Positions 1 through 64,000 are shown, counted from the stretch's first letter. The stretch is DNA of 64,000 bases from an uncultured Planctomycetota bacterium (GCA_963845755.1 CAWJTV010000045.1:1-64000), one strand, 5' to 3'. The notes: generated by a model not told the origin, from the letters alone. Translations and numbers: made by a program.

Positions 1-856
1 TGGCTCACTCCAAGCTCGGTCGGGTCCTCGCCGACAAAGGCCACCTTGACGAGGCAGCCGCCGCCTGGCGCGCGCCAGCCAGTTGAAGCCGGATGATGGC
101 GACGCCTACTATAACCTCGGCACTTCACTGATTAACATGGGTCGCGTCGACGAGGCACTGGCCCCCCTTCGCCGGGCCATCGACCTGATGCCCGATCATG
201 CCGAGAGTCACTGTAACCTCGGCCACGCGCTTTGGAAACTAGGGGAGTTTACCCAGGCTCTCATCCCCTTGGAGCGTGGGCACGAACTGGGCTCCCGACG
301 CAAGGATTGGCGCTATCCGTCGGCTCAGTGGGTGAAAGTATGCCGGAGGAGGATCGAGCTCGATGGCCGGCTGGCCGCCGTCCTCCGGGGTGAAGCGCAA
401 CCTGCGGATGCTGACGAGCGGGACGCGTATGCCCATCTCTGTTACGAAAAGAAGCGCTATGTCGCCGCCGCCCGCTTCTTCTCCCAGGGTCTGACCGCCG
501 ACCCGAAACCGGCCGACGACCTCGAAGACTGCCATCGCTACCAGGCCGCGTGCGCAGCGGCCCTGGCCGGCTGCGGCCGGGGGGATGACGCAGCTCAACT
601 GGATGGCCCGGAACGGGTCCGCTGGCGAAAGCAGGCTCTTGACTGGCTGCGGGCCGAACTGAAAGCGCACGGCGAGCTGCTGCCTGTGAGCAAGCCAGAT
701 GAGCGCCGGCGGCTTCAGGCATGGCTCCGGAGTTGGCAGTCCGACCAGGCATTGGCCGACCTGCGCGATGCGACTACGGTCACCCACTGGTCGGCCGCGG
801 AGCAGGAATCGTGCAAGCAGCTCTGGGCCGAGGTCCAGGCCTTGCTCGCCAAATAG
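1..856 (+). CDS. C-terminal part of a TPR-repeat protein, probably a Ser/Thr kinase-TPR protein (5' end outside window, frameshift near 70)
   Basis: TPR motifs (AYYNLG...GRVDEA, SHCNLGHAL) followed by RYQAACAAALAGCG...RWRKQALDWLRAEL, a tail typical of planctomycete kinase-TPR proteins; TPR-like reading (AHSKLGRVLADKGHLDEA) continues to position 1 in another frame. Confidence 0.75.
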
Positions 857-988
857 CTAATCGTCCTTCCATCCTCCTTTTGACGACCGACTTTTCAAGC
901 GGGCAACGCCCGGGCGCTCGGGTCTGCGCGCCACGGCGAATCCGTTGTCATCATGACGCAGACCGCACCTACCTGGGAGATCCAGACC

Positions 989-3900
989 ATGTTGTTGAAA
1001 CCGTTTCAGGAGCGGCGCGGCGAGTCTGCGCGCGACCGGCGTTCTCGAGCCCGCCGAAAGCCGGCACCCCAACGGCGCGTTCCGCGCCTTGACGTTCTTG
1101 AGGACCGGACTTTGCTCAGCACGCTGGTCGTCAAGAGCGCCCTTGACGACGGCTCTGCCGGCACCCTGCGCCTGTGCTGGCCGCGGCCAAGAGCGGCGAC
1201 ACCATCCAGTTCGCCCGCGCGCTCGATGGCCAAACCATCACCTTGACTCAGGGCCAGATAGTGGTCAACCAGAACGTGACCATCGCCGGCCCTGGCGCGA
1301 GCGAACTGGCAATCAGTGGCAATGCGGCGAGCCGGCTGTTCGAGATCGCCGGTGGCGCGAAAGTGACGATTTCCGGTCTGACGCTCACGGACGGCGTCGC
1401 CACCGACGGGGCCGGCGCCCTCAATGCGGGGAACCTGACGCTGACCCAGGACGTGCTCGGTGCTGACGTGGCGCAGGGGGTGGCCGGAGGCGGCCTGTTC
1501 GGCGACGGGGCCGGCCGGGGCGGCGGCGTGGAGAACGAGGCGGGGGCGACACTGACTGTCTCGCGAAGCACCTTCACGGGTGATCTGGCTCTCGGGGGCA
1601 CCGGCGGCGGCAATGCGTTCGGCGGCGCCATCGACGACGAAGCCGGCACGGTCACGATTGACCATAGCACGTTCACCGGCGACCAGGCCGTGGCCGCCAA
1701 TGGTGGTGCGGTGAGCGTGGCCGTGACGCTCCCAGGTGGCGTGAGCGCCAGCCTGCTTGGCGTCGCAGGCGGCGGTGGTGTCTGGAACGATGGCGGAGCG
1801 CTGACCGTCACCAACAGCACGCTGACGAACGACCTGGCGCAGGGCGGCAGCGACGGTAACGCCAGCTCCAGCACGGCGGCGCTCGTTGTGGTCGGCACGG
1901 CAATGGGCGGCGCCATCGGCGAGGGCGCCTTCTTTACGGCGGCAACGCCAGGCCTCGTCGTGGGCAACAGCACGTTCACGGGAAACCAATCCCTGGGCGG
2001 CTCCGACCTCCTGTATGCGGCCTCGAATTTCACCTTTCCGCTCCAACCCTTGGTTGATCCCGGCTCCGGCCGAGGCGGCGCGCTAGGGGCCGTCGCGGGC
2101 AACGTCTCCATCGCGCAGAGCACGCTCACCGGCAACACGGCCCAGGGTGGCAGCCTCGCCACCGATGTCGTGCACGGGGTAACGGTCCTCGTACTGGGCT
2201 CGAACGGTTACGGGGGCGGCATCGACGATGAGTTCGATTTCGGCGTTGCGCCGCCTCCCGCGGCCACCGCGCTCGCGATCGCTGGAACGACGATCAAGTC
2301 GAACGCAGCCCTGGGCAGCGGCCCCTCCGGGCCCGGATACGGCGGCGGTGTCGCGAGCGCGCAGGTGAACGCGAGCGTGAGCAACTGCATCGTAGAAGAC
2401 AATCACGCGACGGGGAGTTTCGGCGGCGGCTTCACCGGATCCACGTCAGGGACTTTTGCGTACACCTACGGGGGAGGGTCGGCTGACGGCGGTGGGCTGT
2501 ACTGCACATCCGGCGCGTTGACCATCAGCAACAGCGCCGTGGACGACAATCTCGCGCAAGGCGGTCCGGGCAGTGCCACCCTCGGCGGCGGGGGCGGCGG
2601 CGGGGGCGGCGTCAACTCCTCTGCGCCGCTGGTCCTGTCCAACGTGACCCTGGCCGGGAATCGGGCGGTCGGCGGCACGTCGACGGCTCCGCAGGACAGC
2701 GGTGCAGGCGCCGGCGGTGCAGGTGCAGGCGGGCTCTCCTGCGATTCGGCGACGATCACCAACACCGTTTTCACGGATAACCTCGCTATCGGCGGCGCGG
2801 ATGGCGCCGGCGTGGGTGGCGACGCGGGTTCTGGTGGCGCATCCACCGGAGCGCTGGACATGAGCAACTGCACGTTCACCGGCAACCAGGCTTTGGGGGG
2901 CGCAGGCTTTTTCGGAGGTATCGCGGAGGCCGGCGGATTGGGCGTCGGTTCCAATGGACCCAACGTCGAGGTGAGTAACACCAATTTCATTGGGAACAGC
3001 GCCATCGGCGGCGGCTCGATCATCGCCAACGAGAACAGTGGGGGCGGCAATGAGGGCATTGGGGGCGGCGTATCCGTTGTCCTTTTCACACCGTACTCGG
3101 GCGCGACGGCCACATTCACCAACTGCACTTTCCTGCAGGACGTCGCGGTCGGCGGGGCGGGTGCGGATGGTTCCGATGGTGAAGGTGGCGGCATGTTCGT
3201 GAGCGGCGAGAGTACCATGGCGCTCAGTGATTGCAATTTCACGCAATGCGAGGCCCAGGGCGGAGCCAGCGGTTTCAGCGACCCATTTGACCCATATGGC
3301 GGCTTCGCCAGCGGCGGCGGACTCGACGTCGATTACGTGAGTACCGTCGTCGTGTCGAACACCACGTTCACGCACGACCAGGCCATCGGAGGCGCCGGCG
3401 GTGCGGGCACCAGTGGCAGCCAGGGTGTGGCAGGGGCGTTTGCCCAGGGAGGTGGGATGAATGTTGACGGCGGCTCCAGCGCCACAGTCAATGGCTGCTC
3501 TTTCGTGCATGACGTGGCCTTAGGCGGTGCCGGCGGCGCAGGGGCAGCCGGTGCTGATGGTGGAGCAGGGGGTGCTGGCCAAGGCGGGGGCCTGTCCAAC
3601 ACCACGGATTCCACCACCAGCGTGAGCAATAGCCTCTTCATCTCGAACGTGGCACAAGGCGGCGCCGGCGGTGCTGGAGGAACCGGGGCCACGGGCGGTG
3701 TGGGTGGCGCGGGCCAGGGCGGCGGGCTGTGCCAGGCTGAAAGCTACCTGGCCACCTCGCTGACCGTGACCAACAGTACCATGACTCTGAACCAGGCACA
3801 GGGTGGTGCCGGCGGCGCAGCCGGCGGCACGGGCGGGGCGGGTGAGGGGGGTGGGCTCTTCAACTCGCCTGCGTTTTACAGTGGCCCCCCCACGCTTTCG

Positions 3901-4197
3901 ATCAGCAACTGCGCGATCCTTGCCAACACGGCCGAAGGCGGCGCCGGTGGCACGGGTGGCGATGGCGGAGACGGTCTAGGCGGTGGCATCTTCAACGACC
4001 AGGGAGCCACGGCCACGGTGACGGCGAGCGTCATCAGCGCCAACCTCGCTCTGGGTGGGCTGGCCGGCTCCGGCGGAAGCGCAGGCCAGGGCATCGGGGG
4101 AGGCATCTATAATCTCGGCACGTTTTCCCTCGATACTCTCTCCGTGGTCCTTGGCAACTATGCCTCCACGAGCAACGATAACAAGTTCGGGGTCTAG
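989..4197 (+). CDS. Large Gly/Ala-rich extracellular beta-helix/adhesin-like protein with planctomycete-type leader (frameshift near 1170)
   Basis: GGGAGA RBS before ATG 989; Arg-rich N-terminus with LDVLEDRTLLS; DDGSAGTLR joins AAAKSGDTIQF across a frameshift; repeated FTGNxAxGG...GGG(L/V/I)xN units. Confidence 0.8.
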
Positions 4198-4219
4198 GTT
4201 CGGCTAACGGCAGCACGCC

Positions 4220-4560
4220 ATGAACGACTCCTTCCGCCTGGCCCTGGAGAAACATCAACAGGGTTTCCCGGACCAGGCGGCTCAACTCGACTCTAAGGTG
4301 TTCAGCCGCGAACCTGAGCATGCGGACGCTTTGCACTTGCTGGGCGTGGTGGCACATCAGCAAGGCCGACATTCTCAGGCCATCGGGTTGATCCGCCAGG
4401 CCCTGGCACTCAAGCCGGGCATGGCGATGTATGACGCCAATCTTGCCGAAGCGTACCGCACCCCGGCTGAGTATGAACTGGCCGCTGCGAGCGCTACGAC
4501 CGCGTTGCGGCTACGGCCGGACTTTGCTGAGCCAGCCAACACGCTCGGTCTGCTCTTAGA
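4220..4560 (+). pseudogene. Truncated TPR protein (N-terminal TPRs only)
   Basis: HADALHLLGVVAHQQG and PDFAEPANTLGLLL TPR motifs; similarity is lost at ~4557 (TTAGAGC...) just before the mobile-element nest. Confidence 0.65.
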
Positions 4561-4625
4561 GCAACCTCCAATCGGTCTCGAAAACCGGAGTTGGTGTTGT
4601 GCGCTTCGGTGTGATCGACGATTGG

Positions 4626-5424
4626 GTGCGCCGTGGCTAAGGTTTGTCTGGTCTTGTCGGGAGTGCCCCGACCCCGCTGGAAGAAGGCGGGTAAAACGTT
4701 CCGCTGACCTTCAACCGAAAGGATCGAGGGGACAACAGCATGCGGAAGAAGCGACGTGAGGCCCAGCGTCAAAGGGCCGAGAGACGTTCGCAAGTTAGGC
4801 CACGCATGGGTAAGGCTGGATTGCTTGAACTCCAGTCCCAGTGGGTGTGCTCGATCACCGCCGGGAATGACGCTGAAACCCGGATTCCTGTCTCACGGGG
4901 GCATGCCATTCACCTCCGTGATCTTCCGGCAGGACACACCCTGCAATGAGCAGGGGCAAGGGATGAACGGAGGCCCTCAACGTGGACCGGACCTGACAGA
5001 CAACCACGGGATCGCCTAACGGCAGCAATGCCCAAGGCGACAGAGTCCCCGTAGTAGGCATCGGCCCAAGGGGGACAGGACACAGGGCTTCACCAAGAAA
5101 GGGGTGACTCGGATGAGTCATTCAGCCCTACTCAGGCTTGAAGCACTGCGGAACGAAAGATGGAGGGCAAACCTGTCGGTGGGTTTGCCTGGCTGATGCG
5201 ACTCCAGAACCGGAAGCAAGTGCCCGTCTGCCGAGAGTGCCACCGTAAGATCCACCGAGGAGAATATGATGGCCTCCGACTGGCGGACCTGGCATACCGG
5301 GTTGGACCGTGACACAAATGTAGATCCTGTGTCTGGAGAGCCGGATGCACGAAAACGTGCCTGTCCGGTTCGGGAGGGGGCGGTTGGATTCCCTTGAGAT
5401 CAAGGGGCTGGCCGCCTACCTCAT
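4626..5424 (+). mobile_element. Group IIA (mitochondrial-like lineage) intron with internally deleted intron-encoded protein
   Basis: 5' GTGCG at 4626; DI closing stem CCGTGG 4631-4636/CCACGG 5004-5009; DII hairpin; DIII GTCCCC-GTAGTAG...GGGGAC 5045-5076; DIV stem GACACAGG 5079-5086/CCTGTGTC 5326-5333; 34-nt DV 5338-5371 with AGC triad; DVI with bulged A5418 seven nt from the CAT 3' end. Confidence 0.93.
5113..5312 (+). pseudogene. Remnant of group II intron RT/maturase: N-terminal peptide joined out of frame to C-terminal HNH endonuclease fragment
   Basis: ATG 5113 MSHSALLRLEALR, then frame 5154-5312 RKMEGKPVGGFAWLMRLQNRKQVPVCRECHRKIHRGEYDG..., matching the NRKQxPxCxxCHxxxH motif of ML-class IEP En domains. 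Confidence 0.85.
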
Positions 5425-5640
5425 CACTAGCTTAAGCACAAATCATTAGTTCTAAAAGAGTTGCGCTCGCGGCTGGCGGGTTTTCCGTCGCCAATATCCA
5501 ACTGTGATTATCTTGTTGGTGACGGAAGAGCCGGGAAACATGGGGCTATAGGCGGTGCCCCTGGGATCAGGTCCAAGGAGCCTGTAGGCTCTCTGTTCAC
5601 AAGTCTAAGCCCGATCGGATGTTGCGCTTAAGCTAGTGCC
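5425..5640. mobile_element. Non-autonomous IS4-like element (MITE, ~220 bp) whose left TIR is split by the intron
   Basis: CACTAGCTTAAGCACAA 5425-5441 versus reverse complement of TTGCGCTTAAGCTAGTG 5622-5638 (16/17); removing the intron restores GG|CACTAG to match CTAGTGCC; no ORF inside. Confidence 0.75.
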
Positions 5641-5741
5641 TTTCGTCGGATCGACCGAAGCACCCTCGAAATATGCCTGTGATTCGACGCCACTCTGTGC
5701 GTTTGTCACCTTCGACTCGTGAACGGGTACTAATTTTGTAA

Positions 5742-6300
5742 TTAAATATGTTCTTTTGCATTCATCTGCCAGGTCTCATGGGCTACGGTCGCCCGGTCCA
5801 GGTCAACCCGCGGCGGGCGACCCGCCGGGGCTGGGGACAGATCGGCTCGCACGAACCAACGTTGGAGAGTTCGTTCCGAGAGAACCGACTGTCCCGGGGC
5901 CATCAGGAGCAACTGCACACGGATCGAGCCAGCTCCCCAAGTGGGGTGCTCGCGGCGTAGCTGTACGGCGGTCTGCACCATCTCGGAGGGCGCCGTGAAG
6001 TTGGCCGAGCGGTAGCGGTAGTCTGGCGAGATACCGTCGCGACCGCGGAGCCGAAACCTCTGGAGGAGACGGCGAACCGTGGAGCCCGGCAAGCCCAAGG
6101 ATGCGGCGATCTGGCGGGTCCCGCAGCCCTGTTTCCAGTTCCGGAAGATCATCTGACGGATCGGGACGGGAATGGGACGTGGCATGGTCAAACCTCGAAA
6201 AAGCATAACCATAAGAGCAACCGCCCCATACTGTACCAATGTCGTGACGCGATCAAACCGGGTGTCGGGATTTCGCGATCCAACTTGGTGTCGCGTGACA
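5742..6300 (-). mobile_element. Truncated IS remnant: HTH + start of rve/DDE transposase, with left end TGTCACGCGACA... at 6300
   Basis: MPRPIPVPIRQMIF...TVRRLLQRF...RREHPTWGAG.IR...SERTLQRW...HETWQMNAKE stops prematurely; minus-strand end starts TGT and carries two CGACA-N8-GATCGCG repeats. Confidence 0.7.
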
Positions 6301-6368
6301 GGGGCGTCAGCCCCCTGTCCCGTGGGCGACGGCCCTCGAAGACAGGGGGCTGACGCCCCCCGCTCGCC
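6301..6368. repeat. REP-like GC-rich palindrome
   Basis: Perfect 19-bp inverted repeat GGGGCGTCAGCCCCCTGTC 6301-6319 / GACAGGGGGCTGACGCCCC 6341-6359, followed by CCGCTCGCC. Confidence 0.8.
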
Positions 6369-6470
6369 CTTCCGGAACAGACTCTCAGATCCTGGATCAC
6401 CGGCCTACTCATTGGTACAATCCGATTCAACTTCTGCCGGACACGACCCCGTGAACACGGTCGGCGCCAA

Positions 6471-8308
6471 TATGATCGATTTCCCAATGGCCAATGCGGA
6501 AGCCCGCATGTCGGCACGACGATGGCCGACCTTCCAGGCCCGCGCGGTGTACGGCGCACTGCTCCTCGCGTTCTTATGGATCTTCCAGCTAAACCACGAG
6601 GGTTGGTTGGCCGGCCTGCCGCTCTCCACGAGGGAGTTGGCCGAGTTTGCCGCGGCGGCATTCGAATGGCTGGCCGTGGGCCAGGCGCTCATTGTGCTGG
6701 CGCTTGTGCCGGCGCTGGTGGCCGGAACGCTGGCCGAGGAGCGGTCGCGCCGGACACTCCCCGGGCTGCTGGCTTCTCGTCTGTCGAGTGCGGCGATCAT
6801 CCTGGATAAGATGGCGGCGCGGATGCTCCACGTCAGCATAATCCTGGCCGTTGGATTGCCGATCACCTTCTTGTTGGGTCTGCTCGGCGGCGTCGATCCT
6901 CGGTCCGTCGTTTATGCGTACGGTGGAACGTTCTCGACAGCCTTCTTCCTGGCCGCCCTGTCTCTGCTCGTCTCGGTGTACGCAAGGGGACCGAAGGGCG
7001 CGGTCCTGATCGTCTACGTGATCGAGGTCATCTGGCTGGTGGTCCCCTGGCTCGTCGATTTCGCCATGGTGTCGGGGACGTGGGCCTGGTTGTGGGCTCT
7101 CGCGCCGGTGAACGACTGGATCTTGCCGTCCACGCCGCTCTCGCTGTTCGCCCCCGCAACCTCGTCGGCCTGGTCCGGCCAAGGGCCGATCGCGTGGTTG
7201 CTCAGCCGGGTCCGACTGATCCCGCCGGTGAACTTGGCGGCTGGCGGAGGAGGTCCGGGTTCCCTCGCCGTGCCGTTGGGCGAGATGGTTAGACTGCAAC
7301 TCGCCTATGGCGCGACATTCCTCGTGTGCGCCGCGTGGCGGCTTCGTCCGGTCGCCCGCCGGCTCGCGGACGGCCCGCGACGGCGGGCGGTCCGCGCTCG
7401 GTTTCGCGCCCGGTCCCGACCGGCCTGCGGCGACGATCCGATGCTCTGGAAGGAGCGCTACTTCCCGGATGATGGCCCGGTCCGACTCATAATCTGGATG
7501 GGCATGCTCGTCCTCGGCATTCTTATCCTGCGCAGTCATGAAGCCTTCACCCACAACTATCGCCTCGCTCTCGACGAGCTTTTCATCTACGGCTACGGTA
7601 CGGGGGGACCGCTTGGCTCCGGCGCGAGCACCAGAGCGGGGTTTATGGATAACTTGACCGACTATTCCATTATGTTTTACGTTGTCGCGCTGGTGGCGGT
7701 CGCCGTGGAGTCGGCGACCGGCGTGACGAGCGAGCGCGAGGCAAGGACCTGGGACGGGTTGCTCGGCACGCCGCTGGAACCCGCCGAGGTCGTCCGGGCG
7801 AAAGTGCTCGGAGCGTTCGTCCGGCGACGTGCGCATGCTGCTGTTGGTGCTCATCCCCTGGCTTGTCGGGCTGGCAGTTGGGGCGTTGCACCCCGTCGGA
7901 TTGCTCCTGGCGATCGCGGGCCTGGCGGCGTTCCTGTGGTTCGCCGCGGCGCTCGGTATTCTGTTCTCGCTGCGATCCAGGAGCTCGCGCCAGGCCCTGG
8001 CCCGGACGCTTGGCGTCTTGCTGGTACTGAACCTCGGGACGCTGTTGGTCGGCAGACTCTGGTTGGGGTCCTTCGAGTTCGGGATCCTGTTCGGCAACAC
8101 GGCCGTCCTGCTGCATTTCTTGCCAATATCGACTTATCACATGAACGCTTTAGTTCATCATTTTAAGTTGTTCCCCCCGGGCCTTCTCTTGGGCAGCGTC
8201 TCTGCTTATGCCGCCCTCGCCTGGGTCTTTTCCCGGGCCGCGACTCGCGGGTTCGACGCGGCCGCGGACCGGCCTCGGCGCATGCCATCGAGCCACCGCT
8301 CGGCTTGA
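6471..8308 (+). CDS. ABC-2 type transporter permease with duplicated membrane domains (frameshift near 7825); start uncertain
   Basis: AGTLAEERSRRTLPGLLASRLS and ATGVTSEREARTWDGLLGTPL motifs; DDPMLWKE linker; many TM segments. Confidence 0.8.
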
Positions 8309-8559
8309 CCGGGGCGACCGGTTCTTCAACAAAAGGGGAGGACGTCGTTCTTTGAAGATTGCATCAGTCAAATAAATATTTTATGATACGATGACCGTGC
8401 GCAAAGCGGACAGAGACGTCTGCGGAACCTGCGGGACCGTTGCTCCACGAGTGGTGATGGCAAGTCCTCGACACGCCTGATGCCCTCTGTTTTATCGGCA
8501 GCGTATTGTGCGGGTCCCCTCCTCGGCGATCCAGGCCCATCCTGCGAGACTGAAGAATC

Positions 8560-9116
8560 AGACTCAAACGGCTGATAGCCTCAAGATCCACCCAACTTCC
8601 TTACTAAAGTCTCAGATTTCCATCGACTATCTTGATCAAGGCGTTGTCAATTATTGTGATCACTCTCAGACGGCAACCCGTGGCCGAGCGTTTGACTGGA
8701 GACTTCTGGATCGTATTGAAGCCGAGGTTCTTCGGACAGCGGATGTATGTCCCGTTCTGCGATCGGCGAATCGACGAGGAGAAGAGGGCGTGGGTTATCG
8801 AGTCGTTTGATGCGTCGAGAAGGACAGAGCCGAGCATCGATTTGGAAGGACTCGACGCATTCACAGCCTCGTCGTGCGCAGAGAAGCGGCGTTGAAGGCG
8901 GAGCTAGCAGTCCTCCGTCAACGCGATCCTTCGTCGATACCGATTGCCGAGTTGGACCTTTGGGGAGTACGTCCCACCCTCAGTGCCGGGCCGGCCTCGA
9001 GACCCTCGCGGGATCTCTGCTCCCATTCGGCGAGTGATCTGAAGCGCGACATCGGCCTCTCCGAGAATTTCGTCGAGAAGCTGAGAGAGAATCTCTTTGA
9101 CGCGGGCGATTACTAA
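8560..9116 (+). pseudogene. Frameshifted hypothetical protein with possible C-terminal RNA polymerase alpha-CTD-like domain
   Basis: SIPIAELDL.GVR..., RAGLETLA (alternate frame) and DLCSHSASDLKRDIGLSENFVEKLRENL resemble the alpha-CTD HhH pattern; locally lower GC. Confidence 0.4.
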
Positions 9117-9157
9117 TTTCGTCCCAGAAGCCACACTTTCTAAGTTAGATTTTGACA

Positions 9158-9241
9158 TATAATATTATCGTTTGCGCGTATAGTGAACATACGCTACCGT
9201 AATTCTCCCTCCGCCACCTGTTATTCCACCTGTTAACAGGT
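9158..9241. repeat. Conserved boundary motif, copy 1 (putative mobile-element end)
   Basis: TATAATATTATCGTT 9158-9172, then CACCTGTT-ATTC-CACCTGTT-AA-CAGGT 9215-9241; second copy at 41286-41352. Confidence 0.65.
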
Positions 9242-9257
9242 AGCGAGCCCGGTGGGA

Positions 9258-9303
9258 ACGAAATCAGCCTCCCTCGGCCCAGCGGCCGGTCGAGGGAGGT
9301 TGA
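9258..9303 (-). terminator. Probable intrinsic terminator of the ffh-rplS operon
   Basis: CCTCCCTCG/CGAGGGAGG stem followed on the minus strand by TTTCGTT, ~35 bp after the rplS stop. Confidence 0.5.
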
Positions 9304-9336
9304 CTTCGACGAATCCGAGTGCCCGGGAAGGGGGAA

Positions 9337-9786
9337 TCAGATCCCTGCCTTGGCCTTGGCCTTGGCTTCCTTCTTGGCGATCCGGGCCGCGCGGCGTTCG
9401 GCCTTGGCGGCCTTGGCCTCCGCCGAACCGGCCGTGCTCGAGAACCGCTCCTTGAGCCGCACGGCCTTGCCCGAGCGCTGCCGCAGGTAATAGAGCTTGG
9501 CGCGACGGACCTTGCCCGAGCGTTTGACCACGATGTCGGCGATTCGCGGCGAATGCAACGGGATCTTCCGTTCGACGCCTTCTCCTTGCACGATCCGGCG
9601 CACGATCACCATCTCGCGCGGTCCGCTCCCGGATCGGCCGATCACGACGCCGTTAAAGATCTGGATCCGCTCCTTATCGCCCTCGAGGATACGCACATGC
9701 ACGTCGACCGTATCGCCAATGTCGAATGAGGGGATCGTTGTTTTCATCGTGGATTCTTCCACGACGCTCATCAGTCGGTTTTGCAT
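9337..9786 (-). CDS. rplS: 50S ribosomal protein L19
   Basis: GDTVDVHVRILEGDKERIQIFNG, GVERKIPLHSP, GKVRRAKLYYLR motifs. Confidence 0.98.
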   Translation of the reverse strand: MQNRLMSVVEESTMKTTIPSFDIGDTVDVHVRILEGDKERIQIFNGVVIGRSGSGPREMVIVRRIVQGEGVERKIPLHSPRIADIVVKRSGKVRRAKLYYLRQRSGKAVRLKERFSSTAGSAEAKAAKAERRAARIAKKEAKAKAKAGI

Positions 9787-9832
9787 CGTTCATCCCTTTT
9801 TGGTTATTGTCCATTGGTCATACCACCAATGA

Positions 9833-10504
9833 CTAATGACGAGAACGCCGATGTTGCTTCCGCCAGCGAGCGATCGCGGCGTGGTCCCCGCTCAGGAGGA
9901 TCTCGGGGACGGTCCGGCCACGAAAGTCGCGAGGCCGTGTATACTGAGGGTATTCGAGACCGCCGTCCGGTCCGAAGGATTCATCGATTGCGCTCCGGGC
10001 GTCCCCAAGGACGCCCGGAATCAGCCGGACGACCGCGTCGATCACCACCATCGCGGCGACTTCTCCCCCCGAGAGGATGAAGTCGCCCACTGAGAGCAAT
10101 TCCGGACCGAGGATCTCGATGACGCGCTCGTCGAAGCCCTCGTATCGTCCACAGACCAGGATCAGTCGCGTCTCGAGGGCCAGCTCGGCGGCCTGTTCCT
10201 GATCGAACCGGCGCCCCTGGGGCGAGAGGACGATCAGGCGACCGGGCGGCTCGGCGGCCGACACCACCGCTTCGGCGGCCGACACCACCGGCGGAGCCAT
10301 CAGGATCATTCCAGGACCGCCGCCGAACGGGCGATCGTTGACCGGCTTGTGCTTTCCCTCCGCCCACGAACGGATGTCCCACCGCTCGATCGCGACCAGC
10401 CCCTTGGTCATCGCCCGATGGACGATGCTCTGGCTCAAGAAACCGTCGAAGAGGGCCGGGAAGAGCGTCAGCACGTCGATGCGATGCAGCGGCGAACCTG
10501 CCAT
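9833..10504 (-). CDS. trmD: tRNA (guanine-N1)-methyltransferase
   Basis: DVLTLFP, DRPFGGGPGM, LSPQG, CGRYEGFDER, GDFILSGGE, YPQYTRP. Confidence 0.98.
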   Translation of the reverse strand: MAGSPLHRIDVLTLFPALFDGFLSQSIVHRAMTKGLVAIERWDIRSWAEGKHKPVNDRPFGGGPGMILMAPPVVSAAEAVVSAAEPPGRLIVLSPQGRRFDQEQAAELALETRLILVCGRYEGFDERVIEILGPELLSVGDFILSGGEVAAMVVIDAVVRLIPGVLGDARSAIDESFGPDGGLEYPQYTRPRDFRGRTVPEILLSGDHAAIARWRKQHRRSRH

Positions 10505-10529
10505 GGAGGCGACGGTGTCCGTCCTCCCG

Positions 10530-10874
10530 TCACGTGGTGGCCGGCTTCTCCGGAGTGGACGCGCCCGCCGGTGAGGCCGGGGCCGTCACCGGCGCCTCGG
10601 GGACCTGCCAGGGCTCGCCGGGTGCCGGTTTCTTCACGTTCTGCTTGTTGAGGAGGACCTGGACCTTGTGGGAAGGCTGGGCCCCGACCGACAGCCAGTA
10701 GCGAATCCGGCTCACTTCCAGGACGGTTTGCGTCTCGGGATTCCGGGACATCGGATCATAGTGACCGAGCTCCTCGATCGAACGCCCGTCGCGCGGCTTT
10801 CGCGAGTCCATGGCGCAGATGCGGAAAAAGGGGCGATGGCGACGTCCCATCGCTTTCATACGAAGTCGAACCAC
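10530..10874 (-). CDS. rpsP: 30S ribosomal protein S16 (GTG start inferred)
   Basis: VRLRMKAMGRRHRPFFRICAMDSRKPRDGRSIEELGHYDP...YWLSVGAQPS. Confidence 0.96.
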   Translation of the reverse strand: MVRLRMKAMGRRHRPFFRICAMDSRKPRDGRSIEELGHYDPMSRNPETQTVLEVSRIRYWLSVGAQPSHKVQVLLNKQNVKKPAPGEPWQVPEAPVTAPASPAGASTPEKPATT

Positions 10875-11022
10875 GCACGTGCTCCTCTCGAACAGAATCC
10901 CGTAGGCAATAGGTCGTAGGCAGTACACAGTCAAGTCGAGGTCTTTGTCAGCACCTATCAAGCAAAGGTCGGCAGCTCAGGTCGCTTGGGGGCTTTCCCG
11001 GGGTTCGCTGCCTACGGCGGCG

Positions 11023-12504
11023 TCACTCGGGTCGATTCCGCTCCTCGCGACGTCGCTTGCGTTCGTCCTTCTCGCGTTGTTTTTGCAACTTGGCGCGCTC
11101 TTTGGGGGAAAGCCGCTTGCCGGTCCCGACCTTCGGCGCCGAGATCCGAGCCATCGGGTTCATGGCGGCCGCCTGGCCCAGTCCGGTCAAGGCCCGGATC
11201 CTGTCGAACATGGTCATCTGGGCCATCTGCTTGACGAACGCGGCCATGGCGTCAAACTGCTTGACCAGTCCCGAGACATCGGCCGGATCGACGCCACTGC
11301 CCGCGGCGATCCGCCGGCGTCGCGAAATGTCGATCAACGCGGGATCGCTCCGCTCCGCAGATGTCATGCTGTCGATCATCCCCTGGATTCGTTTGATCTC
11401 CTCGTCGGCGTCGAGGCCTTCCAGTTCCTCGGGCATCTGGCTGAGGCCGGGGATCTTGCTCATCAGCTCGTGCACCGAGCCCATCTTCTTCATGTTGACG
11501 ATCTGCTGGCGGAAGTCCTCGAGATCGAACTTCCCCTTGGCAAGCTTCTCCTGCTGGCGCTGGGCTTCCTCGGCGTCAACGGCGGCCTGGGCCCGTTCGA
11601 CCAGGCCGACGATGTCGCCCATGCCCAGGATTTCTCCGACCAGGCGTTCGGAGTCGAATGGCTCGAGCCGGTCGAGTTTCTCGCCCTTGCCGACGAACTT
11701 GATGGGCACGCCGGTGACCCGTCGGACCGAGAGAGCGGCCCCGCCGCGTGCGTCACCGTCGAGTTTGGTCAAGATGACCGCGTCGAGTTCCAGCGCCTTG
11801 TTGAAGGCTTCGGCCGAGGCCACGGCATCCTGGCCGGTCATCGCGTCGCAGACGAAGAACACCTGATGGGGCTTGACCTTCCTTTCGATCTGGGACAGCT
11901 CGGCCATCAATTGCTCGTCCACGTGCAGCCGGCCGGCTGTGTCGAGGATCAGGGTGTCGCAACCGGTACGATTCGCCTCGATCAGGGCTTGCTGGCAGAC
12001 GGCGATCGGATCCGAGCCGGACTGGCTGAATACCGGGACGTTCACCTGGCTACCGATGACCTTGAGCTGCTCGACGGCCGCGGGACGTTGGAGGTCGGCG
12101 GCCACCAGCATCGGCTTCCGATTCTGTGCGGCCAGGAGCCTGGCGAGCTTGCCGCACGTCGTGGTCTTGCCCGAGCCCTGGAGACCACACAACATGAAGA
12201 CCGTCGGTCCGGTCTTCTCGAACCGCAGCGACGGGTTGACCGGACCCATCAACTCGATCAGCTCGTCCTGCACGATCTTGACGATCTGTTGCTCGGGGCG
12301 GACCTTCTTGATCACCTCGGTCCCGACGGCCTTCTCCGTGATCCGCGCCATGACCTCCTGGACGACGTTGTAGTTGACGTCGGCCTCCAGGAGTGCCGTG
12401 CGGACTTCGCGCAGCCCCTCCCGCATATTCGCTTCGGTCAGTACACCGCTGACTCGGAAACGACGGAACGCGGAATTCAGCCGTTTTTGAAGGTCGTCGA
12501 ACAT
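11023..12504 (-). CDS. ffh: Signal recognition particle protein
   Basis: ALLEADV, GLQGSGKTTT, DTAGR, TKLDGDARGG, M-domain IDSMT..ER, RRRRIAAGSG. Confidence 0.98.
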   Translation of the reverse strand: MFDDLQKRLNSAFRRFRVSGVLTEANMREGLREVRTALLEADVNYNVVQEVMARITEKAVGTEVIKKVRPEQQIVKIVQDELIELMGPVNPSLRFEKTGPTVFMLCGLQGSGKTTTCGKLARLLAAQNRKPMLVAADLQRPAAVEQLKVIGSQVNVPVFSQSGSDPIAVCQQALIEANRTGCDTLILDTAGRLHVDEQLMAELSQIERKVKPHQVFFVCDAMTGQDAVASAEAFNKALELDAVILTKLDGDARGGAALSVRRVTGVPIKFVGKGEKLDRLEPFDSERLVGEILGMGDIVGLVERAQAAVDAEEAQRQQEKLAKGKFDLEDFRQQIVNMKKMGSVHELMSKIPGLSQMPEELEGLDADEEIKRIQGMIDSMTSAERSDPALIDISRRRRIAAGSGVDPADVSGLVKQFDAMAAFVKQMAQMTMFDRIRALTGLGQAAAMNPMARISAPKVGTGKRLSPKERAKLQKQREKDERKRRREERNRPE

Positions 12505-12580
12505 GACGGATTAATACCCAGCAACCTTGAGGGACGAACCACTGATTATAATGCGAGGCGCGGCGAGGAGCAACGCGCTC

Positions 12581-14072
12581 TCAGGCGAGGGTCTCGCTCC
12601 GGAGCGAGCGGAGCCATCCGACCAGGGGTTTCGCGGCCTGGTCGGCGCCAATGAGGCCGCCATGGGGGTAAACTTGGGGGAGCGCATCGCTCGACTGGAG
12701 CCAGCTCACGGTGCGGACGAACGGCTTGGCGACGGCCAGTGAGATCCACTTTTTTCCCAATGCGGCCTGGGAGGCCGGGTCCGGCGCAGAGGGCCATTGA
12801 GCGGACTCGACGCGGATCCCAGGCTCGGCGTTGGGGTCGGGCCCGTCGCCCGACGGGAGCACCATCCAGAGGTACAGGGGGACGTTCAGGAGCGAGTAAA
12901 GGTCTAGTAGTTTCGACAGCTCGAAGAGGTCGCGTAAGTGGCTCCCGGGCTGCGAATAGCCGGGCGCGATCTCGATCGCGACTCCGGAGATCCCCAGCTC
13001 CGCGCGGAGCAGATAGTCGCACAGATGGAGCGGCCCCAACTGGAAGTGGCTGGAGCCCATCCATTCGGCCCAGGGGCGATCGACACCGATGGTGAATTGC
13101 GCCGAGGGATCGGACTGACGAGCGACTTGGATGACGCGAGCGGCGATCCGCACTTGTTCGTCTTCGGTCAAGCCGAGGATCTCCCCGCTGGCCGCCCGGT
13201 GCACGACGTGCCAGAGTGGGACTTTCCCCCGGTAACGCGAGACGATCTGCCGGACGAAATCGGCGGTCAGCCCGCTAATGGTCTCGAAATCCCCTTCCCA
13301 GAGCCAGAGCCAGTCCGGCAAGGCCCCCTGGCGGAACTCGATGAGCGGACCGGCCTCGATGGCCAGCTTGTTCCGCCGACACCAGGCCGCCTGGGCATCG
13401 AAGAGATCCCAGCGATATTGCCCCTCCGTCGGCGCCATCTGCCGCCATGATACGCCCAACTGGCAGGCATTAAACATGCGCGGCCATTCGAGAGTGGTCG
13501 GCACGTTGTGGGGGTCGTAGGTCAACACGCAGCCTAGATGAGTCGGGAGCCTGGAAGTGCCCAGTAGCCGGCTCTGGAGCACCTGACTCGTGTAGGCTTC
13601 CATGAGCAATTCGCCCGCGAGTGCGGCGGAACGGAGCGAGGATTGGGCGGCGGCAAAGCTCCTCTCCGGATTCCCGGTGGACGTGGCCGCTCGGATGAAC
13701 TCGTGCTGCGCGGCTTCGAGCCGCCCGGGTCAGTTCGGGCGTTGACCGAAGGCCCATCTGGGTCCAGTCCGCGAGTTGGTTGCGTACGTCGTTCAGCTTG
13801 CCGCGAGCCAGCTCCACGGCCAGCGCGTAGGGAGTCGGACGTTCCGCCAGCGTCGCCGTCCCGACGATGGGCGTGCCGTAGCCGTCGATCGGCCAGGGGA
13901 CGAACAGGCGGCCGCTCTCCGTGGTCTCGCGGAGACAGGTCATCAGACCGTTGCGGAGCTCCACGCCGACCCGCGCCGGGGTTCGATCCAGGCCGGTGAT
14001 GTACGCCTTGCGGTAATCTGGCGGCTTCCGTACCAGATCCTCGGACGGCAGGCGAAACTTCATGACCCCCAT
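12581..14072 (-). CDS. Conserved planctomycete protein with GH10-like TIM-barrel domain (frameshift ~13640-13740)
   Basis: ESGRLFVPWP...LAERPTPY.LAVELARGKL N-domain; WRQMAPTEGQYRWD..D, LPDWL, VSRYRGKVPLWHV GH10-like motifs. Confidence 0.6.
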
Positions 14073-14624
14073 GGTACGCTTTCCGCCAAACGGGTTGAGA
14101 CCGCTCCAGGAGCGTGACGCGGCCTTCGGCCGCATCCAGAGAGCAATTCAATATTCCCGATTCCAGATTAAAAAAGAAATCGACTCGATCGGGAATTGAG
14201 GATCCGGAATTCTGAATATTGCGTCGAGCATTCCCCGGATGCACGCACGGCGAGAGTTCTATCGAGAGAGACAACACCGAAACGACCGCGAGTGATCGAC
14301 GCTTCGACGAATTTCGTCGATGGCCCGAGATCGTCAGGATGTCCGCTCGACTGTCCGATCGCCGTTTCGGTGGGTCCGCGGACGCGATCCTCATCAGGCA
14401 GAGCGCGTCTCGGCTCCCGTTGACAACACACGTCTCGATCGATCCGCGGCGGCACGGGGTGCTCGATGTCGGAAGGTCGAGGTTGCCGAATCGGCCTGAT
14501 GAGAATAAGTTGGGCAACAACTCTACGCAAGCCGAAGGCGGGTGTCTGTCTTCGAGAATCGCTGTACGATCGGCCCCACCAGTCCTACCTTGTCGATGAT
14601 ACCTTTGAAGAGGTCGAGCTGACC

Positions 14625-15610
14625 ATGCCAAGCGTTCTGATCGGTCCCTACTTGCTCCGCAACGCACCCGGCCGGTTCCGCGACATCTTGACCGAAGCCG
14701 GTTTCGAGACGATCGATCCCGACGGGGGATTTGCTCTATCTCGTGACGAGATCATGCCTTACTTACCGAGGATCGACGCCATGATCGCGGGCGGGGAGCG
14801 CATGACCAGCGAGCTGTTCGAGCAGGCGCTCCGGCTGCGAGTCATTGCGCGAGCCGGCGTGGGCTACGATCTCATCGATCTGTCGGCCGCCACGTCCCAT
14901 CGTGTTGCGGTGACGATCACACCGGGAACCAACCAGGAAAGTGTCGCCGAACAGACGCTCGCACTGATCCTGGCACTGGCCCGTCGGATCGTCGTCAATG
15001 ACCGGATCATTCACGCAGGCGGATGGGATCGACAACTCGTGAACCCGGTCCGAGGGAAGACACTGGGCTTGATCGGTATGGGACGCATCGGACGTGCGGT
15101 GGCCGTCCGCGCCCAGGCCTTTCGCATGCGACTCGTCGCGTTCGACACCGTCTTCGACGCAGAATTTGACCATCGCCACGGCATCGAGCGGCTGTCGCTC
15201 GACGAGCTTGTGGCCTGCTCGGACATGGTCAGCCTTCACGTCCCACTGACGGATGCTACGCGCGGCATGGTCGAATCGGGACTTCCTGGCCAAGATGCGT
15301 CCCGGTTCGTCCTTGATAAACACGTCCCGTGGCGGACTGATCGTGGAGTCCGACTTGCGAGACGCTCTCGTCTCGGGCCATCTCGCCGGAGCCGGGCTGG
15401 ACGTCCTCAATCACGAGCCACCCGAACCGGGCAACCCGCTCCTGGGTCTCCCCAACGTCATTCTGTGCCCACACATTGCCGGCACCGACATCGAATCGAT
15501 GCGCGAGATGGCCGAGCTGGCCTGCGCGCACGATCGTCGAGCTTTCCCGCAACCAATGGCCGGCGGACTGCATCGTCAATCCGGAACTTCGTGAGAGCTG
15601 GGCTTGGTGA
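14625..15610 (+). CDS. D-isomer-specific 2-hydroxyacid (phosphoglycerate-like) dehydrogenase (frameshifts near 15270 and 15530)
   Basis: RAGVGYD, GKTLGLIGMGRIG, SLHVPLT, LINTSRG, GAGLDV..EP, PHIAG across frames. Confidence 0.9.
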
Positions 15611-15792
15611 GCGGCTGGTCCGAAATCCATCGGATGACCGGAAATGTCGCGTCGAGCCGGATTCGGTGAGACCACTTCCCGACGGCGAGCCTTGCCGACG
15701 ATCGGCGTTTCCTCGTCCCCACACGGTTTGTGGGCACGAGGAAATCGCAGATCTTGATACCCGGTTTCAACATCCACTCGAGGGACGTGCGT

Positions 15793-16140
15793 TCAGACCT
15801 GGAATGAACTGCCGCAGCCGCAGGACTTCACCACGTTGGGGTTATTGAAAACGAAGCCACGCTTCTCCAGGCCGTCATAGTAGTTGACCACGGTCCCGTC
15901 GAGATAGGGATCGAACTTCTTGTCGACGGCAAGTCGGACGCCGTAAATATCCACGACGCGGTCGCGCTCGGACGTGGTGGTGTCGAAGCCCAGGCTGTAG
16001 GAGAATCCGCTGCAACCGCCGCCTTGCACTCCGACACGGAGGACGAGGTCGCCGCCCTCGGGGACTCCCTGGTCCTCGACCATCTTGTCCATGATCTTCC
16101 TGACTTCGTTAGCTGCTTTCTCGGTGAGGGTCACACCCAT
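15793..16140 (-). CDS. iscA: HesB/IscA family Fe-S cluster assembly protein
   Basis: [27 protein letters not shown]. Confidence 0.93.
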
Positions 16141-16225
16141 CGAACGATCTCCTCTGCGAGTGGAATTCTCGGGTTCTCGGCACACTGTGGCCTTACTCAA
16201 TCATACCATCGCGTCAAATCTTTCG

Positions 16226-17405
16226 TCACCCCTGTGCCCAGGCGACACCATGGCTCCGAAGCCGTTCGACGGCGGTCGTCACGGCGTCTATGGCAAAATC
16301 AACCTCTTCGAGAGTCGTGAACCGACCGAGCCCGAACCGGAGGCTCGATCGGGCCATGTCCTCTCCCGAACCCATCGCCAACAGGACGTGGCTTGGCTCG
16401 GGGTCGGCCGCGGAGCACGCGGAACCGGAGCTGACGGCCACGTCGCGCATGGCCATCATAAGGGCCTCGCCATCGACGTCCGGGAAGCTCACGTTCAAGT
16501 TGCCCGGCAGACGAATCTCGGGATGGCCATTGAGACGGAGTCCTGGCACGCGGGTCCTCAGACCTTCGAACAGGCGGTCGCGCAGCTCGCGGAGGCGTTG
16601 CGATTCCTCCTCGAGATGACAAATCGCGATCTCCACGGCCAGCCCGAGCCCAATGATGAGCGGGACGGGAAGCGTCCCACTACGAAATCCGCGCTCGTGG
16701 CCGCCACCGTCGAAGAGCGGTTGGAGCCGTACCTGGGGATCCCGGCGACGGACGTAGAGCGCGCCGATCCCCTTGGGGCCGTGAATCTTATGTCCTGAGA
16801 GACTGAGGAGGCCGATGTCGTCGTGATGGACGTTCGACCGGGATCTTGCCCACGGCCTGAGCGGCATCCGTGTGCAGGATAATCCCCCGATCGCGGCAAA
16901 GCCGCCCGATCTCGCCGATCGGGTTGATGGTCCCGACCTCATTGTTCGCCGCCATGACGGAGACCAGGACTGTCCGATCGGTGAGCGTTTCGGCCACCGC
17001 CGCGGCCGAGACGCCGCCGTGTTCGTCGCAGTCCACAATGGTTACGTCCCACCCCTCCCGGGCCATCCGCTTCATGGGATCGAGCACCGCTTTATGTTCG
17101 GAGGATACGGTGACCAGATGATTGCCTCGACGTGTCGCTGCGTGCGCAAGACCTTTGATAGCCAGGTTATTCGATTCGGTAGCCCCCGAGGTGAAGATGA
17201 TCTCTCTCGACTCGGCACCGATCGCCCGAGCCACCTGTTCCCGGGCGTGCTCGACGGCCTCCTCAGCCTCCCATCCGAAACGATGGGACACGCTGGCCGC
17301 ATTCCCGTAGTGCTCTGTGAAGAACGGGAGCATCGCGTCCACAACCCGCGGATCGGTGCGGGTGGTTGCATGATTGTCGAGATAGACTGGAAAACGTAGG
17401 TCCAT
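16226..17405 (-). CDS. iscS: Cysteine desulfurase (frameshift near 16830)
   Basis: YLDNHATT, FTSGATESNN, ANNEVG, HTDAAQ, SGHKIHGPKG, RSGT, SSGSAC. Confidence 0.93.
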
Positions 17406-17538
17406 CGGTCTCCGCCACGTGATCGGGAGGGTTCGAGTGCTGCATCACTCCCACATCCGCCCCGGAAGGCTCGGCCATACCGATCGATCGTAGGCCCCGC
17501 GCCGCCGCGATTCAACCCCGAGTCCCAGATCGGCACGT

Positions 17539-19127
17539 TCAGATCCGCGGACCGGCCTGTCGCACCTCGTCCGGCACCGCGTCGGCATACCGCGTGAAGT
17601 TCTCCCGGAACTGCTCCGCCAGCGTGCGAGCCGTCCGATCGTATTCGGCGGGGTCGGACCACGTCTGCCTGGCGTTCAGCATGCTCGACGGCACATCGGG
17701 ACACGACGTCGGAATGCGCAGGCCGAAGAGGGGATCCTCGTGAGTGGGAATCCCGGCCAGAGCCCCACTGTGAATGGCATCGATAATTGCCCGGGTCTGG
17801 CTCAACTTGATCCGCGAGCCCACGCCTGGGGGTCCGCCGGTCCATCCTGTATTGACCAGCCAGGCCCGCGCCTGGTGCCGTTCCATCCGATCGGCCAGCA
17901 TCTCGGCATAGCGCGCGGGTGAAGAACCAGAAAGGCCGCGCCGAAGCATGCCGAGAACGTGACCTGCGGCTCCATGATGCCGACCTCGGTCCCCGCCACC
18001 TTGGCGGTATAGCCGCTCAAGAAATGGTAAATCGTCTGGGCCGCCGTCAATCCGCTGACCGGGGGCAGGACCCCGAAAGCATCGCAGGTCAGGAAGATGA
18101 TGTTTCGAGGATGTCTCCCGATGCAGGGGACGACCGCATCATCGATGTGCTCGATCGGGTAGCATGCACGGGTGTTCTCGGTGATCGACCGGTCATTGTA
18201 GTCCGCGAAACGGGTTTCGGCGTCATAGAGGACATTCTCCAATACCGCACCGAACCGGATGGCGCGAAAGATCTGGGGCTCATGCAACTCGTTGAGCCCC
18301 ACACACTTGGCGTAGCATCCTCCCTCGATGTTGAAGACCCCACAATCGCTCCATCCGTGTTCGTCGTCGCCGATGAGTCGCCGGCGCGGGTCGGAGGAAA
18401 GGGTTGTCTTCCCGGTCCCCGAGAGACCGAAGAACAGGCTGACGTCGCCTTTCGGCCCCTCGTTGGCGCTACAGTGCATCGAGAGGACGCCCTTTCGGGG
18501 CATCTCGTAGTTCATCGCCGTGAAGACACCCTTCTTCATCTCACCGGCGTAGTTGGTCCCGAGGATGACCATCTCTCGTCGTTCCAGGTGGAGCATGACG
18601 CTCGTGGCCGACCTCACGTCGGGAAGCCGGGCGTCGGCGGCCTGGTCGCCCGCATTGATGATGACCAGATCCGGCTCGCCGAACGCGTCGAGTTCATCCG
18701 GACTCGGACGGATCAACAGATTGTGCATGAAGAGGGCGTGGTAAGCCCGGGAGCAGATAACGCGGACCTTGATGCGGTACTCGGGGTCCCATCCGGCATA
18801 ACCGTCAACGAGGTAGGCCGTGGGTTGTGCACCCAGGAACTCGAGGGCCCGGCGCCGGCAGGCCAGGAAGCTCTCTGCCGTGGCCGAGATATTGACCGAT
18901 CCCCACCAGACATCCTCGGTGCTCGCGGGGCTATCGATGATCCGCTTGTCCTTGGGGCTTCGGCCAGTCTTCTCGCCCGAGAAGGTCGCCAGGGCACCAC
19001 TCGACAGGATCGCGGCCCCTTCATGCGCGATCGCGTGCTCGTAGAGTTGCGCCGCCGGCGCGTTCCGGATCACCTGGGCGTCGCCGATGACGACCTCTTC
19101 CAAGCGTGGTTCCAGGCCGATGGCCAT
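17539..19127 (-). CDS. pckA: Phosphoenolpyruvate carboxykinase (ATP) (frameshift near 17915)
   Basis: TGRSPKDK, YAGEMKKG, HCSAN, FFGLSGTGKTTLS, LIGDDEHGW, FNIEGGCYAK, TENTR, LVNTGW. Confidence 0.97.
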
Positions 19128-20360
19128 CGGGACCTCCGTGGGCTGTGGACTCAGGGCGGGACGACCGTCGGGAACCCGCCAGTCTTTCCCGGATGACGAG
19201 CCGCGATCGTTGAAGGCAAGGACACCCGGACTCGTCGGGCCGCAAGACACCATGTCTTCCCGGCGTCGCGCGGTCCCTCCCTGAATCCTAGGACCTCAGG
19301 ACGAGGAACAGCTTCGAAATCGATTTGCTTCCGACCGGCACGGCGGAGTTGGGCTCCCGCCCATGATCGCTCCGGCACTCCTCGTCGGTCAGCCTCTCCA
19401 TTCCTGACATGATAGCCGGTCCCGGACCTCGGCGCGAACTCGGATCGGCCCCAAATCGGCCGAGCGAGCCGGAAGCGCCGGAGGAGAGCGAGTACGGTTT
19501 CATCACGCAGCACCCCGCAGGCTGGCATGCCATGGAGACGCGCCGAGCCGCTGGTCAGGTGGGATCGTGCGGCGGCCCACCATCACGTGCAAGCCTGGGC
19601 GTCACGCGATGACTCCCCAGAACATGGGATTGACAGGAGCCCCGCCGAGTGTCTTCAATCAAATGGGAAGCACGCGTCCGGAAATCAAGACTGTGCGAAA
19701 CCGAGCCCGAGCGGTGGTTGTGGCTTTGTGAGCGCGGGAGATTGTCGTGCGCACCCGCTATCCGAGTCCTAACTCCCCGACACTGCAGACCGGTCCGACT
19801 CGCGCCAGAAACGCAACATCAGTCATCCCCGGGGACGCTCGCGAACCTCCATCCGACCGATTCCGCAGCGAATCCAGGTCAGGGTCAAGTTCGCGGCCCG
19901 TACACCGCGCCGGCATGACAGGCTCGATCACTCCGCACCCTTCGACCGGGTGCATCCGTCAACACCGCCCTCCGCGCCCCTGACCCGCCATTCGTACCAG
20001 CCCCAGTTGCCCCTGCGCCGTTCGCCCATCCGCGAACCGAGACAGCGCTCATCCGCAAGCCCGGATTCCCGACGATCCGTGCCGGTCAGCCCGTCGCATC
20101 GCTTCGCGGATGAATCTTCAAAATTTCATTTGTTCAATCCAATAATATGTATTACCCGGGGCTCACTCGTACGACGACGTCACTCGCTCGGCGATCCCTC
20201 CGATAGACAGCGGCATGATGATGAATCGTGCCCGGCGGCCGTTGCAAAACGATCCAGGATCACAGAACCAAGATTCCAAGGCGCTATAAATCATATCCAG
20301 ATAAAATAGTATGTTTATTCAAGAGGCTCGAAAATGTTTTATGCACTGACGCCACCTCAG

Positions 20361-20681
20361 ATGAAAGCCGAGAGGCTCCGTCTCTACCCCACGCTCGCCG
20401 CCGCGGTCGCCCGGGGCGGCGAGGACTCTCCGATTTACGCGGTCGCCGTCGAGTTCGACAGATGTGGCCGGCTCGTCGTGCCTCGATGGGTGATTCCCCA
20501 GGCCGTAGATGCCGGCTGGACGACGCCCGCCGTGTTGCATGGTGACGGCTCGCTCACGGCCCAGGGGACGATCCCCGGGGAGTTCTTCGTCGGCCGGGTC
20601 AACACTCCGATTCGGTCCTACGAGCGAGAGGACATACGGATACGCTGGCGTTGGCGTGGATGCCCCCACGAGAGTCAATGA
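20361..20681 (+). CDS. Hypothetical protein
   Basis: ~106-aa ORF with plausible composition downstream of an AT-rich promoter-like tract; no family recognised. Confidence 0.4.
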   Translation: MKAERLRLYPTLAAAVARGGEDSPIYAVAVEFDRCGRLVVPRWVIPQAVDAGWTTPAVLHGDGSLTAQGTIPGEFFVGRVNTPIRSYEREDIRIRWRWRGCPHESQ

Positions 20682-20973
20682 TGGGTGGAATGTTCCTGCC
20701 TTACCGAGGATGAGACAAGAGTGGCCGGATTCCTCGTCCCGACGTTCACGGTCCGTGCGGAAGCTCTGGTGGTTCGGGCGGTGCTCGAGTCGGACTCGAG
20801 AGGGAAAGGAGACTCGATCGGAGCCATGCGATCGGGGAGGACGATTAGGCGCGCGTGGCGTGGCATCGCACGAATCAGTTCGTGCGATGCCAACGCCTCG
20901 ATTCCCTCGTTCACCACCCGCGTGAGGTGAACAGCCACCACGAGCGTGAGGGGCGTCCTGAGGAAGGATCGGA

Positions 20974-23900
20974 TCACGCCGATTCGTCGCCATTCTGATC
21001 CTGCTCCCAGCCGCCTTCGGGCAGTGGCGGACCCTCAGCGGCATCCTCGCCCGAGTGCCCATTCCCATGGCCGCCGCCTGCGCGACGTGCGAGCCGTTCG
21101 GCGACGTCCTTGGCGGACTCCCTGACGATCAACGTATAGATCACGGGGAGCACGAACAGCGTGGCGGGCTCCCCGGCCAGCAAGCCGCCGAGGATGGCGC
21201 GGGCCAGCGGAGCATTGGATTCGCTGCCGCGCTCGAGGGCCATGGCACCGGGGACAAGTGCGAAGAATGCCGCCAGGGCCGTCATCGTGATCGGCCGCAC
21301 GCGAACGGTTGCCGCCTTGCGGATCGCCTGGAACGGCGTTAGTCCCTCGTGACGGCGCAGCTCCTGGGCGTAATCGGTCATCAGCACCGAGTTGGCCACT
21401 TTGATTCCGACGATGAAGATGAAGCCCAGCAGCGATTGCACATTCACCGCCGAACCGGTCACGTAGAGCATGGGGATGATGCCGACGAGGCACAGCGGGA
21501 CGATCGACATGACCGAGAGCGGTACCACGAACGACTTGTCCAGCCCGACCATCAGGAAGTAGATCAACAGCGAGGCCAGCACCAGCCCATACGCCAGGCT
21601 GTTGAACGTGTCCTTCATGCGGAGATACTCACCGCTCAGGACGATCTTCGAGCCGGTCAGCAGGTAATGCTCGTTGCTGTCGGGTTGCCAGGTGGAGGCG
21701 CCTTTGGCCTTGGGCTGGCCCTTGGCCGCCAGGTCTCGGAGGTGCGTCGCGGTGTGATCGGGGTCCCAGGGATTCCACTGGCCGCCCTCCTTCTCGTCGG
21801 GCTGGCCGAACTTGTTGAGGACCTGGGTCACGTCGTCGGAGACGTGCCCCAGATCGCGCTTGGCCACGCCCATCGTCAGCTCGATCGTGGGCTGGATGTT
21901 GTAGTGCGTGACCTCGGTCGGCACGGGTAGCTTCTCGTAGGTTGCGACGACGCGGAGCGGGACTGGCGTCTTCTTGAAGCCGGGAAGCTGGCTGGTGATC
22001 GGGATGTCGAGCAGGGTGTCCATCGAGACGATATCCTTCTCGGGGTATTGGACACCCACAAAATACTGGTTCTTGTTCTTGGGATCGATCCAGAAGTTGT
22101 GCTTGTTGAACTGGATGCTCGAGGTGAACGCGGAGACGACGTTCTGCATGATGGCGGCCTGGGTCAAACCCAGCTCGGCTGCCTTCATACGGTCGATCTT
22201 GAGCAGGAACTGGGGATAGTTGAGTCGCTGGATGACCCGAGCGTCCACGACGCCCTTGATCTTCGTGACCTCGTTCTTGATCGACGTGGCAATCTCGTGT
22301 GCCACCTTCGAGTTCTTGCCAGTCACGCGGATGCTGATCGGCGTGGACTTCCCTTCGTTCATGGCCGCGCGGACCATGCCGCCGGCATCGAACGCGAACT
22401 CCAGATCGTCGAACCTCCGGTCCCCGGCAAACTTCTGCGCAGTATCGTGACGTATTCCTCGCCCGAACGCTTTCGTTCGCCGTGGAGCTGGATCTTGACC
22501 ACGGCGTCCATCGTTCCGGCGTTGGGGGTGTAAGCGGCCGACCAGTCGGGAGTCACTCCGATCTCCGAGAGGACCAGCTGCAAGTCCTCCTCGTCGATGA
22601 CCGTCCTGACGAATTTCTCGACCTCGGCGATCTTTTTCTCGGTCTCCTCGACACGAGTGCCGGGGTGGTGCGAACGTACATCTCGAACTGCGCCGGCATC
22701 AACCTCGGGGAAGAAGTCGCGGCGGATGATCGGCCAGAAGAAGAAGAGAGTCCCGACCAGCAGGCCGTAACCGATGACGATCGTCAAGAAGCGGTGGTGC
22801 AACACCGCATCGAGGGCGCGGGCGTAATAGCCGATGCCGGTATCGATCATCTGCTCCCATCGCGCGAAAGCCCGCTTGATCGGCCCGAAGAGCCCACCAG
22901 AGCGAGCGCTGCCATTGCCATTGATTGTGAACGTCTCGGGCTCGGCGGTGTTATGCCCCCGCCGGCCGCGCCCCCCCTCATGGCCCTCGCCGTGCCCGTG
23001 ACCCTCATGCGCCTTGAGCCAGTACGCCGAGCACGCCGGCACCAGCGTCCTCGACAGGAAGTAGGCCGCAATCATCGAGAACGCCACGGCCATTGCCATC
23101 GGCTTGAACAGGAATTGCCCCAGACCGGGCGTCATCACCAGAGGCGAGAGCACCAGGAAGGTGCAGAGCGTCGAGACTAACTCGGGCATCGCCACCTCAC
23201 TGGCACCCAGGAACGCCGCCTCATGGGTCGTCGCGCCCAGGCCCAGGTGCCGGTGGGTGTTCTCCAGGCAGATAATCGCACTATCGATCATCGGCCCGAT
23301 CGCCAGCGTCATCCCGGCCAGGGTCATTACGTTGATCGATTGTCCGAAGAAGTACAGCGCCGCGGATGAGGCCATGATCGAGATCGGCAGCGTCATGATC
23401 GCGATCGCTGTCATCCGGATCTGGCCCAGGAACATCAGGATCGTCAGCGAGCAGAGGATCGCCCCCAGCACCCCTTCCTGCACCAGGGCCTCGATCGATT
23501 TCCTCACATAGACCGACTGGTCCATGGCCAGCTTCAGATTGATCCCCGTCTTGGTCAGACGCCCCTCGAACTCCTTGAGGTGGTCCTTCAGGCTCTGCAC
23601 CACGGCCAACGTGCTGGCCCCGAGCTGGCGATATACGGGGATGTAGACTTCCTTCTTGCCATCGACCCGTACGATGTTGGTCTGGATGTAGTAGGCGTCC
23701 GCGGGCTTGGCGATGTCCCCCATGTAAAGCGTGTGTCCCGCCTCGTACCGCAAGGGAATGTCCGCCATATCGCTGATATTCTCATACATCGAATTGGAGT
23801 CGATGACGATGTCCTGCTTGCCGAACTTGCCGTCGGTGCTCGGCAAGAAGACGTTGGACTGGTCCAGTGCCTGCATCACGTCGATCGGCGACATGTTCCG

Positions 23901-24497
23901 CGCCTGCATCTTCTGCCGGTCCAGGTACATCAGCACGGTCCGCACCTTGCCGCCGAAGACCACGGGCGCCACGGCGCCCGGGATCCCCATGATGTGATTG
24001 CGGACCTCGTACCGTCCCAGGTCGTAAAGCACCGACTCGTCGTTCTTGGGGTCTTCGCTGTTGACGGCCACCACGCAGACCGGAGTCGTGGCGGTCGGGT
24101 CGAACGGCAGCACCACCGGTGGCAATGTACCCGGCGGCAGGTTCGGCACGACGCCCAGCGCCAATGAGTTGACCTGCGTCAACGCCCCGTTGGGATCCAC
24201 GTCGTCGAAGAAATAGTTGCGCACGATGCTGGCGCCGATGATCGACCGCGATTCCTGTCGCTTCGTCCCATTGGCCTGGCCGGTCCACCGCTCCATCCGA
24301 TTGGTGATATCGTTGGCGATGCTGTTGGCCGACATCCCGCCGTAGAACGTCAACGACTGGACGGCCGGGCTCTTGAACGTCGGTAGGATATCGAACGGAA
24401 TTCGACCCAGACTCACATAACCCATCACGATCATCGTTAGGGACATGACCGTGACCGCGTGGGGGTTGCCCAGAGATGCGCGTATCAATCCATTCAT
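20974..24497 (-). CDS. RND (AcrB/CusA-like) efflux transporter permease (frameshifts ~22420 and ~22670)
   Basis: INVMTLAGMTLAIGPMIDSAIICLEN, FFPEVDAG, RVRPITMTALAAFFALVP, APLARAILGGL. Confidence 0.92.
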
Positions 24498-25436
24498 GGA
24501 ATAAGCCCTTCAGTTCGAGGAAATGCCAGGCAGGGAGCCCAGTGGTGCAAGGCGGCGCGCACGCGGAAGTGGGCGCGACGGAGGAATGGCGTATTTCGCA
24601 GGCCGATTTCGAAATGATCCCTCGTCTAACAGCGCAGCGGATGAGTCACGGCTGAAGACATGCCCTCCGGGCAGGTTGACCGCCGAAAGAACGCGGCGGA
24701 GCGATCGCGAGATCGTCGAACCTTGTCCGTTCGAACCGTCGCTGCGGGCCCACGCGAGCATGCAATACACACTCGTGCATGAATGCTCCGCGAACTCACC
24801 AATCGGACCCTCTGTTGCTTGCGGTGGAGGTAGGAAGACGGACCGGGAGGTCGATCGAATGATGGGGACGAGGCGCAAGGAGTGCGCTCTGGCGGCTTGC
24901 AGATGCAGAGCCCCAGAAAGATCAAGATCGCCGCTCGGTGAGGAGGCGGGCGCATCGATAGGACCGGAATGTTCATCAAGGGAAGGACAAAACCAAAACT
25001 CCTGTTCCATGCTAGCCCTCTTTAGCGTGGTGTCAACCTGGACCTGGCCGTCAAATTCTGAACAGTTGTTTCAATCCCGGCCACGGCGACTCCCCGCGAT
25101 CCGAAAGGCGAGAAACGGGCGCAAGGCGTATCTCGCATTGGGACCGGTGTCGTTGTTCCGGTGAGTCGCGCAGGCGACGCACTCCGGTGCCGGCAGTCTG
25201 CAAGAAATTGCCGATTTGACCGTTAGAGCCCACCTTTCCGGTTCAACTCACATTCTCGTCAAGTCGCCTCAAGTCTTCTGACGATTGAGAACATTGACCG
25301 TTAATTCGGGATCGGTGTGTGCTGCTCGATCCTCCATCGCTGGAAGCCGGCTCCGGCCGGACCAGCGCTCGAACGGCTACGAGATGCTCGATGACAAAGC
25401 GGTGGAACCGCGTTCGGTTCAGGCACGGAGGTTCCG

Positions 25437-27236
25437 GTGGAGAGGATCAAGAAGGTCGGCGCGGCGCCCGGGTGGGTGATTCTGACGGTCTGGTGGCTCT
25501 CTTCCGCGATGGTTTGGCGGCAAACCGACCGGCCGCCTCGGACCCAAGGCCAACCACCGGGGCTCCTCGACGCTCTCCCCGATCGTGTCCAGGCCCGTCG
25601 CTCCGGGGTTGACACCGGTAGTATTGTGACCCCGCCACGCACTCCGCCCTCGATCCTGGCCTCCGAAGTTCGACCCATCGACCTCGCGACGGCTCTTCGC
25701 CTCGCCAACGTTCAGAATCCCGAGCTCAATGTCGCGCGAACCCGAATCCTCGAGTCGGTCGCGCTGCGACAGCTTGCCGCGGCTTACTTCCTACCCTCCA
25801 TCAATCCCGGCGTAAGCTATGACTCGCACACCGGCGTGCTCCAACAATCCAACGGCAACATGCTGTCGCTCAACCGATCGTCGCTGTTCGTCGGTGCAGG
25901 TTCCAACGCGGTCGCGGCGGGTACGGTGAGTATTCCGGGCGTCTACTACTTCGGGAATCCCGGGGTGGGGATCTACGGCTATCTCGCCAGCAGGCAGGTC
26001 GTGCGGCAGCGTGAGAGCCAGTCGATAGCGATCCGCAACCAGATGTTGCTCCAGGTCGGGGTCGGGTACAGCGAGCTGTTGCGGGCCGAAGGCCTGCGGG
26101 CGGCGCGGATTCAGGCGCGCGACGAGGCGAGGGAGATCGCGCGAGTCACGGCGGAGTTCGCCCGGAGCGGTGAGGGTCGAGTGGCCGACGCCAATCGAGC
26201 CGCGACGGTCCTGGCGACCTGGGAGGCTTCGATCCAGGCGTCGGAGGCCGAAATCCTCACGTCTTCGGCGCGGCTCTGCCAGATCCTCAACCTGGATCCC
26301 TCGATCCGCCTGCACCCGACCGACGCGGTCCTGGTACCCCAGCCGATCGTACCGGATCCCATGCCACTGGCCGAACTGATTGCGCTGGGACTGCTGCGAC
26401 GGCCCGAACTGGCAGCCCAGCGGGCGGCCATCGAGGCGGCCTTCCTGACCCTCGGTGGGATGAAGATCATGCCATTCTCGCCCACCGTCCTGCTGGGGTT
26501 CAGTGCTGGCGGTGAAGGTGGCGGTAGCAACCTGGTCCGCCCGATCTTCGGCGGCTTCGCGGGCCGCGAAGACATTGACGCGGTCGTCTATTGGACGATC
26601 CAGAACCTCGGACTCGGAAACGTGGCCATGATTCGCGGGGCGGATGCTCGACTTCGGATCAACCAGTTCGAGCAGGTTGAGCTCCTCAACATGGTCCGCG
26701 CCGAAGTGGCCGAGGCCTATGCGCGCAGCCACGCCCGCTACGCCCAGATCGGCACGTACGAGGATGCGGTCCGATCCGGCTACCTGTCGTTCCATCAGGA
26801 TCTGGACCGCACTCGCCTCGGGGTCGGAGCGATGGGGGTCGGCCCCCGCGACGTGTTACCGATCGAGCTGTTGAATAGCTTCGAGCTCCTCGCCGACGCC
26901 CGGCTGGATTACATCGACGCAATCATCGATTACAACGAGGCCCAGTTCTCCATGTATGTTGCGCTGGGACAACCACCCGCCGACGCCCTGGCCCATCCGG
27001 TGCCTGCGGAGGGGGTCGCTCCCCACGATTTGCCTCCGGGAACGATCCCACCCGGCACGATCTCGCCGTTACCGATCCCTGCTACGCCCGAAGCCAGCCA
27101 GCGACCGCCCCGGATCTCGCGCACTCCGGCCCCGGCCGATCCGAAGGGCCGCGACGCGGTCCGGCCCGTGAGTCTCCATCCGTCCATACCACCGCCGGTG
27201 GATTTCACGAATCGATCCCAGCCGGCGGGCCAGTGA
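25437..27236 (+). CDS. TolC-family outer membrane efflux protein (start uncertain)
   Basis: PIDLATALRLANVQNPEL, coiled-coil helices, RRPELAAQRA, YNEAQFSMYVALG. Confidence 0.8.
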   Translation: MERIKKVGAAPGWVILTVWWLSSAMVWRQTDRPPRTQGQPPGLLDALPDRVQARRSGVDTGSIVTPPRTPPSILASEVRPIDLATALRLANVQNPELNVARTRILESVALRQLAAAYFLPSINPGVSYDSHTGVLQQSNGNMLSLNRSSLFVGAGSNAVAAGTVSIPGVYYFGNPGVGIYGYLASRQVVRQRESQSIAIRNQMLLQVGVGYSELLRAEGLRAARIQARDEAREIARVTAEFARSGEGRVADANRAATVLATWEASIQASEAEILTSSARLCQILNLDPSIRLHPTDAVLVPQPIVPDPMPLAELIALGLLRRPELAAQRAAIEAAFLTLGGMKIMPFSPTVLLGFSAGGEGGGSNLVRPIFGGFAGREDIDAVVYWTIQNLGLGNVAMIRGADARLRINQFEQVELLNMVRAEVAEAYARSHARYAQIGTYEDAVRSGYLSFHQDLDRTRLGVGAMGVGPRDVLPIELLNSFELLADARLDYIDAIIDYNEAQFSMYVALGQPPADALAHPVPAEGVAPHDLPPGTIPPGTISPLPIPATPEASQRPPRISRTPAPADPKGRDAVRPVSLHPSIPPPVDFTNRSQPAGQ

Positions 27237-27275
27237 AGTCCGGGTTGCTCCCCTCAACTGAAAGGGCGCCTTTCC

Positions 27276-29147
27276 ATGCGATCTCCGCATGTTGATGCCG
27301 ACGCACCCGGAAGCCGGATTCGCTCGCGACTCACGCAACTCCGGGTGCTCGCCTTGCTTGGCCTGGTCTCTGGCTGTGTCGTGCAACAGACGCCGCGAGT
27401 GGTCCAGGACGAGATTGCGCCGGCCGCGATCGGCCCCGCACTGGCGCATCCTCCGGCCGCGTCATCAACCTCGTCTCCTCCATCCGACCAACAACGTCCC
27501 GGCACGGCGCCGACCTTCGAGGCCCCGACGCCGAGGACTGGTCCAGCCCCATCGGTGTCGGCGGTTCCCGCTTCGGCGCCGCCGGCCGCCGTCGGAACTC
27601 GGCCGGTCGCTAGCTCATCGAGGCCCTCGGACGTAGACGACCGGAGAGTCCTCCTCGCCTCGGCTCTCCCGGCTGCGGGGTCCCAGCCCGTCCAGCCTCC
27701 ACCCTCAACCAGGGGAGATCTTGAAGCGAGAAACCTTCGGGAACTCGACCCGAAAACCGCCACGAAAGTACCGGCCCCCCTCGTGATACCACCTCCATCC
27801 GGTGAGTATCCCATCGATCTGGCGACGGCCTTGCGACTGGCGGATGTCGCCAACCCGACCATCGGCAAGGCGCGGACCTCGGTCCTCGAAGCCCTGGCAC
27901 AACAACTCACGGCCAGGACCCTCCTGGTTCCCTCGCTCAACGGCGGCGTCGGCTACCACGGGCAAAACGGCGTCCTCCAGCGCTCATCGGGCAAGATGCT
28001 GCTGATCTCCGAGCAATCCCTCTATCTCGGCGGCGGAGCCTTCACCGTGGCGGCGGAGACCCTGCGCATACCCATGGTGAATATCCTCTCCCCGATCACC
28101 GACGCCTGGTTCGAGCCCCTGGCCGCCCGGCAACGCGTCGCCGCGCGGCGATTCCTCGTCAAGGCCACGGAGAACCAGATCCTGATGGAAGTGGCGGTCC
28201 TCCAGTTGGAATTGATCCGCCACTATACTCTCCTGGAAACGCATCGCCTGTCGGAATCCCAGGCCTACCAGATCGTTCAGGCTGTCGGCCAGTACGCGGT
28301 CACTGGTCAAGGCCGGCAGGCGGACTACGATCGGGCCAAGGCCGAATGGAGATACCGGCGCGCGGACGTCATCGAGGCCGAGCAAGGGATGGCGGTTGCG
28401 GTGGCCCGCCTCGCCCAGCGCCTGAATCTCGACCCCTCGATCCGGCTTCATCCGGCTGGCGGCCCGGTCGTGCCGCTCAACCTGGTGAACATCGATACGC
28501 CCCCGGAGATGCTCATCCAGACGGCGCTGCGTCAGCGGCCCGATCTGGCGGCGCGGAGTGCCGAGATCGGCGAGGCGGAAGCTCACGTCAAGCAGGAGAT
28601 CGGGCGGCCGTTCCTGCCGACGCTCTGGGTGGGCTTCAGCGCCGGGGCCTTCGGCGGCGGCAGCAACCTCGATCCCCCGCTCCTGGCGCATTTCGGAGGC
28701 CGCACCGACCTCGATGTCCGGCTCTACTGGACGTTATTGAACCTGGGGGCCGGCAATATGGCCCTGATCCGGCAACGCCAGGCGCAAGTCGGCGTGGCCG
28801 TCGCCGAGCAAGCCCGCACCGTCAACCTGGCTCGGAACGAGATCATCGCCGCTCAGGCCGACGCCAAGTCCGCGCGCAACCAGATTGAGGTCGCTCGCCG
28901 CGAATTGCTCTCCGCGCACGAAGGTTTCCACGAGGACCTGACCCGCCAGCGGGGTGGCCTCGGACGGCCGATCGAGGTCATCAACAGCCTGAACCTCCTC
29001 GCCGACGCCCGCGCGAACCTCATCGACGCCTTGATTCACTTCGACCAGGCCCAGTTCCGCCTCTGGGTCGCGCTCGGTTCTCCACCACCGCTCGTCGAGA
29101 CCTCCGCCCCGGGTCCGCAACCGATCCCGGATTACCTGGTGCCCTGA
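27276..29147 (+). CDS. TolC-family outer membrane efflux lipoprotein, paralogue of the upstream gene
   Basis: Lipobox-like LVSGC, Pro-rich linker, PIDLATALRLADVANP, RPDLAARSA, FDQAQFRLWVALG. Confidence 0.8.
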   Translation: MRSPHVDADAPGSRIRSRLTQLRVLALLGLVSGCVVQQTPRVVQDEIAPAAIGPALAHPPAASSTSSPPSDQQRPGTAPTFEAPTPRTGPAPSVSAVPASAPPAAVGTRPVASSSRPSDVDDRRVLLASALPAAGSQPVQPPPSTRGDLEARNLRELDPKTATKVPAPLVIPPPSGEYPIDLATALRLADVANPTIGKARTSVLEALAQQLTARTLLVPSLNGGVGYHGQNGVLQRSSGKMLLISEQSLYLGGGAFTVAAETLRIPMVNILSPITDAWFEPLAARQRVAARRFLVKATENQILMEVAVLQLELIRHYTLLETHRLSESQAYQIVQAVGQYAVTGQGRQADYDRAKAEWRYRRADVIEAEQGMAVAVARLAQRLNLDPSIRLHPAGGPVVPLNLVNIDTPPEMLIQTALRQRPDLAARSAEIGEAEAHVKQEIGRPFLPTLWVGFSAGAFGGGSNLDPPLLAHFGGRTDLDVRLYWTLLNLGAGNMALIRQRQAQVGVAVAEQARTVNLARNEIIAAQADAKSARNQIEVARRELLSAHEGFHEDLTRQRGGLGRPIEVINSLNLLADARANLIDALIHFDQAQFRLWVALGSPPPLVETSAPGPQPIPDYLVP

Positions 29148-29201
29148 TGACGATCGGCTCTGTCTGCCATTCACCAACTGTCTCGAATTATGGTCGCCCG
29201 T

Positions 29202-30583
29202 TCATCGGGGTTTGGGCGGATCAGGGGGAGCAGGTGGAGGCGTCGCCGGAGCGGGTTTGGGCTCGACCATTGGCGCCTCCTTGCTCAGGTCCACTCCCGC
29301 CTCGACAAGGAACTGCTCCGCTTCCAGGCGGTAATATTTCGCCGTCAGCGTCGCTGCCGACGTGGTTTGTCCGGCCAGGAACATCTGGCCAAGGCGTCGC
29401 TCGATGATCAGCATGCGATGCCGGTGCTCGCGGACAGCGGCAAGCCGTTCAGCCGGCGTATCCGCCAGGCTGAGGCGTGCTTCCATCAGCCTACGGGACC
29501 AGGGCGTTACTTCGTCGAAGCCGATCTGCCCTTCCTGAAATAAACGCTCTTGTTCTCGAAGGATCTGACGGGCGGTCTGGATGGCGCCTCCAGGAGTGCC
29601 CGTCGTGCCGGTTCGTTCACTGGCCGGAGCGGTTGGCGCCTCGCGTCCTGCGCGGTGAGAGAACCGGAGACCGGTTTCGCCGGCGTGACTGGCGGCTCTC
29701 CGCCCGGCCTGAGCTGGGCCAGTGCGAGCGCGCCGATCGCGCCTCCTCCGATCGCCAGCAGAGCGATGGAGAGGACCATTAATCGAGAGTACCACATCGT
29801 CTTCATCCCTCCTTCCATCAGGACGAGAACCGAAGCCGGGACCACCCCGGCTACTGTCGAGCCGGCGGCGAGACGCTGTCCGATTCGAACCGCCGCCTCG
29901 GCCAGTGCCACTGGCACCGGTCCGCTGGTGGTGGAGCCGCCGAGTGCCGAAGCCATCACGCCCTCCGAGGAGGAGAATCCCCGGCGTTCCAGACGGCGTC
30001 TCAGATGTTCTCGGCCCGTTGACAGCCGGCTGCGGACCGTTCCGACCGGGCACCGCAGTCGTTCTGCGGCTTGCTCGTGGGTGAGGCCGTCCAGGTAGCA
30101 CAGCACGACGGGTGCGCGCAGTCGTTCCGGCAATCGGTTCAACTCGTCGTGGAGAATCGGGACCAGGTCGTCCGGTTCGATGCCCTCCCTCACGAGGTCC
30201 GACTGCTCGGCCGCTCTCCGCTCGTGAGTCCGACGTCGGGCCGCGGCGGCCCGGCTACACGTTAACGTACGGTAGGCGACGCCGTGGAGCCAGGGACCCA
30301 GCGAGTCGCGCACCCACAAAGACCTCGCCTTGCGGGCCAGGACGAGAAACGTCGCCTGGAATGCATCCTGGGCCGCGTGCTCATCGCGCAGGACCACTCG
30401 GCAAACCCGGAGCACCATCGCACCATGCCGCTCAACCAGGGCCGCGAAGGCCGACTCCGCCGATTCGCCGCCCCCGGACCCATAGCGCTCCAGCAACTCC
30501 CGATCCGTCAAATCGCCGACGACGCCTTCATCCAGCAGCGCGTGGACGCTCCGGAGAACATTTCCCCATCCACCCTTCGTCAT
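29202..30583 (-). CDS. ECF sigma factor with TM helix and C-terminal extension, planctomycete type (frameshift ~29570)
   Basis: LTDRELLERY, AFAALVERHGAMVLRVCR, DAFQATFLVL, LPERLRAPVVLCYLDG, GTVRSRL; hydrophobic TM stretch. Confidence 0.88.
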
Positions 30584-30744
30584 GAACGAAATCCTGTTGA
30601 ATCTCCTGATCTCCACCGAGTAATGTCACGGGAAAGGTTGACCAATCGCATTTTCCGATTATTTTGCCCGATCGGGAATCCGGCATCGTCTTTCGGCGGG
30701 CGCGGGTCGCGATGGTGAGGCACGGCGAGGCGGGGGATTGCGGC

Positions 30745-32625
30745 ATGTCGAGCGGAGAACAGCTCGAGGGAGACCTGCCAGCCCGCGGTCTACCGGAGAG
30801 CCAGACGCTATCTATCGGAGATTACCGGATCCTCGAAAAGCTGGGCGCGGGCAGCATGGGAATGGTGTTCCGGGCCCAACATCGACGGCTCGGCCGGGTC
30901 GTGGCGTTAAGAATCCTCCCGCCGTCCTTCGCCCGCGACCCTACGGCCATCCCGCGGTTCAAGAGCGGGATCGAGGCCGCCGCCCGGGTGAATCACCCGA
31001 ACCTCGTCGCAATACTCGAGGCCGCCGAGGATCGTGGCGTCCTTTTCCTTGTCGTGGAGTACGTCGATGGTCTGGACCTGGATGGTGTCGTCCGCCTGCG
31101 CGGGCCGCTACGAGTCGGTGAGGCGATCGACTTTCTAATCCAGGCGGCGCGGGGGCTGGAAGCGGCACATGCGGGGGGCATCTTCCACGGGGACATCAGG
31201 CCGTCGAACCTCATGCTTGACGACGGCGGGGTCGTCCGCGTGCTCGACCTGGGGCTGGCTCCCATCGAGGAACCGAAACAGGCTGACCCCCGCGCGGACA
31301 TCTACGGTCTAGGCTGCACTCTGTACCTCCTGCTGACCGGCCGAGAGCCCTTCGTGGCGGATACCGGACCAGAACGAACGAGCGCGCATCAGGAGCGGCC
31401 GGCACCGCCTCTCCGGGCGATCCGTCCTGACGTGCCTTCGACGCTGGAAGCCGTGTGCCGGAAAATGATGGCGAGGCAACAGGACGACCGGCCTGGGTCA
31501 ATGACCGAGGTCATTGCTCTTCTCGAGTCCTGCAGGTCCTCAACGACTGAATCGCTCCTGCCGACCGACGAATCTCAAGCCGCGTCGGCCCGCTCGAAGG
31601 ACATCGACGAATCGGCGTTGACGCGTGTGGCGCCAAGAGAATCGGGCCGGGACTCCTCGATCTTTGCCCGGCTCGACGGTCCCAGCAACGTCCCGGTCGG
31701 CTCCGACCTCGACCTTGAAGAACTGGTCCTGGACATGCGTCGGGAGATCCCTCCTCCTACGTTGTCGGAGCCGACGGTCAAGAAATCGGCGCACCAGCCT
31801 ACGCGGCCCGAGCGGATGCGGACGGAATCGGTTCACCGACTGAATCGGCCGACGATCCTCGTCACGATAGCGGCGGCAGTCGCTCTGGGTGCGGTGTTCC
31901 TCCGTTTCATCCTATCGTCAAGACCCACCATAACCGTGCATGACAAACCCTTGAACGAGATACCCGTTGGGAAGCGCGGCCGGACCGACAATGGCGGCCA
32001 GCCCAAGAACCTTGAAGCACTCTCCATCCCCCAGCACAAGCTCATCGTCCGGACGATCTTTGATGGCAAGACGGGTCGGGGCTGGATGCTCACTTCGCGA
32101 AAGCCAATTCCCGCGAAAAGCATCGAGCACGACGGCCTGAATCCCCATCGGACCGATAGCTACCTACTCGTGTACGAACGAAAGCTGGCTGACTTCGTGC
32201 TCGACTGCGACTACAAGCTGAGCAAGGGGGCGAAGTCAGGGGTGTTCGTCCGCGTCGGCGACTTGAACGATCCGGTCAACTCCGGGATCAAGGTCGCCCT
32301 CGACGACTCGACCGGATCGGGGACCGGGGATTCCGGGGCGTTTTATGACCTGGTCCCCCCAATCAAGAATGCGCAGAGGCCCGCCGGGGAGTGGAACCAT
32401 CTGACGATCACCGCCGAGGGACCGGTTCTGGCGGTGTCGCTCAATGGCACGGAGGTCTCGCGGATCGATCTCGATGAATGGTCGGTGCCGGGGAAGCGGC
32501 CGGACGGGACGGATCACCAGTTCAAGAGCATCGCCATCGCCAACCTGCCCCGGAGTGGTTATCTCGGGTTCCAGAATCTCAAGGGTGATTGCTGGTTCAG
32601 GAGTATCCAGGCGAAGAGCCCGTGA
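30745..32625 (+). CDS. Ser/Thr kinase-like (probable pseudokinase) domain + TM + DUF1080 (3-keto-disaccharide hydrolase-like) domain
   Basis: YRILEKLGAGSMG, HPNLV, HGDIRPSN, ADIYGLGCTLY; C-terminal IFDGKT..GW, DFVLDCDYK, GEWNHLTI, GYLGFQ. Confidence 0.85.
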   Translation: MSSGEQLEGDLPARGLPESQTLSIGDYRILEKLGAGSMGMVFRAQHRRLGRVVALRILPPSFARDPTAIPRFKSGIEAAARVNHPNLVAILEAAEDRGVLFLVVEYVDGLDLDGVVRLRGPLRVGEAIDFLIQAARGLEAAHAGGIFHGDIRPSNLMLDDGGVVRVLDLGLAPIEEPKQADPRADIYGLGCTLYLLLTGREPFVADTGPERTSAHQERPAPPLRAIRPDVPSTLEAVCRKMMARQQDDRPGSMTEVIALLESCRSSTTESLLPTDESQAASARSKDIDESALTRVAPRESGRDSSIFARLDGPSNVPVGSDLDLEELVLDMRREIPPPTLSEPTVKKSAHQPTRPERMRTESVHRLNRPTILVTIAAAVALGAVFLRFILSSRPTITVHDKPLNEIPVGKRGRTDNGGQPKNLEALSIPQHKLIVRTIFDGKTGRGWMLTSRKPIPAKSIEHDGLNPHRTDSYLLVYERKLADFVLDCDYKLSKGAKSGVFVRVGDLNDPVNSGIKVALDDSTGSGTGDSGAFYDLVPPIKNAQRPAGEWNHLTITAEGPVLAVSLNGTEVSRIDLDEWSVPGKRPDGTDHQFKSIAIANLPRSGYLGFQNLKGDCWFRSIQAKSP

Positions 32626-32745
32626 GATCCCTCGAACTCGTCAGGGAACAGGCGTCGTGGGTAACCAGCTCCGACACTTGCGCCGTCGTCGCCGCGAAGC
32701 GAAGGTCGGGCCGTCCCAGGTGAAGCCCGGGATCGGCCCTGGGCC

Positions 32746-35700
32746 TCAGGGCCGAGCAAAGGGATCGACAGGGAAATCCTCGTCGCCGATCAGGGTTTGG
32801 AATTCGGGAAGAGAAAGGATCGGAGCCAGCAAGGATTCGTGACGAAGCCGCCTGACATCCAGGAAACCGTCGGCGATCGCTTCCCGGATCATCGACGCGG
32901 CATAACGCTGGAGTCGCCGGAGCTGAGCTTCCGTTCTCGTGGAAGCGTGCTGGTGTAACGACCCTCGAGCCTCCAGCGCATATCGCGCGTATTCGAGGGC
33001 GATCTCATAGAACAGGCCGGGACGACCTCGAGCCGTGCTCAGGGAATCCCGGCGCCATCGGGACGCCTCCTCGTCGAGTCCGCGGGCGGCCAGCGCCTCG
33101 GCGAGCTGCTGGCGGACGATCACCAGATTTCGCCGCGCCTCGGGCCCTTGGGGTTCCTCGTGGTGGATTTCCGCCCAGAGCCGCTCCGATTTCCGGAGCA
33201 AGTCGAGGTCCGCCTGACCGGTCTCCTCCTCGCGGTACAGAGCCACGTGGAGACAAGCGCCGGCATGGAGGCCGCGAAAGTACTGCGGGAGGGGCTGGAT
33301 CAGGCTGACCTTGTCGCAGATCTCGAAGAGCTGGATCGTGACGGCTCTCCGCAGCTCCGCGAACCGCACGGGATCCGAGTCGCTGGCAGCCAGGAGATGG
33401 TGATCCAGGTCGGCGAGTGCGAGGTTGCTGTGGGTGACCCAGGAGGGCTGTAGGTCGGGGCGTGCGACGATGCCTTCGAGTGTGCGGCGTGCCTGTTCGA
33501 AGGCCGCAATCGCCTCGGCGGGCCGTCCGGCAGCAAGGTGAGCGCGTGCGACCTCCTGCTCGGCTAGTTCCAGCCCGGTGGCCGGGCGGAGGTCCTTGGG
33601 ATACTCCATGAACAGGGTTTGGTAAATCGCGATGGCGCGCCGGCCCGCCCCGATGGCGTCGTCGAACTGATGGTCTTCTCGGTAGGCCCGGCACAATTGA
33701 TATTCGGTATCGGCCAGATCGAAGCATCCCCACGCCTTCGGACCGATGACCGGGAGCAGTTTGTTTCCCCAGCCGTGCGCCTCCAGGAGCGCCGCGATGG
33801 CCTCGCGAAACCGGCCGTTGCCGAATTCGGAAACGCCGAGTGAAATGTGGCTCCCGATGATGATCAGCAACCATTGCGCGCGCTGGTCGTCGGCGCACTC
33901 GGCCAGTAGGGCCTGGGCGACGCTCGAGACTCGCCGGAATGCGGACAGTTTGGTCTCGCGGTCGGGCGCCAGTGTGCCGATGACATTGAGCGCGGCGACC
34001 AGGGCGTCACCGTTCGCGGGCGTGCGTTCCCGGGCGAAGAGCGACTCGGCAACTGCGACCGCCTTCCGTGCCGATTCGAGCGCCTCAGTTTGCTGGCCGT
34101 CTGCCAGTTGAGTCAACCCCAACACCCGGTAGGCGTCAACCAGCTCCCGAGAAGCCCGCGGATCACCCTCCAGGTCGCGGACGACACGAAGGCCGACCTC
34201 GATCAGGACCTTCTGATCGGTGGCGCGCTTCGTCCTGAGACTGCGCTTCCATTCGGCCCCGACCGATCAGACCGATGAGCTCGCGCACGGACGCCAGGGC
34301 ACGGTTGCGAGAGCGTTCGGCGCGGTCGCGCTCGTCGAGGGACTGAGCCTCCGCCTGCCGGGCGTCGCGCTCGGCGGCCGAGGCGCGGTTGCGGGCGGCC
34401 TCGGCCTGGTCGCGCTCGGTGCGTGCCTGGCTCTCCGCCCGGCGAGCGGTATGTTCGGCCGATGTGGCGCGAAGGGCCTGCCAGGTGCTGGCGACCAGTC
34501 CGGTGCCCAGCGCGAGCAAGAATGCCGCAGCCCACGGGTTGCGCCGGCACCACCGCCGCATTCGCTCGGAGATCGCAGGCCGCCTCGCCTGGATCGGCCG
34601 GTCCTCGAGGTACCGCCGCAAGTCGTCGGCCAGCGCGCCGGCGGTGACGTACCGCCGGTCCGGCTCGGGCGCGATCGCCTTGTGGATGATCGTCTCCAGG
34701 TCGCGAGCGACGCCCGGGACCCGCTTTCCCAGCCGGGTCGCCTGAGCTTTCCGAACTTGCTCGATCAACTCGTAGCGATCCGATGCCGCAAATGCCGGAT
34801 GAAGTGCCACCAGCTCGTACAACGTCAAGCCCAGGGCGTAAACGTCCGAGCGTGCGTCGCAACAGCCACGGAACCGCTCGGGTGCCATGTATCGGACGGT
34901 GCCCAGGACGTCGCCGGTGCTCGTGAGGTCTTCCGCCTCCCGCATCTTCGCCAGCCCGAAATCCGTGACCCACACCGTCCCGCTCGGGTCGAGCAACAGG
35001 TTCGACGGCTTGATGTCCCGGTGGAGGATGCCGTGCCGGTGCGCGTAGTGGAGCGCCTCGGCGACCGAGAGGCCGACCCGCGCCACGCCTCCATACGGCC
35101 GAGTCTCGGCGGAGGTAGGTGTCGAGAGTCCAGACAATCCCGGTCGGTTCAGCGACGAGTCTCCGCCGCCGAGCTCCGTCCCTTGCTCCGCACCACGACG
35201 CGATTCGTCGATGACACGGTCCAGGCCAACGCCCTCGATATACTGCATGACATAGTAGTGATACCCATCGTGCTGACCGACGCCGAAGACGGGGACGATG
35301 TGGGTGTGGTGCAGTCGAGCCGCGGCCTTGGCCTCCTGATCGAACCGCTGAACCTGTTTGGGATGCATCAAGCCGTGAGCCGACAGAACCTTCAGCGCCA
35401 CGAGGCGGTTCAATTGCTCGTCCTCGGCCGCGTAGACCACGCCCATGCCTCCACGGCCGATCTCGCGGAGGATGCGGAAACCCTGGATCGCCGGCAGAGC
35501 CCGGGAATCGGATCCCGGCTCCGCAAGCGTGGGATCGTCCGGCGCTTCGACCTCAGGATCGAGGAATCGCGTCGGCCTCGGCCCATGACCACAGCATGCT
35601 TCCCCGGCTCGAATGACGGCGGCCCACCGGACTTGAGTCGTTCGATCAACGAGGCGTCGCGCTCGTCGCCGCCGGGGTTAGAGGGCGTTCGCGCGATCTT

Positions 35701-35844
35701 GGTGCAAACGGCAGTCAGTTTCTCCAGCGTCTGCTGACATGCCTCGCACTGCTCGACATGGATCGCGAGCGCCTCGGTGTCGCGGCGATCCATCTCCTCT
35801 CGCAGGAACCGTCGCAGTTGGTCGCCGGTCGCGCACGGAGTCAT
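32746..35844 (-). CDS. Ser/Thr protein kinase with N-terminal zf-HC2-like motif, TM and TPR-like C-terminus (frameshifts ~35480 and ~34200)
   Basis: HVEQCEAC, VALK, HRDIKPSN, TDFGLA, GTVRYMAPE, DVYALG, LADDLRRYL. Confidence 0.88.
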
Positions 35845-35881
35845 GACGGGGCCTCGATCCTCGGAGCGTACGACCGCGCGA

Positions 35882-36497
35882 TCAGAGCGGATTACCAGGA
35901 GAAGTCTCGTCCTGGAGCTTGCGCACTTCTTCCTGGAGCATCCGCATCACGCCGCTCTTGGCCTGGTAGACCGTGCCGACGCGCATGCCCAGGACCTTCG
36001 CGACCTCCGCGGCCGAGCCGCCCTTCGCAGGCGGTGAGGTGGTAGGCCTCCCAGGTCCGTGCCGCGATGCGCTGGCGGACCATTCGCATGGCGACTTCGA
36101 GCAGCTCCAGATCGAATTCCTCTTCGAGTCGCCGCAACAGGTCGTCACGGGCCTCCGTGCTTGCCAACTGCTCGAGGATATCCGTTGTCCCCGAGCCGAC
36201 GACCGGCCCACGCGCCGTCAGCGCATCCTGTAACGTGGTCCGAACGAGCGACCGAAGCCATCCGCGAAAGCTCCGCGAGGGGTCGTATTCGAAGTGGCGC
36301 AGCCTCACCGAGAGCTTGGTCAACACCGCCTGGCTCACATCCAGGATGTCGGCCTCCTGGAGACCCCAGGCGCGGCACCAATGAAAGATCCGCGGGCCAT
36401 AGCGGTCGACGAATTGGCCCCAGGCCGCCTCGTCCGGCGGAGAGACGGCCAACTGGCCGAGCAGGGTGGAACTGGTCGAGTCGTCGCGATACGGCAT
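35882..36497 (-). CDS. Kinase-associated ECF sigma factor (frameshift ~36030)
   Basis: TSSTLL, AWGQFVDRYGPRI, FEYDPSRSFRGWL, AAEVAKVLGMRVGTVYQAKS; directly upstream of the kinase. Confidence 0.88.
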
Positions 36498-36811
36498 GAC
36501 CTTCTCGAGATCAAGGGATCTCCTCGAGCCGCCATGATGCGTCCTCCCGTGTTGACGCCGATCAACGGTCGGTCCATGCCGGCTCATTTTTTCGCGAGGC
36601 GCCTGAGATTCGGCGGTCCCCGGCAGTATCTCTATAGTTCAGAATAACGCGTCATGGCTACGAATCAAACATGATGCCACGGTTCACCGGGATGAACGTA
36701 GGCGACCGAGGCCGCGCAGGCTCCAATCCCTTCGACCTGGAGATTCGGAGCCGTCACAACCCATTCGACCGTTCGATGCAGACCGTCTTCACGCCCTTGA
36801 GGAGTTCCTCG

Positions 36812-37666
36812 ATGATAGCACGCGTAATGGCATTCGCGACGTCGCTGATACTCGCCTGGGGAGTCTCGTCGGCGAACGCCGGGATTCTTGGGATAAGCTA
36901 CACGGATGTCACGCCAGGCTCCACGATCGACCTGACCGCTTCGGACACGTTGGATTGGGCAAAGTGGGGCAATGGGGAACCGACTAATACGATCGACTAT
37001 TCGACACCCCGCGATAGCGGTGGCACGATCATCGATCCGACGTTGAGCCCCCTCGGACCGGCTCCGGCCGGAACCTCGGTCGTCCTGGAAGCGTTCGCCC
37101 CGATCGCTGGAGAAACCCCCGTTTTCTCCTGGACAAACGGTACGATCCCCATGGCCGGCGGCAATCCGGTCGGAACGTCTGTGAGTGAAACCATCTTACC
37201 CGCGCAATTCAGCTATCCGCTCGGTTTCGGCGCCTCGTTACAGGCCACGGCGGACTCCGGACCGGGCACGCTCGATCTCTACGTGGCGGGGTTTAACACG
37301 CGAATGGAACTTACGGCGTTGTTGAGCGGGGGCGGGAGTGATTCTCTCATCGCGTCCAACGCGGCGCTGATCCAGATCCCCGGTGCCGGGAATAACAACT
37401 ATTTTACGTTCGGCATGTTCTCGATCGTATACTCCGGCGCGGGGGAGACCTTGACGCTCGATCTCACGGCCGCCAATCAGTTGGGAATCCCCACGGACGC
37501 TCCCCAGTTCGGTTTCGCCAATGCCGGCGTCTTCGCGGCAACGGTCGTTCAGGGCGCCGCCATTCCTGAGCCGTCGAGCATGGTGTTGTCCATGATCGGC
37601 TTTGGCAGTCTGTTCGGCTTCGTGCTCATGCGACGTCGCAATACATCGAACGGGTTTGCTGATTGA
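36812..37666 (+). CDS. Secreted PEP-CTERM protein
   Basis: AGGAG RBS, signal peptide ending ANA, C-terminal IPEPSS + TM + RRR. Confidence 0.88.
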   Translation: MIARVMAFATSLILAWGVSSANAGILGISYTDVTPGSTIDLTASDTLDWAKWGNGEPTNTIDYSTPRDSGGTIIDPTLSPLGPAPAGTSVVLEAFAPIAGETPVFSWTNGTIPMAGGNPVGTSVSETILPAQFSYPLGFGASLQATADSGPGTLDLYVAGFNTRMELTALLSGGGSDSLIASNAALIQIPGAGNNNYFTFGMFSIVYSGAGETLTLDLTAANQLGIPTDAPQFGFANAGVFAATVVQGAAIPEPSSMVLSMIGFGSLFGFVLMRRRNTSNGFAD

Positions 37667-37813
37667 TCCTGGTTGAATCGGGGTGGGCTCTCCATCCGGA
37701 TCGCAGGGCGACGATCCGAGAGATATCGGAGTTGTCGAATCCCAGGCAGCGGGCGTCCGGTCGCCGCACGTTGATTCCGAAGAGAAGTCTTCCCGACCGA
37801 GGAGACCACGATC

Positions 37814-40800
37814 ATGTTGCGCGCACATCGCGGGGCTTGTCGCCGCGTGTCACTCGAGCGCCGGCGATCTCACGACCCGTTCCTGGAACGCCTGGAACCC
37901 CGAATCGCCCTCAGCACCTTCCAGGTCGCCACGGAAGAGCAGCTCCGCAACGCGATTGCCGCTGCGGACAGCAACAGCGACGCCGACAACGCGATCGCCG
38001 TGACGGCCAACATCGCGCTGACGGAGACCGGAGAAGGTCAACTGGTGATCGACAACACCACGAGCACGCCCAAGACCCTGATCATTTCAGGGCAGAGCCT
38101 CGGGCCGCCATATACGGAGATCGCCGGCTCGAGTTCCTGGAATTCCCGGATCTTCGAGATCGTGGGGACGGGCAAGGCGAGCGTGAACGTCTTGATCAAG
38201 GACCTGGAGATTACCGGCGGCAAGGCGCACGACGGCGGTGTCCTGGGTGGTAACACTGCGCCTGGGAGGTGGTTTCCTGATCGATGGCGGGCACGTGACC
38301 CTCAGCAACGTGGACGTGACCTCCAACTCGGCGATCGGCGCAACCGGCGCCATCGGCGCGACCGGGAAGACCGGCGCCGCCGGGGGAAACGGCGGCAACG
38401 GCGGCAACGCTCGTGGTGGCGGTATCTACCTGGCTGGAGGATCACTGACCCTGAATAACTCCTGGGTCATCGCTAATTCCGCCGTGGGCGGCTTTGGTGG
38501 CAACGGCGGAAATGGGGGCAATGCTGCGCCGGAAGCGTTGGCAAGAACGGAGGGCCTGGCGGGAATGGGGGCAACGGTGGCCACGGCGGATCTGCCACAG
38601 GTGGCGGGATCTGCCAGGCGAGCGGGACCCTCGTCGTGCGCCAGTCAGAGATCGTGAAAAACGAGGCAGGCGGTCGCGCCGGCGGCCGTGGAGGCAACGG
38701 CGGCCACGGCGCGACGGGAGGGAGTGGCCGTACCGGTTCCAATGCTGCCAACGGCAGCGGTGACAAGCTGTCCGGCGGTCGCGGCGGCAACGGCGAGGAT
38801 GGCGGCAAGGGCGGCGCGGGGGAAACGCGGGCTCAGGAGGAAACGGCGGCAATGGCTATGGAGCCGGCCTATACATAAGCTCGGGCATCGTAACGATATC
38901 GGGTGCAGGCCCCGACGGTCTCACCATCGCCGACAATCTTGCGCAAGGCGGCAGCGGCGAAGCGGGCGGCAACGGCGGATCGGGGGGGAAGGGTGGCCAC
39001 GGAGGTCATGGCGGTCGCGGCGGAGCCGGAGGGCCCGGCCAGAGTAGCGGCGGAGCCGGTGGCCTTGGCGGAGCCGGCGGCAATGGTGGCAGCGGTGGTG
39101 ATGGAGGCCCCGGCGGCGACGGCGCCGCGGGCGGTAACGGGGGCCTGGCCGAAGGAGGCGGGATCTACCTGGTAACGGGTCGCGTGACTCTGGACGCGAC
39201 TCAAATCGCCGGCAATGAGACCAGGGGCGGCAGGGCCGGATTCGGCGGCGGGGGGGGCGAAGGCGGCTGTTGGCGGCAGTTGCGGCGGCGGCGGTGATGG
39301 AGGTGCCGGCGGCGCCGGGGGAGCGGATGGGACGATCGGGCGCCGCACGAGGTCTCGGGGGCAAAGGGGGTGACGCTGGGGCCGGGGGTGCGGTCGGTCG
39401 CGGTGGTGCCGGCGGCGCAGGCGGCGCCGGCCGTGCCGCCGGTGCCGGGGGGACGGCCGGCGGGTAGCGCCATCTTCGTAACGGGCGGCAACCTCAGTCT
39501 CACCAGCTCCATGTTGAGTGATGGTGAGATCGAGGGCGGAACCGGTGGATCCGGTGGTGCAGGCGGGCTCGGCGGTAAGGGCGGCAACGTCGTCTATCTC
39601 AATGGCGGCGGGGCCGGCGGCAATGGTGGCAACGGTGGCCTCGGCAGCACGGGCGGAAAGGGTGGCCTCGGCGGGGTCGGCGGCTTCGGTGGCACCGGGG
39701 GCGGCGGCGGCAATGGCGGTCCAGGCGGCGCCGGCGGCAACGGCGGGATGGGTTTCGGCGGCGGAATTGCCGTCACTGGGGGCATCGTCACCCTGTGGTT
39801 CGACTCGCTGAGTGCAGATACAGTCACCGGCGGTGCGGGTGGCCAGGGTGGACCCGGCGGCTCTGGCGGCGCCGGGGGCGGACTCGGTATCGGTGGCCAT
39901 GGTGGCACGGGCGGCGATGGTGGTCAGGGCGCCCATGGCGTTGGCGGGGCTGGCGGTAATGGGGGCAATGGCGGCGCCGCTGGAAAAGGCGGGAGCGGCG
40001 GCAATGGCGGCTCCGGGGGCCTCGAGGGCACCGCGGGAGATGCCATCGGCGGTGCCATCTATGTGTCAGGAGGGCAGGTCACGCTCAACGGTGTTCCGTA
40101 TGAGCAGGCCGTTCTGGTGATCGAACCCTATGCGCCCCTGAACGCTCACGGTGGAGCCGGAGGAACCGGCGGCACCATTGGGCAGCCTGGCGTCGCCGGT
40201 CTGGGAGGCAATGGCGGTCATGGGACCACGAGCAACGGCAAGGACGGTACGCCGGGATCCGCCGGCAACTCCTTCCAGGCCGGCGACGACGGCTCCAGCG
40301 GCGCCAAAGGGACCGCCGGATCGAGCCGCCTCGGCCAACGGTCCGGGAATCTACGGCAGTGTCACTCAGGTCGCGCTCCAACTCGTCATCACCAGCCCTC
40401 CACCCGCCAACGTCGCTGTGAACGCGCCGTTCTCCGTGACGGTCGCCGCGGAAAACGCCCATGGGCAAGTTGACACAACCTTCAATGGAAGCGTCACCAT
40501 TGCTCTGGCCAACAACCCTACCGGTGTCTCCCTCTCTGGCAACACCACGGTCACGGCCTCCAATGGTGTGGCCTCGTTCTCCGGCTTGACCATGACGATC
40601 TGGCGCGGCTATCAGGGAGGCAAATACGCGATTGCCGCGACCAGCGGCGGTGTGCTCTCCTCACCGGCTGCGATTACCGTTCAGGGGCCAACCGCCCCGC
40701 CCACTCCCACGCAGACTCTTCCCACCATCATCGGCGAGAAACCCCTGTTCACGCGCAAGCTCAACAAGCGTCACAAGCCGGTGGGCAAGCCGGTCCTGAG

Positions 40801-41152
40801 CGGCTTCGAGCTTCAATTCAGCACGGCGATGAATCCAACCACGGCGGGCAGCCCGAACAACTACCAGGTCGCCTGGATGTCTGTCAAGCGCGTCAAGAAG
40901 AAGACCGTGAAGCTCGTTCACCCGATATCCGTCACCGCGCAGTACGATTCCGCGACGGACGCCGTCACCTTGCTCCTGAGCCAGAAGCAGACCTTCGCCA
41001 AGGGAGGCCAGATCACAGCAATCGCGGCGTCGCCGAACGGAGTCAGCAGTGCCGCTGGCATCCTGCTGGACGGGAACGATGAAGGCACCGCGGGCGATGA
41101 TGGCGTGTTCACCATCATGCCGAGAGCGAGCGGGATCGTGCGAGGATCCTAG
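37814..41152 (+). CDS. Large Gly-rich extracellular protein with planctomycete leader and C-terminal Ig-like domains (several frameshifts)
   Basis: LERLEPRIALS leader, SRIFEI, GGxGGxGG runs, GGGIYL, QLVIT.PP..V...PFSVTVAAE...VDTTFNGSVTIAL, FSTAMNP. Confidence 0.8.
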
Positions 41153-41185
41153 CACCTGACCCGGAGTGACGTGGTCCCCCACTCG

Positions 41186-41218
41186 TGTCGCGACGCGATC
41201 GAGTTTGATCGCGCGACA
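41186..41218. repeat. Short palindrome resembling the IS end at 6240-6300
   Basis: TGTCGCGACGCGATCGAGTTTGATCGCGCGACA shares TGTCGYGACGCGATC with 6240-6254. Confidence 0.45.
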
Positions 41219-41285
41219 ATCTCGAGCGGTTCACGAACGGTCTGCTACCGAAATATAAAATACGTAAATATCTCAATATTTTATT

Positions 41286-41352
41286 TATAATATTAACGTT
41301 GATGAGTTGAGGGTTAGGTCAGCACACCTGTTCCTCCACCTGTTCTCAGGTG
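41286..41352. repeat. Conserved boundary motif, copy 2 (putative mobile-element end)
   Basis: TATAATATTAACGTT 41286-41300, then CACCTGTT-CCTC-CACCTGTT-CT-CAGGTG 41325-41352. Confidence 0.65.
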
Positions 41353-41458
41353 CACGTCTCTCGATCGCCTGGCGCTCGGGTTGAGCAACCCGAACGCGAT
41401 GATGTTCGCAACCCATTCATGGAGCGCCCTGGGTCCATGGACGTGGCGAGATTCCCAC

Positions 41459-42328
41459 TTACGGCTCCGGTTCATGCCCGCCAGACACCCGCGTGACGAC
41501 TCGTTCAATCAATCCCGCCAACTCCGGCGCGGCCCGGCGGCCGGCGGCTAGTACTTCTTCATGGGTGATCGGCGTGCCGACCACGCCCGCCGCGGCGTTG
41601 GATACCAGGGCAATGGCAAGTACTTCCATTCCCGCGTGCCGCGCCACGATGGCCTCGGGAACCGTTGACATGCCCACCACGTCTGCGCCGAGCGTTCGGA
41701 GCATTCGGATCTCGGCGGGTGTCTCGTAGCTGGGCCCCGGCACGCACGCGTAGACACCCTGCAGGGCCTCGATCCCAAGTCGCTTCGCTTCTTCGAGCGC
41801 GTTCGCGCGCAGACGCGAGGAGTAGACTTCGGTCATATCCGGAAATCGCGTGCCGAGCCTTGTATCATTTAGACCGCGCAGAGGATTGGCGCCGAGCAGG
41901 TTGAGGTGATCGGTCAGGACGACCAAGTTCCCAGGGCGGAGGTCGGCGCGGATCCCTCCCGTGGCCGCGGTAAGGATGAGCGTGTTGACGCCGAGCCGTT
42001 GGAGCACGCGAATGGGGAAGGTCACCGTCTCCAGGTCGTGTCCCTCGTAGTAGTGGAAACGTCCCTGGAGCATCAATACCCAGGTACCTTCTAGCCTGCC
42101 GAGGATCACCTGTCCTTCATGCCCGGCGACCGTCGTGACGGGGAAATGGGGTATCTGCTCGTACGGGATGATCGTCCGGTCGTCGAGCTGATCGGCCAGG
42201 TCGTTGAGTCCAGAGCCGAGCACCACGGCGAGCCGGGGCATTTCCGAGCCCACGGCGCGGATGCGCAAGGCGGCCTCCTCGGCGCGTGTGAGGAGGTCTG
42301 GCGACGTTGAGGGCAGGGGGGGCGTCAT
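41459..42328 (-). CDS. punA: Purine nucleoside phosphorylase (trimeric type)
   Basis: LGSGL, VAGHEG, QGRFHYYEG, GPSYETPAE, VGMSTVPE, SNAAAG. Confidence 0.93.
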   Translation of the reverse strand: MTPPLPSTSPDLLTRAEEAALRIRAVGSEMPRLAVVLGSGLNDLADQLDDRTIIPYEQIPHFPVTTVAGHEGQVILGRLEGTWVLMLQGRFHYYEGHDLETVTFPIRVLQRLGVNTLILTAATGGIRADLRPGNLVVLTDHLNLLGANPLRGLNDTRLGTRFPDMTEVYSSRLRANALEEAKRLGIEALQGVYACVPGPSYETPAEIRMLRTLGADVVGMSTVPEAIVARHAGMEVLAIALVSNAAAGVVGTPITHEEVLAAGRRAAPELAGLIERVVTRVSGGHEPEP

Positions 42329-43905
42329 AACAAGATTCCCGCGATGCAGGCCGACAGGTAGTTGGCCAGAGTCCCGGCAAGCAGTGCCTTGACGCCCAGC
42401 CGTGCCAGGTCATGTCGGCGCTCTGGCGCCAGGGCGCCGATACCGCCAAGTTGGATACCAATCGAGCTGATGTTCGCGAAGCCGCACAGCGCGAAGCTGG
42501 TGATGACGAACGAACGCGGTAGTAACTGATCCTTGATTTTTCCCAGGTCGTCAAACGCGATCAGCTCGTTGATGACCGTTCGCGTTCCGAGGAGCTGGCC
42601 AACCGGTCGGACGTCCTCCCATGGCACACCCAGCAAATACGCGACTGGGGACATCGCCCAACCCAGGATCGCTTGCAAAGACCACCGGTTCTGAAAGAAT
42701 GGCCGAATCCATTGAAGACACTGTCGGCACCACTCCGGCATGTGTTCCAGTACCACGACCGAGTCGACGATCTGCTTGAGGTGCATCCCCAAGGACTCGA
42801 GGCCCATGTTCACGAGTGCGATCAACCCCAGGAACGCGATCAGCATGGCCGCGATGTTCAGAGCCAGTTGCAGGCCGTCACGAGTTCCGCGCGATGCCGC
42901 GTCGAGCACGTTGGCATCGGTCGAGGGCTCGAGGGCATGGACGGTGCCCAGCGTCTCGGGATGATCCATTTCGGGCACGAGCATCTTCGAGATCATGATC
43001 GCGCCGGGAGCCGTCATGATAACAGCTGTCAGGATGTGACGCGGCTCGACACCGAATGCGAAATAGGCGGCCATCACTCCTCCCGAGACGTGCGCCATGC
43101 CCGAGGTCATGACCGTCAACAACTCGGAGTTTGTCAACCTCGGCAAGTAGGGGCGGATGGTCAAAGGCGCCTCGGTCTGCCCGAGGAAAAGCGAGGCGGC
43201 GACGTTGAGCGACTCCGCCCCACTGGTCTTCATGAACCAGGCCATCACCACCGCGAAGACCCGCACGATCCACTGCATCACGCCGATGTGGTACAGGACC
43301 GCGAAGAGTGCCGCGACGAAGATCACCGTCGGCAGCACGCGAAAGGCGAAGACGAACAACGCCGGCCCCTTGGGATCGATGAGCGCCTTGCCGAAGACGA
43401 ACCTGGATCCTTCCAGCGCGCACCCGAGGATCAACTCGACAGACTCACCGCTCCACCTCAAGAGTTCGACGCCGGCCGGGACGCGCAAGACCAGCAGCGC
43501 GAATCCCCATTGCAGCAAGAGTCCCCAGAAGACCACTCGCATCGAGATCGCACGGCGGTTGTCCGAAAGGAAGGCCGCGACTCCCAGGATGGCAAACATC
43601 CCGAAGAGACCGCGGATTCGGTCGGCGATGTCGAGCAGGTCGAGCGACTCGGGAGCCGAGAATCGCCAGGACCAAGGACCGAGTGAGACCTGGTAGATCC
43701 GCCGGAGCTCGACCGGCTTGACGACGATCCGAGGCGTCGGGTCCGTGTCGTCCGAGGACTCCGGCGGCCGGTCGCCTGTCGGCTCGATGGACCTCGTCGA
43801 GGACTTCGCGCCGGCCTGGTCGTCGGCGGACTCGGCGATCCCGACGGTCAGCGCACCGAACCCGAGGGCGAGTACGACGATGCCAGCCCGATACGGCAAT
43901 TTCAT
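42325..43905 (-). CDS. nupC: Concentrative nucleoside transporter (NupC family) with N-terminal extension
   Basis: FAFRVLPTVIF, SGAES, FLGQTEAPL, FALCGFANISSIGIQLGG. Confidence 0.92.
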   Translation of the reverse strand: MKLPYRAGIVVLALGFGALTVGIAESADDQAGAKSSTRSIEPTGDRPPESSDDTDPTPRIVVKPVELRRIYQVSLGPWSWRFSAPESLDLLDIADRIRGLFGMFAILGVAAFLSDNRRAISMRVVFWGLLLQWGFALLVLRVPAGVELLRWSGESVELILGCALEGSRFVFGKALIDPKGPALFVFAFRVLPTVIFVAALFAVLYHIGVMQWIVRVFAVVMAWFMKTSGAESLNVAASLFLGQTEAPLTIRPYLPRLTNSELLTVMTSGMAHVSGGVMAAYFAFGVEPRHILTAVIMTAPGAIMISKMLVPEMDHPETLGTVHALEPSTDANVLDAASRGTRDGLQLALNIAAMLIAFLGLIALVNMGLESLGMHLKQIVDSVVVLEHMPEWCRQCLQWIRPFFQNRWSLQAILGWAMSPVAYLLGVPWEDVRPVGQLLGTRTVINELIAFDDLGKIKDQLLPRSFVITSFALCGFANISSIGIQLGGIGALAPERRHDLARLGVKALLAGTLANYLSACIAGILL

Positions 43906-43930
43906 CCAATCGGCCTTCTTGGTTGCGGAT

Positions 43931-45262
43931 TTATCGCGGAAGAAGAGAATCCTGCCGTGCAGAGATCCGCTCGACGATCAGCGGCGCCGCGGCGGCGGGC
44001 TCGGCGGCTATTGTATATGCCTCGCGGATCAGTGTCTCCGCCTCCGCGAGTCGAGATTCCTCGTTCAGGAATAAGGTACACAGCGGCTCGCCCGCCTGGA
44101 CCGCTTCGCCAGCTTTCTTGTGCAGGACCACACCGACGGCATGATCGACGGGACTATCCATCCGCGCGCGGCCAGCTCCGAGCAACATGGTCGCGTGCCC
44201 CACGGGCCGCGCCGCCAGCGATTGGACATGTCCCGACGCCGACGACTTCAGTACGACCTGTCGACGTGGAGCCGGCAGCAGGGACGCGTCGTCGATAACC
44301 CGGCGGTCACCCCGCTGAAATTCCACCATCCGGCCGAACCGTTCCAGGGCTGATCCATCGGAGATCGTCCGCCGGCAGATCGCCCGCGCCTCCTCCAGCG
44401 ATCCGGCCCGGTCTCCCATCCACACCATTTCCGCGGCCAGCTCGATCGACAGATCGATTAAGTCTGCGGGGCCGGCTCCTCTCAAGCAATCCAGGCTCTC
44501 CGCCACCTCCAGCGCGTTTCCGACCGCACGACCCAGGGGTTGATCCATCCGCGTGATGAGGGCGACGACCTGTTTGCCCAGGCCCCAGCCGATGTTGCAC
44601 ATCGCCCGGGCCAGGGCTATCGAATCCTCGAGCTCGACCATGAACGCGCCGTCGCCGGTCTTCACGTCAAGAACCAGTCCGTCGATCCCCTCCGCCAGCT
44701 TCTTCGACATGATGGACGCCGCGATTAGAGGGATGGATTCGACCGTGGCCGTCGTGTCTCGCATGGCGTAAAGGAACTTATCTGCCGGCGCGATCTCGAC
44801 CGTCTGGCCGATCATGACCAGGCCGCACGAAGCGAGGACGCGTTGATATTGTTGCAGATCCAGATCGACCCGGAAGCCGGGGATGGACTCGAGCTTGTCC
44901 AGAGTACCCCCCGTATGTCCCAGTCCTCGGCCGGAGACCATCGGCACGGGTACCCCGGCCGCCGCCACGACCGGAGCGACGATGAGCGAGGTCTTGTCGC
45001 CGACTCCTCCCGTGCTGTGCTTGTCGATCTTCCGCCCGGGTATTGCCGAAAGGTTGACGATTATCCCAGAGCGAATCATCGCATCGGTCAGCGCGGCCGT
45101 CTCTCCGGCATCCATCCCACGCCAGACGATGGCCATCAACAGCGCAGCCCACTGATAATCGGCCACCTCACCCGTCGCGATCCCCGCAACCATAGCGGCG
45201 ATCTCCGACGGCTCCAGGACCTGGCCATCCCGTTTTTTTCGGATGATATCGACAGCTCGCAT
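43931..45262 (-). CDS. pdp: Pyrimidine-nucleoside/thymidine phosphorylase
   Basis: IIRKKRDG, DKHSTGGVGDK, SGRGLGHTGGTLDKLESIPG, SIMSKK. Confidence 0.95.
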   Translation of the reverse strand: MRAVDIIRKKRDGQVLEPSEIAAMVAGIATGEVADYQWAALLMAIVWRGMDAGETAALTDAMIRSGIIVNLSAIPGRKIDKHSTGGVGDKTSLIVAPVVAAAGVPVPMVSGRGLGHTGGTLDKLESIPGFRVDLDLQQYQRVLASCGLVMIGQTVEIAPADKFLYAMRDTTATVESIPLIAASIMSKKLAEGIDGLVLDVKTGDGAFMVELEDSIALARAMCNIGWGLGKQVVALITRMDQPLGRAVGNALEVAESLDCLRGAGPADLIDLSIELAAEMVWMGDRAGSLEEARAICRRTISDGSALERFGRMVEFQRGDRRVIDDASLLPAPRRQVVLKSSASGHVQSLAARPVGHATMLLGAGRARMDSPVDHAVGVVLHKKAGEAVQAGEPLCTLFLNEESRLAEAETLIREAYTIAAEPAAAAPLIVERISARQDSLLPR

Positions 45263-45305
45263 GATGGATCGCCGATGGTGGGATCGGGTGTTACGCGAGG
45301 CCGCG

Positions 45306-45950
45306 TCAAGGTGCATCCGCCGCCCGTCCGGTGGCAAACTGACGGTCACCGGCGTCGCCAAGCCCGGGATAGATGAATCCGACCTCAGTGAGCCTTTCAT
45401 CGACTGCCCCGACGTGGATTGTCACGTCAGGCATGACCTCACTGACCCGCGCGATTCCTTCGGGCGAGGCGATCAATGACAATAGCTTCAGTTTCGGGAC
45501 GCCCGTGGCTTTGAGGATCTCGCAGGCCCGCAGAGCCGAGCCCCCTGTGGCCAGCATCGGGTCGACCAGGAGGGCCACCGTCACTCGAGGTCGGGCCGGG
45601 AGTTTGTTATAATACTCGGTGGGTTGGAGTGTCGCTTCATCCCGATACAATCCAATGTGCCAGACTTCGGCCTCCGGGATCATTTCGAGGACTCCGTCAG
45701 CCATCCCCAGGCCCGCCCGCAAGATCGGGACAATCCCGACCACATCGGCCAAGACACGCGTCGCCGCAGGACCGAGCGGAGTATCCACCTGGCTCGCGAT
45801 CGTCTTCAAGTCAGCCGTCGCTTCCTGGGTCAGCAAGATCGCCAGTGATCGAACCAACTGCCGGAAGGCCAGCGGAGGCGTTCTCCAGTCACGAAGCTCC
45901 GCAAGCTTGTGTTGCACAATGGGATGGGAGGAAACCACGACCGACGGCAC
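45306..45950 (-). CDS. upp: Uracil phosphoribosyltransferase
   Basis: PILRAGLGM, DPMLATGGSA, IYPGLGDAGDR. Confidence 0.97.
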   Translation of the reverse strand: MPSVVVSSHPIVQHKLAELRDWRTPPLAFRQLVRSLAILLTQEATADLKTIASQVDTPLGPAATRVLADVVGIVPILRAGLGMADGVLEMIPEAEVWHIGLYRDEATLQPTEYYNKLPARPRVTVALLVDPMLATGGSALRACEILKATGVPKLKLLSLIASPEGIARVSEVMPDVTIHVGAVDERLTEVGFIYPGLGDAGDRQFATGRAADAP

Positions 45951-46286
45951 GGCTCTTGGTCCTTTGTCGATTTGTTCTTGGTCCGTCGGGGACGGCTCCC
46001 CGCTGTGTCATACACCGGCTCGAAGCCACGAAGGGCAAAAACCTACGATCAACAAATGGTACACCACAGCTGGCCACCTCGCAGGATACTTCTCCATTTT
46101 CGGACCATGTCGCATGGGACATGATCGAACGAATACCATAGCTCGACTTGCCGTGAAGGGCGTTTTCAATCTACACTGGGCCGATTGATGTTCGCCCTGG
46201 GTCTTTCGAGAAACTGAGTTGGTGCGCTGACACCTGGAAGCCACGCACCCAGGACCAAGGATTGAAGGACCGAGGACCAAAGGACC

Positions 46287-47153
46287 ATGCCGGTTCAGTT
46301 TGCCGTGCTTGCAAGCGGATCGCGGGGGAACTCGACCTTGATCCGTGGCCGGGGTGCCGGCCTGCTGATCGATGTGGGCATGGGTCCCCGAGCGTTGGGA
46401 GGCCGGCTGGAGAGTGTCGGTGCCGGTTGGTGGGCCGTGGCGGGCGTGGTCCTTACGCACACCCATGGCGATCATGTGGACTCGGGGACATTCTCGGAAC
46501 TGGCAAAACGGCGTGTGTCCGTACACTGCCATGAAGGACACCGGGCGCAACTGGCCAGCGACACAGGTTTCCAGCGGCTGGAAGAGGCGGGTTTGGTGTC
46601 GTGCTACGACGAACGCCCTTTCCTCACCTCCTCGGGATCGAGGCTGGAGCCGATCCCGCTCCGTCATGACGCGGGCCCGACGTTCGGCTTCCGAATCGAA
46701 GTGTCGGCGGAACGGCGCGGCGGCCCGGTGAGCATCGGATATCTGGCCGACACGGGAAGCTGGTCCGAGTCGATGGCCGAAAGTCTGACCGACGTAGATG
46801 CGCTCGGAGTGGAGTTTAACCACGACGTGGCCATGCAGAAGTCCTCGGGTCGGTCGCGCCTGTTGATCGCGCGAAACCTGGGCGATCATGGCCATCTCTC
46901 GAACCGGCAGGGCGCCGAGTTCGTGGAGGCCGTGCTCGCGCGGTCCGGGCGAGGAAGCTTACGACATCTCGTGCTGCTCCACCTGAGCGAGCAGTGTAAT
47001 CAACCGGACCTGGCCATCGAGACCGCTCGAAACGCCCTGGGCACTGCGGGCCGAAAGGTTGACATCCACGCCGCTCAACAGAGACTTTCCCATCCGAATC
47101 TCTGGATCGCGCCTGGCCGGAGGTTGTCTCATTCCGGAGGAGACGAGGGTTGA
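46287..47153 (+). CDS. MBL-fold hydrolase (PhnP/YycJ-like)
   Basis: LASGSRGN, THTHGDH, HDA, EFNHD, GHLSN, LLHLS. Confidence 0.9.
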   Translation: MPVQFAVLASGSRGNSTLIRGRGAGLLIDVGMGPRALGGRLESVGAGWWAVAGVVLTHTHGDHVDSGTFSELAKRRVSVHCHEGHRAQLASDTGFQRLEEAGLVSCYDERPFLTSSGSRLEPIPLRHDAGPTFGFRIEVSAERRGGPVSIGYLADTGSWSESMAESLTDVDALGVEFNHDVAMQKSSGRSRLLIARNLGDHGHLSNRQGAEFVEAVLARSGRGSLRHLVLLHLSEQCNQPDLAIETARNALGTAGRKVDIHAAQQRLSHPNLWIAPGRRLSHSGGDEG

Positions 47154-47278
47154 CAAGGTCTCGAGACTAGACGGCGGAAGACCGCACCACCACGGCTGTC
47201 CTCGTCGGGTAGCCCGCCCGACCTCGTCAGCTTCTGGGACTGGGATCGTGAGCGAGACGAAGAGATCGTGGGGACCTC

Positions 47279-48025
47279 TTGAACGTGGCGCACTACTTCG
47301 TCAGCGACATCCATCTTCGCGAAGATCATCCTGAACGCGATGGCCGATTCCGAACCTGGCTCAGCCGGCTCACGCCCGACGACACACTGACGATCGTCGG
47401 CGATCTCTGCGATTTCTGGATGGCCGCACGGCATTCCGAGCGGAAACTGGCCCGTCACCCGAGCCTCGTGGCCCTGGCGGAGTTTCGTGGCCAGGGCGGC
47501 TCGCTGGCGATCATGGCCGGCAACCACGACGTCTGGCTCTGTCCGTTCTACGCGCGCGAGTTGGGTGCCCGGATCATCACAGAGCCCTACGACCTGACCG
47601 CTCACGGCATTCGCGTCCGGTTGGTGCATGGCCATCGATTGGGTGCGCGAAGGCTCTGGAAAGCCGGCCTGGAGAGCCGTGCGTTCTTCCGGACCTTCGG
47701 TCTGATCCCGGGCCCGATCGCCCGGCCGCTCGATCGCGCCCTGGCCTGGAAGAACGATCGGGGACTCTTCGAGGAAGAGGAGCGTCACCTCAAAGTCTTC
47801 CGGGCGTATGTTGCGGCGTGCCGCAGTCTGTCCGATCTCGTCGTCATCGGCCACGTCCATCGCCCGGTGGACGAGCCCGATCCGGCTCCCCGAATGATTG
47901 TCCTGGGGGGTTGGCAGCGCCAGTACAATTACCTGGTGATCGACGAGCGAGTGCGCCACCTTTGTCCGTGGTTTGCTTTCCGCAGTCCCATGTTCGGTGC
48001 GTGGGCAAGCTCACTCGGAGGGTGA
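47279..48025 (+). CDS. LpxH-like metallophosphoesterase (3' end possibly frameshifted)
   Basis: SDIHL, GDLCDFW, GNHD, HG, GHVH, LGGW. Confidence 0.8.
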   Translation: MNVAHYFVSDIHLREDHPERDGRFRTWLSRLTPDDTLTIVGDLCDFWMAARHSERKLARHPSLVALAEFRGQGGSLAIMAGNHDVWLCPFYARELGARIITEPYDLTAHGIRVRLVHGHRLGARRLWKAGLESRAFFRTFGLIPGPIARPLDRALAWKNDRGLFEEEERHLKVFRAYVAACRSLSDLVVIGHVHRPVDEPDPAPRMIVLGGWQRQYNYLVIDERVRHLCPWFAFRSPMFGAWASSLGG

Positions 48026-48100
48026 AGGTTGATCCGCTCGAAGTTCAGACAGACAATTCGATCCCTCATCTCCGGCCCTGGAAAAGACCACGAACAGACG

Positions 48101-48733
48101 ATGAAATTCGACCACCATATTCACACAAGTCGTCATTCTCCCGACAGCGAGCTCGACCCGATCGCGCTGGTCAAACGCGCCCGCGAGATCGGCCTCGACG
48201 GTGTCGTGATCACCGAGCATGACTATCAGTGGGAGCCCGATGAACTCGCGGATCTGGCCGGGCGAGCTGCCCCTCTCCGGGTCTTCTCCGGAGCCGAGAT
48301 CTCGTCGCGCGAAGGCCACTTCCTGGTATACGGCCTCCCCGATCTCGACGAGGTTCCGCCGGGCATCGAGCTCGCCGATCTCCTCCGCGTGGTCCGCGGT
48401 CACGATGCGGCCATCGTCGCGGCGCATCCCTTCCGCTGGGACCAACCCTTTGACGCCATCATCTCCGCGCACGGGCCGGTCTTCGACGCCCTCGAACTGG
48501 TCAGCAAGAACATCTCCCCCGACACACGATCTCGAACGGAGAAACTGCTTCGCACCCATCCCATGGGGACGACGGGGTCTAGCGATGCCCACGAGATCCG
48601 GAATATCGGCTGCTATTTCACCGAATTCGATCGGCCGATCGCGTCGATCGGCGACTTCGTCGCGGCGCTGAGAGATCATCGCGGCCGACCCCGGCACCAT
48701 GTCGGCGCTCGACTGGCTAGCGGGCCGGTCTAG
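48101..48733 (+). CDS. PHP-domain phosphoesterase
   Basis: DHHIHT, ITEHD, GAEIS..GH, AHP, GSSDAH. Confidence 0.9.
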   Translation: MKFDHHIHTSRHSPDSELDPIALVKRAREIGLDGVVITEHDYQWEPDELADLAGRAAPLRVFSGAEISSREGHFLVYGLPDLDEVPPGIELADLLRVVRGHDAAIVAAHPFRWDQPFDAIISAHGPVFDALELVSKNISPDTRSRTEKLLRTHPMGTTGSSDAHEIRNIGCYFTEFDRPIASIGDFVAALRDHRGRPRHHVGARLASGPV

Positions 48734-50046
48734 ACCGCCGTACTCGGCCGGGGCTGCGACCTCCACGAATGAGGCGCAGTGCCCAGCCCGGCTGCGGCGT
48801 GCGGCATTCGCCAAACTATCGACCACCGCCGAGCGACGGCTTTCGCCCCCGGCGGAGTTGTCTGGAGGCGGCTTTGTTCCAACTTGTACTCTCGAAGGAT
48901 CTCGCGGACGGCCTGCGCGAGTTGCTCCTTGAATCCTTGCCTTTCCTGTTCCGACAGGGGACGGCTCAGCGCCGGCTCGACCAGCGGACGAAGCCGCTCG
49001 ATCTCCACGCGGGACTGACCATCAAGTATACTTTCATAGAACTTGAGAAGCGAGGAAGTCGCACTGATGGTGAACCTCTGAAGCTCGACCTGCTCGGTAT
49101 CGGAAAGGGCACCGCCGCGCGCGACCAGTCTTCGAACCTCCTCGATCTCGTCATGAGCGGTGCCCTGGGCCAACCGCTGATGGGCTAACAGCATCCCATG
49201 AAGCGTCCCCAGGTTGCCTCGCCCAAGCGCCACTCGACCAACGACGTTCAAGGTCCCTTCGACGAGCATCAGAAAGTCCGAGCGGGCGACCAGTCTCCTT
49301 TCGACCTGTCGCCGGTTCTCGAGGAGCTGGGCCATACCGCAGCCCACAATGATCAGCACCGCGATCAGTCCCGCTCCCCAAATCGACGGCTTCGACTGAT
49401 TCGCCAACAACCACGGATGCAGGAACCCGATGACTCCGCCTACCAGGGCCCCTCCGGCGTGGCCCCAGTTGTCGATGAACTTGGGCAGTGCGAGACCCAG
49501 TATGGCCGTCAAGAACAAGACGATCCCCATCTGGCGAGCCAGGAGACGTCCCATGCGCCGGTTCGACCGCCATCCCGCGATGGCACACATGCCGACCAGC
49601 CCCAAGATCACCACCGAGCCGCCCGCCGAATGCACCCTCGGATCCGATCCGATGACCTGACGGATCAGGGTCGAGACCAGGTTCCCGAAGCTGCCGGTCA
49701 TCGCGTAGATAACCACGAGCAGCGACGAACCGTACCAGGACTCGACCATCGTCCCAAGTTGGTACATCGCCAGGACATTGAGCGAGACGTGAAGTAGGCT
49801 ATAATGGACGAAAGTGCAAGTCAATAGCCGCCAGTATTGCGCATGATCGAGATCCTGAAGGCTCAGATCGCCGAATTGATTGCCCCCGCCGAAGCCCGTA
49901 ACCAGCCATCGCCAGAGCGACAGGGAGTGGCTGTCCGCTGCATGCTCGGTGTAAGTGTAGGCGGCGAAGAGCGCAATCCAGATGAGGCAGATAGCGAACG
50001 TGGCCGGGTAGTCGCGGAACTCGCGGGCCAACTGACGAGCCGTCAT
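48730..50046 (-). CDS. Rhomboid family intramembrane protease with C-terminal helical extension
   Basis: YWRLLTCTFVH..LLHV.LN, SAGGS, DNWGHAGG. Confidence 0.88.
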   Translation of the reverse strand: MTARQLAREFRDYPATFAICLIWIALFAAYTYTEHAADSHSLSLWRWLVTGFGGGNQFGDLSLQDLDHAQYWRLLTCTFVHYSLLHVSLNVLAMYQLGTMVESWYGSSLLVVIYAMTGSFGNLVSTLIRQVIGSDPRVHSAGGSVVILGLVGMCAIAGWRSNRRMGRLLARQMGIVLFLTAILGLALPKFIDNWGHAGGALVGGVIGFLHPWLLANQSKPSIWGAGLIAVLIIVGCGMAQLLENRRQVERRLVARSDFLMLVEGTLNVVGRVALGRGNLGTLHGMLLAHQRLAQGTAHDEIEEVRRLVARGGALSDTEQVELQRFTISATSSLLKFYESILDGQSRVEIERLRPLVEPALSRPLSEQERQGFKEQLAQAVREILREYKLEQSRLQTTPPGAKAVARRWSIVWRMPHAAAGLGTAPHSWRSQPRPSTAV

Positions 50047-50216
50047 GCTTACTCCCGGGTAGTCGATCGCGTTTTCGGATGCCAGAGCGCGAAGCGCGGA
50101 TCGGACTGCTTGATGGTTGATACGATGGCGCTGGCTTGTGTGGGATGCATTGCCAGTACGAGATTGCCGAAGTGGGTGTTTTCGGTGGAGAGCGGTTGAG
50201 AAACCCACTCCTGTTT

Positions 50217-50837
50217 TCAGGTCGGTGCTCTCTCATTTCCGGTCGTTAAGTGACACTGAGAGTCATCGTCGAGAACAGCCTTCAACCGCCGGAGCCGCTC
50301 CGTCCAGGCGCGATCGTCCAGCACGGGGAGGAGACCGGACGTGGGCAAAGCGGCATCGAGCGTCACCCAGGTCTTGCACCCGGCCTGAGCCGGAGTCGCG
50401 ATGATGCCATAAGCTGCGTCGCGCCGCCAGATGCGCACCCCCAGAACCCAAAGGCCGGGAGTTCGGTAATGGAATCGATGATGGACGGTCGCGTCGGTGA
50501 GGATGTGGAAGTCCTCGAGCGCCGGCAACATCGCCTCGTCCCGGATGTAGCCGATGAGGCCCACTCGCGCCAGGGATCGGATTGGAATGGCCCCGAGCAA
50601 CTCGTTCACGGGCTGGGGCGACGCGATTCCGGTGGACCGTAGCCCTTGCTGGGCCTGATGGACCGCGGTGGGGTAGAGCCAGAATTCGGCATGCTCGGGG
50701 ACGAAATCACCCGCCCCTAGTCCCTCGCGGATTCCCCCCTTGCGGAGGATGATCGACTGGACTCCTTGCTCCAGCGCGTCACAGACGCCGGCCCATTCCT
50801 TGAACGCGACGGCACACGATCCGGTTAGCGCGGCCAA
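50217..50837 (-). CDS. DUF1802 family protein
   Basis: AFKEWAGVCDALEQG.QSIILRKGGIRE, FWLYPT..HQ, GCKTWV. Confidence 0.85.
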   Translation of the reverse strand: MAALTGSCAVAFKEWAGVCDALEQGVQSIILRKGGIREGLGAGDFVPEHAEFWLYPTAVHQAQQGLRSTGIASPQPVNELLGAIPIRSLARVGLIGYIRDEAMLPALEDFHILTDATVHHRFHYRTPGLWVLGVRIWRRDAAYGIIATPAQAGCKTWVTLDAALPTSGLLPVLDDRAWTERLRRLKAVLDDDSQCHLTTGNERAPT

Positions 50838-50841
50838 CTCG

Positions 50842-51837
50842 TTATTCCCATTCCACTCTGGGGAGCCGAACCATCAGGTCCGTCACGGCAGCCCGGGGCG
50901 ACTTGCCCTCGAACAGGATCTGATGGAGCTCTCCGGTGATCGGCATCTCCACACCACGGTCCCTCGCCAGTCCATGGACACTCCGGGTCGTGGGCACGCC
51001 TTCGGCGACGTTGACCATCTCGGCGAGGATATGATCGAGGGTCTGCCCCTTACCGATCCGCTCTCCGACGGCCCGGTTGCGGCCGTACGGGCTATAACAG
51101 GTCGTTACGACGTCCCCTACTCCCGCCAAGCCGTAGAATGTCTCGAGCCGAGCGCCGAGATCGACGCCCAAGCGGGCGATCTCCACGAGGCCACGCGTCA
51201 ACAGAGCAGCCTTGGCATTATCACCGAAACCGAGGCCGTCGCATATCCCTGCGGCGATCCCCAGGATATTCTTGAGGGCTCCCGCCAACTCGACGCCAAG
51301 AGCGTCTGTGCTGGTGTAGACCCGGAACGTCTCATGACTGAGCAGGTCACGGATCTGATCGTTGAGCCCGCCGTCGGTTCCCGAGACGACGACCGAGGCC
51401 GGGAGTCCCCGAGCCAGCTCTTCCGCATGACTTGGCCCGCTCAGCACGGCGACCGGCCGCGGCCCCAGGATCTCCACGATGATCTGGCTCGGGCGCGCGA
51501 ATGTCCCGTACTCGATCCCTTTGACCACGCTGAGGACGGGGATCGACGGGGGGATCGCCGCCGCGAGCTGTCCCAGCGTACGACGAAGGAACGAGGTCGG
51601 GATGGCCGCTACGAGCAACGCGGCCCCGCCGGTCGCTTCCGGCCCGTCGCTCGTGATCCGGATTGAGTCGGGAATCGTGATCTCGGGAAGATGCCGTTCG
51701 TTCACGCGCGTCCGCGCGAACTCCCTCGCGTGCTCGGAATCCCGCGACCAGAGCCAAACCTCCGGGACCGACCGGGCGAATTGGACTGCCAACGCCGTCC
51801 CCATTCCCCCCGCGCCGAGGATCGCGACCTGTCTCAT
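50842..51837 (-). CDS. gpsA: NAD(P)H-dependent glycerol-3-phosphate dehydrogenase
   Basis: GAGGMGTALA, KGIE, SGPSHAEE, GALKNI, GDNAKAAL, GVGD..TC.S..GRN. Confidence 0.96.
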   Translation of the reverse strand: MRQVAILGAGGMGTALAVQFARSVPEVWLWSRDSEHAREFARTRVNERHLPEITIPDSIRITSDGPEATGGAALLVAAIPTSFLRRTLGQLAAAIPPSIPVLSVVKGIEYGTFARPSQIIVEILGPRPVAVLSGPSHAEELARGLPASVVVSGTDGGLNDQIRDLLSHETFRVYTSTDALGVELAGALKNILGIAAGICDGLGFGDNAKAALLTRGLVEIARLGVDLGARLETFYGLAGVGDVVTTCYSPYGRNRAVGERIGKGQTLDHILAEMVNVAEGVPTTRSVHGLARDRGVEMPITGELHQILFEGKSPRAAVTDLMVRLPRVEWE

Positions 51838-52245
51838 GGGATGAAAATGACCACGTTGCCACCCTCGTAGACGGAGTGTCCCATGCCCAGATTACCTCGT
51901 TCCGACGAAAACCTGCTTCCTGACCCAACCTCCTGAATCCGTCGTCGCCGACCCCGGGACCGACTAGTTCATTATAAAGCCGGCCGCCAAGAGCGATACA
52001 TATCCCGATCCGCAATGAACTCGAATCCGGAGCGAACCGCAGGATAATCGTCCTGCACAATTGGCCCGATCTATGCCTAACCGGCTCGCGAGTGGTATCG
52101 TTCTTCATGGAGAAGCGAGGATCCTCGCAAGTGGAGAACCCGGCGCCTTCTCAAACCCGCCCCGATCCCCGCCGATTTTGTTATCGTGATTCGATACGAT
52201 CCGAATGAGCCTTCCGGTTACCAGCGAAGCCGGAGGAGGAGCCCA

Positions 52246-53243
52246 ATGCCTGACGCTCGACCGATTCGCGTCGCAGTCTCCGGTGCCGCAGGTCGCATTG
52301 CTTATTCCCTGGTCTTCCGGATTGCGGCTGGCGGAATGTTTGGCCGCGACCGGCCAGTGGCCCTCCGGCTCCTCGAGCGTCCCGAGGCACAGGCGCAACT
52401 TCGAGGCTGTGAGATGGAATTGAGAGAGTGTGCTTCCATGCTGCTCACCGACTTGACAAGCACGCTGGATCCCCGCGACGCGTTCGAGGGTGCGGATTGG
52501 ATCATCTTGCTGGGTGGCAGGCCCATCCGGCCGGACATCAGGGATCGTCTGGAATTGCTCCGGCAGAATGCGCCGATCATGATCGACCACGGCCGGGCCA
52601 TCAATCAGGTGGCACCGACGGCGCGGATACTCGTCGTGACCAGCCCTAGCAACAGCAATTGCATGGTCGCGCGATCTCAAGCGCCGAGCGTTCCCGAGAA
52701 ACACTGGTTCGCATTGAGCCAGGTCCCCCGAATGCGAGCCGTTGCCCTGGTGTCGGAAAAAGTGGGCTCACCGGCTTCCCAGATCTGCCGTGTGGCCGTT
52801 TGGGGGAACAATAGTGAGAGTGCTTTCCTCGACCTGAAGCCCGCCCGGATCGGCGATCGATCAGCGCTCGAGGTGCTCGATGACACCGATTGGGTGAAGA
52901 CGGTTCTGATTCCCACCATCGCCAAGCGGCCTGATGAGATCTTCAGGCTGAAGGGTACCATGCCCGCCGGCTCGATTGCGCAAGCAATCCTGGGTACGGT
53001 CCGATCGATCATGACGCCCACTCCTTTTGAACGATGGTTCAACGCGGGCGTCGTCTCCGATGGGAGTTATGAAGTACCACGCGGCCTGGTCTTCAGCTTC
53101 CCCTTGTTCACCGCCGACGGCAAGGACTGGTCGATCGTCCCGAACTATTACCTCGACGATGATGCGCGCGCGGCGTCGCTCTCAATGTCGCCGAACTGGA
53201 GCACGAGGCTTCGGCTGTGTCTGACCTGTTGGGTGCGATTTAG
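52246..53243 (+). CDS. Malate dehydrogenase-like protein lacking canonical catalytic residues (frameshift ~53175)
   Basis: RVAVSGAAGRIAYSLVFRIAAG is the Thermus/cytosolic MDH-type N-terminus, but WGNHS reads WGNNS and RLDHNR reads QVPRMR. Confidence 0.85.
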
Positions 53244-53424
53244 TATGCCGCCGACCTCGGATTGACGGGTCGGAGTCCCGCCCTCACGCGTAAGACCGGC
53301 GAAACCGGGTGACTCGAAGCGATCGACTTATCAACGCAACCCCGGCGCTCCAGTGCGGCAAGACACTTGTCCTTGACCGGCCGTGCCGGCATGGAGTAAA
53401 TTAGTTCGTTGGTGGAACTATTCG

Positions 53425-53889
53425 ATGGTAGAGCAAATCGACTCATTGGACGACAAAGCCGCGGATCTCGGCGATTTGATGCGGGAAATCTCCGAGCAGT
53501 TCCGCAGCCTGAACGCGGGGGCGGCCTGCCGAACATCGATGGAGCTAAGCATGCAGGAGTTCCGCGTCGTCGAGCACCTTGGGATGGTTGGTCCTCGAAT
53601 GATGCGCGAACTTGCAGAGTATTTGCGCCTGGCCGTGAACTCCGTGACGGCCGTGGTGGATCATCTCGAGCGCAAAGGCTTCGTCAACCGGCGGCGGTCG
53701 GACGAGGATCGCAGAGTAATCCGGGTCGGATTGACGGGGACAGGCCAGAGCGCCTACGAGGATATCTCGGCCGGGAAGGCACGATTCTTCCGAGGGATGC
53801 TCGAGTCGTTGACCGACGAAGAACAGGCGATCTTCCTCATGCTATTCCGGAAGATCGCCCGTGCGGGGCGATCGGAGATGACCGCATGA
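53425..53889 (+). CDS. MarR family transcriptional regulator
   Basis: ELAEYL..SVTAVVDHLERKGFV.R..DRRVIRVGLT.TG. Confidence 0.92.
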   Translation: MVEQIDSLDDKAADLGDLMREISEQFRSLNAGAACRTSMELSMQEFRVVEHLGMVGPRMMRELAEYLRLAVNSVTAVVDHLERKGFVNRRRSDEDRRVIRVGLTGTGQSAYEDISAGKARFFRGMLESLTDEEQAIFLMLFRKIARAGRSEMTA

Positions 53890-54189
53890 TCGCCCAGGAA
53901 TGCAGAGCCCGACGCCGGAATCGGCGCGCAATCACGCGGGTTCCTCGAAACCCGCCTTTTTGTGAACGGGTATCGAGCCTATCATGAATCATGCGTGTCG
54001 CGTCCTCCGGAGGAGCTCCGACTCCAGTTGATCGCAACACGCCGATCCGGTGCGGTAGTCGTCGGACTCATCACGAACGGACGCTCAGGAGCGGGACCTT
54101 TGCCATTACGTTTCTTCGTGCTTTTCCCAACCGGCCTTCCCGAGGTCGCCAGCCGCGGTCCTCGTTCCCTTTCGGGGGTTTTCTGACTC

Positions 54190-55473
54190 ATGGGACGCCT
54201 CTGGCGCGCGCTAAGACTCGGCCTGAAGAGCCTGATGTTGCACAAGCTTCGCTCGGGCCTGACGGCCCTGGGCATCGTTTTTGGCGTTGCTGCGGTGATC
54301 TCGATGCTTGCGGTGGGTGAGGGCTCGAGCCGAGATGCTCAGGAGCGGATCGAGCTCTTCGGCGCGACCAACATCATCCTTCGTTCCGTCAAGCCCAGCG
54401 AGGAACAGCAGCAGACTCAAGGCGGTCGGCCGACGCTCGTGCTGAAGTACGGCCTGACCTACCAGGATTACGAGCGCATCCTCGAGACCGTGCCGACGAT
54501 CAAACGGGTGTTGCCAATCCGGGAGATCCGCAGCAAACAGATCCGTTACCTCAACCGCGCCTTCGACGGCCGGGTCGTGGGCACCACCCATGACTATGCC
54601 GAGTTCAACCACCTGCAGATTGCCAAGGGCCGATTCCTCCAGCCTGCGGACAACGAGAAGTTCAAGAACTACGCCGTGCTCGCCTCCGATACCGCCCGGA
54701 CCCTCTTCCCCCTCGAAGATCCGATCGGGGACAAGGTCAAGCTCGGCTCGGATTACTACATCGTCATCGGAGTGACGGCAGAGCGAGCCCAGTCCGGGGG
54801 GATTGGCGCGAGCCTGGCGGCAATGGATTATAACAAGGATGTGTACATCCCCCTCAACACTTGCCGGGTCCGGTTCGGCGAGAAGATCGTGGACGCACGC
54901 TCGGGCCAGTTTTCCGCCGAGGAGACCGAACTCTCGCAGATCACGATGCAGGTCCGGAGTATCGACGATGTCAGTCCCACTGTTTCCGTCATCAAGGGTG
55001 CCTACGAGTCATTCCATCCCAAGAAGGATGTCGAGCTGACTGTCCCCTACGACCTGCTGGAGCAAGCGCGTCGGACGGCGCGTCAGTTCAGCATCATCCT
55101 GGGCACGATCGCCTCCATCTCACTCCTGGTAGGCGGCATCGGGATCATGAACATCATGCTGGCGACCGTCACCGAGCGGACGCGGGAAATCGGCATCCGC
55201 CGCGCTATCGGAGCGAAACGACGCGACATCATCCAGCAGTTCCTGGTCGAGACCGTAGTCCTTTCCGGCGTCGGTGGCCTGACCGGCGTGATGGTCGGAA
55301 TCGTCATACCCTGGCTGATCGTCTACTTCATACCCGATCAGAAGACGATCATCACCTTGCAGTCGGTGGCCGTGGCCTTCACGATCTCGGTCGGCATCGG
55401 GATCATGTTTGGAATCTATCCGGCCATGCGCGCCGCAAGGATGGACCCGATCGAGGCGCTGCGGCATGAATAG
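54190..55473 (+). CDS. MacB/FtsX-like ABC transporter permease
   Basis: RSGLTALGIVFGVAAVI, GGIGIMNIMLATVTERTREIGIRRAIGA, PAMRAARMDPIEALRHE. Confidence 0.93.
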   Translation: MGRLWRALRLGLKSLMLHKLRSGLTALGIVFGVAAVISMLAVGEGSSRDAQERIELFGATNIILRSVKPSEEQQQTQGGRPTLVLKYGLTYQDYERILETVPTIKRVLPIREIRSKQIRYLNRAFDGRVVGTTHDYAEFNHLQIAKGRFLQPADNEKFKNYAVLASDTARTLFPLEDPIGDKVKLGSDYYIVIGVTAERAQSGGIGASLAAMDYNKDVYIPLNTCRVRFGEKIVDARSGQFSAEETELSQITMQVRSIDDVSPTVSVIKGAYESFHPKKDVELTVPYDLLEQARRTARQFSIILGTIASISLLVGGIGIMNIMLATVTERTREIGIRRAIGAKRRDIIQQFLVETVVLSGVGGLTGVMVGIVIPWLIVYFIPDQKTIITLQSVAVAFTISVGIGIMFGIYPAMRAARMDPIEALRHE

Positions 55474-55570
55474 CCTACGGTCTACTCAGCCGATCCCTCC
55501 ATGGGCAGCCATGCTGGGCCGCGCAACTCTGGGTTTGGGAATGCTCATCGAACGTTTCGTATGGATTCAA

Positions 55571-55640
55571 GGTGAACTTGGGGTCAGGTGAGCTTGGGGT
55601 CAAACTGAGGTGAACTTGGGGTCAAACCTTGACCCCAAGT
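55571..55640. repeat. Three direct copies of GGTGARCTTGGGGTCA plus one inverted copy
   Basis: Copies at 55571-55586, 55587-55602 and 55609-55624; perfect 12-bp hairpin ACTTGGGGTCAA-ACC-TTGACCCCAAGT 55614-55640. Confidence 0.8.
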
Positions 55641-56133
55641 CCAGCCCTACGACCATCCGCGGTCGCCGTGCCGCGCTCCCCAGCATTCCGTCGCGCATTG
55701 CGAACAGAAAGAAAAGTCAACGCAACCGCTCGTTTTTCTCGTATTCTTTGTTGCGATCGCGTCACGGCGCGTTCTAATACACCGGCAGAGATCGATTGGC
55801 CCCACTCGGAAGGAAAGGCGACGATCGATTACGACGTTCTGTCATCCCAGGAAGGGTGGTTCAGCGACCCGAGGTAAGCCTGACGACCAGGGGATTGGAT
55901 TCACACGCACCACCCGGAGCGTTCCTGTGGATGCGAGTCGGCCGGGCGGACAGGCCCGGACCGAACGCCGTGCGGGAAGCGAGCTGCGTCACGGGTGATG
56001 GGAACCGACGGACGCCGCCCAGCGCCAAGGATGTCGGGGTACAACCGGACCGGTGCGAAATTCGATCTCCGCATGTCGATGGAGGAGACAGAACCCGCCC
56101 TCTTTTTCTCCAGGGGGTGCTCTTGTCGTCGGG

Positions 56134-56174
56134 AAAGGGCCCCAATCTCCGTTTTCTCTTGATGGGCCCTTTTT
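56134..56174 (+). terminator. Possible terminator/attenuator in the leader of the ASST gene
   Basis: AAAGGGCCC...GGGCCCTTTTT stem with U tail, ~260 bp upstream of ATG 56434. Confidence 0.4.
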
Positions 56175-56433
56175 CGCCAGCTCCGATTCGTTTCCTCGCG
56201 AGAGGTGGCGGCCCGACGGGACTCGTGGGATGTGTCGGCCCCAGACAGAACCTCACTCGCTCCCGCCCTGGCCCTTGCGACCGACTCGCCTGTGCAACAG
56301 CAACGCGCAGCATCCGTCGGGGACAATCCTTGCCCTTGCGCCTCCAGGATACCGGCGCACGACCACTATTCGGCAGCCGAGGACCCGGATGCTGCGCCCC
56401 GCTGCTGTCATCCCGCTATGAGGAATCATTCCC

Positions 56434-58227
56434 ATGTGGCAACTCGTGACGACCTCTCGTAGGCGGGCCGCGGCCCGGCGCACCCCGTTTCGTCGCCCCC
56501 GGCGACATCGACCGCGCTGCACGACCCTGGAGGATCGCTGCCTGCTGTCCGTCTCGCTGACCGACATCGCGCCGCCGGTCCCCTACGTCGGATCGCCGGT
56601 CATCTGGACGGCGACGGCCAGCGGCCTGGGGTCAAAGCCCGTCTACCAGTTCAACGTCGGGATGCTCGGTGGTCCCCTCCAGGTCGTGAGCGACTTCAGC
56701 CGCAGCAACAGCTTCACCTGGAATCCCATGCAGGAGGGGACCTACGTCATCGACGTGGTCGTCAAGAAAGGATTTGGCGCCACGAATCGCGAGAGCGCGG
56801 CCGTGGCGTATACGGCGCAGACGCGTGTGGTGGGGAACAACGCCGTGGTGAGCCCCATGGCCAACCCCCTGGTCGCCCTGTTCAGTGCGCCCCCTTCCCC
56901 CGGCGCCTCGATGTACGTCCAGTTCGCCCAGCAGGGCTCCACCCTGTCCTGGCAGAATACCTCCCCGCAGCCCATCGTCCCCGGCGAGAGCACCAACTTC
57001 ATCGTGGCCGGCATGCTGCCCGACACGACCTACCTGATGCGGTACGTCCTGGACGACGGGACAGTCTCCGCCCCGCTGGCGTTCACCACGGGGAGCCTGC
57101 TGTCGAACCTGAATTTCCCCAAGTTCAGCGTGGTGCAGCCGCCGGCCGCCGGGACCGACCTGAGCCAGGGCGTGATCTTCCACTCCGGGGTCTTTGTCAA
57201 CACCGTCAACACCGTGGCGACCGACTTGAACGGCAACGTCATCTGGTACTATGACTCCGTGGCCAACAACTTCCCCAGCTATGCCCAGAACCTCGAGCCG
57301 GGCGGAACGGTGATGCTGCTGGGCGGCAAGGCAACCGGCGTCGCCGCGGGGTATAACATGTTGCGGCAGGTCGATCTGGCCGGCGACACCCTGCGCCAGA
57401 CGGACGTCCATGCCATCAACGCAGAGCTGGCCGCGCTCCACCGGCCGCAGATCATCGACTTCGACCACGAGGCCAAGATCTTGCCTAACGGCGACACGGT
57501 CGTCCTGGCCAGCACGCAGAAGACCGTCGATTACAAGGGGAAGCCCACCAAGTTCACCGGCGACCTCGCCATCGTCCTGGATCAGAACTTCCAGGTGTCG
57601 TGGGTCTGGAACGCCTTCAACCGGCTCAACACCAACCGCCTCGGCAAGGTTCACCCCCTCCCGAGTAACTGGCTGCACGCCAACTCCGTGAGCTGGTCGC
57701 CCGAGGACGACGACCTGGTCGTCTCCCTTCGCTCCCAGGACTGGGCGATCAAGATCGATTACGCCAACGGCACCGGCGACGGCCACATCATCTGGAAGTT
57801 GGGGCCGGGCGGCAATTTCAAGGCCATCGCCAACACCCCCAGCCCGTGGTTCACCCACCAGCACGACGTGCGCTACATCAACGACAACACCCTGCTGGTC
57901 TTCGATGACGGGAACACCCGCCATGAGTTTAACCGGAACGCCCAGAGCCGCGGGCAGGAATGGATCCTCAACGAGCAGAACATGACGGCGACACTGGTGG
58001 TGAATGCCGACATGGGCAACTACTCGTCGTTCCTGGGGAGCGCGGAGCTGCTCTCCAACGGCGACCTCGCCTTCACGTCCGGGGGTGCCGGGCCGGGTAG
58101 CAATCCGTTCGGACAGTCGATCGAAGTGCTCCCGAATGGCACCATAATTTATGTAATGCAGATGAGTGAATACGAATATCGCTCCTACTTCGAGAGCACG
58201 CTCTACAGCGCCGACCTCCTCGACTAG
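56434..58227 (+). CDS. Aryl-sulfate sulfotransferase (ASST family) with planctomycete extracellular leader
   Basis: LEDRCLLS leader; DFDHE, WLHANSV, SLRSQD, WFTHQHD, FDDG, YRSY. Confidence 0.85.
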   Translation: MWQLVTTSRRRAAARRTPFRRPRRHRPRCTTLEDRCLLSVSLTDIAPPVPYVGSPVIWTATASGLGSKPVYQFNVGMLGGPLQVVSDFSRSNSFTWNPMQEGTYVIDVVVKKGFGATNRESAAVAYTAQTRVVGNNAVVSPMANPLVALFSAPPSPGASMYVQFAQQGSTLSWQNTSPQPIVPGESTNFIVAGMLPDTTYLMRYVLDDGTVSAPLAFTTGSLLSNLNFPKFSVVQPPAAGTDLSQGVIFHSGVFVNTVNTVATDLNGNVIWYYDSVANNFPSYAQNLEPGGTVMLLGGKATGVAAGYNMLRQVDLAGDTLRQTDVHAINAELAALHRPQIIDFDHEAKILPNGDTVVLASTQKTVDYKGKPTKFTGDLAIVLDQNFQVSWVWNAFNRLNTNRLGKVHPLPSNWLHANSVSWSPEDDDLVVSLRSQDWAIKIDYANGTGDGHIIWKLGPGGNFKAIANTPSPWFTHQHDVRYINDNTLLVFDDGNTRHEFNRNAQSRGQEWILNEQNMTATLVVNADMGNYSSFLGSAELLSNGDLAFTSGGAGPGSNPFGQSIEVLPNGTIIYVMQMSEYEYRSYFESTLYSADLLD

Positions 58228-58653
58228 AGCGCCTCACACTTGCGTTGCCCGCGCCCCGCGCTGTGGCACGGTCTGCCAACCTGGCCACCCGGCCGACCGC
58301 AGCTCCCCTCCGGGACTCACCGACCGATGCGGGTGTCATCAAGTGGCACAATGGGACATCTTTTTCCAAAGTCGTGATCCCTGATCTCCTTGGCTGATAT
58401 CCGGATGCGACGACGACCTGGACCGGGAGGCGCGGTCCGGGCGTCCGTCTCGGCTGTGATCGCACGTGGGCCATACTCTCAGGATGCCGCAACTTTGGAA
58501 AACCGTTAATGCACCTAGCGGGGATTTCGGCCGAGGACCGCCCCAACTCTCAGCCCCAGCGGCAGATAAAAAATCCCAAATTTTTTTCAGCCTGAAGTTT
58601 AGCGGGGGCTTCGCGTCGTCCTGGGGCGGACGCAATCCAACCGATAGGCGCTC
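58227..58653. mobile_element. Putative TA-targeting non-autonomous element (IS630- or IS5-type ends)
   Basis: TA|GAGCGCCT at 58225-58234 and AGGCGCTC|TA at 58646-58655; non-coding interior. Confidence 0.45.
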
Positions 58654-58737
58654 TAACCGGCCACCCCGGAGCCCGAGACCCTCACAAATCTTCGCTGTTT
58701 CGCCTTCAGGGCTTACGCTGAAGTTGCTCGTCTCCGG

Positions 58738-60275
58738 TTACAATAGCGCCTTCTTTGCCTGTAACAACGCGGTTGAATCCGCGCTGGCGATACCATGAAG
58801 CGCATGGACCGACGACGCAAGGAGGTAGGGGCGCCACTCCGGACTCGCCAGGGCTGTGTCTTCGAATGCCGCAACGGGATACTTGAGGTCATGCGGGTTG
58901 CCCGTCGCCTTGACGCAAAGCAGACTGCGTGCAGCCTGCTTGAATGCCGCCTGAGTCGCCGACGTCCGCGACAAGCCGAAGCTCATCCTGCAAGCGTCGT
59001 CGCTGAGCTTCCGATAGGCTCCGGCATCCGCGGAAGAAGGCTCCTTCGTCTTATTGGGAAGCATCGCAAACACGTCTGCGACGCTGGCTGAGGCCTTGAC
59101 GCCGTCGGTCTGCAGATCAAGCAGATTCATTTCACGCAGTTGACCATCCCTCTGATTCGGAAGGATGAACAGATCGCCCAGGACCCCACGCCTTGAAGCA
59201 GCATCAGCAACCGCACGCGATCATCCCCACTGCAGTCGAATCCGCATCGCAGGGCGTTGGTCGAAGTGACGGCATGGATCAATACCCCGCCGATGGCGAT
59301 GCCGCCCGTCTTATAGCGGAACAGCAGATCCGCCGCGACAAGATGGATCGCGTCCCACGCCGCACCGGCTTTCACTCGCCCGGAGGAGAGCTGCGTGCAA
59401 ATCAGGTCGCACGTTGGGTCGGTCTTCCCCTGCCGCAGGAGATGGTAGATCTCGAGCGTGGCACCGCGACTCGGTTCATTGGCGGCCCAATCGGCTGGGA
59501 GCTTGGACAGGATCTCGCGCGCACGCTGCCGGTTCGGCTCGTACGTTCTGTCCGCCTGGTTCCTAGGGAAGGCTCGCGCGAGGTAGCGCAGCACCGGTTC
59601 GGCGTGTTGCCAGCCCAGGGCTTCGAGGGTCCTCCAGGTGTTGGCCACCATGATGGGGTGATGCCCGAGCGTGCCGCAGACCCTCCTGGCACTATATTCC
59701 CAAAGTAGCGACATCGCGAGCCGGGGACCTCGGGTGCGCACGAGTACGACGATCGCGCGCTCCGCGTGCGACGGGTCCAGCTCGGCCATGGCCTCCCGGA
59801 AGCTGGCGGCCGCTTGATCGGCCCTCGGCAATTCTCCCTCGAGACTTCCCGGTGGTTTCGGATGCTCTTCTTGAAATCCACCCACGATGCGGTCCAGCGC
59901 CCAGAACAGGGGGAGTAGCCGTTCTTCGACGCGAGCCTCGCTGCTGACGCGGTGCGCCGAGTAGACACCGGCGACCTGATGCGCATCGCCATGTTCGATA
60001 GCCGCCAGTAGCAGCGCCGAAAGAAAATCCTGGTATGACAGCCCGGCCTGAAGTTGCTCGATGAAAACGGGGATGCACTTGTCCCGCGGCGTGGTTTGAA
60101 TGAGCTTGACCAGCCGTTCGAGGGACGGAGTAAGGCGAACCTGATCTTGGTCGATTCTCACATCGGCGGCAACGGACCGACTGACCGCGGCCAGAAAGCC
60201 CAGGTCAGGCAAGATTGGCAGGGCTGCCGCCGCGGCTGACCTTGCCAAGAAGCCACGACGATTCGAGTCCCGCAT
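58738..60275 (-). CDS. Tat-exported hypothetical helical protein (frameshift ~59180)
   Basis: NRRGFL twin-arginine signal; repeated His-containing helices (HQVAGVYSAH, HHPIMVAN, HAVTSTNAL, HDLKY). Confidence 0.7.
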
Positions 60276-60929
60276 GGCAAACGCCTCCGTCGCCAGTCGT
60301 TTCATGCTCGGCCACCCGATGACACGATGAGACCTCGGGCGGGGCAATCCGCGCTATTATGACCGCCGGAAGCTCGTTTGGTCCACCGGGAGTCTCGCGT
60401 GAAGACACCCGGGGATTGCGATCATTCGGGCCGCTGATCGCACGAGCGTGTCGCCACCGATCGGTCCGGTCCCCGGACTTGCGGACCGATTCCGAGCCGC
60501 GATGGAGCGAACCGGTTTGGCGGGCTCGCTGTTCCGATCGGATCTTCCTGACCTCGACGATGCGAACGGAGTTGAAAAACGGTGCGTCGGAAAAGAAAAG
60601 GATCGACAGCGGTAGCCGGCGTCAACTTGCAGGTCGCCGGACTCGCACTCGACTCGCTGTTGTTTGGCCTGCGGAAGTCCGGGTCACGAGACTGCGGAAG
60701 ACTGCGACTTTGAGACGGCGGAATCCAACTCGGCCTCAATCATCCGCTCGAGGGGATGGAATGGATGGCCATGCACGACCCTCGTGGTCTCGTCCCAACT
60801 GCTCTGGACAGCGACAACCCCATACGTGCCGCTTCCATCTTCATACCTCTTGACTCCGATGATCGGACTACCGCTCATCCCGTTGACACTTTCGAGAGCG
60901 TCTTCCGATGGCTGAACTCGCCCGAAAAA

Positions 60930-61123
60930 CTGCGACCCCTTCTGAAAGTGACTTCAGCCAGAGGGGCGACAGCGGCTCGCTGATCATCGATGCAGACCGC
61001 CGCGCCGTGGCGCTACTCTTCGCCGGCAGCGACCTGGGCGGCTCCGATGGCCAGGGCCTGACGTTCGCCAACCCGATCCATGCCGTCCTGGACGCGCTCA
61101 AAGTCGATCTCTTCTTCTCATGA
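60930..61123 (+). pseudogene. C-terminal fragment of a trypsin-like serine protease
   Basis: FSQRGDSGSLII...AVALLFAGS...TFANPI..VLDAL; no upstream His/Asp region in frame. Confidence 0.7.
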
Positions 61124-61268
61124 GGCGGCGGTTGCGAAGGGCTTCACGGGAGATTGCCACGATGGCCAAGATGAAGAAGAGGTCCGGCCCGGTCACCGGC
61201 GTGACGAATCGTTCGACGCAGTCCCGGACGGCCGGATCAGAGACCTTTGTCGCCGAGTGAGTCCCGCC

Positions 61269-61493
61269 ATGAGCACGACCAGCCTGGATGAGGCCCGCGC
61301 AGCCAAGGAGCGGGCCAAATCGCTTCTCGCCGGCAATTCCTTGGTCGTCGGCCTCGGCCTCATCCGGGTGGGCGACGGCTACGGCGTGAAGGTCAACCTC
61401 GTATCACCCCCGGCGGCCGATACCCGACTCCCCGAAACGATCAACGGCGTCCCCGTCCGGATCGAGGTCATCGGGACGATCCGACCGCGCTGA
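61269..61493 (+). CDS. Small protein resembling a protease propeptide-like domain
   Basis: VVGLGL..VKVNL...LPETINGVPVRIEVIG.I. Confidence 0.6.
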   Translation: MSTTSLDEARAAKERAKSLLAGNSLVVGLGLIRVGDGYGVKVNLVSPPAADTRLPETINGVPVRIEVIGTIRPR

Positions 61494-61685
61494 TCGGAAC
61501 GCGGAAGTCGGCAGGACTCACCGCCCCGATCCGACCGGAGGATGCGGCAAGATCGGACGGGTCCGGTCGGACTTCTGCCTATCCGCAAGGCTAGGGAATC
61601 GGGCAGGCCATCGATGGCAACCGATCCGCTCGGTCTGGCGGAGTCAACCACTTACCCTAATTCTTTTGCTAGGCTAGAGTTAAAA

Positions 61686-61731
<46 letters not shown>

Positions 61732-61935
61732 GAGCGCTGCTGGGTGGTAAGTGGCTGTAAATTAAGGAATTGTGTCGAAAACACACCTCCTGCCGTTTTC
61801 CATGAATTCTCAGGATTTCCTATGATTTTCGTTGGTTTATCGCCGTTTCTCCGCACGTGCAGCGCTGTATACGTTGATGGGAAATCACGGTTGGTGCAGC
61901 TGCACTGAAACTCGGGGAGCAGCCTCGGCTAGCCC

Positions 61936-63425
61936 CAATACCGTTGAAATAGGCGCAAGCCACAGCCTCCTGTTACTTTGGGTTTACTCACGACCCAAGC
62001 AACACGGAGGCCATGACTCGCATGCCGCACGGACATTGCACGCTGCCGCCCGATGCGTCGGGCCGGATCTTGGATCGCTTGGCGGGACTGGAACAGATTA
62101 TCTCGCCCGAGGCCGTTCGCCAAGTCCTCGCGGCCACCGGTAAAACCAATCAACGACGTTGCACACTGACCCACGAGATTGTTTGCTGGGTGGTCCTGGC
62201 CATGGGGCTGTTGACCGACTTGCCGATCCGCCAAGTCTTCAAGCATGCACGCCGGCTCCGAGTCGGCGAGGAGAGTCCCCATCGATCCAGCCTGTGTGTG
62301 GCCCGGCAACGCCTGGGCATCGCGCCGGTCCGCCACCTGTTCGAGCACGTCGTTCATCCTCTGGCCCGGCCCGATACGCCCGGAGCCTTCTACCGCGGGT
62401 TCCGCCTGGTCGGCATCGATGGGACCGTCTACGATGTCCCCGACTCGGAGGCCAACGCCGCGGCCTTCGCGCGCCCCTCGGCCGGGCCGCGCGGCGACGG
62501 CGCGTTCCCCCAAGTCCGCAAGCTGAGCCTGGTCGAATTGGGGACCCACATCGAACTGGCCTTCGTGGTCCGGTCGATCGCCCACGGCGAACCGTCGATG
62601 GTCGGCGGCTTGCTCCGCCATCTGACTCCGGAGATGCTCCTGTTGGAGGATCGCGGGTTTTTCAGCTATGACCACTGGAAAACGGCGATGTTGCGGGGCG
62701 TCCAGCTGTTGGCACGCGTGAAAAGCGGCTTGATCCTCAAGTCGATCCAAAACCTGGCGGATGGCTCGTACCTGGCCAAGATTTATCGGGGTTGCTACGA
62801 CCGTCAGATCGATCGGGATGGGATCGTCGTCCGGGTGATCCGCTATACACTGGACGACCCGCAACGAGTCGGACACGGTGAAACTCATGTGCTGATCACG
62901 AATCTCCTTGACGCGGAGCTTTATCCTGCTGAAGAATTGATTATTCTTTATCACGAGAGATGGGAACAGGAGTTGGTCTATGATGAGCAAAAGACCCATC
63001 ATGATCCGCGGCGGGCGACCAAGCCGGCACAGATGCGAAGCGAGACCCCGGCGGGGGTGATCCAGGAGATCTATGCGCTGTCGCTGGGTCATTTCGTGAT
63101 CCGAGCCTTGATGGTTGCGGCCGCCGGGACCGTGGGGCTGGACCCGGATCGGCTGTCGTTTCTGGGGTGCTTCCAGATCCTCAAGTGCCGGTTGCCAGAA
63201 TGCAACAGCTCGACCCCCGAGGCGTTCGAGGAGTGGTACCAGGGATTGTTGTGGGAGATGCAGGGGGAGCGCACCGATGACGAAATGCGGAGGAACCGGA
63301 TCAATCCGCGAGTGATCAAGCGTAAAATGTCCAAGTGGAAAAAGAAACGATCCAAACATCGACACATTCCGCCCTTGAAGAAAACCTTTGCAGAGACAGT
63401 GGTTATGCTTCCTTAAACGGTATTG
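61936..63425 (+). mobile_element. IS4-family insertion sequence (~1490 bp)
   Basis: TIRs CAATACCGTTGAA / TTAAACGGTATTG; single transposase whose stop codon lies in the right TIR. Confidence 0.93.
62013..63416 (+). CDS. IS4-family DDE transposase
   Basis: ARQRLG, IDGT, EDRGF, LITNL, YHERWEQE (YREK motif), RINPRVIKRK. Confidence 0.95.
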   Translation: MTRMPHGHCTLPPDASGRILDRLAGLEQIISPEAVRQVLAATGKTNQRRCTLTHEIVCWVVLAMGLLTDLPIRQVFKHARRLRVGEESPHRSSLCVARQRLGIAPVRHLFEHVVHPLARPDTPGAFYRGFRLVGIDGTVYDVPDSEANAAAFARPSAGPRGDGAFPQVRKLSLVELGTHIELAFVVRSIAHGEPSMVGGLLRHLTPEMLLLEDRGFFSYDHWKTAMLRGVQLLARVKSGLILKSIQNLADGSYLAKIYRGCYDRQIDRDGIVVRVIRYTLDDPQRVGHGETHVLITNLLDAELYPAEELIILYHERWEQELVYDEQKTHHDPRRATKPAQMRSETPAGVIQEIYALSLGHFVIRALMVAAAGTVGLDPDRLSFLGCFQILKCRLPECNSSTPEAFEEWYQGLLWEMQGERTDDEMRRNRINPRVIKRKMSKWKKKRSKHRHIPPLKKTFAETVVMLP

Positions 63426-63916
63426 GCCTTAAGGGTAGGCTCGACCCAAATTCTCATGCAGTCACAAAAGAAGAATGGGATTATCTAGAAGCCAATTGTC
63501 CAAGTTCAATCATGGAGAAGCTAAAGTCGATCCTTCAAGAGCCGAGGAACGATATGGTCAAGAAAAATATTAAATCCGCCCAAATGTCAAAAAAGAAGGC
63601 ATGACAGTACTTGATTGTTATTGCATTCTGCAATAATTTCCATCTGCACAGGCGATGAAACCCGGTGAGGTAGACTGAAGGAGGGAGCGGTAGGAGATTC
63701 TCATTCTCGACGTGAAAGGCTTGGACTTCGCAGTCAGTCGGCTCAAACGGAAGCTTTTCGAAGCGGTTCATGGCGCGAACACGCAGCTGATTCGATAACG
63801 CCAGATCAGTTTCAGAAGGTAATAGAGCGGTCCAGAAAGAAGCGCAGACGGCAGCGGCGGTGGGTTTGGGCCTATGCCGCTAGTGCGGGCCGCATCCTTC
63901 GAGGGTGCCGTGCTAA

Positions 63917-63994
63917 GAAACTATCCGAGAACGGTTGGAACCCCCTTGTTTTCAAGGGTTTCCGGTGTCCGAAACGGCGTTCTCGGATAGTTTC
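63917..63994. mobile_element. 78-bp MITE with 17-bp TIRs and TAA duplication (IS5-like)
   Basis: GAAACTATCCGAGAACG 63917-63933 / CGTTCTCGGATAGTTTC 63978-63994 perfect; TAA at 63914-63916 and 63995-63997. Confidence 0.8.
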
Positions 63995-64000
63995 TAAGCG

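Follow-up and report, generated by a model that had tools for sequence, protein, structure and literature searches.

A group IIA-like intron at the junction of an IS4-type transposon end and a REP-like palindrome in a soil planctomycete genome

The window analyzed here is a stretch of 64,000 nucleotides from the assembly of a soil planctomycete (14.27 Mb, 49 contigs, 87.9% complete), and it contains a nested group of repeated and mobile sequences at positions 4596-5663, all described on the plus strand. The left arm of a REP-like palindrome (GCTTCG at 4603-4608, with a one-sided TTGNGCG-type tail; 4596-4608 in all) is followed by 11 bp of palindrome core (4609-4619), which form the left copy of a target duplication and include the motif GATCGA at 4613-4618, and then by GATTGG (4620-4625), the six terminal bases of an IS4-type MITE with the family consensus GAATGG. 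These bases are separated by a 799-nt group II intron (4626-5424) from the remainder of the MITE (5425-5644), which comprises the rest of the left inverted repeat (5425-5441, CACTAGCTTAAGCACAA), the body, and the right inverted repeat with its tip (5622-5644, where the counterpart at 5622-5638 is followed by CCTTTC at 5639-5644). The right copy of the target duplication (GTCGGATCGAC, 5645-5655) matches the left copy at 9 of 11 positions, and the right palindrome arm, CGAAGC..., occupies 5656-5663. Two pairs of arms were returned by an inverted-repeat search, an inner pair at 5425-5441/5622-5638 (17 nt, 94%) and an outer pair at 4603-4621/5643-5661 (19 nt, 74%). A preliminary description of this locus had proposed a nest of three layers, namely an intron within an IS4-like element within a palindromic outer layer; this arrangement was borne out, and every coordinate given there was found to be correct when the sequence was re-read. 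Upstream of the element, at 4220, lies an ORF on the same strand, residues 6-114 of which match TPR repeats.

The intron begins with GTGCG and ends with ...CTCAT, and its domains V and VI (5336-5424) gave the sole Rfam match within the 64-kb window (RF00029, 62 bits; gathering score 40). The fold of these domains has an energy of -54 kcal/mol (z -6.4), and a bulged A located 7 nt from the 3' end (A5418) is the presumed branch point. The EBS1 hairpin (4893-4921) is composed of a 9-bp stem (4893-4901/4913-4921) and an 11-nt loop that carries the delta base G4905 and EBS1 (CCATTC, 4906-4911); it folds at -14.1 kcal/mol, and 5 of 200 shuffled sequences fold as well as it does. This hairpin agrees with the stem and loop given in the preliminary description. 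Full-length copies of this intron, 2438 nt long, are present on contigs C34 (two copies) and C7, together with a 5'-truncated copy on C42, and the window intron matches the ends of the 2438-nt copies in two blocks (1-528 and 529-799) at 99-100% identity. The difference is a deletion of 1639 nt (intron positions 529-2167) within the reverse-transcriptase gene. Set against the intact 615-aa ORF of the full-length copies, the gene remnant in the window (5104-5315) retains the first 16 codons, the deletion junction at 5153/5154 and the HNH C-terminus, which is out of frame because 1639 is not a multiple of three. Since the window intron is the only copy in the genome with this deletion, we think that a full-length insertion was shortened in place, and no sign that an ORF-deleted short form has spread was detected among the intron copies of the genome. 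The window copy is thus most likely a derivative that lost 1639 nt of its protein gene where it stands.

The 615-aa ORF of the intact copies contains RVT_1, Intron_maturas2 and AI2M-like HNH domains. Against TIGR04416 its product scored 252 bits, below the curated cut-off of 300. Its best solved relative is LtrA, residues 15-594 of which align with residues 18-596 of the intron protein (326 bits, E 3.5e-96), while proteins of IIB and IIC introns gave at most 113 bits over the RT domain only, in a comparison by pairwise match. The Rfam D1-D4 subclass models gave no family match to the full-length copy at E 0.1 or better, so the subclass is not readable from Rfam. The GTGCG start and domains V/VI identify a group II intron, and the LtrA-like HNH protein and the delta pairing considered below support an assignment to the IIA/mitochondrial-like (LtrA-like) lineage, in agreement with the earlier placement of the element as a group IIA intron. 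We also looked for the spliced or empty joint 4625>5425 in public soil metagenome and metatranscriptome contigs (at most 0.44 of sampled words), and none was seen. Metagenome DNA contigs diverge from the window at 5153/5154, running on into the full-length protein gene, and RNA-library contigs cover the intron domains at 90-99% likeness, which bears on neither transcription nor splicing of the window locus.

We searched this genome for uninterrupted transposon ends using a 22-mer that spans the insertion site (up to 4 mismatches) and found 29, most of which pair as elements of 225-229 bp. Without its intron, the MITE of the window is 226 bp long and non-coding, and it is accompanied by an 11-bp duplication. 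The first 15-16 nt of its tip are common to an autonomous relative on contig C47 (G000:C47:276274-278103; 1830 bp, same tips), which encodes a transposase of 504 aa. This transposase matched the NF033592 'IS4 family' model at 213 bits (cut-off 115) and PF01609 DDE_Tnp_1 at 56 bits (cut-off 23), and it is single-copy in the genome, where the next best sequence is 43% identical. MITE pairs of 225-233 bp were found in this genome and in 11 others, and the MITE remainder in the window shows 95% identity to the MITE at G000:C7:45868-46081, and intact MITEs of C42 and C12 are less close to it (72-74%). Judged by sequence, the host element has the properties of a MITE, being short, non-coding, flanked by a duplication, present in many copies and provided with inverted repeats shared with an autonomous IS.

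For the IS4 subgroup, Table 1 of PMC2266710 gives ends of the form -AATR--------WTW, direct repeats of 10-13 bp and a typical size of 1400-1650 bp. The tips of our element, GAATGGCACTAGCTT(T/A), read AATG at positions 2-5 and TTT or TTA at positions 14-16 and fit this end consensus; the IS size (1830 bp here, 1579-1843 bp in relatives) is above the subgroup range, which is typical and not strict. The IS4-family transposase model, the tips and the duplication of 11-12 bp all agree with the IS4-family host element that had been proposed, and the paired ends, the duplications and the spread over genomes establish that GAATGGCACTAGCTT is the end of an IS/MITE family.

The palindrome in whose center the MITE lies, CTTCGG-core-CCGAAG, is dispersed in the genome, with 87 matches at up to 3 mismatches versus 0 in the reversed control, a result that upholds the palindromic outer layer. 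Among these 87 palindromes, 74 are free of IS tips, and 11 doublets are spaced about 40 nt apart. The free palindromes have the same two arms as those flanking the element in the window, a single copy of the core and no transposon. We then compared the flanks of paired ends. In this genome, five of eight true pairs (excluding a ninth 'pair' that joins two different elements) have a perfect 12-bp direct repeat abutting GAATGG...CCATTC, and the remaining three have no direct repeat, their cores being inverted or mixed. Of 18 elements from the 11 other genomes, 15 are bounded by direct repeats that are perfect and anchored at the tips, 11 bp long in 10 elements and 12 bp in 5; these 15 include six of six full-length ISs, and the other three elements have no such repeat. 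We attribute the elements without a direct repeat to probable recombination between copies. At two loci, L076 and L081, direct repeats are present although the flanking arms are unlike the usual palindrome arms.

The duplications, the empty sites and the published IS4 consensus together make G4620 the first base of the transposon, so that six of its nucleotides precede the intron and the 7th follows it. The tip therefore borders on a palindrome that is outside the transposon, and 'IS end/palindrome junction', as the site had been called, is the right wording. The arms and core might alternatively be the outer part of one MITE terminal inverted repeat of about 45 nt, with the intron in the middle of this repeat and not 6 nt from the tip. 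Such a repeat would account for the conservation of arms, core and tip at nearly every end and for the inverted cores of three of the eight local pairs, but it is at odds with the 74 transposon-free palindromes, with an asymmetric core that forms a perfect direct repeat in most elements elsewhere (those with non-matching arms included), with tips and a direct-repeat length that fit the IS4 subgroup, and with the one-sided tail of the palindrome, which occurs on either side relative to the element. The free palindromes, the direct repeats and the IS4 tip consensus largely refute a single 45-nt inverted repeat, and we regard it as very improbable.

With the transposon tip placed at G4620, the insertion site of the intron, between nucleotides 6 and 7 of the 226-bp MITE, can be compared among copies. 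A BLAST census of the genome identified 13 intron 5' ends, all 13 of which are preceded by a common 5' exon of about 26 nt, consisting of the arm GC(T/G)TCGG, a variable core of 11-12 nt and GAATGG or a one-base variant of it; a 14th 5' junction, belonging to a short fragment at C9:283509, lies at the same site. The 3' exon CA(C/T)(T/G)AGCTT... follows seven of seven intron 3' ends in the genome. The same 5' exon was also found at five of five distinct junctions in the related Gemmataceae genomes G046, G087, G109 and G032, and a complete MITE follows L048, the only related-genome copy with a 3' end. This constancy of the junctions (14/14 at the 5' side and 7/7 at the 3' side in this genome) is far beyond chance and agrees with the earlier proposal of a multicopy, non-coding target at the IS end/palindrome junction. 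A wider junction census across 121 genomes, made with the pattern GAATGG+GTGCGCCGTGGC at 2 mismatches, returned mostly noise; true junctions made up 3 of the 30 loci fetched, and all three were already known. The intron on contig C36 has a 1-nt deletion at its start.

Beyond about position -27, the flanks differ at the 12 junctions outside the pair C9:311655/C42:394854, and the MITE bodies adjacent to the introns, which belong to different subfamilies, are 72-95% alike versus 99-100% for the introns themselves, which indicates separate recent insertions and not copies of one locus. Moreover, the intron on C7 is located at the opposite end of a MITE that is 95% identical to the one in the window, so that either end of the same MITE subfamily is usable. 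These observations also bear on the notion that the shared flanks stem from segmental duplication, or from a co-mobilized intron-plus-MITE unit, in place of repeated site-specific retrohoming. Some copies are indeed duplicates, as the identical flanks of that pair imply, and a left flank is common to the C2 and C47 MITEs, but the divergence of the outer flanks and MITE bodies, the use of both ends and the presence of the same junction in four other genomes lead us to reject segmental duplication as the general cause, its probability being minimal. Repeated retrohoming to one kind of site is the reading that we retain.

How this site might be recognized is suggested by three complementarities. 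EBS1 is complementary to the consensus tip GAATGG at all six bases, and its pairing with IBS1 amounts to 5/6 in the window, as the preliminary description stated, and to 6/6 at most other copies. The delta base G4905 faces C, the 7th base of the transposon. EBS2 (TCGATC, 4851-4856) is the exact complement of GATCGA (IBS2, 4613-4618), and since this partner belongs to the duplicated palindrome core, IBS2 lies outside the transposon. The preliminary description had asked whether homologous introns consistently occupy such ends, and the outcome was split: close relatives (88-100% nucleotide identity; 5 genomes of at least 4 genera) always do, and the distant homologues L058 and L059, from public Gemmataceae/Planctomycetota MAG records (59% identity of the intron-encoded protein), sit in unrelated targets. 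Their pairing elements have changed in step with the exons, EBS1/IBS1 being CAGAA/TTCTG with a G.U delta pair in L058 and CGAAGA/TCTTCG with a U-A delta pair in L059. Unrelated targets accompanied by matching changes of EBS1 and delta are as would be expected for retargeted introns, which makes the split outcome a favorable one, and the covariation supports the EBS1 and delta assignment and the IIA-type delta-delta' rule with the modest statistical weight of three lineages. For EBS2/IBS2, we found only 5-of-6 candidate pairings in L058 and L059 and did not use them as evidence.

Covariation, supported for EBS1 and delta, was mixed for EBS2. The copy on contig C6 (94% identity), the only diverged copy that keeps EBS2, adjoins the other common palindrome core; three substitutions have turned its EBS2 into CCGAC, which is complementary to GTCGG in that core with a register shift of one base. 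In contrast to C6, the decayed copy L048 (G046, 5' end TTGCG) has the standard EBS2 beside a non-matching core, and in L049 the match between EBS2 and core is ambiguous. Covariation of EBS2 is thus suggested by one copy, C6, and is thinner than that of EBS1. We further compared occupied and free ends in this genome, dropping one duplicate and all rows without a recognizable arm before the count, and detected an IBS2 match of at least 5/6 at 8/11 occupied ends versus 4/28 free ends (Fisher test, P = 9e-4, with related copies as rows that are not fully independent). Roughly 2 of the 28 free rows have the look of chance matches; the result is unchanged without them. The three occupied ends with a poor IBS2 carry intron fragments truncated before EBS2. 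Viewed from the side of the sites, 8 of 12 ends with a good site are occupied, and four ends with a perfect site are unoccupied. Since the central bases of the palindrome are asymmetric, a direct duplication leaves just one end with a good IBS2, and at intron-bearing MITEs the unoccupied partner end indeed reads GATCC or GATCA.

A different division of labor would have the intron protein mainly choose the site, either through the double-stranded palindrome arm and the inverted repeat or through a hairpin as class C introns do, with the complementarity between EBS2 and the core being secondary or coincidental. The IBS2 mismatches seen in L048 and at three of the 11 occupied ends would fit this possibility, as would the palindrome arm, which is invariant at all sites, so that its share is inseparable from that of IBS2. 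The enrichment of IBS2-matched ends among occupied sites, however, argues against it, as do the three changed positions of EBS2 in the sole sublineage found in a different core and the HNH domain and LtrA-like architecture, unlike hairpin-using class C introns. We consider site choice mainly by the protein unlikely, while giving it some weight, and favor recognition in which pairing of EBS2 with the core takes part.

We also examined the distribution of the transposon and the intron. Of the 121 genomes of the family, 25 contain the IS end (17-mer, up to 1 mismatch), as do 11 of its 53 genera, and the reversed control gave 0-1 matches per genome; many genomes without a match are incomplete, so that their lack of a match is not equivalent to absence. 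The intron lineage occurs in 5 genomes, all of which are among the 25 with the IS end, and the four in addition to the present one represent at least 3 other genera (88-94% identity). Judged by this nesting of distributions, the transposon family is the older and wider layer and the intron a secondary invader.

Overall, we estimate at roughly 0.85 the probability that the locus consists of three nested mobile or repeated layers with an intron that homes to a composite site. The first layer is the REP-like palindrome dispersed in the genome, and the second an IS4-subgroup IS with its MITE derivatives of about 226-233 bp, which would insert at the palindrome center and duplicate 11-12 bp of the core. 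The third layer is the group IIA intron, which encodes an LtrA-like RT/maturase/HNH protein and would retrohome into the transposon end directly after nucleotide 6. By pairing EBS2 with the palindrome core, EBS1 with the six tip bases and delta with base 7, its RNA would read the composite site, and the protein would presumably make contact with both the inverted repeat and the arm of the palindrome. Under such composite reading, a site exists only where this transposon has inserted into a palindrome whose core is the right one, and with an asymmetric palindrome center usually one of the two ends would qualify. The window copy would splice or move only with protein from the three intact copies. 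Anatomy, constancy of the site, complementarity, covariation and enrichment are what the sequences show, and from them we infer both this supply in trans and a mechanism of reverse splicing/TPRT. As the element follows the TPR-repeat ORF on the same strand, read-through from that ORF could supply the intron RNA.

IS4-family (Tn5/Tn10) elements move by cut and paste, their DDE transposase binding to the repeat and cutting the DNA at the tip. With the intron in place, 0.8 to 4.9 kb lie between the six terminal bases and the remainder of the inverted repeat, and with the tip split off in this way, that transposon end should be disabled. It is therefore plausible that the intron immobilizes the transposon, as the preliminary description had it, and it may limit the spread of the transposon family. 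In a bolder form, to which we give a little less than an even chance, the homing site is carried by no single element and arises only when an IS4-subgroup transposon duplicates a particular REP-like palindrome core; the intron would read the host repeat (EBS2), the tip (EBS1) and the inverted repeat (delta and protein) together, its sublineages would have retuned EBS2 to different cores, and it would be a hyperparasite of the transposon, capping its ends and so disabling them. The locus is a well-resolved natural case of parasites stacked three deep, and four deep in two copies, in which a retroelement gains a constant, harmless and multicopy target through the strict insertion specificity of another element. 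Because the target straddles the boundary between transposon and host, the intron marks one kind of insertion event. Furthermore, two palindrome cores, two ends and two EBS2 variants make a natural test set for how IIA introns recognize their targets.

The natural target of Ll.LtrB, the IIA intron of Lactococcus lactis, is a relaxase gene, whereas the target here is a transposon/palindrome junction. The two systems are otherwise alike in the RT, X and HNH domains of the protein (LtrA; PDB 5g2x) and in the arrangement of EBS1, EBS2 and delta. In habit, the closest parallel is RmInt2, which, in the available text of PMC4615759, homes into both inverted repeats of ISRm17, a behavior that its authors describe as a strategy multiplying harmless targets. 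As that text presents RmInt2, both introns have all copies in the inverted repeats of a multicopy IS, can use either end, and are targeted by EBS/IBS pairing and protein. RmInt2 differs in being a class D intron with a protein lacking HNH, while the intron here is IIA-type with delta-delta' pairing and an LtrA-like HNH protein, and the ISs concerned, ISRm17 and our IS4-type element, are different. According to the same text, the IBS region of RmInt2 from -14 to +1 comes from the inverted repeat itself; here the transposon supplies only IBS1, and the duplicated palindrome of the host supplies IBS2 and the distal 5' exon.

Two further introns use insertion sequences as targets. The accessible parts of PMC5894124 describe RmInt1 as homing into ISRm2011-2 (IS630 family), its insertion being said to 'block' the spread of the IS, and E.c.I4 homes into transposase genes of the IS3 family (PMC5894124, PMC3522654, to the extent accessible). 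As in these accounts, in which the sites become saturated in some strains, the natural homing sites here are multicopy insertion sequences; unlike the transposase genes used by E.c.I4 and the site of RmInt1 within ISRm2011-2, the target here consists of the final 6 bp of a terminal repeat that does not code for protein, and most of the host elements are non-autonomous MITEs. With regard to the outer layers, insertion of IS4-type elements into REPs is reported in the part of PMC1525189 that was available, and, as described there, both cases share a short dispersed palindrome, conserved arms to either side and a duplication of roughly 10-13 bp. The differences from that account are the host, which belongs to another phylum (Planctomycetota, Gemmataceae), and the palindrome, which has only some 74 free copies when up to 3 mismatches are allowed.

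In the literature searched, no description of this palindrome family was found, nor of a composite target that straddles a transposon tip and a duplicated palindrome, most subscription journals lying outside that search, and nothing relevant was found there on planctomycete group II introns. Introns and MITEs are described in Thiomargarita, but not an association of introns with MITE ends, in the available portion of PMC4853749. Homing into the inverted repeats of an IS is not unprecedented, and with RmInt2/ISRm17 in print (PMC4615759, as accessible) the case is less new than the preliminary description implied. What differs here is the class of intron, the transposon family and the composite target; since the general habit has already been published for RmInt2, the gain lies in breadth and detail and not in principle.

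Two further copies of the group II intron in G000, the genome to which the window belongs, carry insertions of their own. In the copy on contig C36 (C36:44686-49641), the protein gene is interrupted by a 2.5-kb element (G000:C36:46510-49020) with TGATTAGCGACAATTAGA-type ends. This element encodes two ORFs, one of 389 aa and the other, a P-loop ORF, of 253 aa, and is putatively IS21-like in our reading. Seven intron bases (1818-1824) are duplicated where it inserted, and nine more copies or fragments (≥99%) are present in the genome. Because this element lies within the protein gene of the intron, the nest of intron, IS4-type transposon end and palindrome gains a fourth layer. The ORF of the copy on contig C11 (C11:964056-968950) is likewise interrupted, by a 2.45-kb element (G000:C11:965049-967500) that shows a 5-bp overlap at intron positions 989-993 and has a 99.96% identical copy on C26. 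It codes for a 697-aa protein, a putative large serine recombinase as judged by eye.

Within the window, a 165-aa ORF (5742-6239, minus strand) contains homeodomain-like HTH domains of a type known from transposase N-termini, with HTH_23 over the cut-off and HTH_32 slightly under it. This ORF appears truncated, and its surroundings look like a mobile-element graveyard. A second, distant IS4-type transposase is encoded at 62232-63224 (plus strand); it shares 26% identity with the 504-aa IS4-family transposase of contig C47 and the genome carries four or more copies of it. For the 1007-aa ORF at 1174-4197 (plus strand), which is glycine-rich and repetitive toward its C-terminal end, a Pfam search returned nothing at E 0.01 or better.

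Relatives of the intron with 90-99% likeness were found in soil metatranscriptome contigs of two public sequencing runs (X15 and X16) aligned to window positions 4300-5900, and their letters differ from those of the window intron at the EBS1 and EBS2 positions. Since the 5' exon in one such contig resembles the palindrome alone, lacking the tip of the transposon, single contigs hint that sister lineages may target the palindrome itself.

The genome contains 74 free copies of this palindrome and 11 doublets. Target palindromes frequently form such doublets genome-wide, in which one core type is joined through an 18-nt spacer to the other, bordered by TTGCGCG / CGCGCAA tails (e.g., G000:C13:29387-29447, C19:407546-407606, and C47:276218-276278). 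In this arrangement, the doublets look REPIN- or BIME-like.
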